A DNA stretch of 64,000 bases from Blastocystis sp. Blastoise (taxonomy: Eukaryota > Protista > Bigyra: Opalinata), in NCBI GenBank assembly GCA_039096225.1, contig JBBPEB010000033.1, forward strand, positions 1,116,001 to 1,180,000, in the 5' to 3' direction. This document shows, in pieces, positions 1 through 64,000 of this stretch. Numbering within the stretch: position 1 is the stretch's first letter; every line of letters starts with the position of its first letter. Both the position numbers and the translations under genes were made by a program. The notes beneath the pieces are model-generated. The model did no database searches and was not told the DNA's origin. It worked only from the letters and a program-made list of their open reading frames with translations.

Positions 1-466
1 TAAATTGGTTTTAGAAGAGATAAAAGAGTCTCTATAGGATAGAAGAATTATTGAGATGACATATGTATGAAGAGAAATGAAAATTCTAAATAAAAACTAG
101 AATGATCACTGAGAGGATTCGTTATGAATAGTGTTTCTATTAGAATATACATTAATTTCATAATATTTAACATGATAATTTTAAATAATAAACAGGAATA
201 ATTAAATATAATTAAAAAAAAAACACAACAAAACAAAAAGAAAATAAGGAAATATTATTATATAGAGAAGCGTTTATAGAGAATTCAAAGAAGAAAGAGA
301 AAAATAATAAATCGCTATACTATAATGCAAGATAAGATAATATGAATAAGAATACATAAAAATAAAATACAATAGTACAAAAAAACAGAAATATAAATAT
401 ATATTTAGGGAAAGAAAAAATAAAATAATTTCAATAGTATTACACATAATGAATAGATTTTATGCT

Positions 467-1412
467 TTAGAAGAATGAAGGAATACCGCCTTGATTAGAG
501 TTTTGGTTATTCATAGATTGTTGCATACCATAACCCATAGCAGCAGGTCTTTGTTGTTGTTGCATGCCATAACCCATATTCATATTCATACCCATACTAG
601 TAGGTCTTTGTTGTTGTTGTTGCATACCATAACCCATATTCATATTCATAGATTGTTGAGGCATACCATATCCCATATTCATAGGTTGTTGTTGTTGCAT
701 ACCATAACCCATATTCATATTCATGCCCATTTGTTGTTGTTGTTGAGGCATACCATAGCCCATATTCATATTCATTACATTACCACTAGGTTGAGGAGAC
801 ATGGATTTAGGCATAGCACTGGTATTATAGAGATCCATAATAGAAGCAGCAGTAGGTTTAGCATTACCCTTTAAAGTAGTATTATCTTTATCCATAATAT
901 TTTCTGACTTTCTACTAGCAGGACTAGGAGTATTCACAGATAAATCACCTAATAAATCCATAGGAGAAGTAGGTTGTTCTACAGGAGACATAGGAGACAT
1001 AGGAGAAGAAGGAGATGTAGGAACAGGAGACATATTAAAGAAATCTTCTTCATCACCATTAGATGATTTTGTAGAACGAAGAGACTTTGAAGATTTAGCT
1101 CTACCAGAAGAGGAAGATACTTCTATATATATATATTATAATTTATTTATTATTTAATAAAACAAATATTTAATTAATTAATTAATTTAAAAAATAATAA
1201 TAATAATAAATAATATAATAAATAATAATAAAAATAATATAATAAATAATAATAAATAATAATAAATAATAAATAAAAAAAAATAATAATAAATAATAAT
1301 AAATAATAATAAATAATAATAAATAATAATATAATAAATAAAACAAAAACTTCTATACATACTACTTTGAGATTTTCTAAGTTTAGCTTTAGGAACTTCT
1401 TCTTCAAAAGCA

Positions 1413-1444
<32 letters not shown>

Positions 1445-1997
1445 TACACTCTTTCTAGGAGATTTAGAAGCTTTAGGAGTAGCACTTCCATCAAGAGGCA
1501 TAGGACTCTTTTTAGTTTCAGCAGGAAGAGGTTCTTCACCAGGTCTACGAGCCCACTTCTTCATCTCATATTTAGCACGAATAAACTTCTCTAATTCACC
1601 CATAGTACTCTGTTCATTAGGACGAGGATAATCCTTAGGTAAATGATATTCCCAATAAGCATTAGCTCTCTTATTACCCCATTTTTGCATATTCTTTATA
1701 TGCTCAGGCTTCCAACTATCAAGGTTTGTTGATCTTACAAAAGAAATATGAACACCAAGATTTCTGTGTACACCAGAACAACGAATACAAATAAATGTAC
1801 CTAAAGTAGCTGAAGCCCATCGAGGACCTATAGATCACATATATTAACTCATTCTTATTATATTATTTTCTTAATTTATAGAAAAATAATAATTTCAATT
1901 ATTTACCCTTAGAACCACAATCAGCACAAACCTTATTGTAATCCTTCTTCATAAGACCATCAAGAATCTTCTTTTGCTGAGGAGTCAAATAACTCAT
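467..1997 (-). CDS. ArfGAP (SMAP/AGD5-like), 3 exons, with low-complexity Met/Gln/Gly C-terminal repeats
   Basis: Spliced translation [69 protein letters not shown] gives the ArfGAP CxxC-x16-CxxC zinc finger and catalytic Arg; two GT-AG introns join ORFs 1187-1690 and 467-1033. Confidence 0.93.
520..780 (-). repeat. Coding tandem repeat [13 protein letters not shown] in the ArfGAP tail
   Basis: About 6 copies of ATGGGTTATGGTATGCAACAA-like units. Confidence 0.85.
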
Positions 1998-2424
1998 TCC
2001 CTTCTATTTATCCAAGTATTTATCTACAAAATCAAGAAATGAACATGAAAGATTAGCAATTTATCTATGACTTTATTATGATTTCTTTTTCACAATGCGA
2101 TTGGATGAACGAGTTTATTGATATACCTAATATCAAATTAATAGGACTATTATTCACTATATATCTCCTAATCATACTTTAACACCGCCATTTTTCTCGA
2201 TTTCTTCCAGAATGTCAAAAAAGATTAGGGTCTTCTTTTTATTTTTCCAGGGATTATCGATTTTGAGAACAAGAAAATTTTCAACTATTTTACGTTCAAC
2301 TAACTGAATATGGCTGAAACATTCTTTTTTATTCAAACACATAAAAGTCATTATTTTCAATTTCATTTATTAATTTTCGATTTTTTTGTACTAAGAACGA
2401 TTAATAGAAAGCATATACTAAAGA

Positions 2425-2631
2425 ATGGATGAGAAAAATCAGGAGATCATTGATGAATTAAAGAAAACATGTGTAGCAAGTCATCAATTAAAAAATGATT
2501 TGAAAAGACTTTGTACACTTACATCCAAAGAAAGTCAATTATATAGTAACTTCACAGTCATGAATAAATCGATGGATGTATGGAGGAAAATGTTTAATAT
2601 TTCTAATGACAATGATTCAGCAAAACAGTGA
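2425..2631 (+). CDS. Small hypothetical helical protein (68 aa)
   Basis: Intronless ATG-TGA ORF of normal complexity in an intergenic gap; no family recognised. Confidence 0.55.
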   Translation: MDEKNQEIIDELKKTCVASHQLKNDLKRLCTLTSKESQLYSNFTVMNKSMDVWRKMFNISNDNDSAKQ

Positions 2632-2904
2632 TCGTTCTCGTGTTTATTTAATTATCTCTAGGTTTATAAGCAGCACTATTTACACACTTTTTTCTTTTCC
2701 TATTTTATTTATATTATTCCATTTATGTTTCGTTATTAAGTCACCTTTAATTCTTTTTTAAAAAGTCTTATTTATGCCAGCATTTACTGTTATCAATACT
2801 TTCTTCATAAGACTAATTACTTTAAAAAATAAACTATTCATCTATTTTATTTTTATTTGACAAAAGCCAGTGATTACAAAACAATTTCATGATTATACAG
2901 AATA

Positions 2905-3436
2905 CTACGAGAGAGAATTATCATTTGGTTTTTCACAATTATAATTCTGTTTTATTTCTTTTCTTTTCAATTTAAGTGATTCTTCAAATTCAATTGATTG
3001 TTGAATCCGTTTATTAAATGGCAAAAGACGTAATTTTCCTTCTTTCCTTTTTTGTGTTCTTTTCTCAGTTTGTTTTATATTATCATTCCATTCTTTGGTT
3101 ATTTTTCTTGCTAATAATGCTATTTCCTTATTTGGATATTTTCGTAAAGGAATCAAAAGTATGCCTATCTTCGTTGCCTTATTGGTTTGAGAGGAGATAA
3201 AAAGGCCATCACACTGTTTTAAATAAAATAGAATATTCACAGGATCCTATAATAAATATATATGTGGCTCACGAAACGAATAAATGCCTAATACAATACA
3301 TTTTTCTCGATTGCTTTCATTAAGTTCTTTTTGATGCTTAAAACCTTTTCTATAGATATCTAATCAAATGTTTATGTGTAATTAAAAGATAATAATGAGA
3401 AAAACGTACAACTTTTTTCAAATCGGTGAGTGTCAT
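2905..3436 (-). CDS. TFIIS N-terminal (Med26/LW) domain protein, 3 exons
   Basis: ATKIGILLIPLRKYPNKEIALLARKITKEW matches the TFIIS-N helical motif; two short GT-AG introns link upstream exons MTLTDLKKV and ISIEKVLSIKKNLMKAIEKN. Confidence 0.75.
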
Positions 3437-3650
3437 TTGTTTTTTTTCCTTTTGCGCTTTGTGTTCATGATTTTTTATTTTGATTTTAGTTATTGAAAAG
3501 AAATGAGTTAAAGTAGACTGGCTCATTATAGTTTAATATATATAAATAATTTTTAAAAATAAAATCATGAGAATTCGTAATAAAATACCATGAAAATGAT
3601 TCCTTTCCCAGAATAAATTAGTATTCTCTTTTAGTTCTTTATTTATCAAT

Positions 3651-4100
3651 ATGAGATTAAAATTTAGATATCTTCTTGTGCAGATAGATCATTATAGCAC
3701 AAAGAAGCACTCAAAACTGCAAATCAGAGATTATCTTACATCAATCAGAGTATTATTGATCTTTTTCTTGATAATTTTGTTGTTATTGTATGTAGACTAT
3801 TCTAGAAGATAATTTTGGTGATTACATGTCTTCAATAGAAGGTTCGTTGTTAACAATTATGCATTTTATTAACTAGTTTCTCTTTAAACAGCTTCCTATA
3901 TCATCTATTTAGTTATGCAGTTTGATGAAACAAAGGGTTGCTTTATTTTAAGATGTAGTCGACAGTTTGTTACGGAAATAGAGTTTATATTGTCGCTAAT
4001 TTCAAATATTAATAACGTTAAAGTTGCTCTGTCTACTGTATCGATGTCTGGAAGTCAAACTGTTGCGTTAAATTCTATTAAAGAATACGTTTCTGTATAG
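3651..4100 (+). CDS. POP5: RNase P/MRP subunit Pop5 (Rpp14/Pop5 family), 3 exons
   Basis: MRLKFRYLLV...ILEDNFGDY...GCFILRCSR...TVSMSGS matches Pop5 motifs; donor of intron 2 is ambiguous (see findings). Confidence 0.8.
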
Positions 4101-4286
4101 TCAGTTATTTTATATTATTATTTTTCTTTTTGTGGAATTCTTTTATATGTTTTTGTTTTATATTGTTGTAAAATTATCATAATTTTATTCGTTTATCTTA
4201 ATGATTTGTTTTTGTATATTCGTGTTATTCACATTTTTTTAAATAACAAAAAAACAAAAGAATAGCTTCAATAATATATATAAATA

Positions 4287-6667
4287 TTACAATATAACAT
4301 TAATTTTTGATTCTTCTTTATGTCCAGATGAATATAGAATGTTATTCGATGAGTTATGTTTACATATCGATGTAAAAGGTGTATTAATATTAATATCTAT
4401 ATAATATGGAGAAGGAAGAGAGTCAATTCTATTCAATGTTTCCTATATATATATATATAAGATATATGATATTTGTATTGTTTGTAAATATATATATAGT
4501 ATTAGTATATTTATATATATATATACATAAACATATAGAACACTTGTTTTTTATGAATATAAATAATATATATATAAGTATTATTCAGTAAAAGTGTATA
4601 TATTAGAATATATATAAATAATTTATAGTATATATACTTCAAAAGGTTTAAAGTTATTTGTATATAATGTTTTTTCTTCATATCTTGATGAGAAATCAAG
4701 AATTCGAATAGAATTCCCTTGAGAAGGGAGTATATACATAGAATCAGAATACAGAAGTCCTTTTGTTGTACATGCCATATTATCTAGATAGAGAAATATA
4801 TATATAGAAGAGAAATAATAAGATATATAGTTGAATAAATAAAGGAATATATATATATATATATATATATACTGTCAGGTAACCACCACTTGTTTATATT
4901 TAATGCAAATTCATTACTACTAAACTATAAATATATATATTTATATATACAAAAATAAATTATTTATTTATATAAATATATATATAAATATATATATATA
5001 AATATACTTTCTCTTTTTTAACTTGTGTATATAAACTGAGAATTGTTTCAGTATATATATCAATAATAAAACACCATCCACATTTTAATGTTATTAATAA
5101 ATAATTCTATATATATATATAATTATTAATAACATTTCTTTCTATTATTGATAATAACAAAAAAAAAAAGAATATATCGAGAATAACAATAATATATATA
5201 AATTGAATATATTATCTTTTATAATATATATATACATTTGAGAATATAGTGTGTATATCAATTGGATACAAATCATAAGGAGGAAGAAGAGGTATATATG
5301 GAGATAATATAGAAGTTATAGAAAGAGTATATATACAAGTAGGAGAACTTGATGAAGAAAAAGGCAATAATCTATATATATATATATATATATTCAATAA
5401 TAATCGATATTTTATATAGTATAACTATTATATATATAATATATAATAAGTAAAGAATAATATGCTATAAATATATTTAATATACTGTAGATTTGTTCTG
5501 TCATATATATATAGAGTAGGAATATCAATATATGAAATAGCTAGTAATGAAGACGAAATAGGATAAAAACATGAGATCTATAATTGTATATATATATAAC
5601 TAAATAAAATACTTGAGAAGAACCCTTAGAGAAAAACCATTTTCGAATGAATGAATTACTGCGGGAATCATATTGATAAAAACGTCCACGGTTATCACCA
5701 CAAACAAATGTATTATCTATATATATTATTAAACTTATTATACTTATTTCTAATATTAATACTAATAATAATATTAATATTAATAAAACCATCAACATAA
5801 TTACATATATAATATATAATATTATAAATATATATAATAAAAACATGAATATGTTTCAATAAATACCTTCAAAGAAATGCATATATGAACTAGTTTTATT
5901 ATCAATAGGAATACTGTGAATCAATTGATACTTATATAAATCCAGAATAGGATATGAATTTAAGCCAGAATCAGCATAGATTATTTGTTCTGAAGATATC
6001 CATTCTAGATTTTGTATTGCTCCCTTTCATATATATATATATGTATTGAATATATAATATAATAATAATATATATATAATAGAATAATTACTATATATAT
6101 ATATATTCACATAAAAATAATCATATAATAAAAGAATAAACTTATTTACTTTTCCTTTAATTACCATATGATTATTATTTATATATAGAGGATTTAATGT
6201 TGGGTATTTTTTGATATTCTCTTTAAAATAAAAAGAATTATCAATTTCTAAAAAGCGTTCATAATTATATAGCGATATATAACCTGATTCTGTACCATCA
6301 CCACCTATAAAATTTTAAAAATTTTAAAAACGTAAAAAAAAAGCCGTTACCAACTAATAATCGATCTTCGTTTGAATTGAACTTCATACATAATGCTTCA
6401 AGATAATCTGCAGTACGACGCCGCCTTCTAGCGACAGTTCCCTGACTAGAAACCACATCAACAATCTCTGGATTAAGACCTATATTACTTATTCTCTTAT
6501 TTTTCAACTCAAATAAGGTTGTATAATTCTTAGAATCAACTGCATTATAAACCTCATATTTTCTTGAATTCACATTCCACCAAATGGTTCGTTTTGGTGA
6601 CTCTATATGAACAATGATGTCATTAGATTATGAACAAGATACTGTAGATAGAATTTAGAATATCCAT
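4287..6667 (-). CDS. Divergent WD40/beta-propeller-like protein, about 10 exons
   Basis: Open frame traced through GT-AG introns; WD-like blades CMKFNSNEDRLLVGGDG...ISLYNY and FVCGDNRGRFYQYDSR. Confidence 0.65.
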
Positions 6668-7068
6668 TAAATATTATTCATATATTCAATAATCAAAAAT
6701 AATTTTTTTATGAATTGAATGAAGAAAAACTAAAGTCAAGCAAATTATTTTATATATAAATTAAATCAAATGTAATCATTTTTTGAAATACATGTTAATA
6801 AGACTAAATTCAAAAAAAAATAGGAAAGCAATATATTTTATTCATATTTGTTGTTTATTATATAACATATAATTTAAAGTACGATTAACTATATATATTT
6901 AAGAATGTCCTTCTTAGTAAATGAAAAACTAGAAAGAAATAAAACTGCATGAAAAAAAAGGCACTACTTTTTATTTAGTGTTTGACATTATTTTATTAAT
7001 TATTTTGTGTTTCGGAGTAGAAGAATTAATATATTTGTTTAATTGAATTTCATAGATTATAATAGATA

Positions 7069-8827
7069 ATGAATCCATATTCTTATTTGATTCCATGTAC
7101 TATCGTCATCTCTTTGTTACTTTGTTTATGGATGAATCTCTCATATGTGGCACCATTTAGAGATTTTCTATTTGATAAATCAGGAATTATTGCCTGTTTG
7201 TCAACTCAAGAAAAATCTCATCAGTATTTTTTATATATTATAATTACATAATATAGGATTCAATCATCAATCAAAGATTGGAACAAGACTCCTCTGAATT
7301 CATTCATTGATTCTGTCTTTTACGTCAATGTTTCTTCAAATAACTGGAGTACATTGGAAACTTTGACAATTCAACAAGATCAACTTTCTTGTTCAATATT
7401 GGAAAATGAAGGTACAGAATTGTTTTCTTCGTATCAGAAAATGGAAAAAAATCCTTACATTCATCAAGTGGTTCTCCCGTCTTCTATGTTTTCCAATAAT
7501 TCTACATATATAGATATCAATGTATTAGATCAAGAAAAAGAATCTATATACAAATCATCCTTCTTTCTCTATGCAACAGCAGATATGTCCGCAGCTACAT
7601 TACAAACATTATCAAATCATCAAAATATACAACCTGCTTTCCGTTGTACTTATCAGTATATTTTATTTTTTTTATTATTATTTTATTATTATTATTTTAT
7701 TATTGTTATTTTATTATTATTTTTATTATTATTTTATTTTATTATTATTTTATTTTATTATTATTTTATTATTTTATTATTATTATTATAAAAGAACTTA
7801 AATATATGTGAATTATTATGAAAGAGATTTTGTTATCAATTTCTATGCTTTATATATATAATACTATACTTATAGTGAATGTATTCCTTGTGAATCCCTC
7901 TATAATGGTACTTATAAAGATGGATCCTGTGCAATGAACTTATATTTATCTACTATATGTATATCTATTTCTCCTTGGTCGAATCTCGGAACTTCCAAGA
8001 AAATAATATGGAAACCAAATGTTGATACGTATTTATATATATAAGTTATTATTACTATTCTATTTCTTTCTTTTTCTTTTTTTCTTTTTTTGAATATTTA
8101 TTATTATATCAATTGAATTAATTCATTTTTAACATATTATATTATATATTCTATACTATTCTATACTATATTATTCTATATATAGTAAGTTATTTGAGAA
8201 TGAAGATGATTGTGGATGTAGTTATAACGTTGTAAATGGTGATTTAGGCCTTAATGAATGGAGTCCAGCTATGTACTCACCCTATAAACCTAATTCTATT
8301 AATATTAATGTATATTGTTATTATTATTAGTATTATTTTTATTATTATTATACTTATTATTATACTTATTATTATATTTATTATTATATTTATTATGCTA
8401 CTTATTATTATACTTATTATGCTACTTATAATAATACTTATTATTATACTTATTATTATTATTATCTTCAATCATATTTATAAAACTGAATTTCTATTAT
8501 GATAAGTATTTAATATATCACTTATTACTTCATATATAATATATAGTTACGTCATTTCAAAGATCCTTCAATTTCTATTCAATCAATAATTCATGGTTGT
8601 GATACACATTTTCTATATATAGATACATGTGTTTCTAAAAATTATTATCGATTATTTTCTTCTTTTATTTATATTATTTCAAATATTCTTATTCTTCCCA
8701 TCGTGTCCTTACTAATCTACTTTGTATATATATATATATATTATTATTATTATTTATAACTTCACTATAGTTTATTGGTATTGTCTTCAAATTATTCATG
8801 AAATATATATACAAAACAAAACAATAA
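7069..8827 (+). CDS. Uncharacterised membrane protein (N- and C-terminal TM segments, Cys-rich luminal domain), 6 exons
   Basis: Continuous frame across five GT-AG introns; hydrophobic ends; no family recognised. Confidence 0.65.
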
Positions 8828-9805
8828 TCTATTTAATATAGCATTCTTAACACATAAAGAAAATATCTTTTTTATATACTTTTAAAATATATTTATACTT
8901 AATAGTTTTCGTTGTCTATTATTATTATTATGCAGTCATTAGTTCTAATCATTTTTTTTAACAATATTCGTTTCATTTATATCCATAGATTTTTCAACAT
9001 AATCTCTTTCTTCTAATATATACTAATTTCTAATTTTTTATATTCATTTATTTTATTTATATATTTTGTAAATTATTAACTGTCATCCTATTTTATTCTT
9101 CATCTTTTTATTTATCATTATAAAAATATTTATACTATTCACTTCTTTTAATAAATTCTATCGTTGTTAACATTCATATTCTCTTTTTTTATTTAACGCA
9201 AAGCTTTTTATTTGGTATAACAATAACATTCTTATAGAAATATATATTTCTTGTTCACAACTCATTCTTTAGGCCATATTATATCTCATTTGATACATAA
9301 AGTGGCTTCTGTTCAATATATATCTACTTTTTGTACTCAATTTATCTCAATTGTTTCCTAACACACATTTGATTACACTTAAAAGCATTATTATGATATT
9401 CTCACTATAAAATTAGCATTATTGATATCAATAACACAACACAATTTCAATTATTTCAACTTTAAAATTTCTAAAACCTGACAGAAAAAAGAATTTTCCG
9501 AATGTTCATCATGACCAACGGTCGCTAAAACTGTATTCACAAAAAAATATATATTCCAAGAGAATTTTTCTTTACGCCTTTAGGGCCTAAAATCTCTTAT
9601 AAAAATGTTTTTTGGGGATGAGAATTGTACTCCAAGAGAGTCTTCTTGATGACCCTTGAGAATGACGCATCCTACATCAATCGAAATGAATCTCATTTTA
9701 TTTGTATTTTTGTGATTCAACAATCTGTCATTCACTTACGATTTGTGTTTGTTCATACAAAAGAGTTTCTTGTTCTTTTTTGGTTGTTTATCGTTTATAA
9801 CCATC

Positions 9806-10900
9806 ATGTTTGCTTCTAATCATACAAGATCTAAAGACAGAAAATGTACTTCATTTACTCTCTTGTCAATTTATCTTAGTTTCAGTGCCATTATTGTTGC
9901 CATCTTTGTTTTTGTTCTTGGTTGGGGTAATTTTAAAATCATTGGTGTCGACAATATTTTCTATCCTTATGTTATCGTTCTTGCTTCTATTTTTGTTTTC
10001 AGTCTTGTAACTGTCATTTTAATTTGTACTAATCTTCATTGTTGCAAGTCAAATATACTTTATTCATTAGCAGTTGTCTTCTCAGCAGTTAGTATCTTTG
10101 CTACTACCTTTTCTGTTTTCTTCCTTGCATTTGGAGCTTATCAAATGAAGCAGGTATTTTGTTTTATTCATTATTGTATTTATTGTTTATTTGTTGTTAT
10201 TATTAGATTTTGTTACTTTTATTTTTTTTTTATTATTAGATTTTGTTACTTTTATTTTATTATTATTAGATTTTATTACTTTTATTTTATTATTATTAGA
10301 TTTTATTACTTTTATTTTATTATTATTAGATTTTATTACTTTTATTTTATTATTATTATCTTATTTTTTTTATTTATTATTATTATTACTTTTATATACT
10401 ATATCTATATATCACAATAAAATAATATTATGTTTGTTTTTAGGGTTCATTTGATGTTGTTGTTTTGAAAGATATTCAAAAGATTATTGAAGATTATGGA
10501 TATAATCATATTCAGTCTTGGAGAGAATTTCAGAATGATCACGAGTGTTGTGGATTTGATAATAATATATTACTAATGACAGGAGATGCTTGTTTTAAAT
10601 CAGAACATATCAATTGTAAAGTTGTTTTTTCAAATCAATATTCTCTATTTATGATTCTACTTGCTTCTTCCTTCGCATTCCTTGATCTTTTCCATTTTGC
10701 AATTGTTATCTTTTTAGCAATCACAATATCTGTATATATTATTATTATTTTATTATGTTTTATATTTATTATTATGTTTATTATGTTTAATATTATATTA
10801 TTTTCTAATTATTTCATTATGTATAATATTATATATATATATATAGAAAATAGCAAGTATATCTTTCAATCGAGTCGAAGGTGAACCTCTTCTTGTTTAA
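9806..10900 (+). CDS. Tetraspanin, 3 exons
   Basis: Three TM helices, large loop with CCG motif (HECCGFDNN...DAC...NCK), fourth TM helix; C-terminal EGEPLL dileucine-type motif. Confidence 0.85.
10198..10352. repeat. Intronic 30-bp minisatellite (about 5 copies)
   Basis: Unit tattattagattttattacttttattttat repeated in tandem. Confidence 0.85.
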
Positions 10901-11172
10901 GTTATAATGTTATTTTCTTTTCAATTCATTTTTAGTTGTTTTTTGTTTTATTTCTTTTATATATATATAAACTCACATATACAGTAAACAAAAAAATAAA
11001 ATAAATATTGAAACAAATTTATATATATAATATATATATACGCAAAAAGCATAAATAGGATACAAATTCATTTAAAGAAATCAAAAAAAAGTTAAATATA
11101 ATTATATAATTAGATATATAATAAATAAAAGATATTACAATGAAAAATAATAGAAACACCGCAAAAAATGAT

Positions 11173-12576
11173 TTATTCTTCATAGAAATATTGTTTTTTA
11201 AACATATTCGAAAAGAAATGATAGACTATTTGTAAGAATATTGTTTTGGACATCGTGTTTGATACTTCATGATCTGCTCCTTGTAATAAATAAGCATTAC
11301 AATGACGTATAGCATTCTATACATATATATTATTATACTTATGTTTATCTTACTTATTATACTTATTAATATATAAATATTTAAAAGTATTTATAAGTAT
11401 AATAAAAATATATTTTATAATAGCATTTTTAAGAATATATATAAGTCACATTCTATCCATTCTTATAATACAAATAATATATGACATATATATAAATCAA
11501 TTAATAAAATTATATACATCAATTCTATGTACATATTTTTGTTTATTCACAGAAGCCGGAACATACTGATCGTTTGAACTATATATAAACAACGTCGGCA
11601 TGTTTATATGAGAAAATATTGACTCCATCTCTGTATCTATATATATATTATTATATATTTATATTTATTTATTATTATTATTAATACATATATAAAAGAA
11701 AATAAACATTAGATATATAATTATGATAATTTTATATATTATTCTATATACCTGTAAGATCCGTTGAAAACATATCATCGTCAGTAAGACGACCGGATAA
11801 AGATAAATATCTATATATATATATTATGAAATAAATAATAATAGATTAATAAAACATAATAATAATAATAATACAACAAAAACAGTATAACAATATAAAA
11901 AGCACTATGAATATACCTATAAATAGATATAGGTGCTATATCAGCTTCTCTAGGAAGTAATGTATCCATTCCTTGTGATTTATGATCTTCACACCATTGT
12001 CGCCATTTGGATGTCTACAAATTATATGATTATAGGATATGATAAAATTAATTATTGACTTTAAAAAACTATAAGATGATTCATATATACATTAGGATCT
12101 TCATTCATCCATTCACGATCACTGACTGCACCCTAAAATATAATGTAAAAACGAATAATAAATAAACTGTATACTTGTAAACAAATAGCTTCTACTTTAA
12201 CCTTATCAAGAACACTAGAATGTTTTAAGAAATAAACAATATCTTGACAACCAGTAGAATGACCCATTAGAAAAAACTTTTGAAAATGATATTCTTCAGA
12301 TAAAACAATCATAAGTTCATCAAGATCCTCGCAATCTGTTTGTAAGGAAGTAATTCCATATTGAAGATAAGAAGAACGAAGCATTGGCTGAACAAACGTT
12401 AAGTTTAAATCCTTTAATGTCCTCTGAAGATCATTTAAATAGTCAAGAGATAGAAATCCATCAGTAAGTCCTGGAATAAAGACTAATGCTCCATTCTTTC
12501 GAGATTCTGTCATAAATGCAGATAGTTTCTTCTCTTCAGAGTAAAGAAACAACGATCCTTGTATTGATTTATTCAT
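11173..12576 (-). CDS. Alpha/beta hydrolase of DUF1749/UPF0613 family, 6 exons
   Basis: LVFIPGLTDG, GHSTGCQD nucleophile elbow, QGAVSDRE, DDDMFSTDL, DQYVP, GADH. Confidence 0.9.
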
Positions 12577-13059
12577 TTGATCCAAATTAAATTGTATAAA
12601 AATAAATTATAGCAAACAGAGAAACAATGGCGTGTTTTTATATTTGTGTTTCCAGTAGATTATCTGAAGAGGAAATGGTTCTATGTTAATGTAACTTAGT
12701 CTGTATGAATCGTTATTATATATATGTTACATATTATAATATGATTCAATATTTATGATTCCATTTCGTGATCATTTGAAAAATCTTTTCAATCTGAAAA
12801 TTGTATATGTTATTAAATAGTTACTTACGTTGACTAGGAATTGATTACATTTTCAATTTTCGAAATAGCCAAACGAAATATTGAAATGTGGTTTCTAAGT
12901 TATTAAATATATGAAGATTCATAGTTTTTTATTATATAAAGCTGTGTAAATTCTGAAAAGAAAGTTATTTAACAAAATTCATACGAAACGAAAATCTTCG
13001 TTCTTCCAAAAATCTATTTTTTAATTGATTTATGATTCTTATGAATTAATTATTATACA

Positions 13060-13309
13060 ATGAGTTTAGATGATGAAAATATTCTTCGGTTTCCTCAAAA
13101 TAGAAAAATATCAGACCAAATGAGTAAAGAAGCTGGAAAAATAGAAATGAAATCATCGAAGTCAATTAGAAAAGAAAGTAAGAAGTATCAAGAATCACAT
13201 AAGATAAACATTTCGAGTTTTTTTGAAGCTGTATGCTAGATTATTATTAATAATTAGTATCTTACATTAGATTCGAGAGACATTTCATGATATTCGTCAA
13301 TCAAAAGGA

Positions 13310-13362
<53 letters not shown>

Positions 13363-14156
13363 ATTTCATTTATTCTATATTATTATCCATAGTTTCATTA
13401 TGTCTATTCTTTGTATTGGCATTTGTGTTGGTTGCATTCTTATTATGAATACAGTCATACAATTCATTCCCTTATTATTTCTTAAAAAAGCTGAAAGAGA
13501 AATTGGACTTGTAATGTTATATATAGTTATATATATTTAATGTACTATTATTATAAAGATTCTTATGTTTCTAAAAATCTTATATATAGACAGATATATG
13601 GCTATATTCATCAAATCCAATTGATATATATACAAATGATTCCTTCATATTCCCGCGAATATCTGGAATAAACGCATTACAAGTAATTTTACATATGTTT
13701 ATTTTATGTATAATATTATATATTAATTTAAACATATTATAAATATACTTATACATAGAATAGTAAGATTTATCCTCAATTGTCATTGTACGGGTATATC
13801 TATAAACAGGAACAGTGTTCCGTTTCTCCTATATCCGTATATACATATATAAATAACTATATTAATAGTATAATATATAGTCGAATTATTGTGATGATAG
13901 TGTTCCCAAATGTGAACGGTACACGTGTTCAGGAGGAGTATCATTATATATATATTTATATTTACATTTATATATATGCATAGAATACTATTAATATATA
14001 TGCATATCCAAGTATCTATCAATTTCCAACGATTAATCGTAATAACCGCGGGAATAACGAATCACCAGATCTCTCTATATATATTGATAGATCCCTCTCG
14101 GAACAGTATTCCGTTAAAGAAGGGGATTCAATTTATATTTCGATTTTTGTTAGGTA

Positions 14157-14194
<38 letters not shown>

Positions 14195-14274
14195 CATTAT
14201 TAGCTTATACATTTCTACCAAATAAATGTAAATATACAAATACAGGCATATGTAGGTATGTGTTATAACCGCGG

Positions 14275-14315
<41 letters not shown>

Positions 14316-14542
14316 CTCAATATCATCAGAAGATCTGGAGAAATGGAAACAAGAGTATATATATATATTAATATTTATATTTATATATAGAGTGAAGAAT
14401 AATCCCTATATATATATATCAATAGAAATCGCGAAAGTGATTGATCCTGAAGAAATGTATAGTCCATCAATATCAACGAATTCTATATATATATCAACAG
14501 ATACACTTTTAACTATGATTCAATATTATGTATAGAAATATA

Positions 14543-14585
<43 letters not shown>

Positions 14586-15849
14586 CCTCTATCCCTCTAT
14601 TCATCCCCATCTTTCTCCTCTTCTTTGGAACACTATCCCTCTTTTTATAACGGCATAAACGCTCACAATTATATATTTCATTATTCAAATAATGTATATA
14701 TATATATATGAATAATAATATAATAATGATATATATATATATAGATAGGAATATCATTAGGTATAGAAGAGAGGATATATATATATACTGCGAGTGATGC
14801 TGATTCCATGAAGGCCCGAGGGGTATCTATATGCAATGAACTTATGTATATATATATATATATATATATACATAGTATTTATGATTCTTGAATATTATAT
14901 ATATAGTTATAGTAGTGGTATTAGTGAAGTAGAATGTTCACTTCCTATTATTGATAAGGTATATATATATATTGAATTCTATTAGTATAGTATCATCACA
15001 TTATATATATATATATATATATAGTTATCTGGTATATCAATATCCTCCGTATATATGTCATTAATCACGGACTTCTTATTCCTCCTTCTCCTCTATATTG
15101 CTATTATATATATATACAGCAATATCACTCTTAATGTATATATATATATATATATACTATTAGAATATTATATATATATTATATATAACAACATATATCT
15201 TATATATATATATATTATATATAATATATATATAGTATTTAAGGAGTAAAGAGAGTATAACTGTTCAAGGACTGATTGGGGCCAATGAACATAGAGTTAG
15301 GTATATATATATATATATATTAGTATTAATACTATATATATAGATATCTAATATTCCTCCCGACAATATACGTTTCTATATTCGGAACACTATTCGGAAT
15401 ATTATTTGGAATCATATCTTTTGATTTAATATAAATTATATCTAACAACATACATATAATATATATATATATATATACCTTAATAAAGAACTCTATATCC
15501 TATCTCCTTCTGAGTCTCTTCTCTTCTTCTCTTTCTTTTCCTATTCCTTTCTCTATTGCTACATCCACTTATATATATATACTTATCCTAGGTATTGTAG
15601 CACCAATAACAGTCACTATATATATATATATAAATAGAAAGACACATACCAACGAGTCACCCAATCAAATTGTATATATATTCTACATTATTATATATTA
15701 TATTTTATATATATAAACAGGTTCATTATACAATAAAATCATCGAATTCCTCGTCATTATATACATATCTATTCCCTATTTTATTCACGATAATTCCCGC
15801 GGTTATTTACATTGGTCTTCCGTATGCCCTTATTACTATGAATATGACA

Positions 15850-15923
<74 letters not shown>

Positions 15924-15931
15924 ATAATAAC

Positions 15932-15983
<52 letters not shown>

Positions 15984-16429
15984 GTATTTATAAATCTCTT
16001 ATAGGCATTTTTATATATTTTTCTTCTTCTCCTCCTTGTGATTATCATTGGTCTTCTTCTTCTATTTCTCCCATTTATTCCTTATATATCTATTCTTATT
16101 ACTAAACTACTCTTTCTTCCTCGATATATATATACATATATTAAGAATAATACAATCACTAGAAAACAGGAATACTCAATAATCACGGTTATTTTCATAT
16201 CTACAGTCAGTATTCTTATATTTCTCAATGTTGTAGGTAATATGCAAATGAATATGTTAATATATAATAGTTATTCAGATGTTGGAAGTGATATTATGAT
16301 TGAAAAAGCATCTCGATCCCCCTCAGGCATGTGGACGGCACGTGATGTCGAGCAAATAGAAAGTGAGTTTAAAGAGTCATCCTTTGGGTATATATATTAT
16401 ATTATTATTATTATTATATTGAGATATTC

Positions 16430-16528
<99 letters not shown>

Positions 16529-18034
16529 GAAACAAGATTAATTCGATTGGTTGGAGATCCTCTTCGACCCCCATTTATATGTACAATCCCTCACTCATGA
16601 TCAAACAAAATGGATACATGTATACACATTCACTAAATTATTTAAATACATTATTCTCTGAATTTGTAAAAGAAGGCTCTTATTTCCCCGCGGTTATTCC
16701 ACAAAATGTATTATCTACTTTAGAAACTCAATCAACATCATATTTGGCAGGTATATTTCCTTCTTCAATTGTTCATTTCCTCCATACTCCTCCTTCTCCT
16801 ACTCCCTATATCTACTCCTCGTCCTCTTCTAAGGGATATCAATATATATATCCTTATGCAACTTTTGATAGACTGTATATTTATATATATTTTTATTAGT
16901 CTATTCTATATTTATATTATATTATATTATATATATAATATAATAAAATAAAATATACAATTACATGACTTACTAATCCCCTTAATTTTATTCTATATAT
17001 ATATATAGTCCACTATATCATTTCTTCTCTTTGCCTCCGGGAACGAGTGGCGAACAAATCGACGTACTGATCTCACAACATGATTATTCATCACTTTTAA
17101 ATGTATATATATATATTTATATATAGTATTATCAATTTATAAAGAATACTTTTTAATAGTTTATTCTTATATATCATAAACAATAATAATAATAATAGTA
17201 TTATACTTAAATATCTATATATTCATTATTTATAGATAACAATATCGGCTATTCCTGTTGCAGGAATACACATCTCTACAAAAAACGTTAATAATTGCGG
17301 GGAAATGCGAATAATAGCGGATCAAATGAGATATATATTATCCAATTGTTCTATATATGTAGCTTGTGATAAGAAGGAAGTATATATAAATGTATTATTA
17401 TATACAATAGCATTTAATTATATAGATTTATATATAGTAATATACAACAACATATAATTATATATATTTATATATAGTAATATATAACAACATAATAATA
17501 ATTCTAAATATATAATATATATATATAGGAGATATCAACTTATACTAACCTTTTAAATTTAGGATTTATATTAATATCTATATTAACTATATTAATATGT
17601 ATCTCTTCATTATATACAACAATATATATGAGTTTATATAATAATAAACGTGAACTATATATACTAAGAGCACTTGGAGTTCAATCATCTATAATATATA
17701 TCATGTATTTATATAGAATGTTTCATACAATCCAATATTATCAATTATTATTAATACTTTCATATACTTATATATATATAGTTATTGTCTTCAATATATA
17801 TGTATTCTACTCGCTTCTTGTACTGTAGGATTGCTTATCGGATTATTACTTGCTTATACTATAGGATTACAGGAAGAGATATTCATGAATATTCCCTCTA
17901 TTTTTAGTGTTTCTTCTATTTTAATTGGTTTGATTTATGTCGTCGTCATCCTTGGAACATGTCTATGTGTATATATATCTGTTCGATCCATTATGAATAA
18001 ACCTATTGTTCAAGGACTCAAATTAAGTGAATGA
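13060..18034 (+). CDS. FtsX/MacB-like ABC permease-domain membrane protein, about 24 exons
   Basis: Frame traced through about 23 introns (one AT-AC); motifs FLKKAEREIGL-TDIWL and SLYNNKRELYILRALGV; two TM clusters. Confidence 0.75.
15414..15491 (+). other. U12-type AT-AC intron (78 nt) in the FtsX-like gene
   Basis: Donor ATATCTTTT, branch-like CCTTAAT at 15478-15484, terminal AAC; no GT lies between codon TCT at 15375 and the in-frame TAA; removal restores the frame (GILFGI-SISYLL). Confidence 0.78.
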
Positions 18035-18177
18035 GTTTTCAATTTTCTTCATTTTTTATACTTTTTTATCTAAATTAAGATAGTTGTTGTTTCATATACT
18101 ATAAGTTGGCTTTTCATTTCATTAATAAAAGATTATAGAAGTCATAAAAAAAAGAATTAGTTCTTGAAATAAAAATT

Positions 18178-18248
18178 TGCACCAGCCGGGAATCGAACCC
18201 GGGTCTGTTCCGTGGCAGGGAACTATCTTACCACTGGACCACTGGTGC
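18178..18248 (-). tRNA. trnG-GCC: tRNA-Gly(GCC)
   Basis: GCACCAGTGGTCCAGTGGTAAGATAGTTCCCTGCCACGGAACAGACCCGGGTTCGATTCCCGGCTGGTGCA folds as a cloverleaf; anticodon GCC; T-run downstream. Confidence 0.97.
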
Positions 18249-18455
18249 ATAAAATTTTGGCTATATCTAACTCTTTTAAAATTCGCATTTAGTATATCTA
18301 ATACTAAAAAAGGGATTGTTATTTGGGTTGTACTCATTTTTATGTTTTTATTCTAAGGGATATCACAAGTTGATTTCTACTAGAGTTATTGTATAAGAAG
18401 AGTATACTTATTTTGTGTTTGTAGCTAATTCGTATTGTATCTATTGTCAATCAAC

Positions 18456-19975
18456 ATGGATATATTATCTAATCCTCTTTCATTCATGTTTCGGTGGATA
18501 TTTTTGGCGGTACTTCTTATAATAACCATGATGATACGTTCTTTAAAGCCATACAGTAATAATTTCTTTGAAGGCGATCTCAATTTGTCCTATATTCCAG
18601 GAAATAGCATATCACTGATGTCTATCGTTATAATATGTTACGTCCTACCCTATGTAGTCCTTTGTGCATTATTTGATTCCTTTTACTCTAAAAGAAAGAC
18701 TCATTCAATGAGATTAATCACATTATATGTTTTTGTATCCTCCTTTGTATTATCATATTTCTTATCTATATTACTCTCTACTTTATTTGGTTCCTTAAAA
18801 CCTAGTTTCTTTCATCTCTGCAGATATGATTTCACTATATTAGAAAATGTGATTTCCTTTGGGAACTATGGCGCAATTGGATCTATAACAAAGTGCAGTG
18901 CACCTGTATGTATACTATAGAAGATTATATATATATATGTATTTTTATTTTATTTTATTTTATTATTTTATTATTTTATTTATTTTATTGTTTTTTATTA
19001 TTTATTTATTTTATATCAATTTTTTTTTTATTATTTATTTTATTTTATTATTTTATACTTATTTTTATACTTATTTTTATACTTACTTTTATTCTATGTA
19101 TATATATACGTATGTATGGTCCTTAATATAATGTGTGTACTCTATATATAGATAGAAGATATATATGATGCAATGCGTTCTTTTCCTAGTATTTCTGTGT
19201 CTATAGCTATTGCTGGATGTTCAGTCACTTTATATATACTTATATACTATGTTAAACAACAATCAAAAGCATATTATCAAACTGTATACTTATTGTATTA
19301 TTATTACTCTCTTTTTTTATTTTTTTTTTTTTTTTTTTTTTTTATTTTTTTTTTTTTTTTTTATTTTTTTTATTTTTTTATTTTTTTATTTTTTTATTTT
19401 TTTATTTTTTTATTTTTTCTATAAATAATTAACATATTGTTTTAAAAGTTATTATAATAATATTATTATAATTCTATTTATATATCATCTTATTCTCATA
19501 TATTTTTAAACTATTTTAAGTCTAGTCAATATATATTTGTTAATATATAAATCAATTCTATTTATAGTTGCTAAGAGAGAGTTTTCGTTATGTTTTAGCT
19601 ATAATTGCTATAGTCATTTGTGTTATCATTTATGTATATATATATGTTTTCATTTTTTTATATAAACTATTTATGTATATATTTTATTTTATTTTTTCAT
19701 TTTTATTCTTATTTATTATCATATATAAATTATCTTTTTTTTTTTTAATTATAAATCTAAAATTACTATATAAAAATATATATCTGTAGAGATCAAATCA
19801 AGCTAGCCTTACTGATATTCTTGGAGGTATATTATTAGGAACTTCTGCTTGTTATATATGCTGTAAATCAGGATTTAAAAATGTACAAGCTTCAGATAGT
19901 AATTATATTATAGGAAATACTGATTTACTTAATGAAAAATCGATTTATTTACAATCATATAAAAGTAGTTTTTAA
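18456..19975 (+). CDS. PAP2/lipid phosphate phosphatase-like membrane protein, catalytic motifs degenerate, 4 exons
   Basis: FGSLKPSFFHLC, AMRSFPSIS and RSNQASLTDILGG occupy the C1/C2/C3 positions; multiple TM helices. Confidence 0.75.
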
Positions 19976-20464
19976 GTATTCCTATTATCTCTTTCAATTC
20001 ATCTTGTTGATTATTTTGGTAAATTTCATGTTTTTCTCTACTCTTTCATTTTATTATTCATCGTTTAAAAAACGAATAATGTATTTTTTTAAGTTAATCC
20101 TATTATTTAATATATATTTTTTGTTTTGTTTTTCAAACCTTATTTACTTTTGATATGATGATGAAATCAAATTTATTTCATTCATCACGTTGTGCTTATC
20201 AATGTCTTCATAAAAATACAGTCTATCGAATAGGTTCCTGTGTTGATTATGGAAAGATATACTATTCATCAACTGTAAACCTATAAAAATGAGCTTATAT
20301 ACTTTTATAGAAACTTGTAAACGCAAAATCGGCCAACAAATCGTTGTTTCCTGGAAATGATGAAACTAATTCGGAGAATGTATTCATTATTTTTATTGTT
20401 TTATATGTTCAACATAATGTTCAATAGTTTTCACAAATAAAAAAACCAAAATTAAGGCGTTTAA

Positions 20465-21418
20465 ATGGTAATCCAACTTCTGTTCCATTAAACAAATCGT
20501 TTGTGAGTCGTAGTCCTCAGAGTATAAATATATTTCAATTAGACAATGATTTAAAATCAAAATCGTCAGAAGATAATATACAAAATACTCCATTCAAAGA
20601 AGAAATATCAAATTCAACTAGCAATGAGTCACAAATAGTAATAAAAAATCCAAATGATATTCATGATAATGAGAAGACTATTAATAAAGATATACAGAAA
20701 CCACGATTAAAGCAAATATCTTCAATTTCATCAATTCTTCCTACATTAAAAAGTTCTTCAAAGAATACTGAAATAAAAAGTGAAGTTGGTCTTAATAGTG
20801 ATTTTAATGAGATTAACGATGAATTTTCGGAAAAATCAAAAAGAAAAGAATATTTACAAGTGAATTCAATTAAGAATGAAAAAGAGAATTTAGACACAAA
20901 TGGTTTTTCTTCTTCTTCTCATGAATATAAGATTGTAGATCCTCCAAAAAATGATTTATTCGATTCGAATTCTATATTATCAACGAATTCTACATATATA
21001 CCTAATGATTCTAAGAATATATATATATGTAAATTAGATATAACCCCGTGGAAAAATGCATATTTTGCTGAAGAAATAAAAAGTAATTATATAAAAACAA
21101 TTGAACATGAAGATTCACGATATAAATCTAAAAATTTATGTATATATATATTATTTTGTTTAGTATTATAACATATTTTATTTAAAATAAGTATTATTCT
21201 TATATATATTTAGAATAATTATATATATATATAGATTTAAGTACAAATCCTCTCCCTGTTCTCACTCCTCTATATTCATATCATTTTATGTACTCTCCTG
21301 TTAAGAAAGAGGGTATATTATATATATATTTAATTATTGAATATTTATACATATATTAATTATTTTAGTTATTTTAATTATATATATATATATATAGATT
21401 GGAAACCAGAGTTAATGG

Positions 21419-21454
<36 letters not shown>

Positions 21455-21969
21455 GTATCATCTCTTATATATGACTTCATTATTATCTCCTTCTTCTTCT
21501 CTTTCTTATGATTATATATATACTTCTCTTCAACGATTTAATCATCATATATATCCTTTTATTCTATTTATTCCCCACTCTATAAATATCATATATTTAT
21601 ATTATATTATATTATATTATATTATATTATATTATATTATTTTATATTATTTTATATTTTTTTTCTTATATATCTTAACTGAGCACATCTCAAACTGAAT
21701 TAAAGAACATGATAAGCACGTGCTCTGAAGAGGGTTATTTATATTCTGTAAAAATATCCTTTTAATATATATAATGTTATATTATAATATACATCTTTCT
21801 TCATACTATTATTCAGAATACATATATATATTATCCTTTATATGTTGGTACGATAAGGATACATTTCTATATCAACTCAACAAACAACCAACTTATATTC
21901 CTCTTTCGGAATATCGTAATGCACTTCGTATTTATATATCTTCATTAATCTCTCCAACATTCTCTCCTC

Positions 21970-22047
<78 letters not shown>

Positions 22048-22053
22048 TCTCAG

Positions 22054-22084
<31 letters not shown>

Positions 22085-22611
22085 TACATATAATAATACT
22101 AATAATAATACATTTTCTTCTTCTTTATCTGTGTTCCCTCTATTTCAATTACGATGTATCCTTGAGGGTCTTCAGAAGAATACTATTCCATTATATTATC
22201 TTCAAGATACAAGTAAACCTTATACTAATGATTTTTTTTCACTAGTAACATTTTTCCAAAAAATAGGTGTTTTACAGATAAAAAAGTCAGTAAATATTTC
22301 TCAGTGTCACACAATTGAAGATTTATTTAATTCGTTGATAATACTGACTCAGAAAAATATTATTGAGACTGAAAAAGATGTCGTCAAAAATATATATTCT
22401 TCTTGTATTTTGTATTACTATTTATCACTATATATATCTATATTTATAGTACGAAAGAGTTGTATTCCATTGTTCAACCATATAAAGCCTAAAGATATGG
22501 AATGGGTATGTTTAGGTCCCAATGCTACAGTAAGTTTGTCTTATTAGATTTATAATAATATATATTTTATAGATTATAGATCATGAGATCTATGAAAAAA
22601 TAGTAAACTAG
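20465..22611 (+). CDS. Uncharacterised protein (disordered N-terminus, helical C-terminal domain with poly-Asn insert); contains two AT-AC introns
   Basis: ORFs 20503-21171, 21471- and 21774-22547 join in frame via GT-AG introns and two AT-AC introns; start is inferred as an ATG-only first coding exon. Confidence 0.65.
21551..21686 (+). other. U12-type AT-AC intron (136 nt)
   Basis: Donor ATATCCTTTT, branch point TCTTAAC at 21673-21679, terminal CAC; phase 2 join is in frame. Confidence 0.9.
21754..21851 (+). other. U12-type AT-AC intron (98 nt)
   Basis: Donor ATATCCTTTT, branch-like TCCTTTAT at 21834-21841, terminal TAC; phase 0 join restores the frame into DKDTFLYQ. Confidence 0.85.
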
Positions 22612-22949
22612 TATTGTCTAAGAAAAACAATCAAATCTACTGATGACATTATCTTAAAATCTTTGTTTAGTAATGACTTCATATGTAGCCTCATGAAAGT
22701 TAGCAATGAATTTTTATAATTCTATACGTATTCACAATAATGATCATTAACAATCGATATAATGATGATGTACATATGTTTTTGTTCCTAAATCGAATAT
22801 ATCTCATTCGTTTTTAACGAATCAGAAAATGGATTTTCCCATGTGAATTTCAGGATTTTAGAGAGAAATCGAATATTTCCCCAAATGGTAATTCTTTTTT
22901 TTTTGAAAATTTTGCTTTACATATATAATCTTAAACATTGATTAAACTA

Positions 22950-24422
22950 ATGGAAGACCAAGAAAGACGTATAGACCAACAGGAGATTCGATTAACGGCA
23001 GATGATGCTGCCAGTTGCAAATATTATGCAGCAAAGCTAGGATATTTCAAAGACAACTATATAAAATATTTTATTCGTCAGGAATTAAAACGTCCTCCAC
23101 TTATTAATAGAGGATATTATTGTCGATGTGCTAGTTATGAATTTGTAATAAATAATTTTCTCTCAAAATATCAGAATGATTGTTCCATTATTAATTTAGG
23201 AGCAGGATTTGATACCTTGTATTTCCGCCTTAAGGAAAATAATAGCATGCCTTCCCAATTATTAGAATTAGATATGAAAGAAAACATTCAAAAGAAACTT
23301 CGTATAATTAATAAATATGCTGCTTTGAAGGATATGATTCCAAATTATAAAATAAATGATGATTTCAGTATTCAGACCGATCATTATTCTTTATTCCCTT
23401 GTGATTTAACGAATATTCATGAATTCGAAGAATGTTTGAAGAAGTCTACTATAGATTCACAGTATATATATAGGTTTATGATTATGTTTTATACTTGAAT
23501 TGATTGTATTATTATTTATATGATTTATATTAATATATATATTATTATTTATATAATTTATATTAATATATATATATATATATTATTTATATAAATAAAT
23601 ATATATTATTCTTTATATTAAATATATATACATATTAATATAAATTACTATATATTTACATATATATATTCTATTATAGAAAACCAGTATTGATTCTTTC
23701 TGAATGTGTTCTTATATATATCGATCCTGACTATTCAGATCCTCTAATTCAGTTTATTTCAGATCAATTCAGTCAAGCATGTTTTCTTACTTATGAACAA
23801 ATCATGCCTTCAGATGCTTTTGGAAGAACGATGGTAAAAAATTTAAATGTATATATTTATATTATTTTATATTATATTCTATTATTATAATATTATATTA
23901 CTTATATATTATTATTATATTATTTATATATTTTTTATAGCATAAATAATTATATATATTGAATAATAATTATATATATTGAATAATAATAATATATATT
24001 GAATAATAATAATATATATTGAATAATAATAATATATATAGGAACGTGGTTGTCCTTTATTAAGTTTAGAGAAATATCCGACATTAGAAGATCAAAAGAA
24101 AAGATATATTTCAAGAGGATTTACATATTGTGATAGTGAAACTATGCATAATGTATATTATAATTTACTTCCTATGAAAGATGTTCAAAGGTATATATAT
24201 TTATAATCACTTTTTAAATCATAGATATTCTTTTTTTGAGACATTTTTTTTATTTTATTATTTAGAGCTACTAGTTTAGAGTTTTTTGACGAATATGAAG
24301 AGTGGTTGTTGATTCAAACGCATTATTGTCTCACCTATGCATCAAAAATAGATAATATACAAGATATTTTCCCGATGAGACACAATGCTCTTCCGAAATT
24401 ATCTTCTATCTGGATTGATTAA
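22950..24422 (+). CDS. LCMT1: Leucine carboxyl methyltransferase 1 (PP2A methyltransferase), 4 exons
   Basis: RPPLINRGYYCR, INLGAGFDTLYFRL, SECVLIY, DAFGRTMVKNL, FDEYEEW...HYC. Confidence 0.95.
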
Positions 24423-25209
24423 TGCTTTTCGTGTGTATAGAATATATGAAAGTACATTAGTGTTGTACTTGTCTTGATTTATCAGTACTTTTTTTTAATG
24501 AAGATTTTTTATTTCTAAAGTGATGTTCTTATATGATTTATATATTTTGTGCTCTTGTAATTGCTCTGTTATTATTCTTATAAGGCATAAATCGTATACT
24601 TTAAAAAATTGTTTTGTTATATCAAACTAGTTGGCAACAAATAACAATTATATATATATCTATAGTATATGATTAGTATGAATAAAGTATAAAAACATAA
24701 AAATAAAGATATGTACAAATAAAACAAAGAAAATTTGAAAAAAAAATAAAAATATGTTTAGATTTCTCAACTCAACTTCCATTTCTTTTGATTATTTTGT
24801 AATTATGTTTTCAAAATTAACAAATAAATTATTTTTATGTGTATAATGATCTCTAGATGAATAAACAATTGTTTCTTTTAGATTTCATGAACGCATTGTG
24901 TGGTTCATTATTAATTGTATATTTTATTTCAATCAGTTAAATATACATAATGGTAATATTAACTATTGCTATAATAAAAATTAAATAAAACTTTAAAAGG
25001 GTACAATCCAATTGATTATCTTTATTTTTCATAGTCTATTTCATTATATACTTGTAAGTAATGCATATAAAATAAAAATCTGTGTTATTAACTACATTTA
25101 AAAAATCAATAAACAACTCTATTTTAAAAATTACAACAGAATTACACATAAAATTGAGGAAAATCAAATAAAGAAAGAATTAAATAATGGTACACATTGT
25201 TTATATTAT

Positions 25210-26179
25210 TTACCATGTAGGTCTTCTATCAGAAGCAATATATTCCTTGATTGGTTTAATTTCAGCGAAATCAATCTAAATAAACTATAAAAATTACTTG
25301 AATAAATATATACCATGAATTGTTCAAGATTATCATATTTAGTAGCATCAGGATAGTGCATCTTCATGATACAAAAGACCGTATAAGCAACACAATCGAC
25401 GATGGTAGGTTCGTCACCTAAGAAGAATTTACCCTAAAAATACATATATATAGAATACGATATAATTTGAAAATGGGTAGGAATTCGACAATGTGTCATT
25501 ATAGAATATAATAATATAAATAACACATACAGGATATTTTTCAAATAGTTTGCTGAAAGCAGGCATAAAAACGTTGTATTTGGTTTCTATATATATATAA
25601 AATTATTTTATAACATATACCAATAAACTTTTGTCTATTTTCAGGAGTATTATCACCGAATTTCACGTCATAGAAAGCATTTTGCATATCGACAAAGGAA
25701 TCAATAAGCATATCACCAAAAGCGATATCTTGAAGAGTCTTTCCTTGTATGTTGTGTCTATGTTATATATATATTCATATATATATGTATATATTTATTA
25801 TATTTTAAAAATATATATATATCAGAATAAAAATGAAATAGATGTTTATAAAAAAATACTTTCTGCCAATATAACGGAGAATAGCTAAGGATTGAACTAA
25901 GTCCATACCATCAATATGAAGAAGTGGACACTGACCAAAAGGCATAGAACCATCGGCAATACTAGCAGCTTTAACAGCAGGCCATTCATCAAAATCGTGT
26001 CTAATGTATCATAAACTAGCAAATAAAACAATAAGCATACCTCTTCTCAACATATTTTTCTCCAGTCAATTCAAGAGCGAAACTATGAAGGATAGAAAAC
26101 ATAAATCAATAGAATTAACATACCAAACACATTCAACTCGACCTCTAGCTTTGAAATACTTAAGAACAGTCTCACTCAT
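25210..26179 (-). CDS. Glutathione S-transferase (sigma/pi-like), copy 1, 7 exons
   Basis: YFKARGRVE, MPFGQCPLLHIDGMDLVQSLAILRYIG, FFLGDEPTIVD; six GT-AG introns; missed by the ORF track. Confidence 0.92.
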
Positions 26180-27079
26180 AATGATACTATAAAATAAACA
26201 CTTGAATTATAAAAATAAAAATGATATCGTTCATGAAAGTAAAAAATAGTATGTTTCTAAGAAGATTTATGAATAGAATATCATGTTTCAAAAAAATTTC
26301 TAGATTTTTCTTAGTTTATCTATTGGATATATGTTTTATTATGTTGATTGTATCCTCTTTGAAATATTTTTAATTATTATTTTCATCGTCTTCTTGGAAA
26401 ACAAGTATTATATTATGTGAATATAAGTTATATATAAAAGTAATCCAAAATTTATGACTGACTTTTTATTTAGGATACTTTTAAAAAAATTATTTTTGCT
26501 AAATTTTTCTAATGTTACTTGAGTTACTAAAGAAAAAATTATTGTAGAAATAATGAATTAGCTGAAATACGTATGAATAAATGATAATTAAATACATAAT
26601 CATCATTTTAAATAATTTCATTTGAAAAAAGTATTTATTTCTTTGGTTAATCTATAATGTTTACGATTAGATAAGTAGAAAAGGATATTTGCAATTATTT
26701 CTTCTCGATTTCTTGTGACATTATAAATAATAGTTGTCTAAAAAATAGGATTCCTGTTTATAAAGAATTATTTTTATATTGTTCCTCAACTCATAATATG
26801 TTTCATTTAAGAATTTAGTTGTTATCAATTATAACTTGTGACATTTTGGCAATATGTTTTTTAGCTTAGATTCATAAGCATATATATTTTGTTTTCAAGA
26901 TGTTTGGATAATGAAAGAATTGATAGTGTAAAACTAACTTGTTAAATACTTTATGAAAAATGTGAGAGTCAAAGAAAAACAAAATAAAATTAACGAAACA
27001 AATAGATCTTAGCAACGCAAATGCAACTACATTGTAGAGCAATAATGAATACAAATAAAAATATATAATTCTTAATTAT

Positions 27080-27895
27080 TTAATTTTGAGGTCTTCTACC
27101 CGAAGCAAGATATTCCTTAATAGGTTTAAGTTCAGCAAAATCAATCTATAATAGATAAATAAATAAAAAAAATTAAATAAATAAATAAAAAAATTAAATA
27201 AATAAATAAATAAATAAAAATTAAATAAGTAATAAATAATAATAAATATATACCATAAATTGTTTGAGATGTTCATAAGTATTAGCTTCAGGGAAGTTCT
27301 TATCCATTATAGAAAGAGTAGAGAAAGCGACACAATCAACAATAGTAGCTTCTTCACCTAAGAAGAATTTACCCTAAAAATAATATATATATTAATATAT
27401 AATAATAATAAATTTATATAGAATAAAAACTACAATAATTAAATATAATAAATAATAACATCCAGTGTGTTTTTCAAATAATTTATTTAAGGCAGACATG
27501 AAGGTAACATAAGTAGTTTCAGCAAAAGCTTTTCTAGCTTCTGGAGTATCGTTACCATATTTTATCTTATTGAAAGCATTTTGTAAATCGACAAAGGAAT
27601 CAATAAGCATATCACCAAAAGCGATATCTTGAAGAGTCTTTCCTTGTAAATTATGTTTTCTACCAATATAACGGAGAATAGCTAAGGATTGAACTAAGTC
27701 CATACCATCAATATGAAGAGCAGGACATTGACCAAAAGGCATAGAACCATCGGCAATACTAGCAGCTTTAACAGCAGGCCATTCTTCACGTTCGTGTCTT
27801 TTGTCAATATATTTTTCTCCAGCTAATTCAAGAGCTAAACAGATAATATCAGCACGACCTCTAATATTGAAGTATCTAAGAACAGTATCAGTCAT
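27080..27895 (-). CDS. Glutathione S-transferase (sigma/pi-like), copy 2, 3 exons
   Basis: YFNIRGRA, MPFGQCPALHIDGMDLVQSLAILRYIG; only two introns, the first with a GG donor. Confidence 0.93.
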
Positions 27896-28072
27896 TATAT
27901 AAAAATCAACAACAACAACTTTAGAATAAAAGAAATATGAGATTTTTAGGGAAAGAATAAGATTCTTATCTTCAAACCATATTCCAAAAATGGAAAACTG
28001 CTTTAAAAAATAAATTTCTGGATTTTTCTGAATGTATTGATTGGATAAACTAATTAACTTCTGTTTTTATTG

Positions 28073-28234
28073 TGTCATTTGCTGCAGGGTTCGCCACGAA
28101 GACTCTGCTGGGGTACAGAATTCCCAAAAGAGCCAGTTTTAAGGGTACTTCTGGCGGCTCAAGGCGTAGGACAAAAATTGTCTGGGGAAGAGTCCCTACC
28201 CTGGGTAGCCTATGGCGAACACTGTTTGGTGGCA
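28073..28234 (+). ncRNA. Putative structured non-coding RNA of unknown class
   Basis: GC-rich island in AT-rich DNA with nested helices GTTCGCCA/TGGCGAAC, GACTCT/AGAGTC, GAGCC/GGCTC, GGACAA/TTGTCT; G-U pairs favour the + strand; T8 run at 28244-28251. Confidence 0.6.
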
Positions 28235-28648
28235 AAATTAATATTTTTTTTCATACTGTAAAGAGTGTTGCTATCTATATATGAAAGGATAATGGTGTCA
28301 ATGTCAAACGATGGAATACCTATATTTTAGGATATGGAACTATTCTTCATTTTGAATCTCTATTCCTGAATGTAGTAAAACCATAAAATACTTTCGATAG
28401 ACCCTTATCATGAAATTCAACTTTTTAAAAATGAATGTGAAATTGCTTTGATAATTCCTGGAGATATTCTCTGTTACTAAAGAAACATAGAATTTCAAAA
28501 AAGAAACAATGTATCATCTATATAGAATACTAACAATCTATTAATTACCCAAAAAAGAATATCTATGGAAATGTGTTCCATGAACTGTAGAAACAAAGAC
28601 AGTTAAAAAATGAAATTAACATGGAAAATGGAAGAGAAAGAGGTGTTT

Positions 28649-28691
28649 TTCGAGAATAATCGAGAACTGTCGAGAAAATTCGAGATTCTTC
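28649..28691. promoter_or_regulatory. Extended heat-shock element (alternating nTTCn/nGAAn pentamers)
   Basis: TTCgaGAAtaATCgaGAActGTCgaGAAaaTTCgaGATtcTTC, about 125 bp upstream of the Hsp101 ATG. Confidence 0.85.
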
Positions 28692-28816
28692 GTTTGGAGT
28701 ATTCTACATTTTTCTTAAAACAGATTATCTTTTTTATTGTTTGAAGCTCATCTTCATAATTTTTTTTATTAATAAATATTAAATTAATAAATTAATAAGC
28801 GTTAATTAAATATATA

Positions 28817-31423
28817 ATGAATACTGATAAGTTCACAAATGCTGTTGTGGATAATCTTCAAAAGGCTATTGAGTTAGCTAAGAAGAATTCGAATATAGAA
28901 GTTGGTATTTACCACTTAGCATATGCTATGTTTGAAGATCCTAAAGGATTTACATCTGTAGTATGTACTAAAGCTGGTGGTGATGTGGATAAAATAAGAT
29001 ATCAACTTGCTGAAGCTTATAAGAAGTTGCCTACACAGAATCCTGCTCCTGAAGATCTCTCTTTAAGTGGTGGTCTCTCTCGTGTATTAAGGTTAGCTGA
29101 AGAAAATGCTACAAAGAATGGTGATTCACATACTGCTCAAGATCATATATTACTTGCACTTCTCGGTGAGACTCAAATGAATTCTCTTTTTGAAAGTTGT
29201 GGATTAAAACGAAGTGAATTAGAAAAAGTAATTAAAGAAACTCGTGGTGATAAGAAAGTTGATTCTGCAAATGCTGAAGGTACTTATGATGCTCTAAATC
29301 AATATGGTATTGATCTTACTCAACAAGCTGCTGATGGTAAAATTGATCCTGTTATTGGTAGAGATGAAGAAATTCGTCGAGTTATTCAAATATTATCTAG
29401 ACGTACGAAGAATAATCCAGTTCTGATAGGTGATCCTGGTGTTGGTAAGACTGCTATTGTTGAAGGTTTAGCTCATCGTATAATTCAAGGAGATGTACCT
29501 CAAAGTTTACGTTGTAAATTAGTTTCTTTGGATATTGGTGCTTTGATTGCTGGTGCTAAATATAGAGGTGAATTTGAAGAAAGATTAAAGGCTGTTATGA
29601 AAGAAGTACAAGAATCTAATGGTCAAGTTATATTATTTATAGATGAAATGCATTTATTATTAGGTGCTGGTAAGACTGATGGTGCTATGGATGCTGCTAA
29701 TTTACTCAAACCTTTACTTGCTCGTGGTGAATTACGTGTGATTGGTGCTACTACTTTAAATGAATATCGTGAATATGTAGAGAAAGATGCTGCTTTTGAA
29801 AGACGTTTCCAACAAGTTTATGTTGGTGAACCTTCTGTTGAAGATACTGTAAGTATTTTAAGAGGTTTAAAAGATCGTTATGAACGTTTCCATGGTGTTC
29901 GTATTCAAGATAGTGCTTTAGTTTTAGCTGCTAAATTATCCTCTCGTTATATTACAGGTCGTTTCTTACCTGATAAAGCTATTGATTTAGTAGATGAAGC
30001 TTGTGCTTCAATTCGTGTTCAATTAGATAGTCAACCTGAAGAAATTGATCGTTTAGAACGTCGTCAAGTACAATTAGAAATTGAAGCAACTGCTTTAGCT
30101 CAAGAAAAGGATGACGCTTCAAAGAAACGATTAGAGAATGTAACTCAAGAAATTGATAATGTTAAAGAACAATTGAAACCTTTACAAATAAGACATGAAC
30201 AAGAAAAGGGTGCTGTTGATGATTTAAGAAGATTAAAGAATAAATTAGCTGAAGTTGAGAATAAGATTGAAATAGCTCATAGAAATAGAGATATGGCTAA
30301 AGCTGCTGATTTAGAATATTATGTTTTACCTGATATTAAAGATCAAATAGCTAAAGCTGAAAAGAAAATAGCTGATAAAAAAGAAGATAAAATGCTTATA
30401 GAAGAAGTTACTGATAATGATATAGCTCATATTGTAAGTATGTGGACAGGTATACCTGTAGAACGATTAAGTTCTTCAGATAAAGAACGTCTTTTACAAT
30501 TAAATGCTCGTATTGCTGAACGTGTGAAAGGTCAAACTGTTGCTATTCAAGCTGTTTCAGATGCTATTTTACGTTCACGTGCTGGTTTAGCTAGACAAGG
30601 AAAACCTACAGGTTGTTTCTTATTCTTAGGACCTACGGGTGTTGGTAAAACTGAATTAGCAAAGACATTAGCTTTAGAATTATTTAATGATGAGAAACAT
30701 ATGGTAAGAATAGATATGTCTGAATATATGGAGAAATATAGTGTAAGTCGATTAATAGGTGCTCCTCCAGGTTATGTTGGTCATGATGAAGGTGGTCAAT
30801 TAACTGAAGCTGTTCGTAAACGACCTTATAATGTAGTCTTATTTGATGAAATAGAAAAAGCTCATCCTGATGTATGGAATGTATTATTACAAGTGATGGA
30901 TGATGGACGACTAACGGATAGTCAAGGACGTACTGTTGATTTTAGTAATACAGTTCTTATTATGACTTCTAATTTAGGTGCTGAATATATGTTAGAAGAA
31001 CCTACAAATGAAGATGGTACTCGTACTATTTCATTAAATACTCAAAAACAAGTTATGAATATTGTACGTAAACATTTTAGACCTGAATTCTTAAATAGAT
31101 TAGATGAAATTATATTATTTAATCCTCTTGGTAAGAGTGAATTATCTGAAATTATGAAGATTCAAATTGATGATATTAATAAGAGATTAAAGGAACATAA
31201 TATTCATTTACGTGCTTCTGATAAAGCTCTTAATAAGATCCTTTCGGATGCTTATGAACCTTCATTTGGTGCTAGACCTCTTAAGAGATATATTGATCAA
31301 ACCGTTATTACTGATCTTTCAAAGAGAATGCTCTCTGGAGATATTATTGATGGTAATGATTATGAAATGGGTGTAGGACAAAATGATAACTTCGTCTATA
31401 ATCAAATCAAATCTTCTAATTAA
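28817..31423 (+). CDS. HSP101: Hsp100/ClpB disaggregase (cytosolic Hsp101/Hsp104), intronless
   Basis: Clp-N repeats, two AAA+ domains (GDPGVGKT, GPTGVGKT), coiled-coil M domain, RLIGAPPGYVG. Confidence 0.98.
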   Translation: MNTDKFTNAVVDNLQKAIELAKKNSNIEVGIYHLAYAMFEDPKGFTSVVCTKAGGDVDKIRYQLAEAYKKLPTQNPAPEDLSLSGGLSRVLRLAEENATKNGDSHTAQDHILLALLGETQMNSLFESCGLKRSELEKVIKETRGDKKVDSANAEGTYDALNQYGIDLTQQAADGKIDPVIGRDEEIRRVIQILSRRTKNNPVLIGDPGVGKTAIVEGLAHRIIQGDVPQSLRCKLVSLDIGALIAGAKYRGEFEERLKAVMKEVQESNGQVILFIDEMHLLLGAGKTDGAMDAANLLKPLLARGELRVIGATTLNEYREYVEKDAAFERRFQQVYVGEPSVEDTVSILRGLKDRYERFHGVRIQDSALVLAAKLSSRYITGRFLPDKAIDLVDEACASIRVQLDSQPEEIDRLERRQVQLEIEATALAQEKDDASKKRLENVTQEIDNVKEQLKPLQIRHEQEKGAVDDLRRLKNKLAEVENKIEIAHRNRDMAKAADLEYYVLPDIKDQIAKAEKKIADKKEDKMLIEEVTDNDIAHIVSMWTGIPVERLSSSDKERLLQLNARIAERVKGQTVAIQAVSDAILRSRAGLARQGKPTGCFLFLGPTGVGKTELAKTLALELFNDEKHMVRIDMSEYMEKYSVSRLIGAPPGYVGHDEGGQLTEAVRKRPYNVVLFDEIEKAHPDVWNVLLQVMDDGRLTDSQGRTVDFSNTVLIMTSNLGAEYMLEEPTNEDGTRTISLNTQKQVMNIVRKHFRPEFLNRLDEIILFNPLGKSELSEIMKIQIDDINKRLKEHNIHLRASDKALNKILSDAYEPSFGARPLKRYIDQTVITDLSKRMLSGDIIDGNDYEMGVGQNDNFVYNQIKSSN

Positions 31424-32061
31424 TTTAGTGTATTTTTGTTTTTATTTTTAATTTTTTTTTTAATTCTTTATGAATTAAAATAATTTCTTTCTCTAGCTTT
31501 TCTTTAATACTTTTTTTTGCTTATTGTTTTAGATTGATTTTTATGAAAAATAAAAGTCATAAAATAGTTTTATTCTTTCTCTATTATTCTTTGTGTTTAA
31601 ATGTGCTCTCTTTTATTTAATTGTTTTGTTTATCTATATTAAAATAATGAGTTAAGTGATATATAAAGTTTAATAAAAAAATGACAGTATATATCTATAT
31701 TATAAGGAAGATAAGGACAATCATTGAGGAAAAACTCATGCTCACTTTTTTTTTAAGAAACAAGTATAATATAAAGTAGTTTAATAATAATTGTAATTAA
31801 TAAAATAAAATAATACTGGATAGGGATGATTCTTATGACTAGCTATGACAAATTCAAACAAAATATGTTATGATTTATTATTATTTTGAATATTTGTTGT
31901 CGTATCATAATACTCATAACATCTATGGATTAAAATAATAAAAAATAATGCCTATATTGATAAAATCATTTTTTTGTATCCAAAGAGAGTTTTTTCCCCA
32001 TCTTTCGATTGTTTTTATTCTATCGAAAACAATATTATCTTTTATTACCTTTCTTTTAAAA

Positions 32062-33363
32062 ATGTTTAAATTTAAACCAACTCAATTTGGATTGATTGTT
32101 CCTGAGAAGAAGAAGCAAGAAGTAAAATCGGTTTTCGACACAAATGATCAGTTAACATCGAAGGAAGAGCGTGAAAAACGTATTATGCGTGAAGAGCTTG
32201 CAAATCAAAAACGATTAGCTTTGAATGATGCAAGTGTTTCTGCTCAATCAGTGAATCTTGAAGATGAATATGATTACGATAAGTATTTAGATGAAAAAAT
32301 TGCAGTTGAAGAAGCTGAAAAGAAACTTAAAACATATGAAAAACCCAAAGTATGTTTTTTTTTACAAATAATTTTTCTTTATTTTTAAAAATGGTATGTA
32401 TATATAGTCAAAATATATTCATTTACTAAAGAAACGAGCTGATGAAAGAAATCGTGAAAATGAGATTATATATGAAAAGTATGTATTTGTTTTAGACTAT
32501 TTAATATAGTAGTATTTCTATTATTATTATATATTTGTAAAAAATTGATGAATAAAAATAAATGATTATTATTCAATAGACAAATTCAGAAAGAGCGTGA
32601 AGAAGAAGGTGAAGAGTTTGCTGGAAAAGAACAATATATAACAACCGGCTATAAGAAGAAGTTACAAGAACAAAAGAAATGGTTAGCGGAACAAGCGGTG
32701 AAAGATAAGAAAGATGAGGAGACATCTGCAAAGACTGTTGGAAATATGAGTGATTATTACATGAATTTTATGACAAAGAATATTTCTGTTATGGGAGAAG
32801 AAGAAGATATAAAGAAACATCATGAAGAATTATTAAAGAAAATAAAGATAGAAGAGGAGAAGAAGAAGTTTTTAAATGAAAATAATACAAAAGAAATGAA
32901 TTCATTTAAAGAAGAAGAAGAAGGTAATTTTCTGATGGATCCTTCTTTGAAATCTAAAGAAGGTTCTAGTAAAGAAAATAAAGAGCAAAGAGAGAAATCT
33001 CATGATTCTAATGATGATAAAAATGAAGATGAAAATAATTATGGGTTTTTAATGGATCCAGAACGTATGAAGAAACCAGTTTCTTCTTCTACTCCTTCTA
33101 AATCTTCTTCATCTAATAAACATAATACTAGTTCAAGTAAGCATAGAGATACTCATAATCATAGTTATAATCATCATCATTCTTCAGAAAGAAGATCTAG
33201 AAGTCGAAGTCATAATCATTCATATCAACATACTTCTCCTTCTTCTTCTTCTTCGACATATCATCAGTCACATGGAGATTCTAGACATCGATATCATGAG
33301 TCACGTCATTCGAATAGAAGTCACTCACGTGATCGATCCAATCATCACACACATCGTCATTAA
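32062..33363 (+). CDS. NSRP1: Nuclear speckle splicing regulator NSRP1/CCDC55 (DUF2040), 3 exons
   Basis: QFGLI, YDYD, KSKYIHLLKKRADERNRE, EREEEGEEFAGKEQYITTGYKKKLQE; RS/His-rich tail. Confidence 0.85.
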
Positions 33364-33656
33364 TATATATTATTTTTAGTGTTTTCTCTTATTTTAAAAT
33401 AATTTTATTTTTTTGTTATTTTTTTTTATTCTATAATTATAAATCGATAAAATACAGTATGTATTTTCCAGTCTTGAATAAGTATTCTTTAAAAAAGAAA
33501 TAATATTTTTAAAAATACCAAACAACTTTAAAACATATACATATAAATAGACGACATATAAAAAAACATATAACAACAATGTAAATAAAAAAAATATATA
33601 GACATGAAAATGAAAAAAAGAAAATAGAAAATAAATAAAATAAAATAAAATAGATT

Positions 33657-34297
33657 TTATTTAATACCATAATTATAATATCTTGTTTTATCTCCTCCTT
33701 TGAATTTAAAATTAAGTTCTGGAGGTCGATCTACTTGTTCTGTAATACCTATAGTTATTTTCTGATCTTTTTCTTCTAATAATTCTTCTTTCTTTTCCAG
33801 TTGATCCACTTTCTTTTGAATCATTTTCTCTTTACGTTTTTGAAGGTATCTAGAAATAGTGTATATAGTAATATGTTTAAGTATTATTATGATTATGATT
33901 ATTATGATAATGATTATTATTATGACAGTATTATTACATATAATAAATAAATATATAATAATAAGTATATAAATAAAACAATAAATATATATAATCATAA
34001 GTATATAAATAAAACAATAAATATATATAATCATAAGTATATAAATAAAACAATAAATATATATAATCATAAGTATATAAATAATAAAACAATAATAACC
34101 ACTCACATACTCGCTCTTTTTTATTTGAGATTTACGTATTTTAATTTGTTCTTTTGAAAGATCTTTTTGAATAGATTCATTGATTCTACGGCCATACATC
34201 TTTAAAGATTCACCCTTAAAACGACCTTTCTCTCGCTATATAAAATATAAATAAATCAATAAATAAAAGTAACAAATTTAATATGAACATATAGTAG

Positions 34298-34330
<33 letters not shown>

Positions 34331-34738
34331 TACCATTTCTTTTTCTTTTTCAAGCTTGATTTCTTTCTTAACTGGAGCTAATTGTTTTTGTCTAGTTTTA
34401 AAATCTTCAACTGGAATCACTATAATAATAAAATTATATATAAATATCAATTCTTTGGATCATTTTAGTTTTTGAAAAAACATGTATCGTATCTACTTAC
34501 ATTTAAATCTCCATCGCTTTGATTCGTGATCCGTTTCTCCTTCAGGATCTTCATCATATTGTCTTTTACCTTTCTTCATAGAATCTTCCCATGGATCTAA
34601 TGACTTGTAGGGTGTTCTTTGATGTTTGGTGCTAGTTCTGTGAAAAGCTTTGTCAACTTTTCTCTTCTCAACGTATTTATCAACTAGCTTTTCCAGATTT
34701 TTGTCTTCCTTTGGAACATCATTATTTCTCTTACGCAT
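33657..34738 (-). CDS. Basic coiled-coil protein, CCDC137-like, 4 exons
   Basis: In-frame GT-AG joins; RFKGESLKMYGRRIN and TEQVDRPPEL resemble CCDC137-family motifs. Confidence 0.6.
33950..34095. repeat. Intronic 33-bp minisatellite (about 4 copies)
   Basis: Unit aataaatatatataatcataagtatataaataaaac-like, repeated. Confidence 0.75.
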
Positions 34739-34915
34739 TATTTGTATCTTTCAGAAAAACTATTATTAATATATGGAAGAAAGAAGTCGATTTGACCACA
34801 CAGAAAAAAATATATATATAATTGCAGGAAAATAAAAATGTTGACTGTATTTTTTGTTTTGATTTATAGTTTTCAAAAAAAAAAAATTAAAAACTTTGTT
34901 TGATCCTTATTCTAG

Positions 34916-37601
34916 ATGGAGATTGATTTATCCGATAATATTCAAGATCAAGATGACAACAATGGTGTAGATTCAAGTGGAATTGATGGTTTTTCATTTT
35001 CACAAGTATTCAAACATGATGGAAGAAATGTTCAATGGTCTCCAGATGGATTATATATAGCATCTATACTCGAGAAGAAATTGATTGTTCGAGAAAGAAC
35101 TGAATTGACTGTAGTGTATAGTCATGATCTTGAAGATAAATTGGATTATTTTGAATGGTCTTCTGATTCTTCATTGATTTTATGCTTATATAAAAAATAT
35201 GACGTTGTTGATGTTTATTCATTATTAGATCCTAAATATATGATTCGTATTGCGGCTCATGAAGAAGGAATGGTAGGTGCAACATTTGCACATGATAGTA
35301 CACATGTCATTGTCTTTTCTGATTTTCAATTACGTACAACTGTTTATTCTTTAAACCCAAAGGAAGGATATGTATTGATTTAAAAAAAATTGTTGTTTAT
35401 TTTCTTTTATTATTATTTTTTTTAAATATAAAATAAGAATAAAATAGTTTTATTTCAATATTTCTTGTTAATATAGATATGTGTTTCCTGGTGCTAAGAA
35501 TCCAAGATCTATGATATGTTATACAGATAATGATTCATTCTTAATATTAGGAAGTCGAAATGGAGGAAAAGATATGATTAATATTATTAGTACTACTACT
35601 TGGACAATTATTAATCAATTTCAAGTCGATTCTATTGACATGGAATCTGTATATATATATATAGTTTTTTAAACAGATTTATAGTTATAACTATATTATA
35701 AAGATTTATTGTTTTTCAATCAATATATATATAGTTTTTTAAACAGATTTATAGTTACAACTATATTTTAAATTATATTATAAAGATTTATTGTTATAAC
35801 TATATTTAAAATTATATTATAAAGATTTATTGTTATAACTATATTTTAAATTATATTATAAAGATTTATTGTTATTCAATCACTATATATATAAAGTTCT
35901 TAAAAAATATTTATAGTTATAACTATATTTTAAATTATATTATAAAGATTTGTTATTATTTAATATATATATAGATATCTTTTTGTAAGGATGATAAATG
36001 TATATGTATAATTGATTCACCTCTTTATTATAATGTATTTATATACACATTAAATGGAACAAAAATAACACAAATAAATGTAAGCTATTGTTATTATAAT
36101 TACAGTTATTCTTATTTTTATATTATTATAGTTCTATTATTGATATATGATTCTAGTTATTTTTTTATTTTATCATTATATTTATTTTTATTTTATTATT
36201 TATATTATTATATTGATATTATTTTTTGTTATTGTATTTATATTAAAGTGATATTATTTTTTTATTGTATTTGTATTAAAGTGATATACTGTTGATATAT
36301 ATATATATATTACTATAATTCTATATAACTCTTGTATATATAAACTAATCTTATTATACTTGTTCTCCTTAGCCTTATAATGATGCGATGGGTTGTCGAC
36401 GATTCGCCTTTTCTCCCTCTCAACCTCTTTTGGCTCTAGGAGGATATGACCAGTGTATTCGCGTTTATAATACTATTTCTTGGAAAGATCAATCTATTCA
36501 TATACATACACAAGAATCATTTGTCGATAATGCTGTATATATATATATATTGAAATTATATTGATCTATGTTTAATAATGATTAAATATATAATACTATT
36601 TATTTTTTTTTGTAGTAATATAATTATAGATATAATTATAGTTATATCTATATCAATAATTATATCTATATATATAAGTATAACTAATAAATAATCATAT
36701 CTATATATATAAGTATAACTAATAAATAATCATATCTATATCTATAACTATATCTATATCTATAACTATATCTATAGGCCGCTTATATAGAGATAAGTAA
36801 GAGTGATGTATATCAGTCATTACAGGGACAAAAAGCAACTCCAAAACTAGAAAATGAACTTAAAGCTGCTGCAGGGGATACATTCTTTTATGTATATAGA
36901 GGCGCCATTGATATTGCTCTTAAAAAGATACAACCCAGGTATATATAATAATAATAAACATTATAATAAACATAATAAACATTATAATAAACATAATAAA
37001 CATTATAATAAACATTATAATAAACATTATATATATATATATATATAGAATAGAAGAATGTAAAGTAGGTATTAGTAATTTATCATGGAGTCCTGATGGA
37101 AGATATGTAGTATATATATATATAATTAATATAATAAACATAATAAACATAATAAACAAAATAATAATTAATATTCTTTGTTAATTACTCCTATATATCT
37201 ACATTTAGCAATCTACAAGTGATAATCTTCCTAAAGCTGTTTGGATATGGGATATATATCGTCATCGTTTACATTCTATTATTATATTTAAAGAAGTAGT
37301 AACAAGTGTGACGTGGTGTCCCGTTGCGTTCTTATTAGCTATTGCTACTGCTTCGAAAATGGTCTATATTTGGAGACCAACAGGCATGTGTTGGCTACGA
37401 ATTCCTGAAAGTATATAATTATATGGATTACTATTAGTTTCATTCAAATAAATATAAATACTATAAAAGAATCTCATTATGCTTTTTATAATCATTATGT
37501 ATATAGAAGATTTCAATGTAAAGACATTGAAATGGAATGATGATGGAAACACGCTATTATTATGTGATCAAAATTCTTATATTGTTTCTTATTTCGAATA
37601 A
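34916..37601 (+). CDS. WRAP73: WD repeat protein WRAP73/WDR8, 8 exons
   Basis: QWSPDGLYIA, FSDFQLRTTVYSL, LALGGYDQCIRV, SWSPDGRYV...DNLPKAVWIWD are colinear with WRAP73; intron 1 is non-canonical. Confidence 0.9.
35650..35960. repeat. Intronic compound minisatellite (unit of about 38 bp) in WRAP73 intron 2
   Basis: ataactatattttaaattatattataaagatttattg repeated 4-5 times, plus a duplicated splice-donor-proximal block. Confidence 0.8.
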
Positions 37602-38193
37602 TTGCATTCGTTTTCATTTTTAAATATTATAACTAGTATCTTGTCAGCAGTGTTATACTTGTAGAACTTATTCACTATTATGTTTTATTCATTGTATGCT
37701 ATTCTTTTCAATTTTGGCTGTTTTCATTTCATTTTAATGGCATTGTTATGTGTTTTGGAACTCTATTTTAATAACTAACATTATGAAATCCAAGAATTCT
37801 TTTCTTTTTTTCTATATTATGAAAAAATAAAATGAATAAACATAAATAAAATAAAATGAAAATCATTATGACTCTATTTTCTTTTCCACTTTATTTTCCT
37901 GTAAATAGCCAATAGTTGAACTCAAAGACTCCAAGTTCAGAACACAAAAGATATCCCCAATCATAAAACCCAAAGAAAATTCCGAGAAGTCAAAATTTGT
38001 TCAACCAATAAAGGAAGAGATATGGAAAATAGATGGATTTCATTGGCTTAAAAAATTTGTCATTCTCGTAGAATTATAAAAGCGAATGCAGTGAGTGACC
38101 TTTATTCTGATGTGGATAAATATATAAACAGTTTCTTTTAAAGAATTGAGACTCTCCCTACTATTAAACTTAATCTAAGAAAAGTCTTTCAAT

Positions 38194-40280
<2,087 letters not shown>

Positions 40281-41019
40281 ATATCTATAAGTAATCTATC
40301 TGTAGTATATCGAAACATTTATTGAACACTTGCTCTCATATATCAATTGTATATTGTTTTTAACAATACAGAATAATAAGATATATATGTCTATTTTCTT
40401 AATATAATTCTCATCCTACTTTTATTATTATTATATATTTTTATATATTTATATAATAATTGTTCTATCTATTTTTATGATTATCTCATTGGGATACACT
40501 TAATAGAACAATATTATTCTAATTATTTCTCATCTTTTTTTTTTCATATTCACTCATTCATTTTCATTCAAAAATCAAAACATTATCTATATATATTGTT
40601 TGTATCATAATATTCTATTGTTATTTATTCTTTTTGCTTTTTTATCACTCGTTCTTTTATAATTATTCTCCATTTTTACTTTTCTTTTCTTCTGAACTTT
40701 TTCTCTTTTTATGTATACGTCTTCATTTCCTTTATTTTATTTCATTTTTAATGGAAACGAAAAGATCCATTGTTCATTTTGTTTTGTTCAAGTTTTTATG
40801 AACTTAGATAATAACATATATATGTCTTTTGTAAATAAATACTATTAACTAACCTTTATTCACTTTTAAAATTTGCAAATTGAAATGAAACTAAATAAAA
40901 GCAAGTTTCTGAATAAACAACTGGTTTCTTCTGAAATGAACTGACTTTTTTCCTGACTCACTTTTTTTATCCATTATTTCAAAATACTTGATCTTCGATT
41001 ATTCTTCAATTTATTTAAT

Positions 41020-42016
41020 ATGAAATATTTTTCACAACTTATAATCATCAGTGTTTTCATATTCTTAGCATCAGCTGTTTCTACAGTTAAAGTCGAAGTA
41101 TATATGGAAAGCAAATGCAATGCTTGTAGAAGATTTATAATTTATAAATTATCTGAGTTTTTGGCTCATCCTGACATAAAGAGTATGGTTGATCTTGAAA
41201 TAGTTCCTTTTGGAAATGGAAAGATTATTTCTGAGAATCCTGTTGATATTATTTGTCAACATGGAATTAGTGAATGTAGAGGAAATATCGTTTTACTCTG
41301 TGGTTTGAAGTATAATGAGGATAAAGGACTTGATTTCTTATTATGTATGGAGAAATATCATAGTGAAAATATGGCAAGTGATTCTATTAATCAATGTAGT
41401 GAGTTACTTCATTTAGATACTGCTGATTCTGTAATCGAATGTGCTAATGGTGCTGAAGGTCGTCAATTACATTTAGATGCTGGTAAGAAAACTCCTTCTC
41501 ATCGTTATGTCCCATGGATTGTTGTTGATGGTAAAAGTCTTGATGGTAAAATCAATGATTTTGATAAAATTATATGTCAAGCTTATCAGGGAGAGATGGG
41601 ACCTACTTGTCAATCTATATTACAGTATATATACTTATATCGAATATTATTTTAAGAAGAAACTTACCTATTTTTTTTTTAATAAAAATTTCTTTTTTTT
41701 TATTCTATATATCTATAATTATACTAATTTTCTTATTTATAGCAATCCAAGAAGACTTCGTGATATTTCTATTGAAAGTACTAATAATAGCACTATTTTA
41801 ATGAATAATATAACTAATAATGTTATAAATAATAATAATGCTGTTCATAATATAAATAATAATATGACTACTTCAGTAGAAGCTCAAAAAACTCTTGGTG
41901 AAGAATTAAAACATGTAGAATCTGAACGTGAACATGCTTTGAAATTACCTTTTACGTTTATTCATAAATTAGTTGATACTATAAAACAAATGAAAAATCA
42001 TATGAAAAAGAACTAA
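41020..42016 (+). CDS. GILT lysosomal thiol reductase, copy 1 (CNAC), 2 exons
   Basis: Signal peptide, YMESKCNAC, VPFGNG, CQHGISECRGN, YVPWIVVDG. Confidence 0.93.
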
Positions 42017-42476
42017 TTAATTTTTTTTAGAATAATTATATCTATTTATTGTATATATAAATCTTTTTTTAATTATTATTATCATTTCGTATTTACTGTT
42101 TTTTAAATATATATTTATTTATATATAAATTCTTTTTAAATGTTCATTTTCGTAAAATCTGTTTGTCAACTCTCTTTCAAAACTTTATAAGAATAGTCTT
42201 TATATCTTTTCTTCTAGAATATACTCATCCAAGTGACTTGTATCATTTAACTTTACATAGTTATTTAATTATACTATAAAGAATCTGTAAATTTATCTGT
42301 GGAGAACAAATGTCTACAAACGAATCATATTTTTAAAAAGCAGTTGCTGAACAATTTTATATGAAATGATTGGTCCCTCTTTAGTTCTTAATATTCCCAT
42401 GATTATTTTTTTCGTTTAATAAAGAAGATGATTTTCCAGAAATTATTATTTTATTTTTTATCTTTATTAAAACAAG

Positions 42477-43436
42477 ATGAAGTTTATTTCTTTATTATTC
42501 CTCATTACCCTTGCACTTGCTCAAAAAGTCAATGTCACTGCTAAAGTTGAAAGTTTATGTCCTGATACTATACGTTTCTTTACTAGAACTATGAATGAAA
42601 TAAGAAAACATCAAGATATTATGGATGTTATTGATTTTAATATCATTCCTTATGGAAAAGCTGTTACTATCAGTCGTAGTCCTCCTACTTTTACTTGTCA
42701 ACATGGAAATGCTGAATGTAATGGGAATATTATTCTTAATTGTGGTTTAAAGTATATTCCTAAGAATCAATTAGCTTTTACTATTTGTTTGGCTGAGCGT
42801 TTCTCTTATACTGAAGATGATGTTAGAGCTTGTGCTTCTGAAGCTGGTGCTACTGATGGAATGACTGAAAGTATTTTATCTTGTTCTAAAGGAATGGAAG
42901 GTCTTCAATTACATTTAGAAGCTGGTGATAAAACTGGATCTATTTTCTTTGTTCCTTTTATTACTGTAAACAATAAATTTATTGGTACTAATCCTAGTAG
43001 ATTACTTCCTACTATTTGTAAAGCTCTTCCTGAACCTGTTCCTGAAAGTTGTAAATCTGTTTTAGCTATTCCAGGTCTTTATAATGAAGATAAAAAATAT
43101 AGACATCCTAGAAAACATAATCTTGCTGCTAATGAACTTTTAACTCAAGAAGAAAGATCTGAATTAAAGAATCAATTAAAAGACTCTTTAAAATCTTTAA
43201 ATAGAAATTCTGCTCTTTCTCCTGATGAAAAACAACAGGAAAGAATAAATATTCGTAAATCGTATAGAGCACTTTTACTTCAAACTCTTGAAAAGAAATT
43301 AAGTACTCTTTCTCAAGATGATCCTAAGAAAGCTACTATAGAACAAACAATTAATAAGTTAAAAACTGTAGGATTTGAACGTCGTCAATATATTAATAGA
43401 AACTTTAATGCTGGACATAGAATTATTAGTGAATAA
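42477..43436 (+). CDS. GILT thiol reductase, copy 2 (CPDT), intronless, with helical C-terminal extension
   Basis: Signal peptide, ESLCPDT, IPYGKA, CQHGNAECNGN, FVPFITVN. Confidence 0.93.
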   Translation: MKFISLLFLITLALAQKVNVTAKVESLCPDTIRFFTRTMNEIRKHQDIMDVIDFNIIPYGKAVTISRSPPTFTCQHGNAECNGNIILNCGLKYIPKNQLAFTICLAERFSYTEDDVRACASEAGATDGMTESILSCSKGMEGLQLHLEAGDKTGSIFFVPFITVNNKFIGTNPSRLLPTICKALPEPVPESCKSVLAIPGLYNEDKKYRHPRKHNLAANELLTQEERSELKNQLKDSLKSLNRNSALSPDEKQQERINIRKSYRALLLQTLEKKLSTLSQDDPKKATIEQTINKLKTVGFERRQYINRNFNAGHRIISE

Positions 43437-44045
43437 TTCTATTGATTCTTTTATAGTCATGTATATACATACTATTCATTTTTGTATAGAATCTTTATTC
43501 TATTTGATCTATACAAATCCAAATTATAAATTATTATATATTTATATATAAAAATCTCCATTATTATTGTTTTATGACATTTCTCATTTGTTCTATTCAT
43601 TCGTTTTTATTATTATGGAACTAAATTCTATTCTTTTTGCTTTGTTTCATTTTTTTTTTTTTTGAACTCATCATCTAAATATAGTATTAAAAAAAGTTGA
43701 AAAAACAGAATAGTTACCAATGAATAAATGGCGATGAACACGAAAACCTTAAATAATTATTAACTAGAAAAAAAATAGAGTATTCGTATCCTAATAAAAT
43801 ACAGAAATGATGTACGTTGAAATAACATATGAAAAGCTCAAAATATAATAAAACAACTAAAAATACAAAAAAAAGAAACGAAAAACAATTAATTGTAATT
43901 CTAGATGCGTCACGAAAAGAGAAACAAATTCTTATAATTATCATAAGAATTCTAATGATGACTTTCCATTTTCTCTATTGTTTAAAAGAGATGTTGTTTT
44001 TCTTTATGTGTTTATAATAAATTTATTCTTTGTAGTTATTTGAAT

Positions 44046-44155
44046 ATGAAGTTCTTTGCTTTATTATTTATTGTTGCTATCGCTCTTGCTGATGTATGTA
44101 TTTATTTATGAATTCAAAGATCATTTACATTAATTTTTCTCTATTTTCCTTATCA

Positions 44156-44186
<31 letters not shown>

Positions 44187-44748
44187 GGTCAAGGTTGTTG
44201 CTAAGGTTGAAAGTAAGTGTCCTGATTGTATTAATTTCTGGACTGCTGGTGTTGGTGAATTCATGCAATATGAAGATCTTAAGGATACTATTGATATGAC
44301 TATTCTTGGTTATGGTAAGGCTATGACATTAACTCTTGATCCTCCTACTTTCTATTGTCAACATGGAGAACCTGAATGTTATGGTAATAAGGTTATTGAT
44401 TGTGGTGTTCAATATGTTTATGAAAAACAAATTGAATTCACTATGTGTTTATCTCAAAATCCTTCTTATAGTGATGAAGTTATTGGTAACTGTATTAATA
44501 AGATTGGTGCTGAAGAAGCTATGACTGAAAAGATTCTTACTTGTGCTAAGGGTGCTGAAGGTAATAAACTTCATATGGCTGCTGGTGAAGCTACTGGTAG
44601 TGTCAGTTATGTTCCTTATGTCACTATTAATGGTGAATTCCTTGGTTATAACAACAAAGATTTCACTTTAAAGGTTTGTCAAGCTATTGAAGGTCCTAAG
44701 CCTGCTAGTTGTGCTAAGGTTTTTGGCCAATCTCATCTTAGAAAGTAA
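44046..44748 (+). CDS. GILT thiol reductase, copy 3 (CPDC), 2 exons
   Basis: Signal-peptide exon MKFFALLFIVAIALAD, then KVKVVAKVESKCPDC, CQHGEPECYGN, YVPYVTING. Confidence 0.93.
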
Positions 44749-44981
44749 AAATAATGAAAATGATATTTTTTTTATATTGTTAATATATTCTATAATATAT
44801 TATTTATTTAAAAAGTATTTCTTTCATATATTTTTGAAAACTTGTTTTGTTATAAGTGAATTATTATTAGAAAAGAATTTATAAAAAAATAATAATGAAT
44901 AATGAAGAACAATACAAACTAATAATTAGATAACTTATTAAGTAATAAAAGAAATTAGACAAGTCAATAATAGAATAATAA

Positions 44982-47359
<2,378 letters not shown>

Positions 47360-47623
47360 GAAGAAAGAAATTTATTGACTTGAACAAAAGCACCTAATAA
47401 ACATGGATTTCTGTACTTTTTTATTATTTTTTTTAAATTCGTCGTAAGTTTTTGTTTAGTGAAACTACGAATCAATGAAAATTGCACTTGCTAGCAAACA
47501 GAAATTTCCTAGGAATTTCCTAGAAATACTGGTAAAGACTATTATAGAAAATTTGCTAGCAAATTTCTTTGTTTTTCTTTTCAGTTCGTAAAATATTTTC
47601 TTTTATTTATATGTAATGAATTC

Positions 47624-50214
47624 ATGAGTTCTAAGATTCATTGGCTTTCTGAAGGAAATCCTGAACTTCTACGGCTCACACAAATGCTACATAAAGTACA
47701 AAAAAACTTGATTTCTCAACCTAAGGAGTACTATTATTCTTTATTTTTTACTACTTTATCTAGATTATCAAGTTTCCTATCAGTGCTATCATCTGAGGAT
47801 ACTAGATGGACAGATCAAATTGCTTTTGAACATAATATTCCAAAAAAAGTATTATCATTTCTTGTAGATCTCTTTAAAACTCACTCAGAACATCAGAAAG
47901 AAATCTGCACAATCATTTTCTTCAGATATTTTCATAAATCATACATAAATGAAGATTCAAGTGTCATTCTTCTTATTATGTATATTCTTATTATTTCTAT
48001 TTTTTTTTTTAATATTTTATTAGGTCTATAAAATCTATGTTTGAAGTTATGAGTCCTGAAACCCTTAATTTCTATAAGAAACCATTTCTGAAATGTTTTC
48101 ATTCTTATATAAAGAGTCCTACTTGTTTATATAATTATCCTCATTTCCTAACACGAATATTATTCTTATATCAATATATCCCTGAGAATCAAGTAATAAA
48201 ATATATGATTCAAAAAGCATTCGAGCAATGCATTTATTTTGAATATACAGTGGTATTTATATAATTTTATATTATTATATTTATTTTGTATATATTGTTT
48301 TTTTATATATATATATTTTAATTATTATTATATTCATTTTTTATATATATTAAAATATATACTTTGTATAATATTTTTATAATATTTTTATATATTATTA
48401 ACTTTTTATATATTATTAACTTTTTATATATTATTATATATAAATATAAATTACTCATCTCTATATATGATTATCTATTATTTTATCTATAGAATACAAC
48501 ATATCAAGAATTATATTCACGGCTATTTCCATCTCTTCCTCTTCATACTATGCGAAAACCCATGTTTGTTTTCCCGCCAAAAGAATACACAATATGCCAA
48601 TGTAGTCATTGCTTACAAGATCGCTGTCATTTATGTTCCGGAACACTATCCTCTTCAATTCCTCCTTTAGTATTTCCTTCGTTATATTCAAATGCTTCTC
48701 TTTCTTCTTCTATCTCTACTATATCTAGAGTATCTATATGTCAATTATATTCTACTTTCTCTATTTATATTCATCTTCTTCATAATATTATTGTTGAATT
48801 CTCAAATTGGTACTCAAATCAATCTCTTCAAATCTCGTTCAACCAATTAGAATGCTTATGCACAACATTAATCTCCACTCTAAAAACAGTATTCAACCAA
48901 CCATTAAAGAATCAGAATATATTCCTATATCTGGATGTATATTTACAATCTCTATTTGAATCGAATTTATATATACCTAATTCTATTCCTACTGATCAAG
49001 AACTTTATTCTATATTATTCCAACCTATCTCTTATTCTTATTCTCAATATATATTAAATAATAAACAAATAACTCCGCCAATAACTGCTTTCTCTATTCT
49101 ATTACTCACATTAGGAAATTCCTCTAAAGAATTTATTATACAATGTATTGAAATATTATGGAATTCGTCGAATGTATATATATATAAATTATTATTATTA
49201 TGATTAATAGTATTATAGTTATACTTTTATCAATTTGTATATATTGTTATATTCATTATTTTGTTATTTATATTCTTTTATCAATTTATATATATTGTTG
49301 AATCCATTATTTTGCTATTTATATTCTTTTATCAATTTATATATATTGTTGAATCCACTATTTTGTTATTTATATATTTTTCTTGTTAACATTATAATTT
49401 TACATTTTATTGATTATGTTATTTTTAAATATCGTATCTATTATTATATTTTAGTCTTTTACATATATTCATTATTCATTTATCTATATAGAATAATCCA
49501 TATAATTTATATTCATTATCGTTAGTTCTCTCTCATTCTCCTAAATTAACATCTTCTGATCTTTCTTTTATACTTACTTCTATATATGAAGATATACAAC
49601 ATCAACATATACACTATTCACCATCTTCTCTTCTATATATATTCATTCATTTATTATATGTAAGAGGATATAAACAAATATTTAATTTCACTTCTAAAAG
49701 TATTACATTATTTATGAATCTATTCAGTTATTTTCAGTCACTTCCAGTTGCTGTGTGGTCATCTCTTTCTTCCTCACTTCGATATTATACATATATACAA
49801 TTATATGATACACTCTCTCCTTCAGTATCTCTATTTCCTTCTCTTCATTTCTGCTGTATACGGTGGTGTGTACATTTATGTCGTCAATGCATTCAACAAT
49901 CACCTCTTCTCTCTTGTTCTTTATGTGCCAATAAATTTAATAATAATGGTAATGATAATGATAATAATGGTAATAATAATGGTAATAATAATGGTAATAA
50001 TAGTGTTAATAATAATAATATAGAACCCTCTTCAAATAATAATAATATATTTTCTTCTTTTTCTTCTTTATATTATATACATCCTCCGTCATCTTATACT
50101 CCTTCTAAACCAAAAAAGATACTTAAGTTTTCAGATATAACACCAGATATTATGAAACAAAAAGTATATAATAATCAACCATTAACAGGTCAATATACTA
50201 TTCCTTCTTCTAGT

Positions 50215-50301
<87 letters not shown>

Positions 50302-50583
50302 CTTGTTTCTCCACGATCTACTATATCAGCATGTTCATCTGATCTCAGCCAGATTCAGAATAATTCAGATAACTCTATAAATGATAATAACACGAATGAA
50401 TGTTTAAATAAGAATAAGAATACAATAAATAGGACATTAGACCATTGCTCATGGACTCCTCAAGAAGGATCTCATCGTTGTTTATGTGGAGAAGATCATA
50501 CATGTGATATACAAATATATTTAGATCTATATAATCAGAGAGAACAAAGAAAGGATATAGATAAAGATTATGGTATAGAGTCT

Positions 50584-50659
<76 letters not shown>

Positions 50660-51246
50660 CTATATCTCCTTCTCTGTCTATAAAGCGATCTATGGTTTCA
50701 CTTACTCCATCGAAGTATAAAACAAAAGATATTCAAGATTTATTATGTTTGTGTCAATATGGGCATTTTTTTGATTCTTATAATTATGATGAGAATTCAG
50801 ATATTGATAATAATAGTAATTCAGAAGAATCTGATGATGATAATTCATTTATATTAACGAAAGAAAAAGCAGATCTTATAAAACAAAAAGAATATCAAAA
50901 AAGACTTGCGATTCAGTCTCTATCTAAGGATATTATTATACATATATCTACTTTTCTAGATCCACAATCATTTGCAAGAAGTTTATCTGTGTCTCAAACG
51001 TGGAATACTATTCTCGATCGACCATTCCTATGGAAACAACTTTATATTCTTTATAAACATCCTATATGTCTTCATAATAATGATTATAAACATGATTATA
51101 AATCATTATTTATTAGCTTTTATAAAGGTATAATGAAACGGAAAAAACATTATGTATCTTGTCAATTTTGTGGATGTAAGTATCTAACGAGCACAAAAGA
51201 AAAATTAGCGTCACATTATCAACAAAAACATTCAAATTATTATTGA
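47624..51246 (+). CDS. Large protein with C-terminal F-box and C2H2 finger, poly-Asn tracts, 4 exons
   Basis: LSKDIIIHISTFLDPQSFARSLSVSQTWNTILDRPFLWKQLY (F-box); CQFC...HYQQKH; exons joined in frame by GT-AG introns. Confidence 0.75.
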
Positions 51247-51757
51247 TTTTTTATTTTGTTTTTAATTTTTGTTTTTCTTTTGATACTATTTGAATAGCAG
51301 ACACTAGTGATTGTATGTTTGATAATATTCATTTTATTTTTCTTATTATTTAATCATTACTTTTCAATTTTTAGGGGATATCTGTATATTTTGAATTTTG
51401 TTTTGTTTTGTTAAGCAATCTTGTTTTTAAATACATGTGAAACCACTTACATAGCATCATGTTAATCAACATATTTTTTAAAATGACATTCTTTTGACTA
51501 TTATTTTTGTGTAGTGATCATAACTGAACTTTTTAAATATAAATGAAAGAGGAAAATGTATAATATGAAAACATTTTGTATTCATTGCTCATTGTTGTTC
51601 TTATATATGCTATATAATCTGCTTATTATGGCTAGAATTCATACTAGCTTACAAATGAAATAATTATATTAATTATAATAAAATATAAAAACTTTGTCAT
51701 AAAAAAATAGTAAAAGAAACACTTTTCTTTTGGTCATTTTTCTTTTTTCTATCCTAA

Positions 51758-53389
<1,632 letters not shown>

Positions 53390-53635
53390 TACATATAGTT
53401 CTTTTATTTAATTGTATTATTTAAATGTAATTATAATATTGTTATTTATAATTCATGTTTCTTTTGTTGAGTAGATTATAAATATTTGTTTTTATATTTA
53501 TATAACCAGTTAATAGTATATATACATATATTATCATCATTATTTAAAAGTTAAAAAAGAAGAGAAAAGAGAAGAATTATAGTATAGGATAATAAAAAAA
53601 GAAATAAATGTATATATCTATATAATCAAAAGACT

Positions 53636-54540
53636 TTATTCATCTTTATTATAACATTTACATTCCAACATATTCTCATTATATAAATAATTGTAATATA
53701 TATCTATATTTCTCATTGAAACAGGTAGAAACCATCGCCAAGAAAAAGGTTCACAACAAATTATTTCTAATCCCTCAAATAATGTATACTATATATATAT
53801 ATATATATGCTTATTCTGTGTATATACTTTATGACTATTGTATTCTTCTAGTTTTAATCGTTCGATAAGACTATATCCAGAACAAATATTTTTGTACTAT
53901 ATATATATATATATATTGCTTATGAACTCAAGATAATATTAAATGAATTATGTACAGAATAATATATATATATATATATACTTGATCAAGAATCATTCGT
54001 GCAATTGAAAGAGCGAATCCACAAGAAATAGTATTACAGAGAATATGATGAATAAATAATATATAGTCAAAGAATGTAGTATGAGGTAACATGGTAAGTG
54101 TACACAGAGGAGAAGAAGGAGAACAGAGAGCAGATACACTCTAGAATAGATTATAGGATATAGGATAGAATAGAGTATAGAATAGAATATAGGATATAGA
54201 ATATAGAATAAAATATAGAATATAGAATAGAATAAAAAATAGAATTAAAATATAGAATAATAGGAATATAATTGATAAAATGACATTAAAGCTAGTCCTC
54301 TATGAATTAAATATATATATATATACTGGATCATTATGAATGAAGTGCGTAATAAGGATGGAAAAGTAATATATAAATGAATAACAACACATAAGAAATG
54401 CATAGATTAAAAATAATAAGAAATATTTTTGATTCTTTATACCAACACAATTATTCACCCAACTATAATAAATACACTTATATATACAATATTTAATCCA
54501 AAACATATAATAATAATAATAATAAAAATAATAAAAATAA

Positions 54541-54631
<91 letters not shown>

Positions 54632-55179
54632 CGGGCAATGATGGTCCATTTTCAAGATACAAATATTACATACTTTGCAGTGATGCACTCGAGAGGGTTT
54701 CAGACTTCTACATATTCTATATAATAATATATATATAAAAAATAATAAAAATAATAATAAATATAAACATATAATATACTGACAAACATTATCCTTTTCT
54801 TGATCTATTTCTTCTGTATTTATCTTTATTATTTTTATATATATATTTTGAAATAAATATTAAAAAAAAAATACAGTTTGATAATCTTTGCAGGTACCAG
54901 GGTTGGTCAAACAAGTTTTACAACTGGACCACATAATAACAGCCATAAATAAACTATGAACAATTGAATAAACCATAGTTTTCAAGGAGAAACCATAGAA
55001 TGGAATATAAAAATATGTTATTTGACAGAAAGACACGTTGACCATATGGATCAATGACTATATGTGTTGAATTACTTATAGAGTTTCAAAATAGATGAAA
55101 ATACAAATATCCATTGATAAGGAGGAACTTTATGATTGTAATTAAACCAAATACCATTTTCATGTTGTGGAGTTTTCAT
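53636..55179 (-). CDS. DHHC palmitoyltransferase, copy 1, 7 exons
   Basis: [49 protein letters not shown]. Confidence 0.92.
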
Positions 55180-55605
55180 TTGAGTATTCAATTCAATAGA
55201 ATAAAAACATATTTACAAACTAATATCAGAACATAAAGGATTATTAGTAAAGCTGTTTTGAAGATTTTAGTAATTAAACGATTCTCAAATTAAAAACTTT
55301 GTTTCATTTTACTAAAATGAAAAATCTATTTAGTACATTTTTATAATCATTTTTTTTAAATGAATATTAATATTTTTGGGTGTTATGATGAATTAAACAT
55401 AGTATAGATGAAAAGTTTTCGTTGCATATGTGGTGTAGAATAAAATATGAATGAAAAAAGCAACAACAAAAAAGAAATCTGACACAAAGAAAATGTGAAT
55501 AAAATGAAAAGTAATGAAGATTACTAATAATAAGAGAAATGAGAAAAGAAAAGAAAAAGAAAACCAAAATAAAATAATATTCAAGGACAGTTTGAAGAAA
55601 AGCTG

Positions 55606-56014
55606 TTACTCATTCTTCTTTGAATGAAGATCTTTAAGACATTGATTTGTGTTATATTCTTGATAGAAACGTTCCTTATCTTTCTCATAATCATAAGGTG
55701 TAGCGTTTTCATCTTTAGTGGCAAATTGACTAGGATCATCATTATCAGAATCGTCACTTTCATTAAAGATCATATCTAATTCTGAAGGAATAGAAGGAAG
55801 TGGGAATTCTTGAGATAAAGAAAGTGTTGTATCATATAAATATTTTCCAGGAAGAGGGAAAAACCATTTCCAATTAAACGACTCTTGGAACGCAGTTTTG
55901 AAACATTCGTAAGTCGATTTCTAAAAATGTAATATATATATATGTAGAATAATGACAATGATATATATATAGAAATGAATATAGAATATAGTAATAATAT
56001 ATATAATAATCTAT

Positions 56015-56049
<35 letters not shown>

Positions 56050-57306
56050 GACTCAATATAGAATAATATCATATATATATATATACTGGTTTTTCTAATG
56101 TTGATTCTTCTTTTATTTGTTCAATGAATGTGGCGTCAAAACGTAAACTACGCATCTATATATATATATATATATTGAAAAAGAATAAAGTAATAAAAAT
56201 AACAAAAAAGAAATAATAATAATAAATAAAAAAAAAAAAAAAACAAATAATAAATAAGAATAAAAATATATAAATAAATAAAAAAAAAAATAAATAAATA
56301 AATAAACATCTACTTGATCAGAATACATCATTGTAACAAAAACTGCGAATAAACAGGATAATATTGATTCTATACATAATAGTATAATATGTATATAAGG
56401 TTCAGTAGTTCGTAATATATATATAGGATAACGTCTCCATTGGAGGGAAAAAGGAGAAAAATGGAGGGAAGGATATACAAAAGGAAGAATTCGATAGAAA
56501 AACATATTACTCTATATATATAATATTTATTTATAGAAAATAATAGAATTATAATATGGAATATATACTTTCTTTAGAGTGATATACCATTTATATATAG
56601 TAAAAATACCACATATAGCAGCATAAGTTTCTCCGATAAATACATATATTAAAAATTGAATAAAATACTTTTGATTACTTACACCAACACAATTATTTAC
56701 CCAACTATATATATATATAGAATATTTTATATTCGACAATTTAAAAAAAGATAACATAGATAAAATAGACTAATTATAAGTAAATAAGTTATATACGGAC
56801 AGTGATGGTCCATCTTTAAGATACACGTGCCACATTTACTACAATGATGAGCTCTTCTTGGTTTACGAATACTACATTTTCTATATATATATGAATTAAT
56901 AATAATTATTATTAAGAAAATTAATTTATAAATAATGAATAAAAGAAAAACATGTCTATATACTTGCAAACGCTTATTCCATTTTGAATTAACTTCTTTT
57001 GTTCTTTTTTATTAACGAATTTTGGAGAAAGTACTGTTCCTGGATTCGTTAGTGCACAAACCAGATCACAGTTAAGTGCAGATAATGCAATAAACATGAA
57101 CAATGACATTTCAACGATGCCTCGAATTGAATACCCATATTGTGGTATCAGTACATAGTTCATTTGACACCACATAACATTAAAAATTTGTGCAATTCCC
57201 TAGAATATAGTATATATGGAGTTATAAAAATGCTTACAAACAACCAAGACGATAGTCCATGGAAATCGTTCCATGTACACCAAATATTATTGTAACAATA
57301 AGGCAT
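55606..57306 (-). CDS. DHHC palmitoyltransferase, copy 2, 6-7 exons
   Basis: [49 protein letters not shown]; intron positions shared with copy 1. Confidence 0.92.
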
Positions 57307-57992
57307 TATTGTTCAATATACTCAAAAATAAAAAACTAATGAAAACTGTTGAAAATAACTGAAAACATCTTGTTTTTTAGTTCATCAAAAATGTTTTTCT
57401 TTAAAATACTTATTTTTTATAAGAATATTTAAAAATACTCTTATATATATATAACAAAACACAAGTCAATAATAACAAAAAGTGGATATAAATCACAGCA
57501 TAGTTCTTTTTCTTAAAGAAAAAAAAGTAAAGAAAAAGAAAAAGAAACAAGTTGACTAAGACTAAAGAAGACAAATTAGAGTACATAAAATGTTAAAAAA
57601 AATAAATAAATATTATTAGAGTAAGATAATAATAAATATATATGTAGATCATAAAAAAAATGGTAAATAATTAAATAAATAAATATAAAAATAAAAAAAC
57701 TTTAAAAAAATGTACTATTCTTTCCGATTTAATAAAGATGAATATTATTATAAAGAAAAGAAAGAATAGTATAAATAAAATACATAAAATAATGAATGAT
57801 TGTCGTTATTTTTATAAATAACACGCAAGAAAATAAGAATAAAAAGATGAAATAATAAATAAATAGAGAAATGAAAAAAAAAATGATGATAAAACTTAGT
57901 TCAAGATAACTAAAGAATAAACGTCAATAATAGAATAGAACGAAAAGTATAGTATAGATATTATCAATCATAAATATAAAGAATATATTCAT

Positions 57993-58290
57993 TTACTTTT
58001 CTTTCATAAATTGATTGCATACTTGAGAAAGTATATCAATTTTTGATTGAGCCGAATCTATATATAGATATATAGTATTCACAGTAGTCTTTTATTTATA
58101 AAATAATAATAATAATGATAAATAAAAAATAATAAAAAAAAATAATAAATAAAATAATAATAATAAATAAAATAATAACTATATATACCTTTAGAATCAT
58201 GAGAGGCATTATCTTCTTTTTTAACGACGACAACTTCTTTATTTTTAGTATCGTTTGTATTATTATTAGTAGTAGAACTAGTAGCAGCAC

Positions 58291-58321
<31 letters not shown>

Positions 58322-59846
58322 TTTGTTGGAAGTTTGAGTTACTTTTTCATAAAGTGCCATCATTTTCTCCATAGCTTCGGAGTTATTTTTATGAATCGAT
58401 TCTTGTTTATAAGTATTGGTATTATTTATATTCATATCAGAGCTATATATAGAGTTATAAAGAGCAGGATTCATGATCGTCTCATAGGGATGATTTTCTG
58501 TATGTATTCTTTGATTCGCATAAGGAGAAACGGGAATCGTATTTGGATACATAGAATTAATAGTATATTGAGGATAAGGAGGACAATTAGAATTCATTAT
58601 ATATGGCATTCCTTGTATTTGTTGAGTAGTAGTAGCAGTAGGTACAGTAGTAGTAGATACAGTAGGAGCAGGAGTATGAATAGCAGTAGTAGTAGCAGCA
58701 GCAGGTATAGAAGAAGAAGCAGGAGGAGTAGCAGTAGTAGTAGTAGCATGTATAGGGATATATCCTTGAGGAGTTAACATAGCAGGATAAGTACCATTGG
58801 TATTACTCATAGAAACATAATCATAGCCACCCTTATTACTCATAGCACCAAATTGATAACCCTATATATAGGTATTTAATCTATTTAGTATTTAACTATT
58901 TTTCTTTTTGGTTATAAGATTATTATTAAAGAATTTATTAAAATAAATAATAAATAAAAAATGAAAAAAAAAATAAAAAATAAAAAATGAAAAAAAAAAT
59001 AAAATAAAATACATACTTGCATAACATCAAAAGTTTGTTGAGATTTATCTGTAGGATATACATTATAAGGTGTATAATATAAAGGAGTAGGTTGTTCACT
59101 AGTACGTTTAATTTGAGAAGCAGGTGGAATCGTTTTATTTATATCATAAGAATATAATTGTTTATATTGAGACCCATTATAAGCAGGCATAACAGGTGTA
59201 TAATAATTATTAGGAATTGGTTGAATCATTTGATTCTCCATTACATTCATATTTGACATCATCTAAAGGAATATACAATATAATTTAGAAAAAAAAATGA
59301 AAAAAAAAAAAAAAATTATATAAATACAGTTCTGTTACTTGGAGGAATTAATTTATTAATACTCTTTTGGAAACGTCTCTATATATATACATATAATATG
59401 ATTGAATTTATAAAGCAAAAATAATTTCATACATTCATAGTCTTGGCTTTTCGAATAAGAGAATTAGCACGATTTTTCACTTCATTCTCAGAACGTCCAC
59501 TAAGTTTTTCGGCAATCTTTGTCCATTGATTACCCATCTTACGCTGATATTCACGTAATAATTCATCTTCTTCTTCAGTCCAAGGTAAGTGCGTAATTGC
59601 AGGATTTAAATGATTATACCATCTTTCTCTACATTGCTTTCCACTACGTCCTGGAATGGATTTAGCAATTGAGCTCCACTGAGTAGAACCTTTTTTGGAT
59701 ACTAAAATGCAAAGAGCTTGATCCTCTTCGTCTGTCCACTTATGCATGACCTTTCTTTTCTTTTCAAAAAGAGGACCAGGACTTTCGACAAACATGTTTT
59801 GATCCTTTTCAAGGGTATCAGCTTTTACGTATTTTTCTGCGTTCAT
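57993..59846 (-). CDS. R2R3 Myb transcription factor, 5 exons
   Basis: KWTDEED...W...GRSGKQCRERWYNHLNP...PWTEEED...GNQWTKIA...GRSENEVKNR; low-complexity C-terminus. Confidence 0.93.
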
Positions 59847-61242
59847 AATTATAATTTTATTCAGATGAAAATTAGATATCGAGAAATCTAACAACAAGAG
59901 TTAATAGTTAAAAGATTGATTTACAAACTGTTTTGACAGATTAATGACGCGTATACAAAAAAGTTGCTCGTTAAAATTAGTGAGTTTAGACGTAACTTCC
60001 AGAAGAAACAATTTTATTGTCCATTCAAAATTATCTTTAATTTTCAAATAGAAATACTATGATTCTTATAAGTTTTTATGAATCACTATACGAAAAACGA
60101 AGTATTTTTATTGGTTTTTGACTATTGGTATTTTTTGGTAATGTGGAGAAAAGAAGTGGCTGATTCTGATTGGACAATTTCGACAAAAAGTCAATGAGAA
60201 CCACTCAATTTTATCGTCGTCATTCAGAGTCCCTGAACAATAAAAGAATTCTTAGTTTATATTTTTAAACCCTTTTTTTTGTGTATTTCCTGAGAATTAA
60301 TGTTTTAACTGATTTATTTCTATGAATAAAGACATAAATCATCCTAAAAAACATATTTTTTGATAATTCTTTTCTTGATATATGCTAAAAAAATATGCAT
60401 AAATACATTGTCTTATGATACTACTGAGAAGCAAATGAAAATGGAAGAGTAGATTCTTTTACGAATTTGATTGGCTAATAAATGGAGAATTCTGGAGAAA
60501 AACCGAGATTGATTGGTTAATTCGTTAGTCATGAACGACTTGGTGGTGATTGTTTTAAAATCAATGTGAAAATATTCTTTTAAAAATCAAATCTCTGTTT
60601 CAGGAAAAAAGTTCAGTTGTTTTTTTTTGGTGGTTTCTAAGGTTTAAGTATTAACTGAATAACCAAACAATTTGTAGTAACAGCATCATTGATATATCGT
60701 TTCATTGATGTAGGATATAGAAGAAAACGAAAAACTTTTCAATTCAAGGAATTGACTGGTTGTTTAGAAAGAACAATTATGTTGCGTGTTTAAATGATAG
60801 GGAGAATTCATGAGTATACGATATTATTTTAAGCAATATACGGATGTTTTTGATTATAGTGGATGATCAATGTTTGTGTATTGTATAGAAAGTATAATAG
60901 TTAATGTAAGGAATGTGTACTTGTCACTATAGTGATTGTTCTATAGACTTATTAGTATGTTTCTATGAAAATGCGACAATAAAATTGGTTTTAAAATGAT
61001 TATGATTTATATATATGGTTTATTATATTACTTAGAGACTACAGTAGTTAAGTGTTTATAGTAATGTAGATAATACTCTTTTATTTTAAACTTAATAAAA
61101 AATATTAGTGTGTGAAAAAATTTCATGAGAATAATTGTACAACAACACAACAAAAAATAAATAAAAGCTCATTCACTATAATACGCAATACGATTTGATA
61201 TAAAAGTACATATAAGAAAGAAAGGAAATAAAAATAAAATGT

Positions 61243-63308
61243 TTAATTTTTCTTTTCCTTTAAACGTTGGTCACGGTTTTCTTGCATTTGTTGAGGGAGA
61301 GGTCTATAAGATAAGTTATTAGTAAGTTATATAAATAGTGAATAATATTTGATAAGTTAATAAAAATAGAATATGAATAAGAATATTAAAAATAAATATA
61401 ATATGAATATATAGAATAAAAGAAATCACTTATAATAAATTCATAAATATAATATATACCTAACAAAAGGTAAGAAAGTGATTCCCATCATAAAGGGTTG
61501 AAGAGGTTCAGGAATATTAATACCTTCAGGAGTTTGATAGTTTTCAAGAATACAGCATAAAGTTCTAGTTAAAGCACAAAGAGTACTATTAAGCATATGT
61601 ACATATTTCTTATCTTCATTTTGTTTCTTATTACGACCACAACGAATCTCCATAGCTCTTGATTGATAATCAGTACAATTAGAACAAGATACTAATTCTC
61701 TATATGTATCATAACCAGGGAACCATCCCTATATTATTTGAAATTATATTATTATATATAGGCATATTTTATATAATATAATAAACATAATAAAACATAT
61801 AATAATATTAATAATAATAAAACATAATAATAATAATAAAATAAAAACTATAATAATAAAACTACATACTTCAAGATCATATTTCTTAGCAGCAGCATTA
61901 TTTAATTCACCAGAAACAATATTAACGACTCTATAAGGAAGACTTAAAGATTCATAGAATTCTCTACAGTTCTTAATTAAATATTCTTGCATTTCTTGAG
62001 ATTCTTCAGGTTTCGTAATAGCGAATTGTTCTACTTTATCAAATTGATGTACTCTGAAAATACCCCAAGTATCTTTACCATGAGCACCAGCTTCTTTACG
62101 GAAATTGGTAGAGAAACCAGTATATTTAAGAGGTAAATCTTTTTCATCTAACCATTCACCCATGTGATAACCACAAATAGGTTGTTCAGAAGTAGCAATT
62201 AAATACTTTTCATCTCCATCTTCACCTTGAACATGATATAATTCTTCATCAAATTGAGCTAACTCGGCAACACCCGCCATAACATCTTTATTCATAAAAT
62301 AAGGAGTTTGAAGAGTAGTATAACCTCTCTTAGCATTCCATTGAAGAGCATACATAATAATAGCTTGATTCAATAATACAGCATTACCCTTAAGGAAATA
62401 AGCTCTATGACCAGCTACTTTATTACCTCTTTCAGGCTCGTAACCATCAATCATCCATAATAACTATATATAGGGGATTCATTTATATTTATTAGTATAA
62501 AAATTATATATATGTTAATAAATAGTTGATGATAATAATGATAATAATAAAATATATAATAATAATAATAATAATAAAATATATAATGATAATAATAAAA
62601 TATATAATAATAAGAATAATAATAATAATAATACTATATACTTCATGATGAGAGAACATCTTTCCATCAGTATTTACACGAGGTTCACCCCATTTCCAAG
62701 CAACTACATTAAAAGCCTATTTAATAATAAGAATAAGAATATAATAAGAATATAATAAAATATATTATAATAAAATATATTATAATAAAATATATAATAA
62801 ACATATAAATACTTCATCTTTATTAACGGGAACTGAAGGATCTAAAATGTTACCGATTTGATTTAAAGTAGAATCTCTTTTCTTTTGGACTTCAGCAGCT
62901 TTCTTTTGATTCTCTTCAATCTTATTCGATAACTCTTTAACTTGAGCGGTTAATTCATCAGCATTCTTTCCTTCTTTTCTTCTCTTACCAATCTAAAGAA
63001 TAAAAGATAATGAACTCATTTAACCTAAAAAAATATATACTTCAGTAGAAAGTTTTCTCTTTTCAGCAAGCATATTATCACCATTCTTCATCAATACAAC
63101 TAATTCCTATATATATTAAATAAAAATTATAGAAACAAGAAAGAAAAAAGGGGAAAAAAATCATATATAGATAAACAATAAATACTTGATCTAAAGCAAT
63201 GGTATCATCAACAAGTTGAACATTAGCAAATCTCTTTCTTTGAGATTCTCTTACAAGTTCAGCATTACCACCTTTATAATCACGAAGAAGATTAATATCT
63301 ATCGGCAT
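61243..63308 (-). CDS. SARS1: Seryl-tRNA synthetase, cytosolic, 7 exons
   Basis: LIATSEQP, FRKEAG, GIFRVHQFDKVEQF, KKYDLEGWFP, ELVSCSNCTDYQSR, VHMLNSTL. Confidence 0.97.
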
Positions 63309-64000
63309 TCTACTCTACAAGTTGTTTTGCAACAACAAACAATAATTATAATTCTTTTTTAAATTAATTAAATATGTCAAAAAACAAATAATCATTCTTT
63401 AGCCATAACTGAATGAACCGTTTACTGATGAACCAATTATCAAATAGAATGAAAGAAAGAATTTTTTCGATCAATCTTCTTTCGCGGGGATTTCTATTTT
63501 TTCTCTTGAAATAGATAAATATCTGGAATTAAGAGACTATTTAATAAACACCATATTTATTTTGTGTGTCATTCACCTCCAATTCATTTGCTTATTTTAT
63601 TGTGACAAACTCTTGTTCATATACTTTTTTTTAAAGTCATTTTCATTTAGGTAGAGGCACCTATTTTTTAAAAAGAATCCATTTAGATGGCATTCCTATC
63701 ATTGTAGAAAGGATGAACTCCAGAATTTGTCGTTAATGATGATGAGTTCATTTCAGAAAAACAAACAATAATAATGGTGATAAGTGCTTTATATACTTTT
63801 AGAATTGTCGTAAAAGTATGGTGCCAACTGTTGTAAGTAGTTTTCTGAAACATTTAGGAGTAAATAAAATAAATTTAAAAAAAGTAATCATGATAAGAAA
63901 AAAAAATGCTCAAAAGTGATGTCCAGCTATTTGTAGGAGTATATATGTTATATATATAATTAATAGAAAATAAACTCATCAAGGATCCATCACACGTAAC

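What the first reader, a model, noticed from the sequence alone, without database searches (positions are those of the whole stretch)
21551..21851. Two consecutive AT-AC U12-type introns flanking a 67-nt exon in an uncharacterised gene
Seen: intron 21551-21686 begins ATATCCTTTT, has TCTTAAC just upstream of a terminal CAC; intron 21754-21851 begins with the identical ATATCCTTTT, has TCCTTTAT and ends TAC. Removing both joins three otherwise out-of-frame segments (NHHI-SQTELKNMISTCSEEGYLYSVK-DKDTFLYQ). Known: RTATCCTTT donors with a CCTTAAC-like branch site near the 3' end define minor-spliceosome (U11/U12) introns, which are rare, usually one per gene, and mostly in old conserved families. Inference: this organism has an active minor spliceosome, and adjacent AT-AC introns in a gene I cannot assign to any family suggest minor-intron gain. 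GT-AG-only gene finders would mis-annotate this gene.
Basis: partly seen in the sequence, partly recalled or inferred. Interest (0 to 1): 0.88.

Follow-up and report, generated by a model that had tools for sequence, protein, structure and literature searches.

The report
Two adjacent minor-spliceosome introns, Blastocystis gene
Two neighbouring stretches in an unassignable gene of a tortoise-gut Blastocystis look like real "minor-spliceosome" (AT-AC) introns, but this intron type is already known to be common in the genus, and I could not obtain RNA proof for these two.

Summary
ATATCCTTTT starts at 21551 and at 21754. A branch-like TCTTAAC or TCCTTTAT lies 7 or 10 bases before a terminal AC, at 21686 and 21851. 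Removing both stretches joins three coding segments in frame around a 67-base exon.

The genome (33.3 Mb, about 23% GC, 34 contigs) fits the published Blastocystis sp. Rus-B from a Russian tortoise. It holds U11, U12 and U6atac, and a U4atac candidate that pairs with U6atac over 12 bases. It also gives weak matches to the minor-specific 25K and 59K proteins.

Across the genome, ATATCCTTT is followed by YCTTWAY and then AC, most often 8 bases later (range 6-12). Both introns fit that range.

Intron A has no GT anywhere nearby, so an ordinary GT-AG intron is impossible there. Intron B has two weak in-frame GT-AG alternatives.

No homologue or deposited protein of the gene was found, so gain or loss of these introns cannot be judged.

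Hundreds of mostly AT-AC minor introns are published for Blastocystis, some genes with several. Other agents of this scan noted minor introns on other DNA of this genome. Verdict: probably real (about 0.8) and ordinary for this genus.

The parts
20155..20274 (+). Proposed first coding exon (starts at ATG 20155), followed by a 36-base GT-AG intron
   Evidence: Read. The open frame ends at a GTAAAC donor. Inferred, not verified by RNA.
20311..20379 (+). Proposed second exon (69 bases, phase 0 at both ends)
   Evidence: It runs from the TTATAG acceptor to a GTATTC donor. Inferred.
20428..21139 (+). Large exon (237 codons), low-complexity Ser/Asn/Lys-rich coding sequence
   Evidence: Long open frame. 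Codon log-odds are positive only in the model frame. No Pfam family.
21235..21312 (+). Exon of 78 bases between GTATAT...ATATAG introns
   Evidence: GC 0.35 against 0.06-0.08 in the flanking introns; codon score positive only in the model frame.
21398..21417 (+). Probable 20-base micro-exon, needed to keep the frame. An alternative model uses a donor at 21290.
   Evidence: Inferred; this is the least certain part of the model.
21456..21550 (+). Exon upstream of intron A (ends ...NHH plus two bases, AT)
   Evidence: codon score +0.36 in the model frame and negative in the other two.
21551..21686 (+). Intron A: 136 bases, AT-AC, phase 2. Donor ATATCCTTTT at 21551-21560; (TATTA)n run inside; branch heptamer TCTTAAC at 21673-21679; 7 bases further to the terminal AC.
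   Evidence: There is no GT between 21456 and 21700. GC is 0.125 and the codon score is negative in all three frames. The spacing lies within the genome's own 6-12 range.
21687..21753 (+). 67-base exon between the two AT-AC introns (completes the Ile codon, then SQTELKNMISTCSEEGYLYSVK)
   Evidence: GC is 0.313. Codon log-odds are +0.22 in the model frame and -0.83 and -1.54 in the others.
21754..21851 (+). Intron B: 98 bases, AT-AC, phase 0. Donor ATATCCTTTT at 21754-21763; branch-like TCCTTTAT at 21834-21841; 10 bases further to the terminal AC.
   Evidence: Found by the genome-wide gapped pattern. GC is 0.173 and the codon score is negative in all frames. In-frame GT-AG alternatives exist at 21748-21857 and 21734-21816.
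21852..22382 (+). Exon after intron B, containing an (AAT)n poly-Asn tract (about 21967-22080). The 3' end of the gene was not resolved.
   Evidence: Open frame 21774-22547. Codon score is positive only in the model frame. No homologue found.

Best explanation
Both stretches are U12-type (minor-spliceosome) AT-AC introns of a single-copy gene that cannot be assigned to any family. The genome is most likely Blastocystis sp. Rus-B from a Russian tortoise.

Inferred mechanism:
- U11 pairs its AAAGG with the CCTTT of the ATATCCTTTT donor.
- U12 pairs its GUAAGGAA with the TCTTAAC or TCCTTTAT branch site.
- The 3' cut falls at the first AC 6-12 bases downstream, at 21686 and 21851.
- The 67-base exon is therefore bounded on both sides by minor-type signals.

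Shown here: the sequence anatomy, restoration of the frame, the coding contrast between exons and introns, the snRNA genes, and a genome-wide class of introns with the same signals.

Inferred, not shown: actual splicing at these exact ends.
For: - Exact motifs and frames.
- No GT at all between 21456 and 21700, so junction A cannot be GT-AG. Keeping either intron in the message leads to a stop codon.
- Codon-usage log-odds are positive only in the model frame for exons 1, 2, 4, 5 and 6, and negative in all frames for both introns. GC is 0.31 in the 67-base exon against 0.125 and 0.173 in the introns.
- These are the only two composite donor + branch + AC + open-frame sites in the window, against 0.13 expected.
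- Genome-wide, ATATCCTTTTA occurs 327 times against 103 for the reversed control. Donor + YCTTWAY + AC occurs 87 times against 39.
- Over 74 such loci the heptamer-to-AC spacing peaks sharply at 8 bases. In 23 unambiguous cases it ranges from 6 to 12 and the ends are mostly TAC or CAC. Intron A has spacing 7 and ends CAC; intron B has spacing 10 and ends TAC.
- snRNAs: U11 62.9 bits, U6atac 63.8 bits, and U12 46.8 bits with an intact branch-recognition box. The U4atac candidate forms a 12-base perfect duplex with U6atac; 0 of 2000 shuffles reach that length.
- The 25K-type Ubiquitin_4 domain scores over the Pfam cut-off and PDCD7/59K just under it.
- Literature: minor introns and the full minor machinery are published for Blastocystis ST1 and ST7 (PMC5608401; PMC10639083).
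Against: - There is no RNA evidence.
- The donor 9-mer alone is at chance level in this AT-rich window. Many genomic copies of the 11-mer lie inside coding sequence, reading as Tyr-Pro-Phe.
- Intron B has two in-frame GT-AG alternatives, and its branch site is the rarer TTTAT variant.
- Intron A has an in-frame AG three bases before the AC.
- The slid-acceptor control for open-frame joining was weak: 40 of 74 loci join at the predicted ends, against 23-31 when the acceptor is slid.
- The gene has no homologue, so no protein alignment confirms the junctions.
- The U6atac candidate differs from the consensus in the box that pairs with the 5' splice site.
Confidence: 0.8

Rival explanations
1. 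Intron B is an ordinary major (GT-AG) intron, either 21748-21857 or 21734-21816, and the ATATCCTTTT inside or beside it is a chance match. Only intron A would then be of the minor type.
For: Both GT-AG pairs keep the frame open. The donor 9-mer occurs at chance frequency in the window. Intron B's branch site is the minority variant.
Against: - The alternative ends are GTAAAA...GATAAG and GTTATT...ATTCAG. The three upstream GT-AG introns of this gene, and most clean candidates in the window, use GTATAT...TATAG.
- My own estimate is that a perfect 10-base minor donor at a codon boundary, plus a branch heptamer and an AC at an allowed spacing that also restores the frame, would arise by chance in well under 1% of introns. 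This is an estimate, not a computed result.
- The composite pattern is enriched genome-wide.
Confidence: 0.1
2. Intron A is of the minor type but ends at the AG at 21683 (an AT-AG intron). That would add one codon, giving ...NHH-I-T-S-Q....
For: The AG at 21682-21683 is in frame with the same donor.
Against: It lies only 4 bases after the branch heptamer. In the genome's own unambiguous AT-AC set the spacing is 6-12 bases with a mode of 8. The AC at 21686 has a spacing of 7.
Confidence: 0.06
3. The segment is not spliced as modelled. Possible forms: the gene is decayed or silent; the 67-base piece is skipped as part of one long intron (21551 to 21851 or 21856); or the TA-rich stretch is read through as coding sequence with a small GC-AG intron at 21683-21716.
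For: There is no RNA evidence and no homologue. The frame of exon 4 stays open through all of intron A up to 21698. An AT-AA join from 21551 to 21856 is in frame.
Against: - The 67-base piece has exon-like GC content and a positive codon score only in the frame the model predicts. Both introns score as non-coding in every frame.
- By my own calculation from base composition, open frames of 222 and 257 codons at 23% GC are far beyond chance.
- Skipping to the AC at 21851 breaks the frame.
Confidence: 0.04

Closest known systems
U12-type AT-AC introns of Blastocystis ST1 and ST7 (Gentekaki et al. 2017, PMC5608401; Larue and Roy 2023, PMC10639083)
   Same: Same genus by inference. The AT-AC subtype dominates (77% in ST1). 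Phase 0 is common: 49% in ST1, and 8 of 18 in my sample from this genome. Several genes carry more than one (346 introns in 319 genes). The positions are poorly conserved.
   Different: ST1 minor introns are very short (median 39 bases), while these are 98 and 136 bases and very AT-rich. That fits the longer introns reported for the tortoise strains (PMC12129017). The tortoise-strain paper does not mention minor introns at all: the terms AT-AC and 'minor splic' both occur 0 times in it.
Canonical metazoan and plant U12-type AT-AC introns (donor ATATCCTTT, branch TCCTTAAC, 3' site about 10-15 bases after the branch point; from established knowledge)
   Same: The donor 9-mer is identical. The branch site has the same core. 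The terminal dinucleotide is AC. There is no need for a polypyrimidine tract.
   Different: The genome's own branch consensus is YCTTAAT rather than TCCTTAAC. In human, U12 introns are rare, and I know of no standard example of two consecutive ones flanking one small exon. The host gene here is not an old conserved family member.
Other minor-intron reports of this scan on the same genome (notes s1-723207, s1-726003, s1-726016, s1-727417)
   Same: Same genome and the same AT-AC anatomy. Some are reported with several minor introns in one gene.
   Different: Those lie on other DNA. I did not re-test them. According to the notes, some had homologues or RNA support, which this locus lacks.

Membership tests
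U12-type (minor-spliceosome) intron, AT-AC subtype | 5' splice site matching ATATCCTTT from the first intron base | tested here: met
   ATATCCTTTT at 21551 and at 21754.
U12-type (minor-spliceosome) intron, AT-AC subtype | Branch-site motif of the TCCTTAAC type close to the 3' end | tested here: met
   Intron A has TCTTAAC 7 bases before its end. Intron B has TCCTTTAT 10 bases before its end. The genome's own AT-AC set has YCTTAAT/C at 6-12 bases, with a mode of 8. Intron B carries the rarer TTTAT variant.
U12-type (minor-spliceosome) intron, AT-AC subtype | Terminal AC, and removal that restores one open reading frame | tested here: met
   The introns end with CAC at 21686 and TAC at 21851. 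The frame is continuous across both joins and the codon score supports the 67-base exon.
U12-type (minor-spliceosome) intron, AT-AC subtype | U11, U12, U4atac and U6atac present in the same genome | tested here: met
   U11 scores 62.9 bits and U6atac 63.8 bits, both over their thresholds. U12 scores 46.8 bits against a threshold of 53 but keeps an intact 5' end and GUAAGGAA box. U4atac scores only 29.7 bits but has a K-turn, an Sm site and a 12-base duplex with U6atac.
U12-type (minor-spliceosome) intron, AT-AC subtype | Minor-spliceosome-specific proteins (20K, 25K, 31K, 35K, 48K, 59K, 65K) encoded in the genome | tested here: inconclusive
   Only two were sought. The Ubiquitin_4 domain (25K type) scores 24.2 bits against a cut-off of 22.8. 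PDCD7 (59K) scores 25.3 bits against a cut-off of 27. Both are single-exon fragments.
U12-type (minor-spliceosome) intron, AT-AC subtype | Removal from the transcript at exactly these ends | not testable with these tools
No transcript-derived or deposited protein of the gene was found in the protein collections.
U12-type (minor-spliceosome) intron, AT-AC subtype | Dependence on the minor spliceosome (lost when U12 or U6atac is inactivated) | not testable with these tools
   This needs an experiment.
   No relative of any exon was found: Pfam, the word-indexed protein search, 1.84 billion representative proteins, ESM Atlas, the organism's own genome, and JGI metagenomes.

The most novel reading that the evidence does not exclude
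The two adjacent AT-AC introns were created recently in a young, lineage-specific gene of the tortoise Blastocystis clade. This genome would then be a live case of ongoing minor-intron birth, with an exon defined on both sides only by minor-spliceosome signals.
Probability: 0.15. Interest if true: 0.6.

Novelty: new member of a known kind. Interest (0 to 1): 0.25.

Why it matters
In most eukaryotes minor introns are few and ancient. Blastocystis is one of the few lineages with hundreds of them and rapid turnover. A tortoise strain with long, AT-rich introns shows the signals with unusual clarity: donor ATATCCTTT, branch YCTTAAT, and AC about 8 bases later.

This particular pair adds one more example, including a small exon flanked on both sides by minor introns. 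It also gives a practical warning that gene models for this genome must allow AT-AC junctions.

It does not by itself bear on how minor introns arise, because the gene has no detectable relatives.

Tried and rejected
They were only part of whole-window statistics inside local scripts.
- Gene identity. Nothing came from Pfam on the exons, three word-indexed protein searches, ESM Atlas or a JGI metagenome scan. The search of 1.84 billion representatives gave only poly-Asn matches, and the best of them was rejected by BLASTP and Pfam. The gene is single-copy in its own genome.
- Structure. A single-sequence fold of the C-terminal 97 residues had a mean pLDDT of 55.9, too poor to use for a fold search.
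- Duplication or an introner-like origin of the two introns. They share only TA-rich low-complexity similarity with each other and with other loci.
- Checking AT-AC splicing by homology in other loci. Flanking pieces of four ATATCCTTTTA sites gave only weak Pfam hints; the best was NT5C at E = 0.04 in L041.
- The other ATATCCTTT sites in the window, at 26680 and 50550 on the minus strand, do not look like intron starts.
- Joined model. Exons were searched one by one, by reference. Junction frames were tested only on short flanks inside scripts.

Full report
**What is there**

The window is about 23% GC. At 21551 and again at 21754 the + strand reads ATATCCTTTT.

- The first stretch runs 136 bases. 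It contains a (TATTA)n run, then TCTTAAC at 21673-21679, and ends TGAGCAC at 21686.
- The second runs 98 bases. It has TCCTTTAT at 21834-21841 and ends ATGTTGGTAC at 21851.
- Between them lie 67 bases (21687-21753).

Taking both stretches out joins ...NHH, a split Ile codon, SQTELKNMISTCSEEGYLYSVK and DKDTFLYQ... in one frame. Intron A is in phase 2 and intron B in phase 0.

**Gene model**

From I read a + strand gene that starts at ATG 20155.

- Exons: 20155-20274, 20311-20379, 20428-21139, 21235-21312, a 20-base micro-exon at 21398-21417, 21456-21550, 21687-21753, and 21852 onward. The 3' end is unresolved.
- The five upstream introns are GT-AG. The three nearest use GTATAT...ATATAG.
- A codon-usage score was trained on 15 other long open frames of the window. 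It is positive only in the model frame for every exon tested, including the 67-base exon (+0.22 against -0.83 and -1.54). It is negative in all three frames for both candidate introns.
- GC is 0.31 in the small exon against 0.125 and 0.173 in the introns.

**Is it more than chance?**

- The donor 9-mer alone is not enriched: 4 matches in the window against 3.05 expected.
- The composite is. Requiring ATATCCTT, then a YCTTWAY heptamer within 300 bases, then an AC 2-14 bases later, and an open frame of 20 codons on each side leaves exactly these two sites in the window. The mean of 300 composition-matched resamples is 0.13, and 3 of the 300 reach two.

**Alternatives at the junctions**

- Junction A: there is no GT at all between 21456 and 21700, so no GT-AG intron can bridge it. 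The only major-type option is a 34-base GC-AG intron that would make the whole TA-rich stretch coding.
- Junction A also has an AG at 21683 that is in frame, but it lies only 4 bases after the branch heptamer.
- Junction B: two in-frame GT-AG options exist, 21748-21857 (GTAAAA...GATAAG) and 21734-21816 (GTTATT...ATTCAG). Both are poor matches to the GTATAT...TATAG pattern of this gene and of most clean candidates in the window.
- Keeping either intron in the message leads to a stop codon.

**The organism and its machinery**

Notes from earlier agents of this scan named a tortoise-gut Blastocystis. The assembly is 33,340,088 bases in 34 contigs at about 23% GC. That fits Blastocystis sp. Rus-B in Table 1 of PMC12129017: 33 scaffolds, 33.3 Mb, 23.1% GC, with introns longer than in human strains. 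This is a match of statistics, not a sequence identification.

| Component | Place in the genome | Score | Note |
|---|---|---|---|
| U11 | C4:1684165-1684293 | 62.9 bits | 5' end AUAAAGGGC; its AAAGG complements the donor's CCTTT |
| U6atac | C21:544821-544937 | 63.8 bits | over the threshold |
| U12 | C24:844725-844868 | 46.8 bits (threshold 53) | near-perfect 5' end, GUAAGGAA branch-recognition box at 18-25 |
| U4atac | C8:151033-151167 | 29.7 bits | K-turn-like loop, Sm site, 12-base perfect duplex with U6atac positions 37-48; no shuffle of 2000 reaches that length |
| 25K-type Ubiquitin_4 domain | C4:1778883-1779005 | 24.2 bits (cut-off 22.8) | single-exon fragment |
| PDCD7 / 59K | C32:644530-644640 | 25.3 bits (cut-off 27) | single-exon fragment |

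**A genome-wide class with the same signals**

- ATATCCTTTTA occurs 327 times against 103 for the reversed control. Many copies are plainly coding, reading as Tyr-Pro-Phe.
- The pattern ATATCCTTT, 55-85 bases, YCTTWAY, 2-14 bases, AC occurs 87 times against 39. Intron B is among the hits.
- I fetched all 74 other loci. The spacing between the heptamer and the AC peaks sharply at 8 bases: 22 combinations, against 2-8 at every other spacing.
- In 23 unambiguous cases with low-GC introns and richer flanks:
  - the heptamer is CCTTAAT or TCTTAAT in 20;
  - the spacing is 6-12;
  - the ends are TAC (14), CAC (4), AAC (3) and GAC (2);
  - the phases are 8, 7 and 3 for phases 0, 1 and 2.
- Intron A (TCTTAAC, spacing 7, CAC) and intron B (CCTTTAT, spacing 10, TAC) both fall inside this class. 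Intron B carries the rarer branch variant.
- The AG alternative for intron A (spacing 4) falls outside it.
- One control was weak: open-frame joining at the predicted ends (40 of 74) is only modestly above the same test with slid acceptors (23-31).

**What could not be done**

There is therefore no RNA evidence for these junctions.
- The gene has no detectable relative, deposited model or transcript-derived protein in anything I could search. It has no paralogue in its own genome.
- A fold of its C-terminal part was too poor to use.

**Comparison with what is known**

- Gentekaki et al. 2017 report 346 U12-type introns in 319 genes of Blastocystis ST1, with all four snRNAs and all seven specific proteins, and the same components in ST7.
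- Larue and Roy 2023 count 253 in ST1. Of these, 77% are AT-AC and 49% are in phase 0, the median length is 39 bases, and turnover within the genus is rapid. They raise recent gain as a possibility.
- Minor introns, including several per gene and in non-conserved positions, are therefore a known feature of the genus.
- The paper on the tortoise strains does not mention them, so they are undescribed for this strain.
- Other agents of this scan have noted AT-AC introns on other DNA of this genome. I did not re-test those notes.

**Verdict**

The reading as two U12-type AT-AC introns is probably right: about 0.9 for intron A, about 0.8 for intron B, and 0.8 for the pair as modelled. The claims of rarity and of intron gain are not supported, or cannot be tested here. 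This is a new member of a known kind and of modest interest.

Noticed in passing
L002:1501-1617 (-) = G000:C21:544821-544937: The U6atac candidate reads GAGCCGAGAGAAGG where the Rfam consensus has GAAAGGAGAGAAGG. From established knowledge, that stretch holds the GG that pairs with the CC of the 5' splice site. How this U6atac recognises ATATCCTTT donors is unexplained.
   Followed up: partly
L047:1501-1635 (-) = G000:C8:151033-151167: The U4atac candidate is far below Rfam's threshold (29.7 against 53 bits). It is supported by a 12-base perfect duplex with U6atac, involving changes on both partners relative to the Rfam consensus.
   Followed up: yes
window 15414-15491 (+): A third probable AT-AC intron has a variant donor, ATATCTTTT. 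It is followed by CCTTAAT and an AC 7 bases later, which fits the genome's own spacing rule.
   Followed up: partly
G000, e.g. C3:90087-90107, C5:60900-60920, C8:1176707-1176727, C13:914362-914382: The 10-base unit ATATCCTTTT occurs as short tandem repeats at several loci, with hits exactly 10 bases apart. The minor-donor sequence is therefore also a microsatellite unit in this genome.
   Followed up: no
L076/L077 (C13:1254110 and C14:1269854); L067/L091 (C5:24400 and C20:744839); L116/L117 (C33:1229979 and C33:1245420): These are pairs of near-identical AT-AC candidate introns with the same flanks on different contigs or in inverted orientation. They are probably recent gene or segment duplicates that carry minor introns.
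   Followed up: no
window 21967-22080 (+) and 21598-21640 (+): There is a long (AAT)n tract coding poly-Asn inside the last large exon, and a (TATTA)n microsatellite inside intron A. The poly-Asn tract caused all the spurious matches in the protein search.
   Followed up: partly
window 22938-23498 (+) and 18178-18248 (-): The neighbours of the gene are a leucine carboxyl methyltransferase gene (Pfam LCM, E = 3e-13) downstream and a tRNA gene (63.9 bits) upstream.
   Followed up: no
I did not examine or search them further.
   Followed up: no
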